Below are positions 1-64,000 of a stretch of DNA of 64,000 nucleotides, piece by piece. Source of the DNA: a virus. The notes beneath the pieces are model-generated. The model did not search any database. It saw only the letters and a list, made by a program, of their open reading frames with translations, and was not told the DNA's origin. Every line of letters begins with the position of its first letter. The stretch's first letter is position 1. A program made the translations under genes and the position numbers. The stretch spans positions 1-64,000 of the IMG/VR virus record IMGVR_UViG_3300023178_000019. One strand, 5' to 3'.

Positions 1-2
1 TA

Positions 3-338
3 GTGGAGATATTGTTGTTGCACATTTAATAAATCATTTTCAGTAATTGTTACAGTGAACTGACCTTTGGTAGCAGTTGTGGAGCCATCGTCTTGTACTG
101 TGCAATCTCTTTCAATAATCTTTACATTGTTTTCATCAAACACAACCAACACTGGTGTTGTTGTAATTGTTACAGGCTTTTGATCTGCATTAAGCAATCT
201 AAACTGTAATTGATTGTCTATCCCTCTATAAACTTTTAATTGTCTACTATACACTGGTCTATACTCCACAACGAATCCTATATCGTTTGATACAACATCA
301 ACTTTGTTTTCATATAAATATCTAGGTATAAGTTGCAT
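3..338 (-). CDS. Hypothetical phage protein, 3' end runs off the window (MQLIPRYLYENKVDVVSNDIGFVVEYRPVYSRQLKVYRGIDNQLQFRLLNADQKPV...)
   Basis: Not in ORF track; manual translation from ATG at 338 is open to the window edge; AAGGA SD and TAAATA box (367-372) upstream. Confidence 0.7.
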   Translation of the reverse strand, partial: MQLIPRYLYENKVDVVSNDIGFVVEYRPVYSRQLKVYRGIDNQLQFRLLNADQKPVTITTTPVLVVFDENNVKIIERDCTVQDDGSTTATKGQFTVTITENDLLNVQQQYLH

Positions 339-380
339 ACAAAAAGGATCCTTAATTTATTTAAAGTATTTATCGCTAAT

Positions 381-752
381 ATGTTATTAAAAGATATAGA
401 AAAAAACTTTCCTTATATTTCTGTCGTCACATATGGTGGACAAGAATATGTAGGAATCATTTCCAATCAAGATCAGTACATTACATCTATGTATGTGTAC
501 ACTAATCTCCGATCTGAAGATGAGCGTAAAGCTTTTTTAGAACTGGGTGATATATGGTGGTGGGAATCTAACAGGATGATACCAATTAATATATTTTTGA
601 GAAAAGACATAGAACCTTTTAGACATGCACTCATAACAATGAATAGCAAAGATGTCAAGGTTACAATTGGCCCTTGTGTTAATTTAAACAACCTTGCAAT
701 AAAACGTGTAAAACGCAAAAGTGTACAGCTAGTTAAAAAACCTAGATCTTAG
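381..752 (+). CDS. Hypothetical phage protein
   Basis: ORF 333..752; ATG at 381 (MLLKDIEKNFPY) avoids overlap with the divergent gene. Confidence 0.7.
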   Translation: MLLKDIEKNFPYISVVTYGGQEYVGIISNQDQYITSMYVYTNLRSEDERKAFLELGDIWWWESNRMIPINIFLRKDIEPFRHALITMNSKDVKVTIGPCVNLNNLAIKRVKRKSVQLVKKPRS

Positions 753-768
753 TAAACCAAACGTTTCT

Positions 769-1332
769 TTAGTAGCCATTGAGTTGCTCACACAATAAGT
801 TCATATGTACAACACATGCTATAGCATATGATACAGCATGTGCTTTTTTAAAATAGTATTCACCGTTTTCAGGTTTGATCCAGACTTCTTTTAGTATCGT
901 CTGCCAGTCCTTGTCCGCTAGGTGTCTTTTTGCCGGACGAATTATCGCCAGTGTCGCTGCCAATTGTTCTACCGATGTAGGCTTCAATTGTTTCAACAGA
1001 CTGCTGTGCCCGCTTAGATGAAAGACTTGATCTACGAATTCTTCGTGCTCCAATAGTTCCCATAGTGGTTCCTTTTGCATGAGACTCATTAAATGTGTCT
1101 CATCTTGGATGTCTTTGTATATAGACACATTTAAAAAATCTAATTTAAAATAACCTCTGTCTTCGGCGTTTTTGTAGTCGATAGTAGATAGGTTATCCAC
1201 AGGGTTGTGAGGAATTTCTGTAACATAGACGCCGGTGTTGTGTTTCTTTTCACTATCAAGTTTAGCAACACGGTGTTGTATCTTTGACAACACAATGTCT
1301 CTGTCTGCAAAATCTATGTCAATATCTGGCAT
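769..1332 (-). CDS. dnaE: Miniature DNA polymerase III alpha (C-family) catalytic-core protein
   Basis: Ordered DnaE motifs PDIDIDF, HNTGVY (cf. HAGGVV), KLDFL, AIIRP (cf. ALxRPG), YYFKKAHAVSYA (cf. YGFNKSHAxxYA). Confidence 0.85.
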   Translation of the reverse strand: MPDIDIDFADRDIVLSKIQHRVAKLDSEKKHNTGVYVTEIPHNPVDNLSTIDYKNAEDRGYFKLDFLNVSIYKDIQDETHLMSLMQKEPLWELLEHEEFVDQVFHLSGHSSLLKQLKPTSVEQLAATLAIIRPAKRHLADKDWQTILKEVWIKPENGEYYFKKAHAVSYAIACVVHMNLLCEQLNGY

Positions 1333-2033
1333 TATAGATTACTTTCTTTTGCAACATCTTTAACAAGCTGCACATCACTTGGTTTTCTTTTAAATCGCAT
1401 AGCCCAATGTTCAGGGTTAATAACGTGATAAACAAGATTTAATTGTTCGTCATTAAACTTACTTAACATGTCTTTTCCGCTTTTACAATTAAGTAATAGC
1501 CAAGGCGATATCTTTCCGTCTTTAATATGCCACACTGCTCTATTTAAACTAACATAATTAAAATAATGATTCCATGCAGCAGGCTCATTTTCTTCTGCCC
1601 AATCCATCATTGTTTTTACACTACGTTCAAGTGCAGTAGCAACATCTTCTTTAAGAATAAATTCTAGTGCATACTTTTCGTACAGTTCATCTCGTGCCCA
1701 GTGATCTAACTTGACACCGCTTGTAACCACATAATCGATATATCGCTCAGGATATAAAGGTTTGACATTGCTAAGAAAACTGCCAAACTTAACAAAAGCA
1801 TTATAATAGGGGCTTGCACAAAAATCTTCATATGTTTTTTCTTTCTTAGTTCCTGCACTGAGTTTGTAAAATCGTTGAAAGGCATAAAAGCCGTACCTTA
1901 CTCGCTTTTCATCTTTTTGTAAAGAACGTCTCTTCTTTTCACACATATGAGCTGCAAGAGTCTTTTCTCGCATATAACCATTGCCGCAGTATTCGCATTT
2001 GTATGGTTTATCAGAGCTTGACGTCAACGTCAT
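1332..2033 (-). CDS. Hypothetical protein with N-terminal C2H2/C2HC-type zinc finger
   Basis: KPYKCEYCGNGYMREKTLAAHMC; ATG at 2033 overlaps the end of the upstream gene. Confidence 0.7.
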   Translation of the reverse strand: MTLTSSSDKPYKCEYCGNGYMREKTLAAHMCEKKRRSLQKDEKRVRYGFYAFQRFYKLSAGTKKEKTYEDFCASPYYNAFVKFGSFLSNVKPLYPERYIDYVVTSGVKLDHWARDELYEKYALEFILKEDVATALERSVKTMMDWAEENEPAAWNHYFNYVSLNRAVWHIKDGKISPWLLLNCKSGKDMLSKFNDEQLNLVYHVINPEHWAMRFKRKPSDVQLVKDVAKESNL

Positions 2034-2478
2034 GTTCTTCAGCCAATTGTTTGAGTTCTTTTTTTGTAGATAGTCTAGCAAGTAATTCTACCTCGTCTTG
2101 TTTCATATTCGGATATATTTCTTCTAATAATTTTATTGCTTTCGAATTAGATTCGGTTTTCTTTTTAAATCCAATGTATGGATGGAATTCTATTTTTCCA
2201 GTTGCTCCGCTCATGCACAATAGTTGCCACATCAGTTCTTGATGACCGGTTTCTTTGCCTACACCGATTGTATTAAAATGTTTGTTATAGTACTTATTTG
2301 TGTTTTCTATTGCACGTTCTTGTTTTTCTCTGTTGCCAGCAACATTACTAACGTATCTATTAAGTAACCAAAAGCCTACACTCTTTTTTTCTTCGTCAGT
2401 AAATTCTTTCCAGGCTCCTTTGTAGTTCATATCTATACAGCCAAGTATTTGTTTTAGATTAAGTTTTTCTTGTGCCAC
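2011..2478 (-). CDS. Probable clamp-loader small subunit (T4 gp62-like)
   Basis: Size and FWLLNRYVS...TNKYYN...KLLEEIYP...LSTKKEL pattern resemble gp62-like proteins; replication context. Confidence 0.5.
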   Translation of the reverse strand: MAQEKLNLKQILGCIDMNYKGAWKEFTDEEKKSVGFWLLNRYVSNVAGNREKQERAIENTNKYYNKHFNTIGVGKETGHQELMWQLLCMSGATGKIEFHPYIGFKKKTESNSKAIKLLEEIYPNMKQDEVELLARLSTKKELKQLAEEHDVDVKL

Positions 2479-3143
2479 TCTTCTGCATCCTCAGGTGTGT
2501 TTATCTCTGTACCATTAAATTGTACACTCAAACAGCCTATTTGCCAACCGTTTTTTAACCAACGCAATTGTTCTAATTGCTCAATTCTTTCCTCTTTAGG
2601 TATAGGCATATCTTGATAACATTGTAAAGCGTTTTTACTATATCCATAAACGCCTAAATGCCATTCGCCATACCCTGTCATACCTCTACCAAACCATAAT
2701 GCATTGTCTCCTGCACGTATCATTTTTACACTGCTAGGATCATCTTGCTTTGCTTCAGGCATATTAGTAAACACTGTGCTTACATTATAATGTTGTAAAC
2801 TAAAAATACATTTGTCTATCATTTCCTTTGTTACGTCTGGCATGTCACCTTGTACATTTATAAAATTATCGTACTCATCAAACTTACGACTAGCAATTGC
2901 TCCGGCACATCTTTCGGTACCGTTTTCATAATCATGTGAATCTATATAAATGCCTACACCAGATGCTTGTGCTGCCTGTGCAATAGTTTTGTTATCTGTT
3001 AGCACATAGGTATCATACCCTGTTGCTTTACAAGCTTCTGCTACTCGTTGTATCATAGGTTTATCCCCTAACATAGTCAGAGGCTTTCCTGGGTATCTTG
3101 TGCTGCCGTATCTAGCGGGAATAAGAATGGCTGATGATGTCAC
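2454..3143 (-). CDS. kdsB: CMP-Kdo synthetase (3-deoxy-manno-octulosonate cytidylyltransferase)
   Basis: IPARYGSTRYPGKPL, GTER, INVQGDMP, HLGVYGY, EQLEQLRWL, INTPED. Confidence 0.95.
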   Translation of the reverse strand: MTSSAILIPARYGSTRYPGKPLTMLGDKPMIQRVAEACKATGYDTYVLTDNKTIAQAAQASGVGIYIDSHDYENGTERCAGAIASRKFDEYDNFINVQGDMPDVTKEMIDKCIFSLQHYNVSTVFTNMPEAKQDDPSSVKMIRAGDNALWFGRGMTGYGEWHLGVYGYSKNALQCYQDMPIPKEERIEQLEQLRWLKNGWQIGCLSVQFNGTEINTPEDAEEWHKKNLI

Positions 3144-3873
3144 GTACTACCTCCTCAAAGTTTTTTAACTTCAACATATTAGGCCCATCGCTTGGTGCAT
3201 TGTCTGGATCAGCATGTACTTCTAAAAAGAAGCTGTCGATGCCCAAAGCAGAAGCAGCACGAGTAAGACCTGGAACGAAATCGCGATTGCCTCCACTTGA
3301 AGTGCCGTTTCCACCCGGCTTCTGTACCGAGTGGGTAGCATCCAATACAATGGGAACGTTATAATTAGTGAGCATATAGTCAAGCCCAGTAAAATCAACA
3401 ACCAGGGTATTATAACCAAAACTTGTACCTCTCTCTGTTATCCATACTTCTTTAGCACCTTCTGTTTTACTTAGTATTCCTTTGACATCCCACGGTGCTA
3501 GGAACTGCCCTTTTTTAATATTTACAATACAGTTTGTTTTACAAGCGGCTTGTATTAAATCTGTTTGACGACATAAGAATGCAGGTATTTGTAAAACATC
3601 TACAATGTCTTTTAGATACTGTATTTGATCTACTTCATGTACATCTGTTAGTGCTTTTACATTTAGTTCGTCTTTTAGCGCAAGTATGTCATGCACAAAT
3701 GGGTGTAAGCCTACCCCACGTTTGCCTGTTACGCTTGTACGATTTGCTTTGTCAAAACTTGCTTTAAAGTAGTAATCAATTCCATACTTGTCGCACACAC
3801 GTTTACACTCACGTGCAATCTCTGCACTCTGTGCTAGTGTTTCGTGTTGGCAGGGTCCTGCAATAATTCTCAT
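3112..3873 (-). CDS. kdsA: Kdo-8-phosphate synthase (metal-dependent type)
   Basis: IAGPC, KASFDKANRTS, IPAFLCRQTDL, KKGQFLAP, ERGTSFGY, DATHSVQ, PSDG; GGAG SD before ATG 3873. Confidence 0.97.
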   Translation of the reverse strand: MRIIAGPCQHETLAQSAEIARECKRVCDKYGIDYYFKASFDKANRTSVTGKRGVGLHPFVHDILALKDELNVKALTDVHEVDQIQYLKDIVDVLQIPAFLCRQTDLIQAACKTNCIVNIKKGQFLAPWDVKGILSKTEGAKEVWITERGTSFGYNTLVVDFTGLDYMLTNYNVPIVLDATHSVQKPGGNGTSSGGNRDFVPGLTRAASALGIDSFFLEVHADPDNAPSDGPNMLKLKNFEEVVRDIISHSYSR

Positions 3874-4583
3874 ATTATTCTCCAATTTTTAGGATTTGAC
3901 AAAGCTCGATTGTAACTGTTTATATTTTCTTTTTTAGTATACAACATGTCGCCCGCTACACAAAAGCGGCTTTGTTGCAATGATTCTTTATTTGTAAATG
4001 TTTTTCCTTCTTCATATTTGTCGCCTTGTCGTTCTTCAATACAATGTTTTAACTTAGACGGAAATATAAAAAGAGAACCTTCTGTTATAGGAAATGAAAT
4101 AATATTACTGTTTATAGACGTCCATTCAGTAATATAGTTACTAAAAAAATGTGCATAAGGTTCGTTAGCATGAGCTTCATTAAAATTATAAATCATAATA
4201 TCTCTATCTTTTCCGTTAGCAATAAAAGGATAATAGGTAAAAGAAATATGATTTTCGGAATGGTCGTGAACATCAATACCACTCTGATTAGTAACATTAA
4301 AAAAGCACTTAGTTAGATGTACATCAAGGGTGTCTGCATTTATATTAAGACATTTAAAATATTCATTGATACTAATTTTTAATTTGTTCATTAATAGATC
4401 ATTAAATATTGTTTCATTTTGTATATTTTCAAATCCAATAAAGTCTTGAGACCTACCTTCATTGTTAGAATTTTTTAAGTATAAATCAAACCAACAGTCT
4501 TTTTCCTTATCTGTAACAGTGTGTAATGTTTCAGATACTACAGTAGGAAATATTAAATGATTATTTACAATCAATTGTTTCAT
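3870..4583 (-). CDS. Putative 2OG-Fe(II) oxygenase-like protein
   Basis: HDH...ISFTYY...EGSLFIFPSKLKH...R pattern. Confidence 0.65.
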   Translation of the reverse strand: MKQLIVNNHLIFPTVVSETLHTVTDKEKDCWFDLYLKNSNNEGRSQDFIGFENIQNETIFNDLLMNKLKISINEYFKCLNINADTLDVHLTKCFFNVTNQSGIDVHDHSENHISFTYYPFIANGKDRDIMIYNFNEAHANEPYAHFFSNYITEWTSINSNIISFPITEGSLFIFPSKLKHCIEERQGDKYEEGKTFTNKESLQQSRFCVAGDMLYTKKENINSYNRALSNPKNWRII

Positions 4584-4849
4584 TTACTTTCTTTCGCAAT
4601 ATAATACATCGTAACTAGTTTATCCAGTTGATTTTTTAGTGTAGGATTTGTTGCAGCAACTTCGCACAAATTTATCCATTCACCATAGTCTATTAGCTTA
4701 CCTTGAGCTTTAGCAACGGCAGCCGGATCCCCGCCTACTATCCAGCGAGGTATCTCGGGCTTGTCGCGATAATGAGCGTATACAACACCGTTGCTACGCT
4801 CATATATCAGTGCTTCACCGGGGATTAAATTACCCTTTGGCAGTGTCAT
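4580..4849 (-). CDS. Hypothetical protein
   Basis: 89-aa ORF overlapping both neighbours in the operon. Confidence 0.65.
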   Translation of the reverse strand: MTLPKGNLIPGEALIYERSNGVVYAHYRDKPEIPRWIVGGDPAAVAKAQGKLIDYGEWINLCEVAATNPTLKNQLDKLVTMYYIAKESK

Positions 4850-5486
4850 TTAACTTACCTTTTAGGTAGTTAAGTAATATACCGTATGCCGGTAGGAACA
4901 CAATTAAGCCAACTACAATCTTAGTCAGTGTGTTGTTCTGTGCAACAATGTGCCAGTTCTCACCAATCCAAGTTAAGTTGCCTTCTGCGTCTGTTGAACC
5001 TGCAAATGCCACATAAAAGAATGAATATGTGTCAATGATGTTGGCTGCAATAGTTGAAATTGCTGGCGCTGCCCACCATGCATTTGAACGTTCACGGATT
5101 GCTTGGAAAACATATACATCAAGCATTGTACCAATAGCATATGCAGTACCACTTGCAAATCCTACTCTGTATGCATGTTCATCACCTAGTGCTAATAATA
5201 CTAGCACTGAAGCAATAATAGCAGGAATAATAGCCATTGCTACTACTGCACGACCTGCTTCTTTACCAACCATACGTACTGTTAGGTCAGTTGCTACAAC
5301 AACGATTGGAAACGTAAACGCTGCCGCCGCTAAAGGGAATGATCCAAACAAGGGCAAATCCGCACCTGGAAATAAATCAAACCTAATTGTAACCAAATAA
5401 TTACTTACTGCAATTACTAGTGTGTGTAAGATTACAAGATTTCTAACTAGAGTCTTGTCTACACCGTCTAATAGTTTTGTAAACAT
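4830..5486 (-). CDS. yhhQ: Queuosine-precursor (preQ0/preQ1) transporter, YhhQ/VUT family
   Basis: Hydrophobic; HTLVIAVSNYLV, FTFP..VATDLTVR..G, AS..AYA.G..LDV.VF, WW.AP..ST...N..DT..FF..AF match E. coli YhhQ. Confidence 0.9.
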   Translation of the reverse strand: MFTKLLDGVDKTLVRNLVILHTLVIAVSNYLVTIRFDLFPGADLPLFGSFPLAAAAFTFPIVVVATDLTVRMVGKEAGRAVVAMAIIPAIIASVLVLLALGDEHAYRVGFASGTAYAIGTMLDVYVFQAIRERSNAWWAAPAISTIAANIIDTYSFFYVAFAGSTDAEGNLTWIGENWHIVAQNNTLTKIVVGLIVFLPAYGILLNYLKGKLNDTAKG

Positions 5487-5487
5487 T

Positions 5488-5859
5488 TTACTTCTTTCCT
5501 TTTGTTACTTCGGTGCCAACTGTTCGACGAACAATATCGTCATGATTAAATTCAGCCCAGTATAGTTCAAAAGCGACACCATCTTCTAAACCTTCAAACT
5601 GGTGAATTTTTCCGGGTTTTACTTGTGTAAAGTCACCCGCTTCAAGAATGGTTTCATCAACCAAACCTTCTTGATCTGCATCTTGCCAAACACGAACAAG
5701 CATCTTGCCCGATTCAACAAAGAATCCGTTCCACTTAAATCTGTGTTCGTGTTCTGAACACTTATAACCTGCATTAAACTCAATACGGTGAAATTCTAGT
5801 ACACCGTTTGCGTGTATAAGTTCTGTATTACCCCAGATCTTTCCTGCTTTAATTCCCAT
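5488..5859 (-). CDS. Cupin-fold protein (sugar isomerase-like)
   Basis: KIWG, CSEHEHRFKWNGFFVESG, PGKIHQF cupin motifs; GGAG SD before ATG 5859. Confidence 0.75.
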   Translation of the reverse strand: MGIKAGKIWGNTELIHANGVLEFHRIEFNAGYKCSEHEHRFKWNGFFVESGKMLVRVWQDADQEGLVDETILEAGDFTQVKPGKIHQFEGLEDGVAFELYWAEFNHDDIVRRTVGTEVTKGKK

Positions 5860-6439
5860 TGTTTTCTCCAAAATAATTAAACCATCCTGTAACAATATAC
5901 TTGGTTTCTGTAGAGGAAGGAACTCCTCTATGTGTAAAGGTCCAGTCAGCTGGCCATATTAATGTCAAACCTTTTTCAGGTTTAACTTTTATTTTTTGAT
6001 GAAAGAATTCAGTTTCTCCTCCATCAGTTATATCATTTAAGTACGTCATGAATACCATATGTCTTGTACTAATTTGATATTCAACTCCGCTGCGTTCTGT
6101 ATGCCACTTGTGATATCCTTGAGACGGTTTATATTCTTGTATATTAATGTTATCATTAATTCCCCAAGGACTATAAAAATTTACAAAAGGATAAAGGTTA
6201 ATATATTCTGAAGCAACATCCATTAGTTGAGTTACATATAAATTTGCTAACTGTGCATCTTGCAGATAGCAATCAGTACTATCCTTTACCGTAGCATCTA
6301 CACCATTAGACGAACGTCCTAAAAATTTATTGTTGTTATTTTTAAAATAGTCTATAATTTGATCACATGTATCTAAGTTGTCTAAATACCAACCTCGTAT
6401 AAAATCATTATTATTATGTGTTTGACTATGTACTTGCAT
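5849..6439 (-). CDS. 2OG-Fe(II) oxygenase
   Basis: WHTE...MTYLND..DGGETEF...LIWPADWTFTHRG...KYIVTGW. Confidence 0.85.
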   Translation of the reverse strand: MQVHSQTHNNNDFIRGWYLDNLDTCDQIIDYFKNNNNKFLGRSSNGVDATVKDSTDCYLQDAQLANLYVTQLMDVASEYINLYPFVNFYSPWGINDNINIQEYKPSQGYHKWHTERSGVEYQISTRHMVFMTYLNDITDGGETEFFHQKIKVKPEKGLTLIWPADWTFTHRGVPSSTETKYIVTGWFNYFGENNGN

Positions 6440-6945
6440 TATAATAATTGTGCGTATTCTATTACTTCACATTGTCTGCTTATATCTTTTACAAAATATG
6501 CACACAAGGATTCATCTCCGTCACTAATTGGTACACTTAATAGTTGTCCATTACGCATTTTTGGGAAGTACCACTTAACGTCATTATAAAAGTTTGTGAT
6601 TTTTATAGATCCAAAATCTATTTTATAACTAGTTAATGGGTTAAAAAGGAATGCTTCAAAACCTCGATCGTTTATACTAGTTAGCGGAAGAATTTCTAAA
6701 TCGTTTCCAGTCTGACTGTCGCCGACCGCCATACACCAATCTATAGGCATCATAATTTCTTTACCATTTATTTCCATAACAATAGCAGGTGCGCTAAATG
6801 ACTCGACAAAAATTAAAGGCATAAAAAAGAAATCAGGATTTTTAGGATCTGAATTATCTAGAACACTAAAATGTATTTCGTCTTCTAATTTATCTGGTAA
6901 ACTATTTAATTTAAAAGTTTTGTTGTCAAGTGTCAATATTTGCAT
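6439..6945 (-). CDS. Hypothetical protein (possible degenerate Hint fold)
   Basis: 168-aa ORF in the uvsW operon; see findings. Confidence 0.7.
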   Translation of the reverse strand: MQILTLDNKTFKLNSLPDKLEDEIHFSVLDNSDPKNPDFFFMPLIFVESFSAPAIVMEINGKEIMMPIDWCMAVGDSQTGNDLEILPLTSINDRGFEAFLFNPLTSYKIDFGSIKITNFYNDVKWYFPKMRNGQLLSVPISDGDESLCAYFVKDISRQCEVIEYAQLL

Positions 6946-7642
6946 TTTTCTTCCTTAGGTAAGATCTAAATCTTTGATAAGCTAGACCAGGTTTAAATTC
7001 CCATATTTTAGTTAATATCCTTTCAGCATCGTCATGGCTAATAAATTCGCAACTTAACTCGTATTCTTCTTCAGTCCCAGGAAGTAGCATAGCTAAAGGT
7101 TCTCCTGCTCTAATATTATAAGTTACTGGATTTTCTTTTATCGGAAATAAGGCAAATAAATTTGATCTATTATAATATTTAAATTCAAAGGTTCCGGGAA
7201 TAATTACATAATCACAAGGAGAAGTTTGATCCCAAGTAGGTTGAATTGAATGCCATTTTATATCTTTATTACATTCCATTAACCAAGGTGATACAAATTT
7301 AACTGCAACGTGATTAGGCCATACTCCTGGCGCTTGTGTGTCTAACTGATGTGTAAATACAACTACTCCCCATTTTTCATTTTGAACTTCAACAGAAGTT
7401 TCACCGTTTGGAAATATTGTAATAGACATATCTTGCCAAGCAGGAATAGTTATTGAATCTGCATATAAATCTAATAATCCTGTACATACTTTTGCATTTA
7501 AAGGCTTATCTGATTTTAAATCATTTTTACCTAACTTTTTAAACCATGACGGCATTTGAGATTTAACAACTGGAAATAAGTCAATAAGACCGGTAGACGG
7601 AGCATAAGCTGTAAGTTTAAGTTTTTCTTTTTTCCTAAACAT
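6926..7642 (-). CDS. Hypothetical protein
   Basis: Likely start MFRKKEK at 7642 overlapping the uvsW stop; PSWFKK...KVCTGL.D...IPAW, GEPLA. Confidence 0.7.
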   Translation of the reverse strand: MFRKKEKLKLTAYAPSTGLIDLFPVVKSQMPSWFKKLGKNDLKSDKPLNAKVCTGLLDLYADSITIPAWQDMSITIFPNGETSVEVQNEKWGVVVFTHQLDTQAPGVWPNHVAVKFVSPWLMECNKDIKWHSIQPTWDQTSPCDYVIIPGTFEFKYYNRSNLFALFPIKENPVTYNIRAGEPLAMLLPGTEEEYELSCEFISHDDAERILTKIWEFKPGLAYQRFRSYLRKKNANIDT

Positions 7643-9101
7643 TCCAGTCCACCTTTTCAATTGTGAATGGGTACTGCGCCTCTTTGTAAAACTTTTTACG
7701 TTGAGTAAGGTGCCGCTTCGCAAACTTACAAGTGCTTGTAAGATCCCATATTTGTACGAAGTCTTTGTCCTTTGCCTTTCTTACGCCTCTACCTATAGAT
7801 TGAATAACACGAACAAAAGATTTACCAGGCTCAATAAGAACAAGGTTAAAGATCCGAGGAATATTAATCCCAACAGCCGCAACCCCATATGTAGCGATGA
7901 CCACTTGGTTATCACCTGTATTAATCTCGTCATAAGCATCCTTTCGATCTTTTAGCTTAACGTCACCCTTTACAAATGTTGATCCGGGTATTAGTTCTTG
8001 TAGCATTTCGCCTGCACTAATTCTGTCTACAAGTATAAGTGTATTACCTGATTGCCTTACTGTGTTTAGTAGTTTGCCTATATATTCTATTCTGTCTTTA
8101 TTTGTTACTAGATACTTTAATTCTGATTGATAATCAGTGTGTACTTGAGTGTCCATTAATTGTACAATGTTAACATGACACTGTGATAGCACACCTTTGT
8201 CTTGTAATTCCTTAGCACTGATCTGTCCAATTACTGGACCTAATGAAGCGTGGATAGACTCAAACTCAAACTTCTCTTTAGGTACTGTGCCAGTTAGTCC
8301 CCAACGGATAGGAGCGTTGCGTAGGTTGCGTGTAAGCAGATTCTTTAGTACTTCTGCTTTAGCTTGGTGTACTTCGTCGACAATAATAGTGCTTACACCT
8401 TCTAAGAACTCTGCTAGGCTTAATACAGCCGCGCCGTCCTTATGCCGCTTGTCAAGTATATTCAAACTTTGCCAAGTGCATATAGTGTGAGTCTTACCTA
8501 GTTCTTTTCTGTCTCCGAAGTACACCCCTACGTCTAACCCACAATTGATGTAGTCTTCTTCTGTTTGTGTAACAAGTGATTTGTTAGGCACAATCACAAG
8601 ACTACGTCCGTACGGCTCACTAATGTGTGACAGTGTGGCTGTGGTAATTGTTTTACCTGCACCTGTTGCAATTTCCTGCAAGCTCTGTGGGTTTTGTAGA
8701 AAGTTGTTGATTGCTGTAACTTGATAGTCACGCAGAATTATTTCTTCGCCTTCTGCAGGATGACCTTTTGGCCAGCGTACACCTTGGTCTGCCCAGTAAC
8801 GTTCTGTAATAGTAGGAAAGTTAAACTGTACTGGATGTCTATTATCTTCAATGTCAACTATTTGGACGTTATTTTTTTGTAAAGTATCAACAATGACATC
8901 AAGATGATTAACGTAGCCTGTCCCGCCAATACCAAAGAAAGCAACTTTACCGTCCCATCGTCCCAGTTTATACTGGGGCATGTATCGAGCATAAGGCACT
9001 TCAAACTTAAGAGCATTGGAGAGCTTTCTTCTAACATCTACATCTAATCCTTCTAGTTTGATGTTTACTTCATCTTCAATTATTAGTTTGCAACTTGCCA
9101 A
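7635..9101 (-). CDS. uvsW: SF2 DNA helicase, UvsW-like
   Basis: LRDYQ, ATGAGKT, DEVH, GLTGT, GINIP, QSIGRGVR. Confidence 0.9.
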   Translation of the reverse strand: MASCKLIIEDEVNIKLEGLDVDVRRKLSNALKFEVPYARYMPQYKLGRWDGKVAFFGIGGTGYVNHLDVIVDTLQKNNVQIVDIEDNRHPVQFNFPTITERYWADQGVRWPKGHPAEGEEIILRDYQVTAINNFLQNPQSLQEIATGAGKTITTATLSHISEPYGRSLVIVPNKSLVTQTEEDYINCGLDVGVYFGDRKELGKTHTICTWQSLNILDKRHKDGAAVLSLAEFLEGVSTIIVDEVHQAKAEVLKNLLTRNLRNAPIRWGLTGTVPKEKFEFESIHASLGPVIGQISAKELQDKGVLSQCHVNIVQLMDTQVHTDYQSELKYLVTNKDRIEYIGKLLNTVRQSGNTLILVDRISAGEMLQELIPGSTFVKGDVKLKDRKDAYDEINTGDNQVVIATYGVAAVGINIPRIFNLVLIEPGKSFVRVIQSIGRGVRKAKDKDFVQIWDLTSTCKFAKRHLTQRKKFYKEAQYPFTIEKVDWNV

Positions 9102-10340
9102 TTAAATTTCCTCAATAGATTGTCTTTGAAACCGCATGTACTGAGATGTATTACTATCAAACTGTAGTACTAAATCAAATTCGTTTAGATATGCTTTTGT
9201 TTTTATGTTTGGTCTAATACTTTCTAACATAAGAGCAGTATAAGCATTCCAATCAGATTTGATTAAAGGTTTCGGTATCTTATCGTTAATATACACTATT
9301 TTTGTGTTTTTGTCAAGAGGAGAATTTAGTTTATTGTCTTTAATGTAACTATTAAAGTCATTATTTTTGTCATTATCTAGTCTAAATAAAACTGTAGACT
9401 CAGTGTCATCTAGAATGTTTCTAAAAGCTCTATGTACTTTAACCAAATGATTTAATGGATTGTCAGAAGGTAGTATTACTAAAAGAGGAAATCTTTTTAA
9501 TTCGACTATGCTATATATTAAGTTATCAAACGTGTATTTGTTTGAATTAACCATCACGTTTTTTTGTGTTCTGTTGATTATTTTTTGACTAATAATACTT
9601 AAATTATTAGTACTAATTTCTAAGTCATTTTTGTCAAAATAGTTTAATCCGAATATTTTTTGTTTGTCTTTATAAAGTGCTAAATTTTTAGTTGTAGGTT
9701 TTCCTAACATTTTTTCTAAATTAGTTTTAGCAACATCTGGTAAATGTTTTACTTCAAAGTTATATACACCAGGAATATATAAATGTTTATTGTTATTAAT
9801 TTTTTCTAATTGTTCATATGTTTCAATAAGAAAATCATCTATGTCAAAATTCTTATCTTTAAATATTTCTACCAAACGGTGTATATTTTTTTCATTGAGA
9901 ACAAAATAATGTTCGTGGCTACCTTTTGTATGATGATAGTCGCCTACCTTTTGTATTTTATCTAGTTCTACTATAAGTTTTTTACTAAACGGAAATCTAA
10001 CCTTAATCCACTTTCTATCACTTTTATGCAAATGATAGGGTGTGTTAGGAAACGGATTATCATAATCACAAACTTTAATATATTTGCTTCTATCAATTTC
10101 TCTCAGAGGCATTCTAAGATTTTCTAATTCTACTTCAAAATTAGAATTATTGTCAAATTGATCTTTATATTTTAGTAGTTTTTCTTTTACTAAAGAATAT
10201 TGTCTATCAGTTAATGCTGTTCCCCTAAAGACTTGTCTTCCTATACTTTGTAATATAGAAATGTCGCTAGACTCTATCTTAAACATAGAACTGTTTTTAA
10301 GTCCAACTAATAATTCAAGGTAATCTTCTACTGTATTCAT
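9102..10340 (-). CDS. Hypothetical protein
   Basis: 412-aa ORF directly after a consensus sigma70 promoter. Confidence 0.75.
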   Translation of the reverse strand: MNTVEDYLELLVGLKNSSMFKIESSDISILQSIGRQVFRGTALTDRQYSLVKEKLLKYKDQFDNNSNFEVELENLRMPLREIDRSKYIKVCDYDNPFPNTPYHLHKSDRKWIKVRFPFSKKLIVELDKIQKVGDYHHTKGSHEHYFVLNEKNIHRLVEIFKDKNFDIDDFLIETYEQLEKINNNKHLYIPGVYNFEVKHLPDVAKTNLEKMLGKPTTKNLALYKDKQKIFGLNYFDKNDLEISTNNLSIISQKIINRTQKNVMVNSNKYTFDNLIYSIVELKRFPLLVILPSDNPLNHLVKVHRAFRNILDDTESTVLFRLDNDKNNDFNSYIKDNKLNSPLDKNTKIVYINDKIPKPLIKSDWNAYTALMLESIRPNIKTKAYLNEFDLVLQFDSNTSQYMRFQRQSIEEI

Positions 10341-10346
10341 AAGTAT

Positions 10347-10375
10347 ATTATAACTTAAAACAGTTTAGAAGTCAA
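10347..10375 (-). promoter_or_regulatory. Sigma70-type promoter (TTGACT-N17-TATAAT), 6 nt before ATG 10340
   Basis: -35 at 10375-10370, -10 at 10352-10347. Confidence 0.8.
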
Positions 10376-11209
10376 GCGTTTAAGTGGTAGTCCTGCAGAA
10401 ATTTCTTCTACTGTATATTCAGTCCAAGCGTAATCGTTTAGCCATTGTGTTCTATCCGGAGTCAATGGTGTTTCTATATCGTGAAGAAAGTCTATGTCGT
10501 TACCAACGTCATACGCTAACGAGCTAGGGCTTACAAACGCTGGAACACCTTCTAGTACACTGTGTATACCAGGATTACTACTATAGCTTACAGTAGCATA
10601 TACGTTGCTGTAGTCTATATCAAAATCGTCATAGCTACCAGGTGTTTGTTTAGGTGTTTGTCTACGAACGTTTTTAAATTCGTGTTCAATGCTGGGTAAT
10701 GTGCATCTAGGATGAGGACGAAAAACAATTGGCCTATCAGTATGTTTTTGTATTTCAGTAATTGTATTCATTACCCAGTTACTCATACTAGGCATATTAA
10801 TCCATTGCAGACTTTTATCGTGTTGCCCGCATATAAGAATGTATTCGCCGTTATTCCGCCAAGGCTTTAGCGAAAGATCCAAAACATTAGCACGATCGCT
10901 GTTATTACCGTTATCACCAAAGTAACCATCTCTATTAATTCCGTTTAATGCAACTTTCCAAGTTGTACCTCTACTTATACCACCTACTTCTAGGACCACG
11001 GTCGGTTTGGATTGTTCCAAGTTCCTTTTCCAGATATCTTTATTCTTAGCCATTCTCCCAGCGAATAGAACACTCCAAATAACATCAACATCAGATACAG
11101 GGTCGTTCCAAACAACGTCATGCCCAGCAGCCACAAGACTGTGAGCAAAGGCATTAAAAACTTCTCTACTATTAAGTGCGCCATAATTTGTCCATAAACT
11201 AAATTTCAT
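10355..11209 (-). CDS. Capsule-polysaccharide-synthesis (KpsC/KpsS-like) glycosyltransferase
   Basis: ILICGQ, RPIVFRPHPR, TVSYSSNPGIHSVLEGVPAF. Confidence 0.6.
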   Translation of the reverse strand: MKFSLWTNYGALNSREVFNAFAHSLVAAGHDVVWNDPVSDVDVIWSVLFAGRMAKNKDIWKRNLEQSKPTVVLEVGGISRGTTWKVALNGINRDGYFGDNGNNSDRANVLDLSLKPWRNNGEYILICGQHDKSLQWINMPSMSNWVMNTITEIQKHTDRPIVFRPHPRCTLPSIEHEFKNVRRQTPKQTPGSYDDFDIDYSNVYATVSYSSNPGIHSVLEGVPAFVSPSSLAYDVGNDIDFLHDIETPLTPDRTQWLNDYAWTEYTVEEISAGLPLKRLTSKLF

Positions 11210-11212
11210 ATG

Positions 11213-11237
11213 TAAATACTTTCATATAGTTTATTTA
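11213..11237. promoter_or_regulatory. Pair of opposed late-promoter boxes (TAAATA + at 11213-11218; - at 11237-11232)
   Basis: Both lie in the 41-bp gap between divergent glycosyltransferase genes. Confidence 0.55.
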
Positions 11238-11250
11238 CACGAGGTACACA

Positions 11251-12087
11251 ATGCCAGCAATAACTGTGGTTACAACATTTCATCCAGACGGGTATTCAAA
11301 ATACGGACAAAGATTTTTAGAAAGTTTTGCAAAACAAGTAGATCCAAGAATTAAATTAGTAGTATATGCTGAAGGAATATTACCTCCTAATCCAGATATA
11401 AGAAGAATAGAAATACTAAGTGCAGAAAAGGCATTACCTAAACTAAATGCATTTAAAGAAAAATATAAAAACGATCCTAGAGCAAACGGCATTCCTCCAG
11501 ATGATATAAAAGCAAGACGCCCAAGAGATTGGCATAAAGCATTTAAGTGGGATGGCATTAGATTTGCTAATAAAACTTATGCAGTATTTGATGCATTTGA
11601 AAAAGGCAAGGATTGGATTGTATGGATGGACGCAGACAGTTACATCCACAGTCACTGGAGTTACGAAGACTTTATATCACTGCTGCCTAACAACACATAC
11701 ATTACATATGTAGGTAGAGGTAAAGGATCACAAACATGGCCCGAGTGCGGATTCTATGGTATGAATAAAAATCATCCTGTGTGTCACGAGTTTATGAAGG
11801 ACTTTGAAGCAATGTATGAAGATGCGGAAAACGGAATGTTTAAGTTAGAAGAATGGCACGACAGTTATATCTTTGGCGAAATATTAAACAAGTATAAAGA
11901 GTTTCCGTCACACGATTATAGTGCAGACATGTATCTTAAGGAAGCTAAGACAGGCGGTGGTGGACATCCACTTATTAATGGTCCGTTAGGTAAATGGATG
12001 GATCACATGAAAGGCGGACGTAAAGACAGTGGCAAAAGTTTGCCTAAAGACTTAATGGTTAACAGAACCGAAGACTATTGGAAATAA
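11251..12087 (+). CDS. GT-A fold nucleotide-diphospho-sugar transferase
   Basis: WMDADS DxD motif, ECGF, EWHDSYIF, DHMKG; GAGG SD. Confidence 0.7.
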   Translation: MPAITVVTTFHPDGYSKYGQRFLESFAKQVDPRIKLVVYAEGILPPNPDIRRIEILSAEKALPKLNAFKEKYKNDPRANGIPPDDIKARRPRDWHKAFKWDGIRFANKTYAVFDAFEKGKDWIVWMDADSYIHSHWSYEDFISLLPNNTYITYVGRGKGSQTWPECGFYGMNKNHPVCHEFMKDFEAMYEDAENGMFKLEEWHDSYIFGEILNKYKEFPSHDYSADMYLKEAKTGGGGHPLINGPLGKWMDHMKGGRKDSGKSLPKDLMVNRTEDYWK

Positions 12088-12689
12088 TCTCCCCAATATG
12101 TATAATCATCTGAATAATAATCTTTGATTATATCGACATGCTCTTTTGTAACATTTACTAAGACATTAACTTGTGAAGTTGTTTTTGTTTGAGTAGGACG
12201 TATCTTGCATTCTGAAATTTTAGATACATCATCTAAAAATCTAGTACCAATTTCTTGTGTTAAGTAAATGTTATCATAAAAACTAGGATCTTTTTTAAGT
12301 ACAACTACTTGCGGTAATGAGTGCCTTTTTAAATCTATATACTTTTCTCTAAGATAATCGAGATTGTTTATAAAATCTTCCCAGTTGTTTACTTCTTTTT
12401 TAATGTTATTTCTATTTTTTAACATTACACGATCTTTAAAACAACTTACAACTCTTTGCACAGGATCGCGAACAAGTGCATACTTGTAGTCTAGTTCATC
12501 TAAAGAACTATAAGGACTACGTGGTAAGGTTTTCCACCATTCGTCATGTTTTCCTAAAACATGTTTCATCTGTCTGGCTAAGTGCCTTTGTGCTCTAGGA
12601 AATCCTAAAATACTTGTTACACTAGTTGATCCGACTTTTTTACTACAAGCAACATACAGCGTTTTTTGATTTGGAAATTTTACTATCAT
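12075..12689 (-). CDS. Carbohydrate sulfotransferase (Sulfotransfer_2-like)
   Basis: 5'-PSB KKVGSTSV, 3'-PB VRDPVQRVVSCF, H..PQ, YYSDD. Confidence 0.75.
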   Translation of the reverse strand: MIVKFPNQKTLYVACSKKVGSTSVTSILGFPRAQRHLARQMKHVLGKHDEWWKTLPRSPYSSLDELDYKYALVRDPVQRVVSCFKDRVMLKNRNNIKKEVNNWEDFINNLDYLREKYIDLKRHSLPQVVVLKKDPSFYDNIYLTQEIGTRFLDDVSKISECKIRPTQTKTTSQVNVLVNVTKEHVDIIKDYYSDDYTYWGDYFQ

Positions 12690-13627
12690 ACATATTGTCT
12701 CATATGTCTCCAGGCTGATCCATCTTCAAGTTCACTAAATTTCCAATGGAACATACTAATACGCTGAAGCCATTTTTCTCTGTCAAACTCTTTAGGTGAT
12801 TCTAATCTACTAAAATCTGAATGTGCTACTTCTGCACATTGGCTAGTGTTAGGATCTGTTATAAATGCATGATAACCTTGTATAATAGGACCAACTATTG
12901 AACTACTATTATGATTAACAACTGCCCAGCATCCATTTAAGTCATCTTCTAAAGAATATCTATTGTTCTGTACTGTAGCAAATTTTACCTGTCTAAGTAG
13001 TCTACTTATTTCACCTGCACGTCTGTTTGTTTGATTATCTTTAGGATGCAATCTTACACGTATAGGTCTATCAGAAAAATTTCTAATAGCATTGCATGTT
13101 TTTATAAGCCACTTGTCTAAACTTAAAGTTCCCATACTCCATCCGCCTTCTCTTTGAGCACAAATTAAAATATGTCCCTTGTCTCGTACTTTATTTTCTA
13201 AAACGATGCCTGTGTCTTTGCTTATTTGTTCCCAACGTTTTGGATCAATATTGTTGTCAAAATAATTTCCTGTATTAGGGAATACTCCGTCAAAACTATA
13301 TCGAAGGTAATGATGTGGCTCGTTTGATTTGTTAGCATACAAAAATAAATTAGCATCTGCGCAACAAACATGCTTATTTTTTGTACAATCTATGACGCTT
13401 TGTCGTAGTCTCAAATGAGGAGCGTTCTTGCCACGTTCATGTTGCCAGCCTTGTATGACTCCAACGTCTGAATCTATTAAATCGTTTCCTTTGTGTAGTA
13501 CACCAATATCGCCGGCTGCATTAACACCTTGCACAAATTTAGTTAAAATGTTAAACTTTTCTTGACTTTTATTTTTGCTAGGTACTACATTGTAGTAACT
13601 AACTACTTTCACTTTACTATCTCCCAA
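12686..13627 (-). CDS. Capsule-polysaccharide-synthesis (KpsC/KpsS-like) glycosyltransferase
   Basis: ILICAQ, RPIRVRLHPKD, AVVNHNSSSIVGPIIQG; paralogous to 10355..11209. Confidence 0.6.
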   Translation of the reverse strand: MGDSKVKVVSYYNVVPSKNKSQEKFNILTKFVQGVNAAGDIGVLHKGNDLIDSDVGVIQGWQHERGKNAPHLRLRQSVIDCTKNKHVCCADANLFLYANKSNEPHHYLRYSFDGVFPNTGNYFDNNIDPKRWEQISKDTGIVLENKVRDKGHILICAQREGGWSMGTLSLDKWLIKTCNAIRNFSDRPIRVRLHPKDNQTNRRAGEISRLLRQVKFATVQNNRYSLEDDLNGCWAVVNHNSSSIVGPIIQGYHAFITDPNTSQCAEVAHSDFSRLESPKEFDREKWLQRISMFHWKFSELEDGSAWRHMRQYV

Positions 13628-15303
13628 GCATAGCCGTTCATCATTTCTTCTCTATTAAATTGTGCATAACTTAAATGACACATAAGAGAATACATTGTAT
13701 CTTTGTCTGGCATATTTAGATTATTAATTTGTGATAGTTCTGTGTTACATACAGCAGTTGCGCAATTAGGACCTAACGCAATAGCAGGCTTGCCAAAATT
13801 AAGTGCTTCAAGTGCTGCAATACTATTATATGTAACTACACAATAAACATCATTTGCCATTGCTGCTTCTAGTGATTGATTTGTAATTCTGTGTCTACGA
13901 TCAGGTTTTAATCTAATTTCGACAGGACGATCTGTATACTCTTTTAATTGTTCGCTAACCTGCTTTACCCATTCTTCTGGACTCGGTTGATCCCATAACA
14001 TCATAACTTTTTCACTAGGAGGAACAAGTAGAATTTTTCTCCCATCGCCTTTAAACTTTTTGTATTTCCAGTTTAGTAAACGGTCATCAGGTCGATACAT
14101 AATAGGTTGTGTATTTTGTAATGCGTTCTTAGTTACACGATGCCATATTTTAGATTTGCTTCCTTCGTTACCGAAATACCCTGTATCAATAGCATAAAAT
14201 GTACGCTTTGTTTCCCAACAATGCTGTAGAGCTTTTCTACTGCCGCCGCCTAGTCCTCTAATTACTAATGGTGTATCTGTACGTTCTTCAGTCTTCCAAT
14301 CACTTAATCTACCACCACTACCTATTACAAAACTTTGTAAATATTCGTCGTACTGTAATCCGTCTTTGTTATATGCAATTCCCTCTTCAGGATCAATTGC
14401 AGCATTTTTATGAACTGTTCCTTTCATAAATTTATTTTGTATAATTTTCATTGCTTCTTCCTGGGTGTTTCCGTAATACTTACCTGTAGGATCAATTGGT
14501 GTATATATTACTGTTTTTACGGTATCAAGTACTTCACTAGGTAAGGTTAACTCTTCAAATTTTGATCCTTTTGATTTTGCTAAATTTGTCTTTTGTTCTG
14601 CACCTTTTATACCTTCCATTAGATACTTACGTTCTGCTCTGTAGTATTCTAAATTATACTCGCAATCTTTATATTCTTCGAACCAAGGTCCGCCTTCTGT
14701 ATAATGAATAAACTTCGGCTTTCCATCTTCCGGTTCTTTATACCATCCTACTAGCCAGTTCCATTCGTGACTAATTGCACCAATTTCGTTATCTTTTAAC
14801 CAACTAAATCTATGTAGATACTTACCGTCAATATTAGGATCGTTAACAAGGTCTTTTGTTAGTTTTGCGTTACTTGGATGTCCGCAGTTAACTAACATCA
14901 TACTTGACCAATTTTTACGTGGATAGTTTAACTGTTGTCTGCCATCCATTTTTGTGCCTTCTTTAGGCGTATAATCGTGTTGTGCGCACATTAATGCATA
15001 CTTATTGTCAGCTTGATCAAATAATTTTTTTACATCTTCAACAGCAATAAAGTCACAATCAATAAACAATGCCCAACCCTTGAACTGTGCCATTTCTGCT
15101 ATTAAAAATCTTGTAAATGTAAATTCAGTACTAGCAAGTTTGTCTGACTTGCGCCAATATAGCCCGTCTCTTTTTAGTAATCTTTGCTTTAAAGGAATAA
15201 CTTCAATAGGAACTGATGCAGTATCTAACAAACTTTGTTTACAGGCTTGGTAAGCAATATCTTCTCTACTATCCCAGCCTACATATATTCTTAATGGATC
15301 CAT
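13609..15303 (-). CDS. Two-domain glycosyltransferase: CDI/GT8-like GT-A domain fused to KpsC/KpsS-like domain
   Basis: STEFTFTRF, DCDF, YPRKNWSS, LHRFSWL, WNWLVG, HYTEGGPWF; C-terminal RPVEIRLKP, VVTYNSIAALEALNFGKP. Confidence 0.75.
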   Translation of the reverse strand: MDPLRIYVGWDSREDIAYQACKQSLLDTASVPIEVIPLKQRLLKRDGLYWRKSDKLASTEFTFTRFLIAEMAQFKGWALFIDCDFIAVEDVKKLFDQADNKYALMCAQHDYTPKEGTKMDGRQQLNYPRKNWSSMMLVNCGHPSNAKLTKDLVNDPNIDGKYLHRFSWLKDNEIGAISHEWNWLVGWYKEPEDGKPKFIHYTEGGPWFEEYKDCEYNLEYYRAERKYLMEGIKGAEQKTNLAKSKGSKFEELTLPSEVLDTVKTVIYTPIDPTGKYYGNTQEEAMKIIQNKFMKGTVHKNAAIDPEEGIAYNKDGLQYDEYLQSFVIGSGGRLSDWKTEERTDTPLVIRGLGGGSRKALQHCWETKRTFYAIDTGYFGNEGSKSKIWHRVTKNALQNTQPIMYRPDDRLLNWKYKKFKGDGRKILLVPPSEKVMMLWDQPSPEEWVKQVSEQLKEYTDRPVEIRLKPDRRHRITNQSLEAAMANDVYCVVTYNSIAALEALNFGKPAIALGPNCATAVCNTELSQINNLNMPDKDTMYSLMCHLSYAQFNREEMMNGYAWEIVK

Positions 15304-16064
15304 TAGTCTCTTCTTTCAATATCTTCTTCGGTTAGCTCATCACCTAACCAGACTTCAATTACCTTTGCGGTAATATCACCTACGTTTGTTGCTTTGTGCC
15401 AAGTATTAACTGGTATGTCAATACTGTCTCCCGAATAGTATGTTTTATTAATTATGTCATTATTCTCAAATTGTAATGCCATGTGTATTGTACCTTCTAC
15501 AACATGCCAATGTTCTGAACGTTTAAAATGTCGTTGATCGCTAAGACTTTTACCTACATCAAACGCAAGTTTTTTAGTAGCCCAGCCATCGCCTTTATCT
15601 AGCACAGTGTAGTTGCCCCATGCACGTTCTGTAGTAGGTTGAGCCCATTCTTTTAAAATCCAACTGCTTGAATTCTTTTTATCTTCGCCGCCTACACCAA
15701 ATGCAAATTCTACACTAGGATGTCCGCCATATGCTTCGTATTCAGGTGTAGTAGTATTACTTCTATCGCCGCCATTGGCAAATATAATCTTGCCAGTTGT
15801 AGTTGACATTGTATGAAAAATTGCTTGACTTGCACTATTGTCGCTGTCGTCAAATCCTATAACCTTATCTACTACTGCTAGTTCTTTAATAATAGCAACA
15901 CGTTCTTTAAACGGCATAAACGGTTTACCTTTTTTTCGTGTTAACCAATCGTCGCTGTTAACTCCTACGATTAATCGATCTCCTAATTCTCGTGCTGCTT
16001 TAAAATATTCTATATGTCCGGAGTGCAGAGGATCAAATCCTCCTGTGACTAATACTGTTTTCAT
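15303..16064 (-). CDS. Cytidylyltransferase-family (TagD/RfaE-II-like) domain fused to mannose-6-phosphate-isomerase-type cupin
   Basis: TGGFDPLHSGH, GVNSD, ANGGDR, SSS; C-terminal RAWG, LSDQRHFKRSEHW; start 16064 follows TAAATA box. Confidence 0.8.
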   Translation of the reverse strand: MKTVLVTGGFDPLHSGHIEYFKAARELGDRLIVGVNSDDWLTRKKGKPFMPFKERVAIIKELAVVDKVIGFDDSDNSASQAIFHTMSTTTGKIIFANGGDRSNTTTPEYEAYGGHPSVEFAFGVGGEDKKNSSSWILKEWAQPTTERAWGNYTVLDKGDGWATKKLAFDVGKSLSDQRHFKRSEHWHVVEGTIHMALQFENNDIINKTYYSGDSIDIPVNTWHKATNVGDITAKVIEVWLGDELTEEDIERRD

Positions 16065-16066
16065 AC

Positions 16067-16101
16067 AGATATTTATGTACGCATTTAACTGATAAATATC
16101 T
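16067..16101. promoter_or_regulatory. Back-to-back late promoters (10-bp inverted repeat AGATATTTAT...ATAAATATCT)
   Basis: TAAATA-N5-ATG on both strands (ATG 16064 and 16104). Confidence 0.7.
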
Positions 16102-16103
16102 TT

Positions 16104-16751
16104 ATGAGTTACATTATAAATTCTCCTAAACCGGCAATCTTTATACACATACCTAAAACGGCCGGCGCTAGTGTAATTAAATCGTTAAGCAAAGCATACA
16201 AAACTTCTACTATAGAAAATAGCATAACTCAAGATAACAACTTTCACAGTACAATACATCATACAAAAGATATTGTAGATGTTAAAGATTATTTTGTGTT
16301 TAGTATTGTAAGAAATCCGTTTGACAGAGCAGCTAGTTGGTATTTTTTTAGGCAGCAAGTTCTTCAAAAAGGATTAAAACAACTTAAAAAGAATTCGCCA
16401 AAGCCATTAAGAGTAGTTGACGATATGCACAAAGTAACACAAGAACTAGCAGTAATGAACAGCGGATTTAATCCTTGGTTTGATCGTTATGTTAACGAGC
16501 CTTGGGACTACACTTGGTTTTCATTGAGTAACAATCAAAGTGCTTGGCTGTCAGAAGATGTAAAAACTATTATTAAATTTGAGTCAATTAATGACATTAA
16601 AAAATTGTATTTGTTTGAAAATATAGAACTAGGATATGCTAATAAGTCTAAAAATAATGGAAATTATAGAGACTTATTTTCAAACAAAACAAAAAAATTA
16701 GCACAGAAAATTTATGAAGAAGATTTAGATATGTTTAATTACATATTCTAA
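16104..16751 (+). CDS. Carbohydrate sulfotransferase (Sulfotransfer_2-like)
   Basis: FIHIPKTAGASV, VRNPFDRAASWY, YEED...FNY.F. Confidence 0.85.
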   Translation: MSYIINSPKPAIFIHIPKTAGASVIKSLSKAYKTSTIENSITQDNNFHSTIHHTKDIVDVKDYFVFSIVRNPFDRAASWYFFRQQVLQKGLKQLKKNSPKPLRVVDDMHKVTQELAVMNSGFNPWFDRYVNEPWDYTWFSLSNNQSAWLSEDVKTIIKFESINDIKKLYLFENIELGYANKSKNNGNYRDLFSNKTKKLAQKIYEEDLDMFNYIF

Positions 16752-17401
16752 ACAGGTGCATATGCTGTATCATCTTCCCATTCTTTAATCTTTTTATATC
16801 CTAAAGAGTAGATCCAATTGTCTAAATCTGTCAAACTATATCCAAAGTTTAAGCACAAGTCGTTTGTTTCTAGTACAATTAAAGGTTTATATTTTTCTAT
16901 AGTATTAACTGCACCTTGCAAAGCAAATAATTCATAACCTTCTAAATCAAACTGTATTAAATCTACATCTTTAATATCTAAATCATCAATAGTAGTAATT
17001 TGTATATTTCCTAAATCTTCTGATATCATATGTTTGCCTGTATTTTTTCTATCTAATACAATACCTTTTTGTTCTTTAATATTTCCTAGACCAAGATTAA
17101 AAATTTGTGCGTTTGTTTTTTCTTTTAGGTTTTCTACTAAGCAATGATGATTTACAGTTTCAGGTTCAAACGTATATACATTATCAAAAGTGTTACAATA
17201 TTGATAAGGATATAGTCCACAATGTCCGCCCGCTTGTATAACAGTTCTATGCGATGTAATCATAGAAGAAATTTCGTTAGGAAAATTAAGATGCCCTGGC
17301 AATGTTAAGTAAGTCCAGGCTTTTCTATCTTTCTTAGGCCAAAGCCATTGTTTGTCTAGTACTTCTCTGTATTGTACATTATATTTCATTTTTAAACTCA
17401 A
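16748..17401 (-). CDS. FkbM-family SAM methyltransferase
   Basis: IQAGGHCG, FEP, TIDDL...DLIQFDLEGYE..ALQGA..TI..YKP. Confidence 0.85.
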   Translation of the reverse strand: MSLKMKYNVQYREVLDKQWLWPKKDRKAWTYLTLPGHLNFPNEISSMITSHRTVIQAGGHCGLYPYQYCNTFDNVYTFEPETVNHHCLVENLKEKTNAQIFNLGLGNIKEQKGIVLDRKNTGKHMISEDLGNIQITTIDDLDIKDVDLIQFDLEGYELFALQGAVNTIEKYKPLIVLETNDLCLNFGYSLTDLDNWIYSLGYKKIKEWEDDTAYAPV

Positions 17402-17942
17402 TTTCAGCTGTTATGTATTTTTTAGTTTCGCTTAGTATGTTTTTTATAACTATATCTTTTTGATTAGATTTTTTTCTAATATCAAAAATAATTTTAGAAT
17501 TTTTATGTTTGTGTTTTTGTATCAGATGCTTATATGTAGACGCTGGATAATGAAAGCCGCAGCTAACAGCACTATAAAATAAATCAAATTTTATATTTTT
17601 GTCTATCTGAATGTTATTTGCATCTATAAAAACATACTCCATATTTCTTTCATCATATGTCTTTTTTAAATCTGTAATTTTACTGTAAAATTTAAAATCT
17701 TTTACGCCGCCGTAATTAGCATCACGAGGGTTATCTTTTGTATTATCAAAATCACCGTCTAACAAATATATTTTCGTTCCGAAGGTTTTATGAAAATGTT
17801 CGCTTTCTCTAGCAATACCACATCCTATATCTAACATAGTTTCTACAGGTCCAGTATAAGATGATATTTTTTTAAATATTTTTTCTTTTGACTCGGCATG
17901 ATAAGAGTTATTAAGCCAGCCTGTTATCCACTTATCGTCCAT
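17379..17942 (-). CDS. Class I SAM-dependent methyltransferase
   Basis: MLDIGCG motif I, FDL..S..SCGFHYP. Confidence 0.75.
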   Translation of the reverse strand: MDDKWITGWLNNSYHAESKEKIFKKISSYTGPVETMLDIGCGIARESEHFHKTFGTKIYLLDGDFDNTKDNPRDANYGGVKDFKFYSKITDLKKTYDERNMEYVFIDANNIQIDKNIKFDLFYSAVSCGFHYPASTYKHLIQKHKHKNSKIIFDIRKKSNQKDIVIKNILSETKKYITAEIEFKNEI

Positions 17943-18516
17943 TTTTTAAATCCCAAGTAAAACTAAAGTCGTCTATTACATATGTAACAACAGTATTTAT
18001 TGGGTTATAAAACTGCAAATCAATTATTCCAGTGCATAGCATTGTATCTGCTGGCATTGCACCGTTAGTTTCTACAAAGTTTACAAGTTTTTTTGCACCT
18101 TGAGGACTAACACAATATCCCATTGCGCCGGCCCACCATTCACCTAAATAAATTTCCTTTGCTTTTTTATTAGTAGAAAGTTTAATAACATCATTAAATT
18201 CTACTTCCGGAAAAGATTTATGTATTGTAACATCATGCTCTAATATACAAATAGATTCGTCAAGTTCAATACATTTTTTCCATAATCGATAATGACTTAA
18301 GAAACATCCAACAGTGCCAACACGTTCAAATGATGCAATAGCCTTTTTATATTTAGAATTAATTTTTATGTTATAATCTTTTAACGTTTCTTTTTGTCCG
18401 TTACTACCTTCGAAAAAATATACATCCCAGTTATGCATCCTAGCAGACTTGTATGCTTTTTGTGCCCATTCTACGCTGTTAGGAAAATCAGACAATCGTA
18501 TAATATATGATTTCAT
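17932..18516 (-). CDS. Glycosyltransferase family 25-like
   Basis: YIIRL, GCFLSHYRLWKKC, ILEHD, GYCVSPQGAKKL, PAD. Confidence 0.85.
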   Translation of the reverse strand: MKSYIIRLSDFPNSVEWAQKAYKSARMHNWDVYFFEGSNGQKETLKDYNIKINSKYKKAIASFERVGTVGCFLSHYRLWKKCIELDESICILEHDVTIHKSFPEVEFNDVIKLSTNKKAKEIYLGEWWAGAMGYCVSPQGAKKLVNFVETNGAMPADTMLCTGIIDLQFYNPINTVVTYVIDDFSFTWDLKNGR

Positions 18517-19145
18517 TCTAAATAATTCCTGTATACATTGAGATATTTTTCAGTTTCTTTTTGTTCACCTTTAAGAGTTAAAAACGCACTAGGGTGTTTA
18601 AGTTTACCTATTGTAATCCAAAGTTTATCTGCTGCTTCAAATTTATACTTGTTTGCAAGTTGATTTAATATAGTTTGATCTCTTCCCCACCGCCATTTTT
18701 CAATCGGAGTAGAGGTTAGCTCGCTTGCATATTCTTGTCTAAACCCGTTATCGTTAAATGTAACGAATCCTGCAAGCCATCTGCTTTCTTTATGATGCTT
18801 TAGTACATATTGTTTTTCAAATAATCTCTCTGTAGCAACTTTTCCAATTCTACGTGTGCAAATAGTATCAGCATCAAGAGTTATAACATTTTCGTTATTT
18901 TTAAATTTATTAGCAACAGCTAAAAATCTTACACTTTGTAAATATGATATTTTTGATTCGTCGTTTACAAATTCTCGTTCTTCGGTAGTTATACTAACAT
19001 TATCTAAAGAATTTTCAACAGTAGGATTAACAATATGACAATGTAGATTAATCCAAGGGTTGTGCCTGTGAATACTTTCTAGTAAAGGCACAGCCCATTT
19101 ATTATAGTATTCTTGATCTACACCTAATAAAATATTACACTTCAC
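18513..19145 (-). CDS. GT-A fold glycosyltransferase-like protein
   Basis: LDADT DxD, RFL, DQTILN. Confidence 0.6.
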   Translation of the reverse strand: MKCNILLGVDQEYYNKWAVPLLESIHRHNPWINLHCHIVNPTVENSLDNVSITTEEREFVNDESKISYLQSVRFLAVANKFKNNENVITLDADTICTRRIGKVATERLFEKQYVLKHHKESRWLAGFVTFNDNGFRQEYASELTSTPIEKWRWGRDQTILNQLANKYKFEAADKLWITIGKLKHPSAFLTLKGEQKETEKYLNVYRNYLE

Positions 19146-19804
19146 TTTTTTGCCTTTGTTAAACTATAAATTTTTTGATCTATTGGTCCTTTAAATATTC
19201 CAAAACTTCTATTAGTAGAATCAAGGGTATTGTAATTAGATCTTTTTTTAAAAACGTGCATTTCCGGTAAAGTATAAACACTAAAATTTTTGTATATAAA
19301 GTTTCTAACACTTACATCAGATGCCCAATGTAATGTTTCTGTATCTAAAATATTATTTGCAAAATTATTAACAATATCAATAATATCTTTTCGAAGGATC
19401 ATCATTGCCATGCCTCCTTCATCGCCGTTCTTTTTTAGTCTACTAATATTAATAGCTTCGTGATTTTTAAAAATATTATTAATTATTTCTTGTGGTATAG
19501 ATTTAAGAGCAATAAGATCAATGTCAGAAACAACAACATTCTCGTTTACTACTGGCATACTTTTCCAACGACTTAGTGCGTAGTACCCTTTAGTATCTCT
19601 TCCTGTTGTATTATACTTTTGTTCTATATCTTCAAAACTAATATTTTCTTGGTTTAAGTAAGATATAGTAGAATTATTAGGTAGTTGATTACCTAAAAAA
19701 TATAAAGAAAATTTTGAGTTAGGATAAAACTGACGAATAGTTAAAGAATACAAATTATAAAAATTATTATAATATGTATTATCGGCAGCAGTGTGGAAGA
19801 TCAT
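19142..19804 (-). CDS. GT-A fold glycosyltransferase-like protein
   Basis: SDIDL DxD; similar layout to adjacent gene. Confidence 0.5.
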   Translation of the reverse strand: MIFHTAADNTYYNNFYNLYSLTIRQFYPNSKFSLYFLGNQLPNNSTISYLNQENISFEDIEQKYNTTGRDTKGYYALSRWKSMPVVNENVVVSDIDLIALKSIPQEIINNIFKNHEAINISRLKKNGDEGGMAMMILRKDIIDIVNNFANNILDTETLHWASDVSVRNFIYKNFSVYTLPEMHVFKKRSNYNTLDSTNRSFGIFKGPIDQKIYSLTKAKK

Positions 19805-20256
19805 ATCGTAGCATCTTCCATTCCTGCTACACGTAGTTTAACTACGTTTGTAATTTGCCACTGCTTTTGATCAAGTGCTTTAAGCACACCTAACCATTTA
19901 TTTCTTATCAATGCAAATTCATTGATAATTTTTTCATAGTCAACTACATCTGCTTCACCGTCAACGTATTTTTCAACGTCACGACTAGACAAAGCTCTTT
20001 GATAGTTTTCAAGATACTTTTTAAAATATGAGCTACGCAATCTACGTAGCTCAATATTTAGATAGTTAAGAATGGCTTCAATTTCTTGTAGTTGATTAAA
20101 ACGATGTTCTACGATGCCTGGCATAGCAGCCGCACTTTTTTCGACATTACCTACGAGCTTACATTCTGCTCGTGCTTGTATCAGTTCTGTTTCAAAAAAA
20201 GATACAGCATCCGGTATTTTAGAAATGTCACGGCTTACTTCACTATACCATCCCAT
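19801..20256 (-). CDS. uvsY: Recombination mediator UvsY-like
   Basis: Helical 151 aa, DVEKYVDGEAD, KQWQITNVVKLRVAG; downstream of uvsX. Confidence 0.75.
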   Translation of the reverse strand: MGWYSEVSRDISKIPDAVSFFETELIQARAECKLVGNVEKSAAAMPGIVEHRFNQLQEIEAILNYLNIELRRLRSSYFKKYLENYQRALSSRDVEKYVDGEADVVDYEKIINEFALIRNKWLGVLKALDQKQWQITNVVKLRVAGMEDATI

Positions 20257-20486
20257 TACCAGTCCTCTTCTTCGTCCTCGTATGTTTCTTCATCGTCTAA
20301 TTCTAGATAATAATTAATAGCAGAATCTAGTTGAGCATCTGTTCCGAGTAGTTCTTGGAATGTTTCGTCACTAATGCCATAATCAGCAAGTAGGTCAACA
20401 AAACGCTCAGCTGCCATTTCAATATGTTTCTTATCTAGATATTCTTTGAACATCATCCAAACATCAGCAATTTGATCTTCATTCAT
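20256..20486 (-). CDS. Small acidic hypothetical protein
   Basis: 76-aa ORF coupled between uvsX and uvsY. Confidence 0.7.
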   Translation of the reverse strand: MNEDQIADVWMMFKEYLDKKHIEMAAERFVDLLADYGISDETFQELLGTDAQLDSAINYYLELDDEETYEDEEEDW

Positions 20487-21570
20487 TTACGGTTGGCTCC
20501 TCGATTAGTTCGTCAGTTGCTTCTTCGTCAACTTCAGAGGTATTTACCATAGAAGCTTCTTTAATCAAGTAATCTGACATAACTTTATCGAGTAGTTCAC
20601 CGTTCCAATTTTTACGATATTCAAGTAGTTCTTCACCGTCCACTGTTTCGTAACGCAAGCGATTGCCTTGTTTGACAATAACGCCTTTTGCTTCAAACAG
20701 TTCAAGTAGTCCACTGTAAGGATTCATACCTGTTTCGTATGGAATCTTAACCTGCACACCTTCAAACGGTTTAGCATAACGTGTTTTCATAACCTTACAG
20801 GCTGCACGAATACCACGCACTTCGCTAATCTTGTTACCGTCTTCATCTTCTTTTAGTTTCAACTTCTTCATTGCAACTACAATAGATGATGCATAGATAA
20901 AACCTTGACCACCTGAAATCTTATCATCTGGATCAAACATATCTTGCGATGCGTATGTGTGGTTAGTTGCTACAAGTCCTACATTATGTGAACCAAACAT
21001 GTTAACAGTGTTACGAACAAGTGAAGTCAATGCCTTAGGCTTACGACCCATATCGCCTTTCATATCACCTTTGTTAAACTGATCAACATCTGTAGGTGTT
21101 AACAACATACCTAGTGAGTCAACTACAAACAATACTTTAGGACGGTCTTCTTCCGCCATTGCTTTGTAGTCTGCCATAAACGTACTAATAGTCTTAGCTA
21201 CGTCATCAATCATTGACATGTTAAGTTTTAGTAGTTTATCTTCTGATGTATCTACATCAAGTGCTTGTAGCCATGCTTCGTCAAGTGCGTTCTCTGAGTC
21301 AATCAGTACTACAAAGATACCTTGATCTTGTGCGCTCTTTACAATGTTGCCTGAACAAATGTAAGATTTACCTGCACCTGATTCGCCTGCAAATACACTT
21401 ACTTTGCCTAGTGGAACACCTTTATTCCAATCACCTGAAATAAGATAGTTGAGTGCGTAGTTACCTGTGCTAATCCAATCAGTAGGATCGTTAAATCCTG
21501 CACTCATGCCTGTAATGGATTTAGTTAACGAAGTTCGAAACTTCGTAGGATCGAATGCCTTTGTTGCCAT
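20479..21570 (-). CDS. uvsX: RecA/UvsX recombinase
   Basis: ISTG, GESGAGKS Walker A, IDSENALD, VVDSLG, SGG.G..YASS. Confidence 0.95.
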   Translation of the reverse strand: MATKAFDPTKFRTSLTKSITGMSAGFNDPTDWISTGNYALNYLISGDWNKGVPLGKVSVFAGESGAGKSYICSGNIVKSAQDQGIFVVLIDSENALDEAWLQALDVDTSEDKLLKLNMSMIDDVAKTISTFMADYKAMAEEDRPKVLFVVDSLGMLLTPTDVDQFNKGDMKGDMGRKPKALTSLVRNTVNMFGSHNVGLVATNHTYASQDMFDPDDKISGGQGFIYASSIVVAMKKLKLKEDEDGNKISEVRGIRAACKVMKTRYAKPFEGVQVKIPYETGMNPYSGLLELFEAKGVIVKQGNRLRYETVDGEELLEYRKNWNGELLDKVMSDYLIKEASMVNTSEVDEEATDELIEEPTVNE

Positions 21571-21585
21571 ATGTATCTCCTATCT

Positions 21586-21617
21586 AAAAAGCATAATGGG
21601 GGATTGCTCCCCCATTA
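21586..21617 (-). terminator. Intrinsic terminator-like hairpin between gp32 and uvsX
   Basis: TAATGGGGGA-GCAA-TCCCCCATTA stem-loop followed by TGCTTTTT. Confidence 0.75.
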
Positions 21618-21621
21618 ATTA

Positions 21622-22611
21622 TTACTGTCCTTGACGTGCTCTAATCATTGCTAGAATGTCTTGAGCATTGCCACCTTCTGCAGGAGCCGCTTCAGCCGCT
21701 GGTGCTGGAGTTGCTGCTGGTGCTGCCTCTGCTACTGGAGCAGGTGCTGCCTCAGGTGCAGGTGTTGCCGCTGGTGCAGGAGTACTTGCTGCCGGAGCAA
21801 CAGGATCACCTGTACGTGCTGCCATACCTGCTGGACGGAAGTATTGACCCCATCTAGCTTCGTCATATGCTTCACCGTCTACTGACGCTTCAAACATTTC
21901 TTGCATGACTTTGAGTTCAACTTCACCTGGCTTCTTAGGTAGGAAGTCACTTAGATTAAACAAGCCGTGTGTGTTAACAGCAGCCATTTCTGAATCACCT
22001 AGTGGACGCTCTCTACGTGCCCAATTAGATGTTGAGTAGTCTGCGTATCCGCCTTTGGATGTTTTGTTAAGACGGAAGTCAACACCAGCAGTGTAATCTG
22101 TTGGCAACTCTTCCATATCAGGGTCAAGCAATGCTGACTTGATAATTTCAAAAATTTGCGGACCGATAATAAAGCGTCTAATTGGATTCTCAGGTGCTTC
22201 ATCATCTGCTAGTGGATTATCCACAACAAATCCTTGGAAGATATAAGAGCGTTTCTTCCAATACTTACGACCCATATCTTCTAGACTTGGATCTTTAAAC
22301 CAGCCACGCACTTCGTTAAGAATGTTACATGTCTCGCCGTACATTTCCATACATGGAATTTGTACTTGTACTGGACGTGAATCAGTTTGTCCTTTTATAC
22401 CTGCAAATGGAAGTTTGATAACAAGACGTTCTTTCCAAAAGAAAGTGTTGTCTTGATTGCCATCAGGAAGGAAACGAAGCACTGCGCTTTCGCCTTCTTT
22501 AATATTCCAAAACGGGTAAATTGGGTTTGGACCGCTTGGTCCGTTTGAACCGCCACCTTGACGTGACTCTTGCTCTTTTAGTTTAGCTCTAATTTCTGCT
22601 AATGATGCCAT
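21622..22611 (-). CDS. gp32: Single-stranded DNA-binding protein, T4 gp32-like
   Basis: AVLRFLP, C.E..GETC.I, YWKKRSY, G.DFRL.K..KGGYADYSTSNW; AGGAGG SD. Confidence 0.85.
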   Translation of the reverse strand: MASLAEIRAKLKEQESRQGGGSNGPSGPNPIYPFWNIKEGESAVLRFLPDGNQDNTFFWKERLVIKLPFAGIKGQTDSRPVQVQIPCMEMYGETCNILNEVRGWFKDPSLEDMGRKYWKKRSYIFQGFVVDNPLADDEAPENPIRRFIIGPQIFEIIKSALLDPDMEELPTDYTAGVDFRLNKTSKGGYADYSTSNWARRERPLGDSEMAAVNTHGLFNLSDFLPKKPGEVELKVMQEMFEASVDGEAYDEARWGQYFRPAGMAARTGDPVAPAASTPAPAATPAPEAAPAPVAEAAPAATPAPAAEAAPAEGGNAQDILAMIRARQGQ

Positions 22612-22671
22612 AGTAATGCCTCCTATAATTTATGCCTATGTGCTTTGTGCCTTTTTAACTTTGTAGCACAG

Positions 22672-22705
22672 TATTTATAATACTATCAACTACTTAGTAT
22701 GTCAA
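22672..22705 (-). promoter_or_regulatory. Composite promoter for gp32: sigma70 TTGACA-N17-TATTAT overlapping late TATAAATA
   Basis: -35 22705-22700; -10 22682-22677; TATAAATA 22679-22672. Confidence 0.75.
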
Positions 22706-22745
22706 GCCTTTTTTAAAGAAAAACTTGAAAAACTTTTAGAGGGCT

Positions 22746-24593
22746 TTACAGCCCTGCTAATCTTACAATATCTGCTGATTCAGTACTAGCAACTTGGTCT
22801 CCCATTGCCATTAACTTTCTTAGCATTTCTTTATCGCCTTTGGCTTTGGCTTGTTTTATTAATTTTTCCCAAGTTTCTCTATTTGGGATTTGTAATGTTT
22901 TTGACCACTCGTCGTCGGTAGGTGTTAATGTATCCATAAGTTCTGGATCTCTATAGCCAATTACTTCTGCTACACGACTATTGATACGCTCAATAAACTG
23001 TTTTGCAGGATTAATAAACTCCTCACCATAATCTTTTTCTACCATAGTAAGAACTGCTGTTTCACCTTTTGGGAAGTTGCCTGTTGTATAATCAAAATAC
23101 GAAAGGATAAACTCGCCTAACGGTGTTTTGTCATCTTCTTGTTCGATTTTAATCTTTTCGCCGTCCGGTCCGTCGATCTCATCGCCTTTTTTCTTGCCAT
23201 TCATTTTGGCTTGACGTACTGCATGTGCAAATGCATTGCCTTCGTCTGCGTCAGTTTCTTTTTCGCTAAATTGACCCATTAACTCTTCAAATGCATCATC
23301 TATTGCTTCGTCAGTCGTGCCTGAACGTGTTGTTAGGCCGCCTTTTAACTCTTGATATACGTCTTGTAGTTCATTGTGGAACTTATGTCCAAAGCCACTC
23401 TTTCTAATATGATTATACATACACACTCTAGGATCATTTAAACAGCCGTCGATAATACGTCTGATAGCAAAATCATCCATGCCGTTGTCTTGCATAATTT
23501 GAGTCATCATATTTAATTGTGCTTCGTATTGTGCCTGACGATCTGCTCTGGCTTGTTGAAAGTCTTGCCACTTACTTTTAATCCAATCAACAATACCTTC
23601 GTCTAATTGATCAGGTCCTAGTTCTTCTGCTTTAGTTGCTTCACTTACAAGATTATAAATGTATGGGAAAACATCTTGTAGTTCTTCGTTAAATTGCTTA
23701 ATAGTAAGTTGATCAATCCAGTTTTCTGCAACATCATTTGGAACATCTTCTAGTACAGGTGCTTCATATGATTCTGCTGCTTCTTTATAAAAACTTTCTT
23801 TTTGAAGATTTTGAATTTCTTTTTTAATGTTTGCTGCACGTTCTTTAACAACATCAACATACCCTGCTAGGCTTTCTGCCATTACACTTGAACGCTTCAT
23901 GTATGAATTAAATTTACGCAACTTTGAAAGTTCTTCTGATAGTCCAGTAATATGTTTACCAAAGTCGTCGTATGGATTACCACCTTCGGCAACATGACGA
24001 GCCATTGCTCTTGCACCACTTAAATGCTTGTAAGGATATTTAAATTTTTCACCTTCTGCATTCTCTACAAATATTGCAGATATCTTTTGACTACGTGCAG
24101 TAGCACTTTCGGTATTAATTGCCTCAGTGTGTTTAATAGATAGCTTTGCATTACCTATTTTTTGAAAACTTGTTTTGTTTGTTCCATACATTTTTGATTC
24201 GTTCATTTGATCTTCCTCAGAGCGATTTGTAGCTAAAAAGTCATAATCTCTTTTGTCTAAATTTGACTTAGTTATATTCCTTGTATCAAAATTTAACATA
24301 CGTTTCTTACTAAACGTGCGAAGTTCTTTTAAAAAGTTATACCAGTTATCTCTAGTTGCTGAGTCTTCGTTTGCAACAAAATCGTCACCATACATAACAC
24401 TTAAATTTTCTTCATCAATTGATATACTTACTTGTCCTAAGACTCTATCCGATTCTTTGTATTCAAAATCAAAAAATCTAGCATCAGTTGGTACATTAGT
24501 AACTTCACCATCACCATTACCGATAGTAACTCCTGGGAATCTACCTCTAATTTTATTAAAAAGTTCTTCTGCGATATTGTCTAGGTTTTTCAT
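22746..24593 (-). CDS. Large hypothetical (probably head-associated) protein
   Basis: 615 aa from ATG 24593 preceded by TAAATA-N5; next to terminase. Confidence 0.75.
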   Translation of the reverse strand: MKNLDNIAEELFNKIRGRFPGVTIGNGDGEVTNVPTDARFFDFEYKESDRVLGQVSISIDEENLSVMYGDDFVANEDSATRDNWYNFLKELRTFSKKRMLNFDTRNITKSNLDKRDYDFLATNRSEEDQMNESKMYGTNKTSFQKIGNAKLSIKHTEAINTESATARSQKISAIFVENAEGEKFKYPYKHLSGARAMARHVAEGGNPYDDFGKHITGLSEELSKLRKFNSYMKRSSVMAESLAGYVDVVKERAANIKKEIQNLQKESFYKEAAESYEAPVLEDVPNDVAENWIDQLTIKQFNEELQDVFPYIYNLVSEATKAEELGPDQLDEGIVDWIKSKWQDFQQARADRQAQYEAQLNMMTQIMQDNGMDDFAIRRIIDGCLNDPRVCMYNHIRKSGFGHKFHNELQDVYQELKGGLTTRSGTTDEAIDDAFEELMGQFSEKETDADEGNAFAHAVRQAKMNGKKKGDEIDGPDGEKIKIEQEDDKTPLGEFILSYFDYTTGNFPKGETAVLTMVEKDYGEEFINPAKQFIERINSRVAEVIGYRDPELMDTLTPTDDEWSKTLQIPNRETWEKLIKQAKAKGDKEMLRKLMAMGDQVASTESADIVRLAGL

Positions 24594-24604
24594 ATTAGTA
24601 TTTA

Positions 24605-26185
24605 TCAATAGTTTGTAGATATGAAGATTGGCATTGGTGCATCATAATCGTCTATGTCTTCTGCTTGATTAAACGTGTCGTATACTCTTGGATCCCAATC
24701 TTTAAGAACATCCATCATCCTTATAGCAAGTAATGTTGCACTTACTAAATCGTCTGTCATACCTACTTTAGCTTGAAAACTTGTATTAGTAGCAACAAAT
24801 CCTTTTAATTCAGATATTAAAGGTTTTGAATGTACAGTCATTCTATCATTTTCAATCATAGTTTTTAAACGACTACACGCTGTAATCTTTGTGCTGTGTG
24901 TAGTATTAAACCCTTTACGAAACTTGCGCACATGTCCTTTGCGAATAGGTTCAGACACAAATAGTCCTGGTATATTCTCTTCCCCAAAATCGTTTATAAC
25001 GATTAGTGCTGCTTCTCCGATACCGTTATTTTCTACACTCCAATATACTCCATTGGGATTATTAGTTTCATTTGCAACATATGTACAAATATCTGACAGT
25101 ACACGTATTTGTCCTGGTATAGCAGTTGTATTGTGTTGCCATTCTGCAACCTGTTCGTATGTAGGAAGTTCTATGACTTGAATTGCTGCATAGTCGCCGC
25201 CTGTACCCATTGATGGATCAAGTGCTACACAATAAGTATACTGACTGGTTGGCTTTTTATACCAACGTGTTTGTCCCATATTAATAATTGGAGACACACC
25301 TTCCATTACTGCTAATTTAATACTGTTAATAAGTGTTTCATCAAATACTAAGAATTCGCAGCCGTATTCACGTCTAAATTTTTCTTCACCAATACGTCCA
25401 ATTTCTGCCACTTTCCATTCTTCGTCACGATCTGGATGTTCTTCCCAACTTGCTCTAAATGCATGAAATCCGTTTACGCCTACTTCTTGTTCGTTACCGT
25501 GTTCGTCAAACTTTTGTTCTGCTTGTTTCCAAATAGTAGCAAATGTATCTTCGTCTGAGTTTGGTGTGCTTGTTATAATAGCACGACCACCTGTTGCTAG
25601 TGTAGGTGATATTGAAGTCCAAAACTCTTCCGCAATGTTAGGTTGTACAAACGCAAACTCGTCACAGTATAGTAATGAGATACTCATACCACGTCCTGTG
25701 TTGCCTGTTGTTGTTTGTGATACAATACGTGATCCGTTTTCGAACTCAATGCTACCTTTGTTATATGAAGTAACACCTGCTCTAATATGGTCTGGACACA
25801 TCTCGTATACATATCTAATACGTTGCATAATTTCTTGTGCACCTGTGTATTTGTGTGCGGCAATAAGAATAGTTTGATCTGGATTAAACATAGCATACCA
25901 ACAAAGATATATTGCGGCACAGGTAGTTTTACCTGTTTGCCTTGGCATCATATTAATATTAAAACGATAACTGTGATACGAATGCATCAAACGTAACTGG
26001 TACTCGTATGGCTCAAACAACAATTTACCTTTTACAGGATGTTGAATATAACCAAAATGTTTTGCAAAATACAGATATCCTTCATCGGGATCCATACACA
26101 ATGCAAGATCTTGTATTTGTTGTTCAGTATATGTTTCTTTTGTATTAGCCTTTTTGGTTAATACACCGTCTAAACTTTTACTCAT
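24605..26185 (-). CDS. terL: Terminase large subunit (T4 gp17-like)
   Basis: YQ, RQTGKTT, LLYCDEFAF, ITSTPN, FRREYGCEF, nuclease LDPSMG.GGDY, DDLV; start 26185 after TAAATA-N4. Confidence 0.97.
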   Translation of the reverse strand: MSKSLDGVLTKKANTKETYTEQQIQDLALCMDPDEGYLYFAKHFGYIQHPVKGKLLFEPYEYQLRLMHSYHSYRFNINMMPRQTGKTTCAAIYLCWYAMFNPDQTILIAAHKYTGAQEIMQRIRYVYEMCPDHIRAGVTSYNKGSIEFENGSRIVSQTTTGNTGRGMSISLLYCDEFAFVQPNIAEEFWTSISPTLATGGRAIITSTPNSDEDTFATIWKQAEQKFDEHGNEQEVGVNGFHAFRASWEEHPDRDEEWKVAEIGRIGEEKFRREYGCEFLVFDETLINSIKLAVMEGVSPIINMGQTRWYKKPTSQYTYCVALDPSMGTGGDYAAIQVIELPTYEQVAEWQHNTTAIPGQIRVLSDICTYVANETNNPNGVYWSVENNGIGEAALIVINDFGEENIPGLFVSEPIRKGHVRKFRKGFNTTHSTKITACSRLKTMIENDRMTVHSKPLISELKGFVATNTSFQAKVGMTDDLVSATLLAIRMMDVLKDWDPRVYDTFNQAEDIDDYDAPMPIFISTNY

Positions 26186-26198
26186 ATTGTATTTAACC

Positions 26199-26225
26199 AA
26201 AAAAATAGGCACTAAAGTGCCTATT
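26199..26225 (-). terminator. Intrinsic terminator upstream of terL
   Basis: AATAGGCAC-TTTA-GTGCCTATT followed by T run. Confidence 0.8.
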
Positions 26226-26245
26226 GATTCATCTGGGGGGATGTA

Positions 26246-26977
26246 TTATTTTTTACGGCAAGATCCTGGCTCGCCTCTTTTCTTACCCGGAACTTTTTCA
26301 TAACCGTCCCAGCACTTGTCGTATACTTTACTGTTGCCGTGTGCTTCGTCTACGTCTGAGTCAGTCTTTTTTTTTGACTTGGCTGCGTGTACTGCTTTAC
26401 GCTGTGCATCGTTAGCATACTTGCCTTCGAGTGCTTTCATTAATTGTTCTTTAATTGATTCAACAGCCATTGCATTATCGCCATCTTGTGCTTTAGCATA
26501 CATTTTCTTTTGTTTGTTAATACCGCCCGAAAGTGTTTTAGTCATATAATGATGATCTTGGTACTCTGGTGCGCCTTCTGCATCTTCAGGTGCATTTTCA
26601 AAATCTTCTTCTTCTTCTTCGGCTTCTTCTACACCCATAATTGCTGCTTTCATTGCAGCCATATCAGGCTCGCCTGTGTTGTGCGAGTCTTTATCAATAT
26701 GTGCATCGTGTGCCATTGGCATATCTACATGTTGTTCAATACCAGCTGCTTGTTGCATTAGTGAAATTAAATCTGCAACATTGTCTTTTCCTGAAGCAGT
26801 AACACTAACTGTAACTGGTTGTTCTTGTGTTGGCGCTGACATCTCTCCCATGCCGCATTCTTGTAATGATTCTAAAATTACTTTCATGTCATTCACATCT
26901 TTTGCAGCCGCTGAAGGTTTTTTTCCTTTTTCAGCTGCATCAAAGTTTTTTAGTATGTCTAGCATATTGTTGCTCAT
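26246..26977 (-). CDS. Acidic hypothetical protein (possible internal head protein)
   Basis: 243 aa, low-complexity acidic; C-terminal CWDGYEKVPGKK module. Confidence 0.7.
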   Translation of the reverse strand: MSNNMLDILKNFDAAEKGKKPSAAAKDVNDMKVILESLQECGMGEMSAPTQEQPVTVSVTASGKDNVADLISLMQQAAGIEQHVDMPMAHDAHIDKDSHNTGEPDMAAMKAAIMGVEEAEEEEEDFENAPEDAEGAPEYQDHHYMTKTLSGGINKQKKMYAKAQDGDNAMAVESIKEQLMKALEGKYANDAQRKAVHAAKSKKKTDSDVDEAHGNSKVYDKCWDGYEKVPGKKRGEPGSCRKK

Positions 26978-26979
26978 TT

Positions 26980-27537
26980 TTAACTCCCTACAGCACTAGT
27001 GCTGTTTTCTGTGTTTTCTATATCTTTGGAATCGCCTGTAGGTACGCCTTCAGTTGGATCGTAACCTCTTTCTTTACGAGCAACTTCTAATTCTTTTAGT
27101 AAATCCATTACTCTATTTGTAGCAACTGCTTCTTGTGCGCTTTCGCCGCCCATATCATCTTCACCAATAATTGGCTTATATTCTGTATCTTCTTTTTCTT
27201 GTTGTTCGAGCTCAACAGGTTCGCCTGGAACTCTTACATTCAAGTGTGTATGATCAATACAGCAACAGTCAACAAGATAACGTTCTAGTATATGTCCGAC
27301 TGTTGGATAGCTTACTTCTGCTTCAAACGTATGCACTTCCATATTTTGTAATTGTGGAAAATCCATTGGTGTTTCTTGAATAGGTGTTCTCTTTGGACCG
27401 TTAAAGCTAACCAAGTCAAACTTTTCTAATGCAGTTTTCATTGTGCTTTCGCAGCCTTCAGGTAAATCACCTGCAACTCTAATAATAAAGTTATAAGTCT
27501 TTTTAGATTCTGTTAAAATTTCACTAAATTTACGCAT
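26980..27537 (-). CDS. Hypothetical protein (possible head-associated)
   Basis: N-terminus MRKFSEILTES; late box 27564-27559 upstream. Confidence 0.7.
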   Translation of the reverse strand: MRKFSEILTESKKTYNFIIRVAGDLPEGCESTMKTALEKFDLVSFNGPKRTPIQETPMDFPQLQNMEVHTFEAEVSYPTVGHILERYLVDCCCIDHTHLNVRVPGEPVELEQQEKEDTEYKPIIGEDDMGGESAQEAVATNRVMDLLKELEVARKERGYDPTEGVPTGDSKDIENTENSTSAVGS

Positions 27538-27557
27538 GTTGGTTTTCCTATTATATG

Positions 27558-28061
27558 TTATTTATCCTTATCTAGGCCTTTTAACCTTTCTAAGAGACTG
27601 TTTCTGTCAGTAACAACATAACCTTCACCGTTTATCATGCCTTCATCACCCGGTGAAGAATCGTTATCTAATTTTTGTTTTTTAAGTTGCAATTCTATCA
27701 TTTTTAATTTTTTATCCATTTTTGCAACTTTAGCATCTAGACTAGTTTTAAGCATTGTGCCTGCAACTTCCATAATTCTACCAGCATAACGACTTTCAAC
27801 ATTCATGCCTAAGTCCATCAAGTCATCATATGCAGTCATTGCTTTGTCTGCAACTTCGTTTAATTCTTTGTCTGCCATATCGCCCAAGCCTTTCACAGCT
27901 GGTAAAGCACTGGCAATTTTATCAAACTCGGCAATGTCACGGAACGTTTGTTCTTGTTGTTCTAATTCGTACTGTTTTTGATCTTTTTCTTTTTCTTCTG
28001 CTTTATCAATAATATTTTTATTTTCAGGCAAATTTAAAAGTTCTTCTAATTTTTTAGTCAT
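27558..28061 (-). CDS. Probable terminase small subunit (gp16-like)
   Basis: Helical 167 aa with ESRYAGRIMEVAGTMLK and C-terminal beta segment; close to terL. Confidence 0.55.
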   Translation of the reverse strand: MTKKLEELLNLPENKNIIDKAEEKEKDQKQYELEQQEQTFRDIAEFDKIASALPAVKGLGDMADKELNEVADKAMTAYDDLMDLGMNVESRYAGRIMEVAGTMLKTSLDAKVAKMDKKLKMIELQLKKQKLDNDSSPGDEGMINGEGYVVTDRNSLLERLKGLDKDK

Positions 28062-28088
28062 TGTGTCACCATTATATGCTAGTATTAT

Positions 28089-28529
28089 TTATCGCCTGCG
28101 GCCTCCTTGGTGAAACATATCGCCTTCGTTTATAATTCTAAAAATTATTCCCTTTTGTTTACACCATGCTCTTGCTGATTCCCATTTTGCTTGATTAATA
28201 ACATAATGAGCTTGGTTAGCTCTACTACGACCTAGTTTTTCTCTTACGGTTTGGTTTGATGGCTTAACTTCTATTAATTCGACTCGTTGTTTACCATTTT
28301 TGTCTGCATATACAATAAAAAAGTCTGGAACATAAATTGTATGTTTTCCTGTTAATGGATTTCTATATGGTATGCGTATCGCTTCCGAAGCCCATTGACT
28401 AACACTTGGATGTGCATCACAAAACTTCATAAATGTAAATTCCCAACTACTTCTATAAGTTGGTGTTTTATTACCTACATATTTTTCAGGGTTTTGTGGT
28501 GTAAATTTTCCTTGTGCAAACTTAGCCAT
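28089..28529 (-). CDS. gp4: Head completion nuclease (T4 gp4-like)
   Basis: F.P.NPEKY.G, YRSSWE..FM..CD, WASE...IPY, Y.PDF, IEVKP, NQAKW. Confidence 0.9.
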   Translation of the reverse strand: MAKFAQGKFTPQNPEKYVGNKTPTYRSSWEFTFMKFCDAHPSVSQWASEAIRIPYRNPLTGKHTIYVPDFFIVYADKNGKQRVELIEVKPSNQTVREKLGRSRANQAHYVINQAKWESARAWCKQKGIIFRIINEGDMFHQGGRRR

Positions 28530-30528
28530 TTCTTCTCAACTGCAATCCATTCTTAAACACAAAACTACCTCTTACACTAAGTGTTTTTTCTAGAGGAGTT
28601 GTGATTGGTATATTAGCATTGTATATAACCCTAGCAGGGCCACCATTCAAGCTATTTAGATCCGACCATGCTGTGTCTTCTGGACCGGTTGGATCACTAC
28701 CTATATAGAAATTAGTTGACGATTGTGTTTGTACTTCGGATTGTATCCAACTACGTAAGTCTTCGTAAGTCCAATTTCTATTATATTGAATTACAGTTGA
28801 TAAAAATCCTGCTGCTACTGGACATGCTGCTGATGTTCCACCGAATCGAGTATCTCTACAATCCTGTGTTCCTAAGTCAGTATAATTATCGTCTAGTCTT
28901 GCTGTATCTACACCGTATGTACCTACTGTAGCTGCTAGTGTGCCATCTGCTGGAGCATAAAAATCTATAGCATTACCCATATCACTGTAATTGACTTTTT
29001 GTTCTTTACTCGATGGTATTAGATCATCTAATGCGCCGATGTTTATACCTGGAAACTTAACTGTAGTGTTTCCTTGAAAGGTAAGACTTTCTGTCTTACC
29101 TATATGTTGAGGGAATCCTCGTCTGTTAGTAGTTCCAGTTACTGCAAACCCAAAACTAAACCAAGCATTGTCGTATACTCCTTCATTGGTATTGTCTCCG
29201 ATATGATTGTCGTAATTAGGATGGTCTGGGTTTACTTGTTGCTGATTACTATTGCCTGCGGCACAAACATATATAACACCTTCGTCAACTAATTCTTTAG
29301 CTGCTTGTGTCATTGAATTATCATACATTTCAGACTTCCAACGTCCGCCGTCGCCGGCTGATCCTAAATATCTTATAAATTCTGGTTCGGTAGTATATGC
29401 AACTGCTGGATCATTTCTCCAAAAATAATAACTAGCCGATTTATCAACTCTAAATCCCCAACTATTAGAACTTATTGTAGGATCTTTTGTTCCATATTTA
29501 GGATTAATAGGTTTATACTTGTGAAATATTTTTTGTATATCAAATCCTACATCCCAGTCTACTCTGCCGCCGCCGATATGATTAAGATGCCACTTGTTAG
29601 CATTATATGCCCAACCTTGAGTTCTACCATATGTTAAACCTGCACATTGGGTTCCATGAGTTCCAGATGCAGTAGTAGGATATGAATTATTGTTACCGTT
29701 ATTACCTGTACGAGTATATAGGTTTTCTATTTGTATTGATCCAAATTCTGCAAACTGCGGAGAACGTTGATTTGTTTGTTCCCACCATGCTCGTGCTGCT
29801 GTTTCGGTTGGAACAATAGTGCCGTCCCAACGAGTTTCTAATCTAGTTGGATCAGCATCAAACCATTCTGGATCAATATAGTACGGAGAATCAAATACAA
29901 TATCGAGTAAATCACAGTAGCCATTTCCAGGCAATACATTTCCGCCTTTATAATTTACAGGATTAACAGCATTTGTAACTCCTCTGTTAATAAATTCTAC
30001 ATGACCAAACCAACATCCGTTATCGCAAACAATAACATCAACATCTTCTCCTGCACCGTGTGTAGGTATAGCACTATCTATAATAGTGCTATCGTTATTA
30101 CCATTTTGTAACCACGGACTGACTTTTTCTGTTAGTCTTAATAACTGACTGGTATTTCTATTTAATGCGTTAGTATTAAAATTTCCATTACCGTACCATA
30201 TTTGAGCGTTTTCGTATGCTTGTTCATAACGTTGATATATTGTTGGATTTTCAAAAAGTAAGTCGTCTTCTGGAACATTATACAAATCTTTGTTATGTTT
30301 AAAATCTAAATTAATAAATTGTATTCTTGAATCGTTTTTTAATAATTCTGCTTCTTCATCAGTTAATAAAAATATTCCTCTAGTTGGACTATGTTCTACA
30401 TGATCTGTACACTCAACTTCTCTTACCGGAATAGCTTCTATTGAAGATCCAGGATTACACAATTCATTGTGTACTTCATTAAATTGCTCTGCTGTATGTG
30501 TTCCTATAGCATAATAGTTTTCTGACAT
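28522..30528 (-). CDS. Subtilisin-like serine protease (S8)
   Basis: DVIVCDNG (Asp), HGTQCAG (His), AAGNS (oxyanion Asn), FGGTSAACP (Ser). Confidence 0.9.
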   Translation of the reverse strand: MSENYYAIGTHTAEQFNEVHNELCNPGSSIEAIPVREVECTDHVEHSPTRGIFLLTDEEAELLKNDSRIQFINLDFKHNKDLYNVPEDDLLFENPTIYQRYEQAYENAQIWYGNGNFNTNALNRNTSQLLRLTEKVSPWLQNGNNDSTIIDSAIPTHGAGEDVDVIVCDNGCWFGHVEFINRGVTNAVNPVNYKGGNVLPGNGYCDLLDIVFDSPYYIDPEWFDADPTRLETRWDGTIVPTETAARAWWEQTNQRSPQFAEFGSIQIENLYTRTGNNGNNNSYPTTASGTHGTQCAGLTYGRTQGWAYNANKWHLNHIGGGRVDWDVGFDIQKIFHKYKPINPKYGTKDPTISSNSWGFRVDKSASYYFWRNDPAVAYTTEPEFIRYLGSAGDGGRWKSEMYDNSMTQAAKELVDEGVIYVCAAGNSNQQQVNPDHPNYDNHIGDNTNEGVYDNAWFSFGFAVTGTTNRRGFPQHIGKTESLTFQGNTTVKFPGINIGALDDLIPSSKEQKVNYSDMGNAIDFYAPADGTLAATVGTYGVDTARLDDNYTDLGTQDCRDTRFGGTSAACPVAAGFLSTVIQYNRNWTYEDLRSWIQSEVQTQSSTNFYIGSDPTGPEDTAWSDLNSLNGGPARVIYNANIPITTPLEKTLSVRGSFVFKNGLQLRRNG

Positions 30529-30537
30529 AATGTTTCC

Positions 30538-31884
30538 TTATACTATTGGGCTTGTATCTAATCTTAACCAAGTACCGTTTTGATAAACTTGGAACCTATT
30601 GTCATCTGTGTTATAGATCATATCTCCGTTTTCAGCAGTTAGTGCATCTCTTTGTGCGTTTGTAAAATTTGCAAGTTTAAATGGACTTTGTGTTACTTCA
30701 ACTCTTGTACTAGCTGTTAGTAAAATGTTAGATTCTGAAAACAATTCAGGAGCACCTGTACCTGCTGTTGTTATTTCGCCATTCACTGTAAATTTGTTGT
30801 TAACAACTAAATCATTTTCAACAGTTAAATCGCTACTCATAATCATAGAAGGAGTAACTGTAATTGCACTAGAATCGTCTGTATCAATTACACTTGCAGC
30901 AAAACTAAAATTACCTACAGTATCGCCTACAATACCCGATAAGTCAACAGTATTGCCGTTACTAATTGATAAATCAGTTCCTGCTAATGTAAGTGTTTGA
31001 CTGTCTGTTTCTGAAGTAATAAATCCTTGACTTAACACAAATGATTGTGTTGCAAAAGATGACAAATCTCCCGGAGTTAGATATCCTTGTCCCGTTACAA
31101 ATGATTGTGTTGCAAATCCTTGACCTAACACAAACGATTCTGTTGCAAAGTTTGGTTTGTTAATTAAGTCGTTATAATCGCCGCTAAAGCCTGCTAGTAA
31201 GTTGTCAGTGTCTTCTAATTCGTTAACGTCACCTGGAATAACAGGACGTCCTGTTAAACTAAAATAATCTCCATCAAACGCTTCTGCTGCTAATTGAAAT
31301 ACACTTAAATCAGGAGTATCTGTTAAATCGTTATAGCTTCCGCTAAACAAAACAGGTAAATCAGACAAATCATTATAACTTCCTGCCGGCGGTACTGCAA
31401 ATGAAAAATTCCCAAAGCCGTCTGTTTTTAAAAACTGTCCTGCTAATCCGTCGGATATTCCTAAATTTAATATACTAGTCGGAATTGTTGGACGATTTTC
31501 TAAATCATCAAATGATCCTGAAAACGCTGATGCAGACAATGGTGAATTATAGTTAGAAGGAGTAACTTCAGAGGTATCTAGTAGTAGTTTGTGCCAGCCA
31601 CCGGCATGAGCAAAATATAATGCACCTTCATCATGCACATGCATTATCATACCCATGTAAGTAGATGGAGAAATACTATTTAAATCGCTACGTGTTTCTA
31701 CGGTATTTCTATAATAAATTTTATTAGATCCAAAATCTATGTCATCTGACAATAGTGTAGATCCATTACCTATTGTATTGTATATTTCATCAAAATTAAG
31801 GTTAATTTTATTTGATGCATTTCTTAAAGAATCTCCAGATCCATCGTTTGGATTAACCCCTCTATTAAGTATTTCTTTAGCCAT
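30538..31884 (-). CDS. Baseplate/fibre-type virion protein
   Basis: gp9/gp10-like N-terminus (NDGSGDSLR..SNKIN.NFDEIY), SGSYNDL and FATQSFV repeats, ENGDMIYNTD. Confidence 0.75.
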   Translation of the reverse strand: MAKEILNRGVNPNDGSGDSLRNASNKINLNFDEIYNTIGNGSTLLSDDIDFGSNKIYYRNTVETRSDLNSISPSTYMGMIMHVHDEGALYFAHAGGWHKLLLDTSEVTPSNYNSPLSASAFSGSFDDLENRPTIPTSILNLGISDGLAGQFLKTDGFGNFSFAVPPAGSYNDLSDLPVLFSGSYNDLTDTPDLSVFQLAAEAFDGDYFSLTGRPVIPGDVNELEDTDNLLAGFSGDYNDLINKPNFATESFVLGQGFATQSFVTGQGYLTPGDLSSFATQSFVLSQGFITSETDSQTLTLAGTDLSISNGNTVDLSGIVGDTVGNFSFAASVIDTDDSSAITVTPSMIMSSDLTVENDLVVNNKFTVNGEITTAGTGAPELFSESNILLTASTRVEVTQSPFKLANFTNAQRDALTAENGDMIYNTDDNRFQVYQNGTWLRLDTSPIV

Positions 31885-31888
31885 TGTG

Positions 31889-32359
31889 CTATTCTCCGTC
31901 TATAGTTACTAGCTCGCTATCCAACGTAGTTTCTGTACTACTAAGATCTTTATCACTTGTAATTTCATCAGTTGTAAAATTAATTGGATTGCCTTCGATT
32001 ATATTTCTAGATTCAAATGTTGCTATTCTTCGTTCTTTTCGATAACCTATAACACTAGTTCTTTTTCTATCATAATTTAAAATTTCAGCAACTACAGAAC
32101 TTAACTGTGTTCCGCTATACTTTTTAAGCGTATCTAACAATTTAAAAATTTTTATATTTTCATTTTTTGCTTGTTGTAATAAAACATTACTAACTGCTAT
32201 TGCTGCTGATCTTTCAAAACCTTGTGTTTCAAAAAATGCAACAACAGTATTTAGATCATTGTCTGCTAAGTTTAATACTCTAGAATAATAAGTGTCAAAA
32301 TACAAATTAGTTCTAGCATCAGTTTTTTTAGATATGTTTATTGGTAAACTACTACTCAT
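31889..32359 (-). CDS. Hypothetical protein (structural cluster)
   Basis: 156-aa ORF coupled to neighbours. Confidence 0.7.
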   Translation of the reverse strand: MSSSLPINISKKTDARTNLYFDTYYSRVLNLADNDLNTVVAFFETQGFERSAAIAVSNVLLQQAKNENIKIFKLLDTLKKYSGTQLSSVVAEILNYDRKRTSVIGYRKERRIATFESRNIIEGNPINFTTDEITSDKDLSSTETTLDSELVTIDGE

Positions 32360-33594
32360 TGTCTTGTACCTTCTAAGACTTCTTTTCTGTATGCTTCTTT
32401 TTCTGTTTCAGGAAGTGCATTCCAAGCACTAATTAAATCATTTATTCCATTACCACCAGTGCTTAAGAAAGTACCTTTAAATTGTTGTATTGCTAACGAA
32501 TCTAATTTTGCAGGATTATTTTGTAATGATTGCGCTGTTACATTTACATTTCTGGCTGCTGTACTATTTGTTGTAATTGTAGTCGGTGAAGAAGATACAA
32601 TGTTTTGTGCGCCATCGGCACCTTGTGTTTTAGGTATAATTATATCACTTATACCTCCAATGTCGTCTGTATTTGTTACTGTAGAAATGCTACTAAGCAA
32701 AGGATTGCTTACTGATGTCGGAAACGTATTAGTCCCTTCTGTTCTATTACCAATATTAGTTTCAAATGAAGCAGGCGGTGTTCTAACTGATACATCATTT
32801 GGATCTAATTGTGTTGTTGTATTAATATTAGCTAGTGGACTTGGAAAAGAGTCGTAGTGTGCAAATCCAAATGCTATAGGATCGCCATCGGGTCCTACTT
32901 GAACAGTACCTCTACTATAATGCACTGCTTCGTATTGTACTGTAATAGTATTTTGCATCATGCCGCTGCCATCGGAATTATCAACAGAATCATGTTCCCA
33001 ATTTGTAATAATCGGATTTACTAATGTGTAAGTTGTGTATTGAGTTCTTGCAATTTGAGATAACTGTATTCTTTTAAAAAACGGAACACTTAAATTATTA
33101 TCTAATCCAAAACGAAATTGGTTTCTTTCTCTGCTCTTATAAGTGTTATCTCCGTCGCCTGCTTTGTTAAATGCTCCAGGCTGACTAGCATGCCAGCCGT
33201 CTGCGTAATACCATCTATAATATGCTTCTAACAAAGCAGTAGTAACACCGTGATTATCGTCATGAAATGTAAGTGTTATTGGCTGATATTGAATACTTGT
33301 TTGAATATGCTTAGTTCTATTATATTTCTTTTTAGTTTCAACATTTGCTGTAAATCTAGGCAAATCTGCTTGTTTAACTAGTAGTCCTATTTCAGTATTA
33401 TATTTCTCTATTAATCCTGGATTAATATCTTTAACCCCAGGATCGATTCCAAACCAACAATGATAAAGAAACTTTGTTTTAGGAGCAAATTTAAAATTTT
33501 GATTTGTATATAATCTAGCCGCATGGTTGTAATCAAGCAATGTAATGCCGTCTTGTTTTCCTCCAAGGCTATCTCGAAAAGCGTTAGTACTCAT
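32356..33594 (-). CDS. Tail tube-related baseplate protein (gp48/gp54-like)
   Basis: Tube-fold pattern LVKQADLP, YQPITLTFHDD, YTLVNPIIT, ITVQYE; follows tail tube. Confidence 0.6.
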   Translation of the reverse strand: MSTNAFRDSLGGKQDGITLLDYNHAARLYTNQNFKFAPKTKFLYHCWFGIDPGVKDINPGLIEKYNTEIGLLVKQADLPRFTANVETKKKYNRTKHIQTSIQYQPITLTFHDDNHGVTTALLEAYYRWYYADGWHASQPGAFNKAGDGDNTYKSRERNQFRFGLDNNLSVPFFKRIQLSQIARTQYTTYTLVNPIITNWEHDSVDNSDGSGMMQNTITVQYEAVHYSRGTVQVGPDGDPIAFGFAHYDSFPSPLANINTTTQLDPNDVSVRTPPASFETNIGNRTEGTNTFPTSVSNPLLSSISTVTNTDDIGGISDIIIPKTQGADGAQNIVSSSPTTITTNSTAARNVNVTAQSLQNNPAKLDSLAIQQFKGTFLSTGGNGINDLISAWNALPETEKEAYRKEVLEGTRQ

Positions 33595-33632
33595 ACAAAT
33601 ATTTATCTAATATTATTATGTATGTAGATAAT

Positions 33633-33660
33633 AAAAAAGGAGCTCTAAGAGCCCCTTTTT
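33633..33660 (-). terminator. Intrinsic terminator after tail tube gene
   Basis: AAAAAGGGGCTC-TTA-GAGCTCCTTTTTT. Confidence 0.85.
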
Positions 33661-33675
33661 AAATAAAGATATTTT

Positions 33676-34302
33676 TTATGCGCCGCCGCCGGTAATTAAA
33701 CTACCGCTGCCCCTCGGTACAGCAACACCAATACCACCATCAGCATCTGTTTGGATTGCGTTGTCGTATTGGACTTCTAATGTAACTGTAACTGGTTCAT
33801 TATTTTGATATGCTAGTGTGTTGTAGTTAGCATTTGTAATAAAGCATCCGTATAGTTCAAATGTTTCAAGTACATTTGGTGTATAAACTCCGTTACCACC
33901 ATCTAAGATTTCAATACGTGTTGTAAATTTATAATCTTGTCCTGAAACCGGGCTTGACTGCTCCATAAAGTCGAATTGTTTCTGTAGCTGTTCGCCAACA
34001 AGTTTTTGTACAGCATTGTTCACGTCTTCACGTAAGTTTAGTGTAATCGGTGACCATGTGTGCTTACCTGCTAAGTATGCTTTTGAGTTATACGCATGTA
34101 TTTCCATTGGCTCAAATGCAACTGTCGGACGAGTTACGTCAACAACTTGTTTTGTAAGTTCCGTTGTTGGTGTTGAAACTCCAAAGTTTTCCAGCGACAC
34201 CCTAAAGCGGTACTGGAGCTTCGGCATCAACAGACCCTGGCTAGCGGCACTGTCGCCGCTTGCTAGTGGAACTGTAATTTTTGATAATGATGAGATTGCC
34301 AT
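33676..34302 (-). CDS. gp19: Tail tube protein (gp19-like)
   Basis: YRFRV, AGKHTWSPITL, L.GCF, V.L.VQYD; follows sheath; late box plus AGGAG SD. Confidence 0.85.
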   Translation of the reverse strand: MAISSLSKITVPLASGDSAASQGLLMPKLQYRFRVSLENFGVSTPTTELTKQVVDVTRPTVAFEPMEIHAYNSKAYLAGKHTWSPITLNLREDVNNAVQKLVGEQLQKQFDFMEQSSPVSGQDYKFTTRIEILDGGNGVYTPNVLETFELYGCFITNANYNTLAYQNNEPVTVTLEVQYDNAIQTDADGGIGVAVPRGSGSLITGGGA

Positions 34303-34334
34303 TTAATTTGCTCCTAGTTCAATAGTATTTATCA

Positions 34335-37300
34335 TTACGCTTCACCACTTATTTCGCCTGTATTTTTCAAGCGTAGTGGAATGTAGATAAACTCAATACT
34401 CTTAACAGGTTCAATAGCAATGTCTACATATAGTTCATTACGATCAATTCTTGCTGGAGTGTTGTTAGTTTCATCGCACACAACTAAGAAGTCAAATAGT
34501 GCTCTTTGGCCAACAAGTTCAAGTAGTAAACTTTCAACTTGTCCTTTGATTTCATCACGTGTGATTTTATCATTTGGTTCAAAGATATATGGCTTCGCAA
34601 GTTGATTAAGTTGGCTACGTAAATAAACTACTAATCTTGCAACGTTAATTCTGTCTAGCGAACTTGCGCCTCTAGCACGAGTTTTCTGTCCAAAGTTAAC
34701 AAGTCCTGCACCTGTAATAAACGTAATTGGGTTTACACCTTGTGCATATAATGTATCTCTTTGTCCTTCATTTAGTGGTGTGCTTACAAATTCTCCTTCG
34801 CTGTTAATAAAGCCAGTTGAACTTGCATTGTTAATGCCGCCACGTCTTGTACCTGCTGGTGCAAACCATGGATAGCTAACTTGGTCACTTAGTGCAATAG
34901 TTCTTAGCATCATGTGGCTTGGCGGAACAACAACATTGTTACCAAAGTTGTCGCTTGTAAAGCCCCATGGATAAAACACACCTAAATATTCGTCATTAGT
35001 AACAAGACCATCGTCATTGTCTTCTACTGCTGCACGAACGTTTGTTGCCCATTCATTTAATGAAGTAGCATCTGGTGTTAATCTTGCTGGCGAATCGCCA
35101 ACTACAAATGCTGTTAATCCTCTATCAGCGTTAAGTGTTACTAGTTCGCCAATTAGTTCTGGATAACCTGGGCAAGATATTAAGTTAAATCTACGTGCAT
35201 CTTCGTTGCGTATTTCGTCGTTTGAATTAACAACTGCTTGTAGTTTTTGTACAACAACTTTACGCTGTGCGTTGCGCCCAAAGCTGCCTGAACCATCTAC
35301 ATTGTTTGCACTTTCAGTTACCCAACGATCAGCAGCATAGTTTACCATCGATTCGTCACCAAAGCGTAAGTTAACGTCTGTTGTATCAACATAATTCTTT
35401 TCGAAACGCTTAACATTAAATCCACTTCTGCGTGTATTGAATAGCAATGTTCCGCTTGGATACAATGCTGGATCTGGACAATCAGGATCTACATAATTTA
35501 CTGCAAGCAAATCTGTAATATCTGCTGCTGTGTTTCCTGTTGCTCCACTTGACCCATAACGTGCATCTGCAAAAACAATACCGTTTTCTGTTGTTTGATC
35601 ACCGTTGTCTACTAAAATCCAACGATCAGTACTTTTACGATATTTGTAAATTACTGGATAGTTTTCTAAGTCTGAAGTGTCAATCCATAAATCGCCTTCT
35701 ACTAATGCACTACTACCATCTGATTGTGTAGTTGGTTGTGATGCACTTACAATAGGCCCGTTAGCATCTGTGCTATTGCTTAATGAATAAACTGGGCTGT
35801 CCGGATGTCTATATCCAACCCATTTGTTACCGTCATTGATCATAATGTCAACTTCATCAACAATTGAGTTATACCATAGTGTTCCTGTTTCGGCAGTATT
35901 TGTTGGTTCGTTTTCTGATGCTGTGTAACTTAGTACTTCCCAATTACTTACTCTGTACTGAACAGGATTACCTAATGAATTATCAATTCCTGGTTCGTCT
36001 GATACAAAGCGTGTTGAAGTACTAATACCTAATGCAGTAAGCATTGGCGCAAAACTACTTGCAACATCAACAAATTTCATTTCGCCGCCTTGGCTATGTT
36101 TAATAACAACTGCATTGTTTTCATCAACTGATGCACTTACATACGGAATGTTTGCACTTGTAATTGCTGCTGCAATAGCAATAGCAGTATCAGCTGCTGT
36201 TGACTGTGCTTCAACTTCAATTAGTCCTGGAACATCGCTGCTGAACACTGCTGAACCTGGTGAAGTTGCAGTAATTAACATTTTGTAAGTTTCACCATCT
36301 GTGAAGTTTGATAGTGTAATTGGTTGTGAAGAAACTTGAGTATTTCCAACTGTGCCTCTTTTAAATATTTTAAATGTACCTAACGGATCACTGTCTCCTG
36401 CAACATTTGATTGTACATATAAATCACCTATTTGTAAATTTGATCCGCCACCTGTTCTGTCTAGTTCAACTAGAGCAGATTCATTTGTTGGATAAATCGG
36501 TGCTTCAATAGAATCCCATAATTTAGTATCGTCATTCCATTGTCTAACTCTCCAGCGAGCACCACCGTTTGGTGTAGTTGTTTTAAGCCATACACTTCCT
36601 GTTGGACGGCCATTATATGCAGTTCCTACTTTAAATGTGTCTGGAATTTGTGTGTGCTTACTAATTTGTACTGCTGGAATTAAATAAGTTCCTGCATCAA
36701 TATTTAAGAACTCTAAAACCGCTGTAGATGCATTTGAACCTGCTGCAAACTCTAATGATGTTGTTGAACTACCATCATTGTAAAATGCAATCTCTCCGCT
36801 TATTACGGCTGCTCTTATACCCGGAATTGATAGTCCGTTAATTGTTGCTGCTATGTCTGTAACAGTTTCGCCAGTAGTAACAGTAATAACAGTTCCATTT
36901 AATACAAAAACGTCTGAGCCTTCATCTGTTGAATCGTCGCCAAATGTTGTACTTGTTTTGCTACTAACTACAGTTGGAACGGCATCCTTCCAAGCAGTTG
37001 AACCTAGCTCAACCCAACCTGCGCTTGCTCTATACCAAACTTTGTTAAGAGTAGTTACAGCAACGACTGCATAATCTCCAACTGAGCCAATTGAGCCTAG
37101 TGGTGTATAATCTTCGTTTTCGTAATCTATAACGTCTGATTGACTTGTAATAACAATAGGTGTTTGTGTTGTAAATGATTGTCCGCCTGTTATAGTTTCA
37201 CTTGCATTATTCCATTCCTGGATACCAAATGCACTTGAACCAGTATCTAACCAATATGTTCCTGCATCTGGAAATGCTGTTGGAACTGATGATTGAGGAA

Positions 37301-37658
37301 CTAGTTGTTTTAAGTCTATGTCGGCTCTTACAACCCATGCTCTGTTGCTTACACCTAAATATGAATAAGCTGCTTGTAATCCGTATTCACTTAATTCTGA
37401 ACCGTGAATTGGATTATTGCTTGCATCAATTTGGAAAACTGGGTCGCCAAATGTTTCAGCTAGGTCACGTTGCGATGTCATTAAATAAGGCTTACCGGCA
37501 TTTTCTGCTAGTGTACCTATCGCTGTTCCTGATCCTGAAGCATTTAGTTTGTTCTCTTGCGATGCAACAAAAATTACTGGTACAGTTCCTGGTTCAGCGG
37601 GAGTGTAAAAACTCTCGTCTACTACGCTAACCTGTACACCTGGTGATACTAATGCCAT
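34335..37658 (-). CDS. gp18: Tail sheath protein (gp18-like), enlarged
   Basis: MALVSPGVQVSVVDES, PWFAPAG..RG, RD.LY..GVNPI, GQKT, DRINVARL, FEPND, CDETNNTP, I.P.KSIEFI. Confidence 0.95.
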   Translation of the reverse strand: MALVSPGVQVSVVDESFYTPAEPGTVPVIFVASQENKLNASGSGTAIGTLAENAGKPYLMTSQRDLAETFGDPVFQIDASNNPIHGSELSEYGLQAAYSYLGVSNRAWVVRADIDLKQLVPQSSVPTAFPDAGTYWLDTGSSAFGIQEWNNASETITGGQSFTTQTPIVITSQSDVIDYENEDYTPLGSIGSVGDYAVVAVTTLNKVWYRASAGWVELGSTAWKDAVPTVVSSKTSTTFGDDSTDEGSDVFVLNGTVITVTTGETVTDIAATINGLSIPGIRAAVISGEIAFYNDGSSTTSLEFAAGSNASTAVLEFLNIDAGTYLIPAVQISKHTQIPDTFKVGTAYNGRPTGSVWLKTTTPNGGARWRVRQWNDDTKLWDSIEAPIYPTNESALVELDRTGGGSNLQIGDLYVQSNVAGDSDPLGTFKIFKRGTVGNTQVSSQPITLSNFTDGETYKMLITATSPGSAVFSSDVPGLIEVEAQSTAADTAIAIAAAITSANIPYVSASVDENNAVVIKHSQGGEMKFVDVASSFAPMLTALGISTSTRFVSDEPGIDNSLGNPVQYRVSNWEVLSYTASENEPTNTAETGTLWYNSIVDEVDIMINDGNKWVGYRHPDSPVYSLSNSTDANGPIVSASQPTTQSDGSSALVEGDLWIDTSDLENYPVIYKYRKSTDRWILVDNGDQTTENGIVFADARYGSSGATGNTAADITDLLAVNYVDPDCPDPALYPSGTLLFNTRRSGFNVKRFEKNYVDTTDVNLRFGDESMVNYAADRWVTESANNVDGSGSFGRNAQRKVVVQKLQAVVNSNDEIRNEDARRFNLISCPGYPELIGELVTLNADRGLTAFVVGDSPARLTPDATSLNEWATNVRAAVEDNDDGLVTNDEYLGVFYPWGFTSDNFGNNVVVPPSHMMLRTIALSDQVSYPWFAPAGTRRGGINNASSTGFINSEGEFVSTPLNEGQRDTLYAQGVNPITFITGAGLVNFGQKTRARGASSLDRINVARLVVYLRSQLNQLAKPYIFEPNDKITRDEIKGQVESLLLELVGQRALFDFLVVCDETNNTPARIDRNELYVDIAIEPVKSIEFIYIPLRLKNTGEISGEA

Positions 37659-37696
37659 TTTAATCTCCTGTTGGATAGTGTATTGTTTATTACATG

Positions 37697-37767
37697 TATT
37701 TACCAATTAAAAGAAAAAACTCTGTGCAAATACCCCCGAAAAAGGGACCGAAAAGGTGAGGTAAATA
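37697..37767. promoter_or_regulatory. Divergent late boxes for tail sheath (-, 37702-37697) and HNH-like gene (+, 37762-37767)
   Basis: TAAATA on each strand pointing into the adjacent gene. Confidence 0.65.
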
Positions 37768-37771
37768 CAGT

Positions 37772-38107
37772 ATGCGACCATTATGTAAATGCGGACAGCG
37801 TCCGGCAGCTATAAATTATAAAAAAGGAAACAAAATTTACTATCGTAAATTGTGTGAGACGTGCCTACGCAACGGATTAGGACACGGAATACCAAAATGG
37901 AAGCAAGCAGGATATATTAAAAAAGATACTTGTGAAAAATGTGGTTATACAAGCAAGCATCAAGAACAGTTTAACGTGTTTCATATTGACGGCAACTTAG
38001 AAAATTGCCGTCCTAGCAATTTAAAAACAGTGTGTGCTAACTGTCAACGTATTCTGCAAAAAACTGGGGTGCAGTGGAAACAGGGAGACTTAATCCCTGA
38101 TTTTTAA
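37772..38107 (+). CDS. Zn-binding HNH-like protein
   Basis: CxC/CxxC pairs; FHIDGN..N....NL..VCANC. Confidence 0.75.
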   Translation: MRPLCKCGQRPAAINYKKGNKIYYRKLCETCLRNGLGHGIPKWKQAGYIKKDTCEKCGYTSKHQEQFNVFHIDGNLENCRPSNLKTVCANCQRILQKTGVQWKQGDLIPDF

Positions 38108-38597
38108 AAATAGTACGCATTAGCATTGCTACATTCTTTTCTAGACGCTTTAGATCGCCGTTGTTGTCAATTGTGTAATCACACATCCATTGTTCAATTG
38201 TCATTGAATTGTTATCTTCATGCGGCAAGTGGTCTGAACGATCTACCCAAATAGCATAATCAAAAATTTCTTCGTTTTGCATTGCAAAAAATTCACGTTT
38301 GTTGCGAAGTCCGCAGTATATGTCATGTTCTGCAAATAAATTACGTCCTAGTCTAGCAAGATCATCTTTACAATAATCATGTATCATGTCATACCATAGT
38401 TTACGATGATTGTGCCTATCTGCATAACATTCTTCTTCGTCAGTATAACTGTACTTGTCTTTTAATTCATCAAAAATAAACAATTCACTACAAAATTTAG
38501 AACTAGACTGAAATGAATATCCGTAAAGTTCTAGCATTTCGCAAACAGTGTCTTTGCCGTGTCTGCCGTGTCCTACAACAAGTAGTTTAGGTAACAT
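38037..38597 (-). CDS. Deoxynucleoside monophosphate kinase-like P-loop protein
   Basis: VVGHGRHGKDTV P-loop, R...E, DYTIDNNGDL. Confidence 0.75.
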   Translation of the reverse strand: MLPKLLVVGHGRHGKDTVCEMLELYGYSFQSSSKFCSELFIFDELKDKYSYTDEEECYADRHNHRKLWYDMIHDYCKDDLARLGRNLFAEHDIYCGLRNKREFFAMQNEEIFDYAIWVDRSDHLPHEDNNSMTIEQWMCDYTIDNNGDLKRLEKNVAMLMRTIFKNQGLSLPVSTAPQFFAEYVDS

Positions 38598-38624
38598 TAA
38601 TTAATCTCCACATAGTATAATTTT

Positions 38625-38653
38625 ATTATATGTTATTAATGATATTTTGTCAA
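38625..38653 (-). promoter_or_regulatory. Perfect-consensus sigma70 promoter (TTGACA-N17-TATAAT) for the kinase
   Basis: -35 38653-38648, -10 38630-38625; GGAG SD downstream. Confidence 0.85.
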
Positions 38654-38659
38654 CCTATA

Positions 38660-38872
38660 TTACCACTTAGCAACACTTTTCAACCGTTTTTGTGAACGAA
38701 TAGCATCCATAATACGAAGTATTTGTTTCTTTTTATTGCCAGGGCGATCATAATGATTTTTTGATGCCCAAGTTTGATCTGCTTCTAGTTGTTCAGCAAA
38801 CTTTTCACCTAACAACTTTTCTAAGTACGATAAGTCCTCATTACTTAGGTCTTGTATCTTCCGTGAAACCAT
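38660..38872 (-). CDS. Small hypothetical protein
   Basis: Likely start MVSRKIQDL at 38872 with GGAG upstream. Confidence 0.55.
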   Translation of the reverse strand: MVSRKIQDLSNEDLSYLEKLLGEKFAEQLEADQTWASKNHYDRPGNKKKQILRIMDAIRSQKRLKSVAKW

Positions 38873-39062
38873 TCTGTCTATCTCTCCATGCTTGTTCGAA
38901 CTGTTCTGCATAGTCGTACAAAGGTGCACCATTGCAACCGTCATACCATAGACGTTTGAAATAACCTTCTGCACTTGCTACTACTGTTTCTGGGGTGGCG
39001 TCAAGGTGGCCCTTGACCATGTAAAATAATCTGTACTCTTCTTTAAGATCATTTCTTAACAT
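38841..39062 (-). CDS. Small hypothetical protein
   Basis: 73 aa; TAAATA-N4-ATG. Confidence 0.6.
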   Translation of the reverse strand: MLRNDLKEEYRLFYMVKGHLDATPETVVASAEGYFKRLWYDGCNGAPLYDYAEQFEQAWRDRQNGFTEDTRPK

Positions 39063-39110
39063 ACAGTATTTACATTACTGTTACATTTAGTGCGCTAACA
39101 TTGGGGTATT

Positions 39111-39860
39111 TTAGCCGATTGTAAATCCGTAACCTACGCCACCAGCAACTTGCTGAATTACATCTTGCTCTAGTTTTTCCATTTCTTGCATTGCTTCATT
39201 TTTAAGATCATTACCATTAAGGGTTGACCCACCTTGTGGTCCTGCAATAGTAGCAAACTTTGAACGTGCTTCGCCTAACATATATTTACAGTTTGCCAAA
39301 GTATAATCTTTAATCCACTGCTTTGCTAGATAATCATCAAGTAGTTGCTCGTCTGGACGATAATTGTACGCCATGAGCATTAGTGTTTCGTCTGTTCTCG
39401 GACGCTGTAATAATGTAAGTTTATGTGTTGTAGGATTCCATTTGAATTCGATGAACGATCCAAACATACGTCCTACAAGTTCTTGGTATTGGCTAAACAA
39501 ATCATATGTTGCTAGTCCTCCCATATTAGATGAACTTAACAGATATGTGTTAGTGTACGCAAGGTTAAATGGTTCAAACAAAGTGCCGCCGTCTCCGCCG
39601 CCTGTTCTTGATCCAATTGATCTACGAAAGATTCTTCGAACTTCAATAACTTCGTTTGGAAGTGTGTATTCATTTGTATCTTCCATAGTTTCCATAAACA
39701 AATACGATTCTTCTACACTGTTATCTGAACGCTGTCTAAATTTAGTTAATGATTTAACTAAAGCAGTTTCATAATGGATAGGATCTAGTTCGACATCGAC
39801 CATGCCGCCGCCTAGCATTGCGTGGACGTAGTCAAATATTTCTTGTTTTTGTGTAGCCAT
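39111..39860 (-). CDS. gp13: Neck protein (T4 gp13-like)
   Basis: LGG..VDVEL, WIKDY.LA..K..LG..RSKF...GP.GG.TLNG. Confidence 0.85.
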   Translation of the reverse strand: MATQKQEIFDYVHAMLGGGMVDVELDPIHYETALVKSLTKFRQRSDNSVEESYLFMETMEDTNEYTLPNEVIEVRRIFRRSIGSRTGGGDGGTLFEPFNLAYTNTYLLSSSNMGGLATYDLFSQYQELVGRMFGSFIEFKWNPTTHKLTLLQRPRTDETLMLMAYNYRPDEQLLDDYLAKQWIKDYTLANCKYMLGEARSKFATIAGPQGGSTLNGNDLKNEAMQEMEKLEQDVIQQVAGGVGYGFTIG

Positions 39861-39881
39861 ATATAAAGTTCTCCGATATAG

Positions 39882-39901
39882 TATTTATCTTTCGATAAAT
39901 A
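39882..39901. promoter_or_regulatory. Palindromic bidirectional late promoter TATTTATC-TTTC-GATAAATA
   Basis: Between divergent gp13 and gp14-like genes. Confidence 0.7.
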
Positions 39902-39906
39902 TGTGT

Positions 39907-41010
39907 ATGCCAAGACTTAGCTTATATAAACCCGAACGTGGTAACGATTTTAACTTCCTAGATAAACAAATTCTAGAGATGTTTACTGTTGGTGGTACAG
40001 ACATACATGTATACAAATATATCGGTACTGATGACGGAACAACCGTTAAAGATCATACTCAAATACAAGATTTAATGTTTCTTGAAAATCGAGATAGAAA
40101 ATACGATCAAGATATTTACAGACTTAGAGGCATATACAATGTACAAGATCAAGATTTTGATTTAAGTCAGTTTGGTTTGTTTTTAAGCAACGACACATTG
40201 TTTATGACAGTTCATATACGCAGCAGTGTTGAAACTATTGGTAGAAAAATTATGCCTGGTGATGTATTTGAGTTGCCGCATTTAATAGATGAATATGCAG
40301 AAAATGATGCCAGTGTTGCTCTTAAAAGATTCTACGTTGTAGAAGATATTAATCGTGCTGCTGAAGGATTTTCACAAACATGGTATCCGCACTTATATCG
40401 TGTAAAACTAAAACAAATATACGACGGACAAGAATATAAAGATATTTTAGATTTACCAGCAAGTGAAGATGCGCCCGATGGAGATACTTTAAGAGATATA
40501 TTATCTACATACGAAAGAGAAATGAATATTACTACAGGAGTAATACAAGAAGCAACAGAAGAAACTCAAAAAAGCGGATATGATATCAGTCATTACTTTT
40601 CAGTATCCGTTGACGACAACGGTATAGTAGAATTAACTGAAACAAAAGACGCAGACGGTTTATCCGAGATGGCGCCGCCTGATAGAGCAGGATACAAAGG
40701 ATATATTATTGGTGATTCTATTTCACCTAATGGAGAAGCATTTGGCTTTGGAGTTCAGTTTCCGGCAGAGCCAGAAACTAATGATTATTTTTTAAGAACA
40801 GATTTTTTACCTAATAGATTGTTTCAATTTAGAAATAATAAATGGAACAAAATTTACGATGTTAAACGTGCATTTGTTTACGGTGCAGATGAAACTAATA
40901 CCCAGCGTGGCACATTTATTAATAATACCAATACTAATAATATAGGTGGCGAAGTAACCGAAGAAAGACAAAGTATTTCTCAAGCACTAAAACCTAAGGC
41001 GGATAACTAA
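39907..41010 (+). CDS. gp14: Neck/head-closure protein (gp14-like) with C-terminal extension
   Basis: LSQFGLFL..D, GRK.MPGD..ELPH; between gp13 and gp15. Confidence 0.65.
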   Translation: MPRLSLYKPERGNDFNFLDKQILEMFTVGGTDIHVYKYIGTDDGTTVKDHTQIQDLMFLENRDRKYDQDIYRLRGIYNVQDQDFDLSQFGLFLSNDTLFMTVHIRSSVETIGRKIMPGDVFELPHLIDEYAENDASVALKRFYVVEDINRAAEGFSQTWYPHLYRVKLKQIYDGQEYKDILDLPASEDAPDGDTLRDILSTYEREMNITTGVIQEATEETQKSGYDISHYFSVSVDDNGIVELTETKDADGLSEMAPPDRAGYKGYIIGDSISPNGEAFGFGVQFPAEPETNDYFLRTDFLPNRLFQFRNNKWNKIYDVKRAFVYGADETNTQRGTFINNTNTNNIGGEVTEERQSISQALKPKADN

Positions 41011-42434
41011 TGCAACATTTTTATGATGGACAAATACGTAGATATCTTACACAAATAGTTAGATTGTTTGGACAATTTAGTTATAAAGACGGTAAGGGTA
41101 GACTAGTACAAGTTCCAGTTACATACGGCGACTTAACAAGACAAGTAGGAAGTATCCTTAGAGATAATTCTGAAAATAAAATTCCTAGCGCACCAAGAAT
41201 GGCTGTGTATATAACCGGACTAGAAATGGATACTTCACGTCTAGCAGATAGCAGTTATGTTAATAAGCTAAACATTAGAGAACGTGCATATGATGTAGAC
41301 GGCCAAGAATATTTAAATAAAGCAGGTAAAAATTATACAGTAGAACGTATAATGCCAACCCCTTATACTCTTACTGTAAACGTAGACATATGGACTACTA
41401 ATACGGATCAAAAATTACAAATACTTGAACAAATTTTTATGTTGTTTAATCCTAGTTTAGAAATACAAACAACAGACAATTATATCGATTGGACTAGTTT
41501 AAGTGTTTTAAATATAGATAACATAAACTTTAGTAGTAGAAGTATACCAACTGGTACTGAAAGTGAAATTGATGTTGCTTCGATTAGTTTAACAACACCT
41601 ATCTTTATTAGTCCTCCTGCAAAAGTTAAAAAATTAGGAGTTATTAGTAAAATAATTACAGCAGTATTTGCAGATCACGGATTAGAAGTTAATATAGACG
41701 AAACTGCTTACACACAAAGTTTAGTTGAACAAAAAATTAAAGAGAACGAAGAAACAGACAAAGTTAATAGTCAACCAGATGAAGCATTGACTAATGAAAG
41801 TGCATTAGTAGTAACTACATATCAAGATTATGGATTAGAAGTGTTTGATGGTGTTGCAAGATTATTAAAGAATGGTGTTAATCGAAACGATACATGGACT
41901 GCTTGGAACATTGCGCAACCATTTACATTTGAACCTGGAATTACACAATTACGATTACAACGTGCAAACGGTTTAGAAATAGTATTTACTATTGATAGTA
42001 TTGATACTACAGACGAAACACGACTTATACTAAATGCTCCTGATGCAGAAACATTACCAGCAGATTCTGTTATACCAGGTCCTGCTGGTGACAAAACATA
42101 TGTTGATTATATTATAGATCCACTAAGATTTGATCCAATGCAATCGCAATCAAATAATAGACTTTTATTATTAGGTAGTATAGGTGATCCTAATAATACT
42201 AATGGCGCTCTGGCATGGAAGAATTCAGATAACTCAGATTTTGTAGCAAGTGAAAATGATATTGTAGAATGGGACGGTTCACGCTGGCACATTGTTTTTG
42301 ATGCTAGTGAAGAAACTAACGAAGCATTTGTAACTAATCTAAACACACAAACACAATACAAATGGACAGGCGAGTATTGGATACTCTCTTATGAAGGAGA
42401 ATATCCAAATGGCTCTTGGAGGTTTACATACTAA
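41010..42434 (+). CDS. gp15: Tail sheath stabiliser/terminator (gp15-like) with C-terminal extension
   Basis: HFYD.QIRRY, VPV.YG, PRM, P.PY.L, QILEQI...FNP. Confidence 0.8.
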   Translation: MQHFYDGQIRRYLTQIVRLFGQFSYKDGKGRLVQVPVTYGDLTRQVGSILRDNSENKIPSAPRMAVYITGLEMDTSRLADSSYVNKLNIRERAYDVDGQEYLNKAGKNYTVERIMPTPYTLTVNVDIWTTNTDQKLQILEQIFMLFNPSLEIQTTDNYIDWTSLSVLNIDNINFSSRSIPTGTESEIDVASISLTTPIFISPPAKVKKLGVISKIITAVFADHGLEVNIDETAYTQSLVEQKIKENEETDKVNSQPDEALTNESALVVTTYQDYGLEVFDGVARLLKNGVNRNDTWTAWNIAQPFTFEPGITQLRLQRANGLEIVFTIDSIDTTDETRLILNAPDAETLPADSVIPGPAGDKTYVDYIIDPLRFDPMQSQSNNRLLLLGSIGDPNNTNGALAWKNSDNSDFVASENDIVEWDGSRWHIVFDASEETNEAFVTNLNTQTQYKWTGEYWILSYEGEYPNGSWRFTY

Positions 42435-42447
42435 GATAATTATTAGT

Positions 42448-42879
42448 ATGAAAGACATTATTTGTAGTGGTGCATTAATTTATTCTCTAAAGTCTAAAAT
42501 GTTTCTATTTCTGCATAGAGCAAACGGAAGCCGTAATAATGTTTGGGGCTTAGTTGGTGGAACTAACGAAGGTTTAGAAACACCCTGGGAAGGTTTGCGC
42601 AGAGAAATTGAAGAAGAAATAGGCTCTATAAATATAAAGAAAACTATTCCTTTAGAAACATTTGTATCTAACGATTCTAAGTTCCAGTTCCATACATATC
42701 TTTGCGTTATCGAAGATATTTTTATTCCTAAACTTAATAACGAGCATGACGGATTTGCTTGGGTAGAATTTAGTAAATGGCCGAAACCTTTACACTCAGG
42801 TTTGCAAAGCACTCTCAATAGAAAAAGTAATATTACTAAATTAAAAACAGTAATCGAAGTAATAGATTTACTTGACTAA
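42448..42879 (+). CDS. NUDIX hydrolase
   Basis: Complete Nudix box G-TNEGL-E-TPWEGLR-REIEEEIG. Confidence 0.9.
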   Translation: MKDIICSGALIYSLKSKMFLFLHRANGSRNNVWGLVGGTNEGLETPWEGLRREIEEEIGSINIKKTIPLETFVSNDSKFQFHTYLCVIEDIFIPKLNNEHDGFAWVEFSKWPKPLHSGLQSTLNRKSNITKLKTVIEVIDLLD

Positions 42880-42900
42880 TAATCATAAAGGTAGTATAAT
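42872..42900 (+). promoter_or_regulatory. Sigma70 promoter (TTGACT-N17-TATAAT), 5 nt before hldE ATG
   Basis: -35 42872-42877; -10 42895-42900. Confidence 0.8.
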
Positions 42901-42905
42901 AAATT

Positions 42906-44048
42906 ATGTCTAAAGTATTAGTTATTGGTGATTTAATAAATGATAGGTATATTTTTGGTTCTTCGACTAGGTTAAGTCCTGAAGCACCTGTACCTATTGT
43001 AAGTCAGGATCGTATAGAAGAATTTCTTGGTGGCGCAGGACTTGTTTATAACAACTTAAAAAGTTTAGGCGTCGATGCAACTTTATTAGAATACGACGAT
43101 CCAAAAAGTGAAAAAACTCGTGTAATCTGTGATGGCCATTATGTTACAAGAATAGACGACGATCGTTATGCTAACGGATTAGATATTTACAATGATATTA
43201 AAAAATTAGATTTATCTAATTTTGAATATGTTATTCTTAGCGATTACAATAAAGGTGTATTAGAATATTCAAAAGATATTATTGCACATCTTAATAGTTT
43301 TGATTGTAAAGTTATTGTAGATCCTAAACGCCACGTTAGTTGTTATGACGGGGCTTGGTTAGTAAAACCTAATTACAAAGAATACAAAGAATTAGGGTTT
43401 GAAAAATGGGACGGTAATATAATTGTCACTAATTCTAGTAAAACTACTACTGCTGAATTTGATTTAAAACGTTATGTTTCGCAACCTGAACCTTTAGAAG
43501 TTAATGATGTAACCGGAGCCGGAGATTGTTTTCTTGCTGCATTTGTTTATGCGCTAACTAAAGGGTATGATTATCAAAAAGCATTAGATTTAGCAAATAG
43601 AGGATCAACTGAAAGTGTAAAACACGTAGGTACATATATTCTTACTGAAAAAGACTTGAATAAACGTATTGTTTTTACTAACGGATGTTTTGATGTATTG
43701 CACAAAGGTCATCTTACATTACTAAAAGAAGCTCGCAGTTTAGGTGATAAACTTGTAGTAGGACTGAATAGTGACGGTAGTGTAAAACGCTTAAAGGGAG
43801 ACAACAGACCGTTTAACGATCTTGAAACAAGACGAGAACAATTAGAACTTATTCCGTATGTAGACGAAGTTATTGTATTTCATGAAGATACGCCATATGA
43901 GCTTATTAAAGAACTAAAGCCAGACTTAATTGTTAAAGGTGGAGACTATACTGTAGAAGAAATTGTAGGACATGATTTAGCACCTGTGCATATTGTACCT
44001 ACAGTACAAGGTTACAGTACAACAAAAATTTTAGAGGCGTCTGTATGA
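42906..44048 (+). CDS. hldE: Bifunctional heptose-7-phosphate kinase / heptose-1-phosphate adenylyltransferase
   Basis: RLSPEAPVP, SDYNKG, DVTGAGD; FTNGCFDVLHKGH, GLNSD.SVKRLKG..RP, KGGDY, STT. Confidence 0.95.
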   Translation: MSKVLVIGDLINDRYIFGSSTRLSPEAPVPIVSQDRIEEFLGGAGLVYNNLKSLGVDATLLEYDDPKSEKTRVICDGHYVTRIDDDRYANGLDIYNDIKKLDLSNFEYVILSDYNKGVLEYSKDIIAHLNSFDCKVIVDPKRHVSCYDGAWLVKPNYKEYKELGFEKWDGNIIVTNSSKTTTAEFDLKRYVSQPEPLEVNDVTGAGDCFLAAFVYALTKGYDYQKALDLANRGSTESVKHVGTYILTEKDLNKRIVFTNGCFDVLHKGHLTLLKEARSLGDKLVVGLNSDGSVKRLKGDNRPFNDLETRREQLELIPYVDEVIVFHEDTPYELIKELKPDLIVKGGDYTVEEIVGHDLAPVHIVPTVQGYSTTKILEASV

Positions 44049-44863
44049 AAATTTTAATTACTGGACACAAAGGATTTATTGGACAAAATCTAACTCTTAG
44101 ATTACAAGACGAACACGAGCTATCAGGATATGAATGGCAAGCTGATTATTTGCCTGAAGTTGAAGGCTATGATTGGGTTATTCATTTAGGTGCTATTTCA
44201 AGCACAGCTGAACGTAATGTTGATAAGATCATGTTACAAAATTATGAATTTTCAAAATGGTTGTTTAATCAATGTAATCTAAAAGGTGTAAATTTTCAAT
44301 ATGCATCTAGTGCAAGTGTATATGGACCATACGAAAAGTTTAAAGAAGAAGATCCAAAACAACCACAAAGTCCGTATGCTTGGAGCAAGTATCTTTTTGA
44401 TAGATGGGTTACTGGACTCTCAAAAAGAAACATTATAGTTCAAGGATTTAGATATTTTAATGTATACGGTCCTTTAGAAGACCACAAAGGACATCAAGCA
44501 AGTCCTATAACTAAATTTACTAATCAAGCAAAAGAAACTGGTACTATTTCTTTATTTGAAAACAGCGACAAATACAAAAGAGATTTTATTTTTGTAGGCG
44601 ATGTATGTGAAGCACATAAAAAATTATTATCTAGTGATGTTTCCGACATTTATAATATAGGAACAGGAACTACTACAAGTTTTCAACAAATAGCAGACAT
44701 TATTGCTAAAAAATATGATGCAAAAATTAAATATGTACCGATGCCGGATCATTTAGCAAATCAATATCAAGAGTACACATGTGCAGACAATTCAAAATTA
44801 AGTAATATTGTAAAAATTAATTTTACAACAGTAGAGGAATATATAAATGGATCAGCCAACTAG
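44045..44863 (+). CDS. hldD: ADP-L-glycero-D-manno-heptose 6-epimerase
   Basis: TGHKGFIG, HLGAISST, YASSASVYG, YAWSK..FD, RYFNVYGP.E.HKG.QAS, YQEYTCAD. Confidence 0.93.
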   Translation: MKILITGHKGFIGQNLTLRLQDEHELSGYEWQADYLPEVEGYDWVIHLGAISSTAERNVDKIMLQNYEFSKWLFNQCNLKGVNFQYASSASVYGPYEKFKEEDPKQPQSPYAWSKYLFDRWVTGLSKRNIIVQGFRYFNVYGPLEDHKGHQASPITKFTNQAKETGTISLFENSDKYKRDFIFVGDVCEAHKKLLSSDVSDIYNIGTGTTTSFQQIADIIAKKYDAKIKYVPMPDHLANQYQEYTCADNSKLSNIVKINFTTVEEYINGSAN

Positions 44864-45233
44864 AAAGTCAGGTGTAGATCAAAAAGGTTGGGGCTACGAA
44901 ATGATTTGGGCCACAAATGATTTATACTGCGGAAAAATTATGGTGTTTACTAGAGCTGGAGCAAAAACTAGTATGCACTTTCATAAAGAAAAAGACGAAA
45001 CTTGGTTTGTAAACAACGGCAAATTTAAGGTTGCATACATTGATACAAAAAATTCAAAACTACATGAAAAAGAACTTAATGAAGGCGAAGTTTGGAGGAA
45101 TCCTCCATTACAGCCACATCAATTAATTTGTCTTTCGAAAGAAGGAAGTGTTACAGAAGTTAGCACTCCAGATAGTGTTGAAGACAACTATAGAATTATT
45201 CCCGGCGACAGTCAAGTATTAAGCGAAGAATAA
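44847..45233 (+). CDS. Cupin-fold protein (sugar isomerase-like)
   Basis: KGWGYE, SMHFHKEKDETW, P.QPH, EVST.D...DNYR. Confidence 0.75.
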   Translation: MDQPTRKSGVDQKGWGYEMIWATNDLYCGKIMVFTRAGAKTSMHFHKEKDETWFVNNGKFKVAYIDTKNSKLHEKELNEGEVWRNPPLQPHQLICLSKEGSVTEVSTPDSVEDNYRIIPGDSQVLSEE

Positions 45234-45234
45234 A

Positions 45235-45933
45235 ATGTATAGCATAAACTGGAGCAATAAAAAATCAGACAACACTGTATCCGATAAAAAAGAATCTGCG
45301 ATTCGATACAGTACAGATAAAACAGAAGAAGAATATAATATTCCATTCTACGATACTGTGAATAATATTGCACCAAAAGTTGTTGTAGGTTTAGATAGAG
45401 ACGGTGTTATTAATGTTGATCGTGGAGACTATACCTACAAGGTAGACGACTTTGAACCGATCGAAGGTAGTTTAAAAGCAATAGCTAAAATTCGTAGACT
45501 AGGTCATAAAATTGTTATTATAACAAATCAAGGCGGTATAAGTAAAGGCATTTATACTCAAAACGATGTTGACACTGTACATAATCATATGTTTAATTTA
45601 TTAGGTGAAGCAGGCTGTGCAAGTATAGATGCTCTTTATTATAGCGAAACTAGTGCTAGATGGGACCAGTATGCAAAACCTAATACCGGTATGTTTAAAA
45701 GATGTGAAAAAGAATTTCCTTTTATTAAATTTTCAAAAGGATTTTATGTAGGCGATAAAATATCAGATCTAAAAGCTGCTTTTAAAATGGGAGCAAAGCC
45801 TGTACTAGTAAAAACAGGCTACGGAAATGAAACGTTAAAAGAACTTAACAAGTTTTCTAATCAAAAAATTAAAAAGAAAACTATTGTTTTTGATAATTTA
45901 TCTAGCTTTGCTGATTGGTTATCTCGTCGATAG
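45235..45933 (+). CDS. gmhB: D,D-heptose 1,7-bisphosphate phosphatase (HAD IIIA)
   Basis: LDRDGVIN, TNQGGI, KPNTGM, VGDKISD, LVKTGYG; in hld operon. Confidence 0.9.
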   Translation: MYSINWSNKKSDNTVSDKKESAIRYSTDKTEEEYNIPFYDTVNNIAPKVVVGLDRDGVINVDRGDYTYKVDDFEPIEGSLKAIAKIRRLGHKIVIITNQGGISKGIYTQNDVDTVHNHMFNLLGEAGCASIDALYYSETSARWDQYAKPNTGMFKRCEKEFPFIKFSKGFYVGDKISDLKAAFKMGAKPVLVKTGYGNETLKELNKFSNQKIKKKTIVFDNLSSFADWLSRR

Positions 45934-46525
45934 CTATTCCAAAATTTGCACTAATAGTGGATCTTAATTCATCAGCCTTGTGTGTTGATACATAATGATC
46001 TAAACTAGCAGGAAAGAAAATAATATCCCCTTCTTCTAGCGGCGGCGTAACTCTTCTTCCCATAAACGGTTTGTTTGTAAAGCATTGTGCAAGATGTACC
46101 GGAAAATGACTGTAACTAGAATCATAAAAAGAAAAACTTGCACTGTTTGGTGGTAACTTTAACATATATGCACAGCTAATTACTAAATTTCCACCACTAT
46201 GGGAATGTACTTCTTGGTATTGTCCTTTTGTATATCTATTTGCCCATGCTTGTCCGTACATTTTTTCACATGCTTCTTGTGACAATCCTATAGAATATGC
46301 ATATTCGTCTACTAAATTATAAACAGTTTTAAAAAACAAATGCCAAGGAAATAAACTATTTTTTTCATCATTTTGAATTGTTGTTCTACAGTCACAATCC
46401 CAAAATGTTGCTTGATCAAAATTATCTTCAGACTCAATAAAAGGAGTAAATCCTTTTAAAATTTCTTCGTGATTAGGCATTTTTGTTTTATATACAGGTG
46501 TGCCAAAAATTACATTAAGACTCAT
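45902..46525 (-). CDS. Putative 2OG-Fe(II) oxygenase-like protein
   Basis: WAN.Y..GQYQEVHSH, EGDIIFFPASLDH.V, R.TISAN. Confidence 0.75.
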   Translation of the reverse strand: MSLNVIFGTPVYKTKMPNHEEILKGFTPFIESEDNFDQATFWDCDCRTTIQNDEKNSLFPWHLFFKTVYNLVDEYAYSIGLSQEACEKMYGQAWANRYTKGQYQEVHSHSGGNLVISCAYMLKLPPNSASFSFYDSSYSHFPVHLAQCFTNKPFMGRRVTPPLEEGDIIFFPASLDHYVSTHKADELRSTISANFGIAIDEITNQQS

Positions 46526-48308
46526 TTTTTACCTTTACTAACTTTTTCTTTTCTGGCAAATACAAATATTCAATTTTACTTTTTGCTAGTGTATGGAATG
46601 CATCTTCTAAAGTTTCAACTAGAGGATCGCCGCCTAAATTAAAACTTGTATTAAAAATAATCGGACAACCTGTCTTTTCTTTAAAGGCTTTAATCAAATC
46701 ATAGTAGTTTGCATTTTGTTCTCTGTTAACAGTTTGAATACGGCAAGTTCCGTCTACGTGAATAATAGCAGGAATCTTTTCTTCTACTCCGGGCTGACAA
46801 TTAACAGCATACATCATTGTAGGAGAGTTTTTCATACCTCGCAAGTCAAACCATTCATGCACATCTTCTTCTAGAATAGATCCTGCAAATGGGCGGAAAT
46901 ATTCTCTGTTTTTAACACGATTTACAAAATCTTTTCCGTCAGGATCTGTTGGATCATAAAGAATACTTCTATTACCTAATGCACGTGGGCCGTTTTCACT
47001 ACGTCCTTGAAATATTGTAACAATATTTTTGTTTGTAATTAAGTCGATAACATCTTCATTAGTAGCATCTGTAACTTCGGCAGAGTATTTTTTTGCTAGT
47101 TGTTGGATATCACCTTCTGTAATTTTATAATCTGGTCCTAGATAAACAGTTTCAGCTTGAGAATCAATCGACATATCTTTAGTAAGACTTCTATGTAACC
47201 ACAATGCTGCACCCATTGCAGTGCCGCCGTCATTTGAAACCGGCTCTACATAAAGATTAATATCATTGTCTATCTCTTTTAAATAATGATAATTTGCAAC
47301 ACAATTCAACCCATATCCACCGCTTATAACAACATTTTTAATTCCTGTAGATTCAACAGCATGTTTTATTAGTTGAGTTACCGCTGCTTGAGATTCTACT
47401 TGTACTGCATATGCCATATCTCTTCTATTTTGGCATAGTGTTGCATCTTCTTCACCTTTGTCAATCAAATAACTATATAAATTTTCGTTTAGAATAGAAC
47501 CGTTTGGATATCTCGGAACAAATAAACTTCTATTACTTACTGGAATAGGCAAATCAGTATATGGATCAAATACCGGAGGAATTAAATCATTAGGTTTACC
47601 ATATGGAAATAATCCCATAGTTTTTCCAGCTTCAATGGCATCCCAGCCACAGTATTCTGTTACACCCTCATAACACTTAACAATGCCTGCTCTATCAGAT
47701 AACGAAGTTGAAAATTTACCTATTTCTTTACCAAAAATATCTTGATCAGGTGCTGTAAGTTCTGCTGTTGGCAGATAGTCTCTACAACCCATAGTTTTAA
47801 AAAGAGTTTGTATATTGTCTGGATATGTACATTTATATAATGTTTCAGTTTCCCACATATGTTTTATAGATCCGTCAACTTCTAAATCAAAACAAGTCCC
47901 AGCACCGTCAACAATAACTGCTACTGCTTCTTCAAAGCCACTTCTATAAAATGCTAAACTGGCATGCATTTTATGATGTAGTTTAGATACATCGATTACT
48001 TGTGGATGCGGATCCCAAGGCGGAGAATACTCTATTAGACCTACTTTTCTAGCAAGACCTGTGTAAATATCCTCAGCAGTATAATCAACTCTACCAGCTG
48101 TTTCTGCAAGAGTTTGTGTATGCGATATTACCATGTAATCAAGTTTGTCTGTATACTCTAAAATTTTTAGAATTGACGCTAACGGTCCTCCATCGTACTT
48201 TTTACGAGTAAGTCTTTCTTCTTCAATAGAAAAAACTATTTCTCCATCTTTTAATAAGCATACTCCAGCATTGTGTCCTCTAGCAAGTCCTGCTATCCAC
48301 ATACTCAT
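46515..48308 (-). CDS. O-carbamoyltransferase (CmcH/NodU family)
   Basis: EEERLTR.K, HH..HA..AFY.S, DGAG, GKTMGL.PYG, SGG..LNC.AN, E.GPRALGNRSIL, RE.FRPFA, HVDGT.R.QTV, NTSFN. Confidence 0.93.
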   Translation of the reverse strand: MSMWIAGLARGHNAGVCLLKDGEIVFSIEEERLTRKKYDGGPLASILKILEYTDKLDYMVISHTQTLAETAGRVDYTAEDIYTGLARKVGLIEYSPPWDPHPQVIDVSKLHHKMHASLAFYRSGFEEAVAVIVDGAGTCFDLEVDGSIKHMWETETLYKCTYPDNIQTLFKTMGCRDYLPTAELTAPDQDIFGKEIGKFSTSLSDRAGIVKCYEGVTEYCGWDAIEAGKTMGLFPYGKPNDLIPPVFDPYTDLPIPVSNRSLFVPRYPNGSILNENLYSYLIDKGEEDATLCQNRRDMAYAVQVESQAAVTQLIKHAVESTGIKNVVISGGYGLNCVANYHYLKEIDNDINLYVEPVSNDGGTAMGAALWLHRSLTKDMSIDSQAETVYLGPDYKITEGDIQQLAKKYSAEVTDATNEDVIDLITNKNIVTIFQGRSENGPRALGNRSILYDPTDPDGKDFVNRVKNREYFRPFAGSILEEDVHEWFDLRGMKNSPTMMYAVNCQPGVEEKIPAIIHVDGTCRIQTVNREQNANYYDLIKAFKEKTGCPIIFNTSFNLGGDPLVETLEDAFHTLAKSKIEYLYLPEKKKLVKVKNES

Positions 48309-49285
48309 ACATTTTCTCCGAAATTTTCTTTTGGTTGTTTAGGTGCAGTCTTAATAGACTTACCTACAGTTTGTTTAATTGATTTTACGATATCATTAAT
48401 ATGTTCTTTGCTCATATTCATTGCTTTATCGTTTAATCTATCTGGTTCTTCTTCAGTACTTACACGTATAGGACTATAAACTCTTCTACCGTCTCCTATA
48501 TCAAACACTGTTATATCTTTGTCATTTAGATAAGTTGTGTTGATAGGAAAAGTACTTCCTGTAATTACAGTTGCTTGTTTTCCTAAAGATTTTGCAATAT
48601 GTTGTCCTACACTGTCACAACCTAAGAAATGATCAGCTGCTTCTATTACACCTGCCCATATTCTAATATCCGGTATTTGAGGTTGTGCAAGCGGAGTGTT
48701 ATCGCCGTCTTCATTATAAAATGGTAAGGGAAGTTCACTCATAATAATAACACCATAATCTTGTTTCAGTTGATTAGCAATATCAAGCATATCTTCTGCT
48801 CTAAAACTTCTAGATGTTTGGTCTATTAAACTTTCTTCAACACCTCGGCCAAATGGTTGTATTACAATAACTTTATTAAATCCAGTAACATCTTTTACTT
48901 CTTGTACTACTGATTTTCCATTATGCTGTTCTGATTTATTAAGATATATGTTAGGTATAGGTACTTCTCTTATGCCTTGTTTATTAATTTCAATATCAAA
49001 TGCTTGTGCAAGACTACATTTTTGATTATAATATTCCCATATACGATATGGTTCTGGACTTACACAATTTCTATCTTTGATATATTGTTCAAATAATCCT
49101 TTATGCCATACATCGTATGCACGTCTATGAAGTGTAGGATGTCCTTTATAAAAGTCAGTTCCGCCTTCGCAAACAATAATAAAATCGTCATTTGGATTTT
49201 CTTTTTCATATAGTTCAAGTGCTGGAATTGAGGTTATAACACGACCGGCACCGCCGTTAATAAAGAATGCTGTAGATCTAGTCAT
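48305..49285 (-). CDS. GT9-like (heptosyltransferase-type) glycosyltransferase
   Basis: GGAGRVITSIPAL....NP N-terminus; ADHFLGCDSVGQHIAKSLGK...I.GST (cf. GNDSGPMHLAAALG). Confidence 0.7.
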   Translation of the reverse strand: MTRSTAFFINGGAGRVITSIPALELYEKENPNDDFIIVCEGGTDFYKGHPTLHRRAYDVWHKGLFEQYIKDRNCVSPEPYRIWEYYNQKCSLAQAFDIEINKQGIREVPIPNIYLNKSEQHNGKSVVQEVKDVTGFNKVIVIQPFGRGVEESLIDQTSRSFRAEDMLDIANQLKQDYGVIIMSELPLPFYNEDGDNTPLAQPQIPDIRIWAGVIEAADHFLGCDSVGQHIAKSLGKQATVITGSTFPINTTYLNDKDITVFDIGDGRRVYSPIRVSTEEEPDRLNDKAMNMSKEHINDIVKSIKQTVGKSIKTAPKQPKENFGENV

Positions 49286-49311
49286 TAAGATACCTTTTTG
49301 TAATTACAAAA

Positions 49312-49319
49312 TATTTATA
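49312..49319 (-). promoter_or_regulatory. T4-type late promoter TATAAATA for the GT9-carbamoyltransferase-oxygenase unit
   Basis: Exact T4 late consensus, downstream of a terminator. Confidence 0.7.
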
Positions 49320-49355
49320 GTACACTTGATCCTATAATTACAAAAATGGTTTCAT

Positions 49356-49386
49356 AAAAAAAGGCTGTACAAATATACAGCCTTTT
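49356..49386 (-). terminator. Intrinsic terminator after fibre/assembly genes
   Basis: AAAAGGCTGTA-TATTTG-TACAGCCTTTTTTT. Confidence 0.85.
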
Positions 49387-49404
49387 AAGTTTTATATGTA
49401 ACAG

Positions 49405-50244
49405 TTATTCACCGTATGGGTTATTAGAATCATAGCCTTCAACGCCATACTCTTCATTTAGTTCATCACACTCTGGCCAACAAGAATCAACAAAGATTAA
49501 ATCAATTCCTGCATCTTGCATTACTTGCGGAAAGTCTCTAAGACGTTGCTTGTATGTTTCGATGCCTGCGGCTCTGTCTGCATCTACGCTTGAAAAAACC
49601 ATTGCCGGTGCATCTGCTTCGGCAAGTCTTTGGTTTCTCTCAACTTTTATCATAGGCCATGTCTGAGGTAGTCCCATTACATCTACGTTTGAATTTTTAT
49701 ATAGGTCTAACGAATTAGTTTCAAAGTTCCATATAGATTTTTTATCATCGTATAACTCGTCTGGATGAATTGGATATTCGTATGAAAAATGTCCATACCC
49801 TTCAATCGGAGTTGCAGGGATTGTTTTTTCACCAGGAGTTTCCTCCCAATCTTCTAAATCTTTATAATTATCATGATAATCTGATAAAACTTCAGCACCC
49901 AATGGATCTACAGTAGCATCGAGTTTAATAAGTTCTACTTCTTCTGGAATTTGACTAAAATCTTGTGTGATTTCTCTTGCTTCAAATTCTCTCCATACAG
50001 ACTCAAATGATCCTACAGGATTTGCTCCTTCCGTATCCTTCCAAGCATAAAAATAAAGATACTTAGGTCCTTTATATGTCATACTAATTGTTTCTGTTGT
50101 TTCACCGTCTAGATAATTATCATTAGGACAATCATATGTATAATTTACCTCAACCCACTCAGTACCGTGTTCATCAGTATCTGTTATAGTACGATAATCA
50201 ACTACTTCGCTTTCTAATTCATCATTTAAATTGTCATCAGCCAT
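49405..50244 (-). CDS. Tail fibre assembly chaperone-like protein
   Basis: W..IK.ERN.RL..AD....YKQ.LRD.PQ....WP C-terminal motif; follows fibre genes. Confidence 0.65.
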   Translation of the reverse strand: MADDNLNDELESEVVDYRTITDTDEHGTEWVEVNYTYDCPNDNYLDGETTETISMTYKGPKYLYFYAWKDTEGANPVGSFESVWREFEAREITQDFSQIPEEVELIKLDATVDPLGAEVLSDYHDNYKDLEDWEETPGEKTIPATPIEGYGHFSYEYPIHPDELYDDKKSIWNFETNSLDLYKNSNVDVMGLPQTWPMIKVERNQRLAEADAPAMVFSSVDADRAAGIETYKQRLRDFPQVMQDAGIDLIFVDSCWPECDELNEEYGVEGYDSNNPYGE

Positions 50245-50247
50245 TAA

Positions 50248-51111
50248 TTATCTCCAAGTAATTCTTACTAGTCCAGGATTTCCAGGTGTACCTCTACAGT
50301 TTCCTAAATCCTGTCCACACGTTGCTTTAATTAGATTTGACCCTGCCTTGGCAATTTGTCTAAATCCTTTACAACAATTTGTACAACCGCAGTACTTAGT
50401 ACCTGTCTGCATAGCATATTCGTGTCTATTTTTAATACCCCATGATTCTGATGTAGCACTTGCTCGTGAACCACAGTTCATGTTTGATCTGTATCTGTTA
50501 AAATAAGATTCGTTACCTAAGTCAACAAAATCCCATTTACAACCAATACATAGTCCTAAGTTACACATGCCTTCACTTCTGTTACCTTGGTTGATACAGA
50601 AGCATACACAATATAGATTGTATCCGCCTCTTCCGCCCGGTACACATCCGCAACATATACCCGATCCGCTAAACCAACTACCACATCCTCTTGGTGCATC
50701 ACAACAAGCCGTAAAACACCCACAACCGTTATTGGTTGTACCATTGCCGCCTGCTCCTACACAGTAGTTGTAACTACATCCTGGTACAAACTGTCCATCA
50801 ATTCTTCTAATAGTCTTCCGACCATAATATCCAGCATAAGCGCCACAACTTGCAATGTCGCAGAAACAGTTTCTACAACATTGGCCTGCTCCCGAGCCGC
50901 CGCCACTCCATACTTCAAATGTTATCTCTGATGCACACGTTGGTGCCGACCAACTTCCGCAACGTCCGCAGTGCGCTCGACATCCGTGCGGACCGTTACA
51001 CACTGAGCATGTATTAAAACATTGAAACATGCCCCCAGAGGTAACACCTTGTGTTCTTTGGCACGTTCCGTCTGGAAATCTAATACCATCTGCGTATAAA
51101 CAAGTTGCCAT
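50248..51111 (-). CDS. Cys/Gly-rich fibre-tip (adhesin-like) protein
   Basis: W.AP...ITFEVWSGGGSG, VGAGG, GG.GG, G.PGLVRITW glycine-rich scaffold with ~37 Cys. Confidence 0.7.
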   Translation of the reverse strand: MATCLYADGIRFPDGTCQRTQGVTSGGMFQCFNTCSVCNGPHGCRAHCGRCGSWSAPTCASEITFEVWSGGGSGAGQCCRNCFCDIASCGAYAGYYGRKTIRRIDGQFVPGCSYNYCVGAGGNGTTNNGCGCFTACCDAPRGCGSWFSGSGICCGCVPGGRGGYNLYCVCFCINQGNRSEGMCNLGLCIGCKWDFVDLGNESYFNRYRSNMNCGSRASATSESWGIKNRHEYAMQTGTKYCGCTNCCKGFRQIAKAGSNLIKATCGQDLGNCRGTPGNPGLVRITWR

Positions 51112-53316
51112 TTATTCCTCTCCTTTTAAACTATTTATTTCTGCTTTTAGTTCTTTGATTGCTTCAACTAATAATGGTACAAGTCTTTCGTATTGCAATG
51201 TTATGTAGTCATTGCCTGAAATACTTTCACCTTCTTCTCCTCTATCAAATGGAGCATCGTGAATCACTTGAGGAAGAACTTTTTGAACCTCTTGCGCTAT
51301 TAAACCTACTTCTTCGACTTCAGCACTAAATCCAGCTTCAATGGCTGTTTCATTCCAGTTATATGTTATACCGTTTAGTGACATAACTTTATCTAATGCA
51401 CTGTCAATGTTTTTAATATTTGTTTTAAGTCTTGCATCTGAAGTATTTGAAATAATATTTTCAGTAGCAGTAATACGTCCTGCAACGTTTGGATCTGCTG
51501 TGTTAACACCAATACAACGTACACTTGTAAGATTTTTGCTTGAGTCAAACAAATCATTGCCTGCCATTTTAATAGCACCAACGTTTACGTTAATACCTGT
51601 ATCGTCTAAAATTTGGAACCAAATTTTATTTGAATCTTCTGGTTCTTTAAAGTCTAATCCTTCAGGTGTTGCAAGTATTTCACAGTCAACGCCTGAGTCA
51701 CTTGAACCATTAAATGTAATACCTGGATTAGTAGTACCGTATAAGTTTATTTTACCGCCGTTATTATTAATAGTACCGTTAATAGTATGTGAGTCACTTG
51801 TTGCATTACCTAGTGTGCCGTTACCGTTATAACTAAAGTTACCACTTGCACTTAGACTTGTAAATGCACCTGAACTAGCACTACTTGCACCGATTGACAT
51901 ATTGTTAATTGTACCACTACCCGGGTTAAGTGTTAGTGACCCTGCTGGTGATATAGTAACTGTACCTGTACCACTTGGTGACATAGTTACGTTAGCATTA
52001 TTTGGTGAAAATGTAACTGTTGAGTTAGCATCGAGTGTTGTAAACTGTCCAGTACTTCTTGATACGTTACCAATTGCGCCTACAAAGCCGCCTCCTGAAT
52101 AAACACGTTTAGCAATACTTGCACCACCTTCACAACGTAACTGTCCTGTGTCACCTGTTGCATTTGTTGCTTCACCTGTGCCTGTAATATCTACTACACC
52201 ACTTGCTGTTACACTTGTAAAAGTACCTGTATTGCTACTTACGTTACCAATTGGACCTTGGAAACTACCTGAATAAAGTGCTCCGCTTACACCTAATCCG
52301 CCTGTTATAACTACTGTACCTGTTGTAGTATTAGTTGATGCTGTATTTGCTGTAAATGTTGTTGCACCGCTTGATGTTAGTGTAGTAAATGCACCTGTAT
52401 TAGCTGTACCGCTGCCAACTGGCCCATTGATTCCGCCTGCGTAGATTGATCCACCTACGCCTACACCACCTGTTACAACTACTGCACCGCTTCCTGTTCC
52501 TGAACTTGCTGTTGCAGAGCTAAGTGTTACATTACCACTTGCGTTAAGTGTTGTAAATCTACCAGTTCCTGGTGTTGTAGCACCAATATTCATGCCATCT
52601 ATTGTACCTGCACTGTCAGAACTAATTGTTACTGTAGTACCTGATCCTATTACTACTGGACCATCTGGATCTATAGTAACTGCTGAACCTGCATCTGTTG
52701 GAGAAATTGTAACAGTTTGTCCTGACGTTGTAAATTCAATGTTACCTGGAAAACTTGTAGTTTCTCCTGCATCACCGATTGATACTGTACCCGTACTAGA
52801 ACTTAAATTTAAGTTTCCTGCAGGACGAATAGTTGCTTGTCCGCCTGGCTGTATTGAGACGGAGGATTGCGGACTAATGTCAACTGTTCCTGTTCCTGTT
52901 GGTTTAATTTGTATGTTTTCATCTGCAGGATTAAGTTCTACTGGACCATCTGCATTTAGTACATCATTAAATGTAACTGGTAATTCAAATACTGTAGTAC
53001 CTGCTAACGCACTTGTTAGAACGTAATTAGTACCGTCTGATGTTAAAGTATAAGTTGAGTTTGTTGGAATATCAATCTCAGTACCTAGTGTAACACCGTT
53101 ACCAGTAATTTGTCCTGCTGCTGTACTAAGAGTAATCATATCAGCAGTAGCATTATAAAATGTTTGTTTGCTACCAGGGAAAAATACAGGACTTACCATT
53201 TCAACTGTATATCCCGGAGTTCCGGTTAAACTGATAATTCCACCTGTAAACGCATAGGTAAATTCTGTTGCTCCGGTTACTTCTAGCGTTTGTGGTGCTG
53301 TATTATAACGTGCCAT
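51112..53316 (-). CDS. Tail fibre with C-terminal intramolecular chaperone (peptidase S74)
   Basis: GAVVVTGGVGVGG and TGxFTTL repeats; SDARLKTNI...GLIAQEV..VLP...Y..LVPLLVEAIKEL. Confidence 0.9.
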   Translation of the reverse strand: MARYNTAPQTLEVTGATEFTYAFTGGIISLTGTPGYTVEMVSPVFFPGSKQTFYNATADMITLSTAAGQITGNGVTLGTEIDIPTNSTYTLTSDGTNYVLTSALAGTTVFELPVTFNDVLNADGPVELNPADENIQIKPTGTGTVDISPQSSVSIQPGGQATIRPAGNLNLSSSTGTVSIGDAGETTSFPGNIEFTTSGQTVTISPTDAGSAVTIDPDGPVVIGSGTTVTISSDSAGTIDGMNIGATTPGTGRFTTLNASGNVTLSSATASSGTGSGAVVVTGGVGVGGSIYAGGINGPVGSGTANTGAFTTLTSSGATTFTANTASTNTTTGTVVITGGLGVSGALYSGSFQGPIGNVSSNTGTFTSVTASGVVDITGTGEATNATGDTGQLRCEGGASIAKRVYSGGGFVGAIGNVSRSTGQFTTLDANSTVTFSPNNANVTMSPSGTGTVTISPAGSLTLNPGSGTINNMSIGASSASSGAFTSLSASGNFSYNGNGTLGNATSDSHTINGTINNNGGKINLYGTTNPGITFNGSSDSGVDCEILATPEGLDFKEPEDSNKIWFQILDDTGINVNVGAIKMAGNDLFDSSKNLTSVRCIGVNTADPNVAGRITATENIISNTSDARLKTNIKNIDSALDKVMSLNGITYNWNETAIEAGFSAEVEEVGLIAQEVQKVLPQVIHDAPFDRGEEGESISGNDYITLQYERLVPLLVEAIKELKAEINSLKGEE

Positions 53317-53331
53317 TCTTTATTCCCCTAA

Positions 53332-53652
53332 TTACGTTGTAGATGTTTCAATGCCGTACACAGTAACTCCAACATTTGATGCATCTGTGTTTACTACTAT
53401 ATTTAGTCCACCTTGCATAACTAAGCCTGTGCGTTCAAACACACCGTTTGGAATAATAATTGTATTCCATTCGATCCATTCTTCATCATTTGGCACGCCT
53501 GTAGTTGCCATTGCTAATTTCATTGAAATAGCGTTTTGGTTTCTATTAGTAATTGAAACGTTTGCTACTGCATATGTACCGACCGGAACAGTATATACAG
53601 TGGTGTCTGTATTTAATGTTAAGTCTTGTACTCCTAGTCTTCCTGTTGCCAT
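53332..53652 (-). CDS. Small virion-type protein
   Basis: 106 aa beta-rich (TVYTVP...V.YGIE) between fibre genes; GGAG SD. Confidence 0.7.
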   Translation of the reverse strand: MATGRLGVQDLTLNTDTTVYTVPVGTYAVANVSITNRNQNAISMKLAMATTGVPNDEEWIEWNTIIIPNGVFERTGLVMQGGLNIVVNTDASNVGVTVYGIETSTT

Positions 53653-53668
53653 TTTTAATTCTCCGTCC

Positions 53669-56600
53669 TTATCTGCTTAAGAAGTATCCAAGTGCTACTG
53701 GAGCTCCATCAATACCACCTGTAAAATTCATTTTTGCTTTAATATTTAGCTGTCCGCCACTTGTAGTTGTTATTTCATCATTTGCAATGAATACAACACC
53801 TGCTGTAAGTGTGTTAACGTTCAAGCTACTCTGACCGCCACCAATCTGTGCTGTAATGTAGCTCTTAATTGCACGTTGCGTTGGAACAATACTATCACTA
53901 TTTTCAGTAAAGAATGGATCTGTACTGAACTGTGTAATAATTGCTGATCCAATACCAACAGCAATACCACCAAGTTGCAATGACTGCAAGCCTGCTAAGT
54001 TAAACGCATCAGCATCCAACGTCGCAGTACCTGTTGACTGTTGAACTCCAAACAGTCCGCCAACGTTAAAGTTACCATCTTGGTCAGTACTTGTAAAGAA
54101 CACTCGACCACCGCCACTACTTAATTGTTGTCTATTAATATCTGCTGTAGTAATATCAACAAATGGATAGTTCGTTTTAGCTTGGTTTCCTGTACCAATA
54201 TACAAGAAGTCATGTCCAGTTAGTCGTACTTGTGAGTATTTGTTAGTTGTAACAACTCTTGTACCATCTTTTGGTGCATTTAATGTTACTAGTCCTGGAC
54301 TAATTTGGAAAGTTGCTGTATAACTTCCAGGTTGTCCTATAACATTACTAATTGTAACTAGTTTGTAATATGATCCAGGAATATTATCAAACTCAACATT
54401 TGATCCAGGTTCTGGTAATTCAAACAAGCCTCTTAGTGCAATAAATGTGCTTGGTTGATACAAGTCTGCGTTACCGTCGCCGCCTAGCTCTGCTGTTGCT
54501 GTTGTATAACCTGCACCTCTATTAGTAAATGTTGGGTTAGCTAACGCACCATTTCTAATTCTCGAATTAACAGCTACATCGATAGTTGCGTTCGGATCGC
54601 CAATTGTTGCTTTTGGACTTCCTGCAAATGTTGCTGTACCTATAGCAGTTGGTGCTACAGTTTCAATATCAAAACTTGCTCCTCCATCAAGTAAGCTAAT
54701 TTCTATATCTGTTCCAGCTATTGCCGAAATGTAGTACTTGACTTCGGAATCAATACCAATTGCTGCTAAACCGTCTCCGTCAAAGTTGATAGGTTGTCCT
54801 ACAAACAAGTTAGACACTGTGTTTAGTTCAATTGTGTTTGGTGCAGTTGTACTTACAATAGAACCTTGTGTAAATCCTGAACCCGGTTCTCTTAATGTAA
54901 ATGCTACAATAGAATCTGTATCTACATAAGTTCTACCATTTGGTCTAGCACCAGTTTCAATCCACTTTGCACCATTGCTGCCGCTACTAGTAACAGCAGC
55001 CCAGATTGGAACATTACTTGGATTACCAAATGCTACCGCTGCAAACCCAGCAGTATCACCTGTAGTTCTATCTGTCCAAATAACACCGTCTTGTGAAGTT
55101 GCAAAAGTACCTCCAATTGGTCCTGATGCTAAAAATAGTCCTTGACCATATTGTACATCACTCCATCCTGATGAACTAATATTAGCAAGTGATGTTGATC
55201 CTGCTGACCAGTTTTGACCAAAGTCATAACTTATAGCCTGTTCACCTGCTGAACCAATTGCAACAAAACGTCCATTACCGTATGCAACCTTCATCCAATT
55301 AGTTGAAGAACCAGGTAATGCGCCACCTACAGTCCAAGTAATACCGTTTGAGCTATAAGACGTATATCCGTTATCGTTAATAGCAACAAATGTTGTACCA
55401 CCATATGCTACACTTACAAAAGTACCTGCAGGTGGTGTAGTATTATCACGTGATACCCAGTTTTCGCCGTCTGTTGATGTTCCTGCTGATCCTGATCCGC
55501 CTGTACCACCAACTACAACCCATACACCGTTACCAAATGCAATATCATTAAAGTTTGAATTTGGTAGTGCTGAACCTGCTGCCCAAACAGCGCCAGGAGC
55601 ATCTGTTTGTGTTAAGTATGCATTATTAGTTGATCCAGGAGCAATAGCAACCCATCTAGCATCTTCATCAGTAATTGTTACTGTTGGTTGTGAAGTATAA
55701 CCGGAACCTCTAAGTAAAATACCATCATTATCTTCGTCAATAGTAATAGTTGCTACACCTCTGTTATCAAGTGTTGCAGTTACTTCAGCTTGTACTGAAG
55801 CTCCTCCGCCTGTGATAGTTACAGTTGGAGCAGTTAAGTAGTTATTACCTTTTGTGTCAACAATAATTTCAGTAACCTTGTCTGTTTCAGCAGTTACTGT
55901 CGGTGCTTGTGAATAACCTGCACCAGTACTTGTAATGATAATCTCTTGGATAATACCGTCTTTAACTGTTGCAACAGCACTTGCGCCGCCGCCACCTGCT
56001 GTTGGCGTAAACACAATAGTCGGAGCAGTTACAAAACCAGTGCCGCCATTAATTACATTTACTCTTGCAATCTGTGTCGGACCTGGTAAACCAATACTAT
56101 TAATTTCACCTAGCTCTGCTTCAAGTATTGCACCTGAACCACCTAGTCCGCCGATAACTGCTGTTGCTGTTGCTCCTGTGCCGCCGCCAAATGCGCTTGC
56201 ACTCCAGTTACCTGTTGCTGGTAATACACCAGCTTGTACCCAAGTTTTACCATCTAATGAGTAATCAGTTTGTGTACCATTATTTGGTAATGCTATATAT
56301 CTACCCATTGCAAAATCAACTCTATCAAAACCAATAGCGTCTGCTGTAGTAGTATTATTTGCAGTAAATCCTGGCTCTGTATAATGTACTGACGGTTCAA
56401 TAGTATAACCAGTTGTTAAGTCTAGCCCTGCTACTGCTGCTTTACCTGGAATAACATTATCCCAACCAGCTGTATACATTGCAACACTTTGACCTGTTGT
56501 AGTTATTAGTGTTGCTGCTGCTCCTCCAACGGAATCACTTAGCTGAATAGTGCCGTCTAAGTTATTTGTAATAACGTAGTAAACATTGCTAGGTGAATTA

Positions 56601-59600
56601 CCTTCATCTAAACCGCCTACACTTGCATTTAAGTAAACTGGATCATCTACGCTAAGATGCTCATAGTTTCCAGTTATAGTAACAATGTTTGTCGTTGCAG
56701 TTGTAGCAGTAATTGTAAATGGCTCAATGCTTGGTTTATAAACAGTTGCATTTTTAGTACCATTATTAAATCGTAATATCTTAGCATACTGTCCTACACC
56801 TGAACCTGCTGTAATTTGTACATTCATTCCTGAATATGCATTACTTAGAGCAAAGTCAGTAGCAGCTAGTGTGATATATGTTGGATCGCCGCCTTGCGCA
56901 ACGTTTTGAGCAGTTACATAATCCTCACCGCCGATACCGTTGCCATCGTTTAAATCGATGATACGTGTTTCAACAACAGCACTATCTCTAAATTCATCAT
57001 CGTCTGCTGCTGCATTAAATCCTGTACCACTGATTGCAAATTCTGCATTGGTGTAATCTCTACCAGCGTTGCTGAACTCAAATCCTAGAACTTCTTCTTC
57101 TCCGTCTGTTGCTACACTATATATTGTTGCTTCTTGTGATAAGTTATCAACTATTGCTGTAATTGGTTCTTCACCTGTGTCAGTACCTTCAGCAATAACA
57201 CCATATGTACCATAAGATGAGTTACCATTTGTAGCACGAATACGTCCGCCAAAGTCTGCTAAGTAACCTGAATAGTTATAGTATGCGAACACAGAAACAA
57301 GTTCTGTTAATGAGTTGTTACCGCTACACCATACGCCAATACCATCACTTAGTACTTGTGTAAAGTCGTTTGAAACAATAGATCTGTTACCGCCTGCGTG
57401 TAACGCACCGTCAATTTTACAACCAACACAACCAACACCAAATGTTGTTACGTTTTGTACATAACAAGATTTGTTAGTTACCCATGCTTCGGTATCATTT
57501 GGACCAAACCCTGGATCAAGTGATACATAAGAGCCTGCTGTTGGACGTCTTGTTCCAAAGTCATTAAGTTCTGTTAAGTTTCCACGTAGTCCATTAACTG
57601 TTTGGTTACGTACACCAGTTGCGTTTCTTACATGATACATATCTGATTTTTCAGAACCATTAACCGCATTTAAGTATAGCTCACCTGCTTTCCAAACTTT
57701 GTGATTTCCTGGATATTGTAAATCGTATACAATAGCATCAATATAACGCTCCATGTCTCTACGGCATAGAGCAGGATCATATGCATATCTAGCAACACTA
57801 GATCCAGAAGCTACATCAAGTACTAGAGGTTCGCCGCCTCTGGTATCAGAAATTTCAACACCTGTTGTATCTACAATAGATGAAACATAATAAGTTTGTC
57901 CTGCTACTAGTTCGCCAAATGCATTTTCGTCAAACACAATAGGATCGTTAACTATTAAGTTGTGGGCACTAGTGAATCTAATAGTTCCTGGAGAACCTTC
58001 AATGTCAGTTACAGTTCCACCATAACTTTGTGTGATCCAAGCTGTTGCCTCGTTTGCTAAGAAGTTTCTATTTGCTTTAAGTATATCAACAGCATTGATT
58101 GTTTCTGTATCACCGAAGTACGTAATAGTTCCATGAATTTCTGGAGTGTTTCCGTTACCTTTGTCTAGCATATTAATAATAATATCCATTAACGAATTAG
58201 TACGCTTTTTAGCTAATGCACTACCGTCAATGTATGTAGCAATTACATTTTTTAGTTCTCTATAAGATTGTACAGTAGCATTCTTTTGCGCTCCTAAAAC
58301 TAAGTCTGCTTGTGTACCTCTATAGTATGCCTGTGCAACAATTTGTGTTAAGTAGTTGGTGTTATTCATCATATCTCTACCAACTGCTTCTACAATATAA
58401 CCTACATCTCTTTCACACTTAGCTACATCATAGTCAAGTGTTGGATACTTATCTGCAATAAATGATGTAATAGCTGCCTTAATTGAAGATAAAGAACCAG
58501 TTAAGTTTGTGAACTGCTGTTGTAATGTTCCAGAAACACCAGTAATGCTACCTGTTTGATAAATGTATGCAGTAGCAATTATATCGTTTTGATCATCTGC
58601 TTCATAAGTAGGTCCATTAAAGTATCCTGACAAAGTAAACGTTGTTGGATTAACAATGGACTTAACATAGTATGTTTCAAAGTCTTGGAACTCGTCTAAG
58701 AATTGGACAATGTCGCCTACACGTAAGTTGTGATTAACGTCACAAATAAACCCATTACTAGATATGCCAGTTACTGTAACACGAGGTCTTAATTGTTGAT
58801 CGTTTATGCTATCATAAACTATTGTCATTAATTCTTCAACTTTAGCTAAAGATCCGGCATCACCTACTGGCTGAAGTGAATCTCTTATTACTGGTTCAAC
58901 ATATCCTTGTAATGGTCCTGGACTTACGGCACTGTTTACTGCTAATCCAGTAACAATTTGTTTTGCATAATCATATGCAGCAAGTGTAGCAGTTTTCTCA
59001 TCTTCGCTAATAACTAATTCATTATCACCGTTAATGTCTTTCTGATAGTAAAATTCTGCAAATTTTACTGATGCATAATTACTGTTATAAGTTAAATCAT
59101 ATCTTAATGCATCAACTAACATTCCAACATCTCGTTCACACTTGGTTTGATTATATGTTAGTGATGGATACTCTTGATTTAAAAACTCAATTACTTCAGC
59201 TGTTACATATGCTTTATTTTCCCAAATAATGCTTGCTGCTGCAACATCTGCTGTGTCAGCATCACTAGGTTCAACCCATTTAGCAACTGGAATTTTGCCG
59301 CCGTTAATGTAATTTGTTAAGTCTTCAATTAATAAGTTTACTGAAGCGTTTGCTGATACTGTTGCAACACGTCTTACTTTTTGTGCCATAAACTCCATGC
59401 TACCAACAGTTGCATATAGTTCATTATTAACAACTTCTAAAGCAGATGCAATAAGTCTATAATAACTCATTCCAGCTTTTGTAGTTGCAAAGTTTGATCC
59501 GGTATATAAATCTCTAGCAAGTGCATCAACAATTAACCCTGCATCACGTCTGCAAGTATCTTGATTGTATTCTAGTTCTTGATGGAATTTTTCTACCCAA

Positions 59601-62600
59601 AACACAACATCTTCAACAATTTCATTTTTACGATTTAAAATTCTATTATACGCTGTTGTTGTTTCAATTTGCTGCCAACTATTTGCAATTTCGATAGCAG
59701 TGTTTGCTTCGCCGTTGTTAATATAGTCAAGTACATCTTGTACTCTATCTTCAGCAAATTCAATTGATGCTGCGTTACCCGGAGTACCGCTTGTATCTTG
59801 TACTTCTGTTACACCTGGGCTAGTAGTTACAGTAGTTTCTGCAATGACTTCTGCAACAACAACTTTTAATCTTGCATACGCTGCAAGAGTTGCTGGAAGT
59901 TCGTTTGCACTAATTGTTAGTACAAAGTTTGAATAGTATGCGCTACCTGCAATCTCTGACTGTGTATTACCGCCATATGTTAAATCATAACGTACTGCAT
60001 CAAGTATATAACCTACATCACGGATGCAACGATCTTGTCCGTCAGCACTAATAGATCCCCATATAACATCGTAACCGTTATTAGAATCTTCTAACCAATG
60101 ACGTATTTCATCTTGGATAAATGCATGGTTAGCAACAATTTGCGCTGCTGCATCACCGTATGTTGTAGTAACACCAGTTGTGTTTGATGCTGTAGCATAA
60201 GCAGTATCACTAAAGTCTACTGTATTGTAACCCGGTGCTGTTGGAAATACAGTTGGCGGTAATGCTGCTAAACCGTTTTGAACAATGGTGTTCATATCTT
60301 TAATTAGTTTGTATGCACGATCGCCATCTTTTCTAGTTCCAGGTTCGGATATAACTCCGATAGTAAGTTCTGTTATTGCTGAATTTAAGAATCTAACAGT
60401 TGATAGTGTTTCTTGTAGTTGACTATTTAGAACTAGTTCTGTTGATACTGTACCTCTACGATATGCTATAGCATTTTGTACTGACAAGTAATTACTATCA
60501 AAAATTACGTCATAACCAATACCGTCGATCATATAACCAACATCTCTTTTGCAAAGATCTTTGTTATATGTTAAAGTAGGATACACAAAATCAATATAAT
60601 CAACTAATGCATCTTGTATAACCGGAGTTCTTTCTGTTAACACATTTTTTAATTTTTCTAAAGCATTGTCAGTCCAAGCAGTTGAAGGCTTAATTAATGC
60701 TGGAGCTAATGCAGTGTCAGCAGTATTATAAATTTCTTGTGTTCTGTCTTGAGCAAATGTACCTGCACCAAGTGAACCTGCTGTTCCATTAGTATCCTGT
60801 GTATCGGCATTACTTGTAGATTTTGTAATTGCATTACCTTGTGCAATATCTGAAATAATATCTATAAGTCTTTGCTGTGCATCAAGTGTTTCGGTTTTTT
60901 GACTTGCACCTCTTACAAATGCGCCGTCTAAATCATAAAATAATCTAGATTGAATAATAGTTGCTAAGTTACCTCTATATGTTAAATCATATTTTACTGC
61001 TTCAATCTGTTCATCTAAATCTTCTAACCACTGTGCTTTTGAATCTGAGTCTAAACCTACCCAGAATGCACCATGGTTATCTGTCATATATGCATCTATT
61101 TCAGAAATGATAAAGTCTTTGTTAGCAGTAATAAGTCTACGTGCATTAAAGAATCCTGTATCATAGTTTGTTGGATCAGTGTATGTATAACTAGTTGGAA
61201 TTGAACCTGATCCGTTTTCTAAAATATCTATAATTAAGTTTGTACTTTCATCTACTTTTGCTGTTCTAGTTGAGTAATACTTAATTCTATCTCTCGTATA
61301 TTCAATTGTTCCTAGTGTTGGTTCTAGTTGACTATCAATTACAAGTTCTGCAGAACTAATTGCTCTACGATAAGACATGCCTGCTTTTAGTGAACGGAAT
61401 GTACTTCCAAATAAAACATCATATTCTAAAGCGTCTACAATATAGCCAATGTCTCTTTCACACTTAGCTTGATCATAATCTAGATCCGGATAATTTTCAT
61501 TAACCCAGTTAGTTGCACCTGTTTGAATACTAGATTTTACATTAGTAAAATCTGTAACTATAGATTGTACAACAGTATCAGTCCAGCTAGTATCTGGAAG
61601 TATCGGTGTTGGTAATGTACCGTCTGTGTCAATAGTATCATAAATTTCTTGAATACGTGCATCTGCAAATGTTTCTGCACCTGCACTACCTGCTGTTCCT
61701 GAAGTGTCTTGAGTTTCAGTATTTCCTGCTGTCGGAGTAATTGTTGTTTCAGTAATTACATCTCCGATAATTGATTTTAAATGTGCGTATGTAGCAAGCG
61801 TTTCTGCTTTTTTACCAGTACCGTAAACTGGGTTACCATTTACAAAATAACTTCTTGCTGCTACTGTAGTTTCTAAATTACCGCCATAAGTTAAATCGTA
61901 ACGTAGTGCATCGATAATATATTTTGTGTCTCTTTCACAGTTTGCAGTATCAAATGTAAATAATGCATCAAATGGTGCAATAGTATTATCAACTTGGAAT
62001 TGAATCCAGGCTGTTTGTTCTGCTACTATGAAATCTCTGTTTGCTTCAAGTTGTGCAACAGCGTTTGCAAATCCCGCATCGCTTGCGTTGTTTGTACCGC
62101 TTGTAGGTGTTGGACCAACTTCTGGTAAGTCTGGTACAACTTGTAACCCATTTGCAAGTACATCAGTTATAACTTCAACGCCATTGTTTAGTCTGTTTGT
62201 TGAAGCTGTGTTTCCAGCATATCCGTTTACATACTGCTGATCTACGTTATTTCCAGTAGTCTTAGCAATCTCAACATTTTGTAAAATGTCATCAGCTACG
62301 TCTTTAATTCTGTTTAATGCACTAGTTGTTTTGTTTACATCATTTGCTAATTCTGGTATTGCTGTTTGAGGTTGTACAACACTTGTACGTAGTTCGTCTC
62401 CTACTACCGCAGTATATTCCGGAAGAATCATTGGAAGTACTTCGTTGTATGTACCTGTTTTAATAAACACTGTAGTATTTGGAAGAATAGGTAATGCAAT
62501 AGCAGTGTTAGAACCTGCAACAATACCGTTTACAACAATGTCTAATAATTCATTTGCTTTTGCTGCGCCAACTTCTTCAGCAGTTAAATTAAAGTCGATA

Positions 62601-64000
62601 ACTTGCTGGGCTCTATCTTCTAACTCAATTCCAATTAATGACTGATAACTAACTGGAGATCTATTATTAAGAACTGTTGAAACAAACTCTTTTAATTTTG
62701 TATAAACCTCTTCGTTAATTTTTTTCTGTTCTTGAACTTCTTGAGAAACATAATTGTTACTTTCAACACTAAATGTGTAAGTATTTACATAATACAAGTT
62801 AGTTGCTGTTGTGGTTTTTAATGTGCCACCTCTTGAAATATCGTAGATTAGTCCGTCAATAATAGTAGCGCAATCTGCTTCTAGATTATCAAAGTTTACA
62901 GATGCGTTACCTTCCATAGTACCTGTATCATCTGTAAGTATTAATGATATACCACCTTGGGTGTCACTAATTCTAAATTCTGTTGAACTTACAATAGCAT
63001 CAACATAATATTGTGTTCCAGCTGTTACGCCGCCTAATGTTCCATCAAATACAATTGGTATGCCGTCACGTAATTTTTCTGTGCTATTACATGTAAAAGT
63101 ACGTGTACCACTTGCAGAAGCAGTTATAGTAACTTTATAATTATTCTTTACCCATGCTGTAGATTCTTTAATTAAGAACTGTTTGTTATTTTTTAGAATA
63201 TCTCTAGTTTGAGGGTTTAAATAACCTTCTCTAATTTGATCTAGTGCATAGCGTACACTTGCCCAAGGTTTGTCGATTGTTAATCCAGATTCTGGTGCAG
63301 GCGTATCTGTACCTAAAGGACCAACATAAACAACATTATCAATTAGTCCATAGTTTGCCCAGTCTGGGAAACCATCTGTTGCACGAAGAATCTGACCATC
63401 AACACCGATTGGTAATCTTGTTGGACCGTTGTTACCAAAGTAAACTAAATCACCTTCTGCTTCGAGTGCTAGTGCTTCAGACCCGATTGTTAAGATATTC
63501 CAATAATCTGCAACTAGATCGTTATCTGGTCTGTTTGCAGTTTCTGATGTGTGTTTTTGTGTACAAATAAATGAACTTGCACCATAAATTACAACATCTC
63601 CTACATGATAATCGTTAGCAGGTACCCAAGTAGATGAATAACCAGTATGTGTAACTGTGTCAATGACACCGCCTGTTTCGCCTGTTACAGTAACTACAAT
63701 GTCGTTTGCAGGAGTTGTTCCTCCAACATCTGCACCTGAAATAGTTATAACATCATTGTCAGCATAACCTGTACCAGCATATCCTGTTGATATACTGACT
63801 GTGTAAACTGTATTTGACTTAACAACATCAAAACGTGCTCCTGAACCACTGCCTGATTCGTTAGTACCAGAAACTTGTGAGAAAGACTCAGTACTTCTTG
63901 TCCAGTTAATACCAGAGTTTAGTCTACTCCAGTAAGTATCGTTCGGTGGTTCAAAATCTAAACTATCTGCAATAGCTACATAGGTATTACCGCCAAGTCT
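53669..64000 (-). CDS. Giant mosaic virion protein (>3440 aa), 5' end beyond the window
   Basis: Frame checked codon by codon: open from 62917 to 64000; CBM-like, beta-helix, helical repeats, SxDGxTW repeats. Confidence 0.85.
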   Translation of the reverse strand, partial: RLGGNTYVAIADSLDFEPPNDTYWSRLNSGINWTRSTESFSQVSGTNESGSGSGARFDVVKSNTVYTVSISTGYAGTGYADNDVITISGADVGGTTPANDIVVTVTGETGGVIDTVTHTGYSSTWVPANDYHVGDVVIYGASSFICTQKHTSETANRPDNDLVADYWNILTIGSEALALEAEGDLVYFGNNGPTRLPIGVDGQILRATDGFPDWANYGLIDNVVYVGPLGTDTPAPESGLTIDKPWASVRYALDQIREGYLNPQTRDILKNNKQFLIKESTAWVKNNYKVTITASASGTRTFTCNSTEKLRDGIPIVFDGTLGGVTAGTQYYVDAIVSSTEFRISDTQGGISLILTDDTGTMEGNASVNFDNLEADCATIIDGLIYDISRGGTLKTTTATNLYYVNTYTFSVESNNYVSQEVQEQKKINEEVYTKLKEFVSTVLNNRSPVSYQSLIGIELEDRAQQVIDFNLTAEEVGAAKANELLDIVVNGIVAGSNTAIALPILPNTTVFIKTGTYNEVLPMILPEYTAVVGDELRTSVVQPQTAIPELANDVNKTTSALNRIKDVADDILQNVEIAKTTGNNVDQQYVNGYAGNTASTNRLNNGVEVITDVLANGLQVVPDLPEVGPTPTSGTNNASDAGFANAVAQLEANRDFIVAEQTAWIQFQVDNTIAPFDALFTFDTANCERDTKYIIDALRYDLTYGGNLETTVAARSYFVNGNPVYGTGKKAETLATYAHLKSIIGDVITETTITPTAGNTETQDTSGTAGSAGAETFADARIQEIYDTIDTDGTLPTPILPDTSWTDTVVQSIVTDFTNVKSSIQTGATNWVNENYPDLDYDQAKCERDIGYIVDALEYDVLFGSTFRSLKAGMSYRRAISSAELVIDSQLEPTLGTIEYTRDRIKYYSTRTAKVDESTNLIIDILENGSGSIPTSYTYTDPTNYDTGFFNARRLITANKDFIISEIDAYMTDNHGAFWVGLDSDSKAQWLEDLDEQIEAVKYDLTYRGNLATIIQSRLFYDLDGAFVRGASQKTETLDAQQRLIDIISDIAQGNAITKSTSNADTQDTNGTAGSLGAGTFAQDRTQEIYNTADTALAPALIKPSTAWTDNALEKLKNVLTERTPVIQDALVDYIDFVYPTLTYNKDLCKRDVGYMIDGIGYDVIFDSNYLSVQNAIAYRRGTVSTELVLNSQLQETLSTVRFLNSAITELTIGVISEPGTRKDGDRAYKLIKDMNTIVQNGLAALPPTVFPTAPGYNTVDFSDTAYATASNTTGVTTTYGDAAAQIVANHAFIQDEIRHWLEDSNNGYDVIWGSISADGQDRCIRDVGYILDAVRYDLTYGGNTQSEIAGSAYYSNFVLTISANELPATLAAYARLKVVVAEVIAETTVTTSPGVTEVQDTSGTPGNAASIEFAEDRVQDVLDYINNGEANTAIEIANSWQQIETTTAYNRILNRKNEIVEDVVFWVEKFHQELEYNQDTCRRDAGLIVDALARDLYTGSNFATTKAGMSYYRLIASALEVVNNELYATVGSMEFMAQKVRRVATVSANASVNLLIEDLTNYINGGKIPVAKWVEPSDADTADVAAASIIWENKAYVTAEVIEFLNQEYPSLTYNQTKCERDVGMLVDALRYDLTYNSNYASVKFAEFYYQKDINGDNELVISEDEKTATLAAYDYAKQIVTGLAVNSAVSPGPLQGYVEPVIRDSLQPVGDAGSLAKVEELMTIVYDSINDQQLRPRVTVTGISSNGFICDVNHNLRVGDIVQFLDEFQDFETYYVKSIVNPTTFTLSGYFNGPTYEADDQNDIIATAYIYQTGSITGVSGTLQQQFTNLTGSLSSIKAAITSFIADKYPTLDYDVAKCERDVGYIVEAVGRDMMNNTNYLTQIVAQAYYRGTQADLVLGAQKNATVQSYRELKNVIATYIDGSALAKKRTNSLMDIIINMLDKGNGNTPEIHGTITYFGDTETINAVDILKANRNFLANEATAWITQSYGGTVTDIEGSPGTIRFTSAHNLIVNDPIVFDENAFGELVAGQTYYVSSIVDTTGVEISDTRGGEPLVLDVASGSSVARYAYDPALCRRDMERYIDAIVYDLQYPGNHKVWKAGELYLNAVNGSEKSDMYHVRNATGVRNQTVNGLRGNLTELNDFGTRRPTAGSYVSLDPGFGPNDTEAWVTNKSCYVQNVTTFGVGCVGCKIDGALHAGGNRSIVSNDFTQVLSDGIGVWCSGNNSLTELVSVFAYYNYSGYLADFGGRIRATNGNSSYGTYGVIAEGTDTGEEPITAIVDNLSQEATIYSVATDGEEEVLGFEFSNAGRDYTNAEFAISGTGFNAAADDDEFRDSAVVETRIIDLNDGNGIGGEDYVTAQNVAQGGDPTYITLAATDFALSNAYSGMNVQITAGSGVGQYAKILRFNNGTKNATVYKPSIEPFTITATTATTNIVTITGNYEHLSVDDPVYLNASVGGLDEGNSPSNVYYVITNNLDGTIQLSDSVGGAAATLITTTGQSVAMYTAGWDNVIPGKAAVAGLDLTTGYTIEPSVHYTEPGFTANNTTTADAIGFDRVDFAMGRYIALPNNGTQTDYSLDGKTWVQAGVLPATGNWSASAFGGGTGATATAVIGGLGGSGAILEAELGEINSIGLPGPTQIARVNVINGGTGFVTAPTIVFTPTAGGGGASAVATVKDGIIQEIIITSTGAGYSQAPTVTAETDKVTEIIVDTKGNNYLTAPTVTITGGGASVQAEVTATLDNRGVATITIDEDNDGILLRGSGYTSQPTVTITDEDARWVAIAPGSTNNAYLTQTDAPGAVWAAGSALPNSNFNDIAFGNGVWVVVGGTGGSGSAGTSTDGENWVSRDNTTPPAGTFVSVAYGGTTFVAINDNGYTSYSSNGITWTVGGALPGSSTNWMKVAYGNGRFVAIGSAGEQAISYDFGQNWSAGSTSLANISSSGWSDVQYGQGLFLASGPIGGTFATSQDGVIWTDRTTGDTAGFAAVAFGNPSNVPIWAAVTSSGSNGAKWIETGARPNGRTYVDTDSIVAFTLREPGSGFTQGSIVSTTAPNTIELNTVSNLFVGQPINFDGDGLAAIGIDSEVKYYISAIAGTDIEISLLDGGASFDIETVAPTAIGTATFAGSPKATIGDPNATIDVAVNSRIRNGALANPTFTNRGAGYTTATAELGGDGNADLYQPSTFIALRGLFELPEPGSNVEFDNIPGSYYKLVTISNVIGQPGSYTATFQISPGLVTLNAPKDGTRVVTTNKYSQVRLTGHDFLYIGTGNQAKTNYPFVDITTADINRQQLSSGGGRVFFTSTDQDGNFNVGGLFGVQQSTGTATLDADAFNLAGLQSLQLGGIAVGIGSAIITQFSTDPFFTENSDSIVPTQRAIKSYITAQIGGGQSSLNVNTLTAGVVFIANDEITTTSGGQLNIKAKMNFTGGIDGAPVALGYFLSR
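57650..62900 (-). repeat. About 10 tandem helical repeats with C-x-R-D-(V/I)-G-Y...D-A...D-L motif (phycobiliprotein-like)
   Basis: In-frame Cys codons at 61937, 61460, 60551, 60026, 59552, 59138, 58415, 57764; two degenerate copies near 62870 and 61030. Confidence 0.8.

Follow-up and report, generated by a model that had tools for sequence, protein, structure and literature searches.

A minimal split DNA polymerase III alpha has been described from sequence for the group 2.2 jumbo phages RaK2, PA5oct and Atu_ph07 by Iyer, Anantharaman, Krishnan, Burroughs and Aravind (Iyer et al. 2021, Viruses 13:63, PMC7824862). In these phages the split polymerase accompanies a family B polymerase, and a role in the synthesis of one strand or in repair was suggested for it (Iyer et al. 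2021, PMC7824862). Records in GenBank and RefSeq label both halves "DNA polymerase (III alpha)". In the literature searched, including a jumbo-phage review and a survey of bacterial polymerases that both date from 2026, we found neither a bench test nor a later treatment of the split enzyme.

A family-C polymerase whose halves come from genes far apart is also familiar from cyanobacterial DnaE (dnaE-n and dnaE-c), where a split intein ligates the two products into full-length DnaE. The canonical family-C core is a single chain comprising a palm with the GS motif, a thumb and fingers, and it is covered by the Pfam families PF07733 and PF17657. In E. coli Pol III alpha the residues D401, D403 and D555 form the catalytic triad (Timinskas et al. 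2014, PMC3919608). The position of D405 is occupied by Asp in all DnaE groups and by Asn in PolC (PMC3919608).

The window analyzed here is a stretch of 64,000 nucleotides, the first 64 kb of a 98.5-kb viral record in IMG/VR with a CheckV completeness of 28%. Since 98.5 kb represent 28% of the genome, the source is an uncultured marine jumbo phage with a genome of roughly 350 kb. The gene under study, referred to as the C-unit gene, is located 769 bases from the end of the fragment. Its product is the C-terminal, Mg2+- and template-binding unit of the split Pol III alpha of Iyer et al. The gene, its motifs and its two neighbors are arranged in the window as follows.

1332 to 2081, minus strand: gene of a 249-aa protein with a C2H2-like zinc finger (phrog_11058), upstream of the C-unit gene, stop and start codons overlapping as TAATG
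769 to 1332, minus strand: C-unit gene, 187 aa, trimmed fingers and catalytic Asp half of a split minimal Pol III alpha
1309 to 1329, minus strand: PDIDIDF motif, residues 2–8, invariant in 81 sequences
1228 to 1242, minus strand: HNTGV motif, residues 31–35, on a palm strand (model strand E30–36), H31 and G34 conserved in at least 90%
1132 to 1146, minus strand: KLDFL motif, residues 63–67, invariant
928 to 945, minus strand: IIRPAK fingers motif, residues 130–135, R132 and P133 invariant
823 to 858, minus strand: YYFKKAHAVSYA fingers helix, residues 159–170, K162 and H165 conserved in at least 90%
333 to 752, plus strand: 139-aa open reading frame (phrog_11637), convergent and immediately downstream of the C-unit gene

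The original prediction, made from the letters of the window, had read the 187-aa frame as intact, coupled to its upstream gene, opening at PDIDIDF and retaining HxxGV, KLDFL, RP and YxFxKxHAxxYA in this order together with all three catalytic Asp positions. All of this is seen in the window. The frame at 769–1332 is uninterrupted, its N-terminus reads MPDIDIDF, and its ATG shares the A with the TAA stop codon of the upstream gene. The five motifs follow the order known from DnaE. Structural and HMM alignments equate D3, D5 and D7 of PDIDIDF with D401, D403 and D405 of E. coli. In the HMM alignment to residues 539–641 of E. coli alpha, K63 and D65 correspond to K553 and D555, the latter being the third catalytic Asp. 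IIRPAK is aligned with the FRPG motif at 638–641 of E. coli alpha, and the YYFKKAHAVSYA helix with YGFNKSHSAAYA at 754–765 (both by HMM). The C-unit accordingly shares with bacterial DnaE (E. coli 2hnh and 5fku, T. aquaticus 3e0d, M. tuberculosis 5lew) the Pol-beta-like palm strands, the equivalents of D401, D403, D555 and K553 and, in the same order, the FRPG and FNKSHAxxYA motifs of the fingers.

The window copy is 37–55% identical to the copies of RaK2, 121Q, PA5oct and Atu_ph07. It agrees with the published split polymerase in its length, its start at the catalytic motif and its gene neighborhood. In relatives of the window phage the agreement extends to a distant gene for the N-terminal half (referred to as the N-unit) and to the presence of a family B polymerase (PolB). 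No essential difference was found; the window copy belongs to an uncultured marine lineage and its partner lies outside the fragment. The novelty implied by the original prediction has to be withdrawn: the split arrangement was published in 2021 (PMC7824862) and is already known from sequence analysis, to which the window gene adds a further copy, from a marine lineage in which the family is abundant. The value of the present case lies in confirmation and in two supporting observations, a natural fusion and strong purifying selection.

The C-unit matches PHROG 11778 ("DNA polymerase", 197 positions) with an E-value of 3.9e-62 (residues 3–183 on profile positions 8–194). In the Pfam search the C-unit alone reached no gathering score. 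The fingers family PF17657 stayed below threshold (17.4 bits, gathering cut-off 22), and there was no match to PF07733. The canonical single-chain core is thus not contained in this protein. A phmmer search of PDB sequences resulted in three collinear pieces on M. tuberculosis DnaE1 (413–423, 568–665 and 773–787), and a profile of 81 homologues hits DnaE chains only (E. coli 539–641 and 741–767). An AlphaFold2 model of the C-unit, calculated on the alignment of 81 homologues, has a mean pLDDT of 96.6 and a pTM of 0.88. It consists of a half-palm together with fingers. The palm, for which an incoherent active site had been considered beforehand, is coherent in this model. All 15 of the top 15 Foldseek matches in the PDB are Pol III alpha or PolC. 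The C-unit is a real derivative of DnaE.

The 187 residues cover about 380 residues of DnaE (E. coli span 400–781), about 200 of which have no counterpart. As had been proposed, the protein is internally deleted rather than truncated: according to structural and HMM alignments, the thumb and fingers stretches have shrunk inside the chain. The counterpart of E. coli ~433–538 (thumb and adjoining palm) is reduced to ~15 residues, and that of 642–740 (fingers) to about a dozen. The C-unit ends at the equivalent of approximately residue 781 of the E. coli protein, with nothing beyond. In contrast to DnaE it is devoid of PHP, thumb, distal fingers, (HhH)2, clamp-binding motif, OB and tau-binding domain, and its palm is split between two polypeptides, with the GS motif located on the other protein.

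A structural alignment with PolC (G. kaustophilus, 3f2b) resulted in 15% identity, whereas 24–28% were obtained for the DnaE proteins of T. aquaticus and M. tuberculosis. PolC was not found by the sequence profile of the C-unit and carries Asn at the D405 position, where the C-unit has Asp. Because D7 is Asp, the identity to DnaE is higher and the profile finds DnaE only, the comparison places the C-unit nearer to DnaE than to PolC. There is also a weak hint that it arose by reduction from a DnaE-type ancestor, rather than representing a form older than both DnaE and PolC; an ancestral form has been proposed by Iyer et al.

Conservation was analyzed in 81 full-length homologues that are 29–87% identical to the window protein. 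The residues D3, D5, D7, K63, D65, R132 and P133 are invariant (81 of 81), and H31, G34, K162 and H165 are conserved in at least 90% of the sequences. The start MPDIDIDFA is found in 74 of 87 C-unit homologues. For the analysis of selection, 78 of the 81 coding sequences were usable (product longer than 170 aa, no stops); these are marine copies. The Nei-Gojobori dN/dS has a median of 0.13 and a maximum of 0.26 in 620 unsaturated pairs (dS from 0.05 to 1.5). The homologues, for which relaxed selection or pseudogenisation had been raised as a concern, show neither, and the C-unit gene is real and under purifying selection.

These data also bear on the idea of a DnaE remnant, decaying or non-catalytic, that would owe its retention to a structural or regulatory function. 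More than 80% of the DnaE length has been lost, and the failure of the C-unit to pass any Pfam domain threshold would fit such a remnant. We nevertheless regard it as extremely unlikely, because the catalytic residues are invariant down to 29% identity, dN/dS amounts to 0.13, intact sequences of uniform length make up at least 8000 clusters (90% identity), and the confidence of the fold prediction is very high. The possibility that a frameshift in a long DnaE left this gene as a remnant was considered separately and rejected: the frame ends cleanly, and 79 of 87 copies from the loci have a uniform length of 185–190 aa.

The missing half of the palm was expected from a separate N-terminal ORF of the GRGS type. 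Such an N-unit was indeed found in relatives of the window phage; on its own, 28%-complete record it was not. The N-unit has about 185 aa and ends with ...GVGRGSS...EFLR, the point from which DnaE continues into PDIDIDF. In the phages Phosso and PAC2 it ends with ...VWGVGRGSSVASYVL(F/Y)LIG(V/I)H...(E/D)EFL(K/N)-stop. DnaE runs on past this end point (...ERFLNPERVSMPDID...) into the motif that opens the window protein. In the complete relative Phosso the N-unit (177 aa, PF07733 with E = 8e-13) is encoded far from the C-unit, and in Pseudomonas phage PAC2 (PA5oct-like), likewise a complete relative, the N-unit of 169 aa (PF07733 with E = 4e-10) is located at a distance of 44 kb. It is also present, distant from the C-unit, in two of five long marine relatives (G001 and G003). 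In G001 the N-unit (185 aa, L085:1393–1947) lies at ~6 kb and the C-unit (L023:4001–4555) at ~232.6 kb of a 236-kb contig; in G003 the respective positions are 183 kb and 61 kb. The N-unit of G001 scores 42.7 bits against PF07733 (cut-off 23.9, profile positions 19–94 of 260).

Searches of the window phage's own 98.5-kb record with PF07733, with the PAC2 N-unit, by tblastn with two N-units and by a scan for G.G[RK]GS gave nothing credible; since the record is a 28% fragment, this absence says little. The partner is therefore inferred from relatives that are 74–81% identical in the C-unit. Downstream of the N-unit, a conserved protein of ~113–153 aa and then a Cpn10/GroES-like gene are encoded in G001 (L085:1978–2765), PAC2 and Phosso. 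The Cpn10/GroES-like gene of G001 matches PF00166 with 27.4 bits.

In the collection of cultured phages, 96 records contain the C-unit and 99 the N-unit. The tallies by host (C-unit/N-unit) are Escherichia 34/34, Pseudomonas 11/11, Klebsiella 11/10, Erwinia 8/8, Salmonella 8/8, Xanthomonas 4/4, Yersinia 4/4 and Agrobacterium 2/2. The N-unit matches listed include four records of Clostridium/Clostridioides phages with 35.6–36.4% identity over 41–49% of the query; these hosts are absent from the C-unit tally. In metagenomes each of the two halves forms at least 8000 clusters at 90% identity.

The C-unit of the window was modeled in complex with the N-unit of the relative G001, not with that of its own phage. 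Folded alone, the N-unit reached a mean pLDDT of 61 (shallow alignment). The complex resulted in an ipSAE of 0.92, compared with 0.24 for the best of three controls, and thus passes the check with a partner that had been suggested beforehand. In the calibration, 58 of 80 complexes with solved structures attained this mark, as did 2 of 110 mismatched pairs. The contacts agree by at least 97% across three runs, and the pLDDT of the partner is at least 87. In the model, residues 6–8 of the C-unit (the Asp strand) are in contact with residues 150–151 of the N-unit (the strand preceding GRGS), as in a Pol-beta-like palm. The predicted complex supports binding of the two units. The pass may stem from similarity to DnaE structures rather than from binding, because both chains are halves of a fold that has been solved many times as one chain.

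A natural fusion of N-unit and C-unit was found in P0223, a metagenome protein of 375 aa from ENA. Its residues 23–180 are 35% identical to the N-unit of G001 (E = 3e-28), and its residues 190–369 match the window protein (E = 4e-26). A single alignment to PF07733 runs unbroken through the junction (residues 97–207, profile positions 12–121, 59.6 bits), and the halves are joined by a linker of ~9 residues (…KEFIK-DNKEGIYNI-ADFDIDT…). As a singleton, encoded on an ENA contig of 2.4 kb, P0223 counts as one observation. An in-frame chimera at exactly the junction is unlikely. The protein could have retained an ancestral, unsplit state or have arisen by secondary fusion. No further fusions of this kind were found in IMG/VR, and a metagenome scan for fused forms yielded only one conventional long DnaE of 933 aa, whose PHP domain is encoded by a separate ORF, and one weak match.

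A search for longer relatives of the C-unit had P0121 (ENA, 425 aa) as its only match. It was rejected as an unsplit polymerase, as its C-unit part is without PDIDIDF. Its N-terminal region of ~280 aa, fused in frame to the C-unit, contains reverse-transcriptase-like motifs as judged by eye. This region matched no Pfam family at E = 0.1, and the precomputed record lists PF28514. P0121 is encoded on a 1.4-kb contig and may have arisen by insertion of a mobile element into the gene or by chimeric assembly.

It is conceivable that the C-unit acts alone or with other partners, for example the zinc-finger protein, that the N-unit has a separate function, and that the DnaE ancestry is only historical. 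The genes of the two units are never adjacent, which would agree with this, as would the translational coupling of the C-unit to the zinc-finger gene in the window and the conserved neighborhood. The Pol-beta-like palm, however, is incomplete without the GRGS half. Together with the near-identical phyletic distributions of both units, the natural fusion and an interface that is predicted with confidence, this makes independent functions of the two proteins very improbable.

We consider it likely that the product of the gene is the C-terminal half of a minimal family-C core that consists of two chains, is rejoined non-covalently and serves as a distributive accessory polymerase. The earlier proposal of one subunit of a split, miniaturised polymerase with the partner encoded elsewhere is supported by the N-unit of the relatives, the dN/dS of 0.13 and the published description. 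In the proposed enzyme the C-unit chain would supply the metal-binding strands (D3, D5, D65), K63 and a trimmed fingers bundle (R132, K162, H165). The second protein of ~185 aa, whose gene lies at a distance of tens to hundreds of kb, would contribute the other half of the Pol-beta-like palm, and its GRGS loop would hold the triphosphate. The chains would associate non-covalently, without rejoining by an intein or intron, the strand preceding GRGS pairing with the PDIDIDF strand. The single active site rebuilt in this way would add nucleotides to a 3'-OH. The enzyme would be without PHP, thumb, HhH/clamp-binding and OB domains and would be accompanied by a PolB replisome of the T4 type. Should the two units prove active together, the minimal working core of the bacterial replicase family would come down to ~370 residues in two chains, with the active site of a polymerase formed at the interface between two proteins.

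An intein-split gene was rejected: the N-unit ends with EFLR-stop and the C-unit begins with M-P-D. There is no room for split-intein halves at either terminus, so any association of the two chains must be non-covalent. As in cyanobacteria, the halves of a family-C polymerase come from two distant genes; unlike cyanobacterial DnaE, the C-unit and the N-unit are without intein halves, and the cut lies inside the palm.

The protein encoded upstream of the C-unit contains an N-terminal C2H2-like zinc finger (YKCEYCGNGY...HMC) and is a candidate DNA-binding partner. A search of the ESM Atlas with this protein gave no usable match. The zinc-finger gene and the 139-aa ORF both accompany the C-unit in G001–G003, PAC2, Phosso, Atu_ph07, Vibrio phage 2.275 and RaK2, and in all eight the 139-aa ORF is the next gene downstream of the C-unit. 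At the locus of XacN1, the ninth relative compared, neither phrog_11058 nor phrog_11637 was detected. One to three small ORFs are sometimes inserted between the zinc-finger gene and the C-unit in relatives. In PAC2 the 3' ends of the C-unit gene and the 139-aa ORF overlap by 17 nt. In complete phages the block containing the C-unit is located between UvsW and a gp61/gp41-type primase and helicase; in the window this side of the block runs off the contig.

The original prediction had considered a T4-like replisome that normally uses a family B polymerase. The relatives G001, G003, PAC2 and Phosso encode a PolB of ~825–1013 aa; on the window phage's own 98.5-kb record (28% complete) neither PolB nor PHP was found. 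A PHP domain gave no match above the Pfam cut-off in G001, G003, PAC2 and Phosso. In the PAC2 record the PolB match at 202949–206726 is distributed over two open frames (825 aa and 379 aa), and the family B polymerase of this phage may be encoded in two pieces.

Since thumb and DNA-/clamp-binding modules are absent and a T4-type PolB replisome is present alongside, we infer that a distributive accessory polymerase (repair, gap filling, primer extension) is more likely than a main replicase. The absence of a thumb and of clamp- and DNA-binding domains also renders templated, processive synthesis uncertain. The two chains might instead form an active nucleotidyltransferase that is not a templated DNA polymerase; a repurposed nucleotidyltransferase or primer-synthesis enzyme had been the second option of the original prediction. 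Such an enzyme could act as a terminal transferase, synthesize short oligonucleotides or primers, or use modified nucleotides. Without thumb, HhH, OB and clamp-binding region, only a Pol-beta-like core with partial fingers is left, and primase and helicase genes are found within a few kb in RaK2, PAC2, Phosso and Atu_ph07. Both observations would be compatible with such a transferase. On the other hand, the retained R132, K162 and H165 and the FKKxHAxxYA helix belong to DnaE fingers motifs beyond the metal site, and fingers of this kind probably exceed what a template-independent transferase would need. Overall, we regard a transferase as unlikely.

Returning to the two-chain polymerase, a more specific and rather speculative proposal can be made, to which we assign a limited chance. 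The thumb-less, two-chain mini-Pol III might be a fork enzyme that works with the neighboring primase and helicase. Its grip on DNA would come from another phage protein, e.g. the zinc-finger neighbor, and it would extend primers distributively before handing over to the phage PolB, similar to the transfer from DnaE to PolC in B. subtilis. If this were true, no smaller family-C polymerase would be known, and its active site would extend across two polypeptides. Given the very high abundance of the family in marine viral metagenomes, its function bears on the copying or repair of DNA in a large group of ocean phages.

Scans for promoters and terminators gave counts at the level of shuffled sequences. 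A terminator-like hairpin with a T-run was observed at 823–844 on the plus strand of the window, inside the 3' end of the C-unit gene, in a region where the counts of such hairpins are at chance level. It could end the transcript of the convergent 139-aa ORF. Further upstream, at 2454–3885 on the minus strand, the window contains a kdsB-like gene (229 aa) and a kdsA-like gene (257 aa), identified by eye. This pair precedes a 155-aa gene, the zinc-finger gene and the C-unit gene, and the same order is present in G001 (L023:1252–2668).
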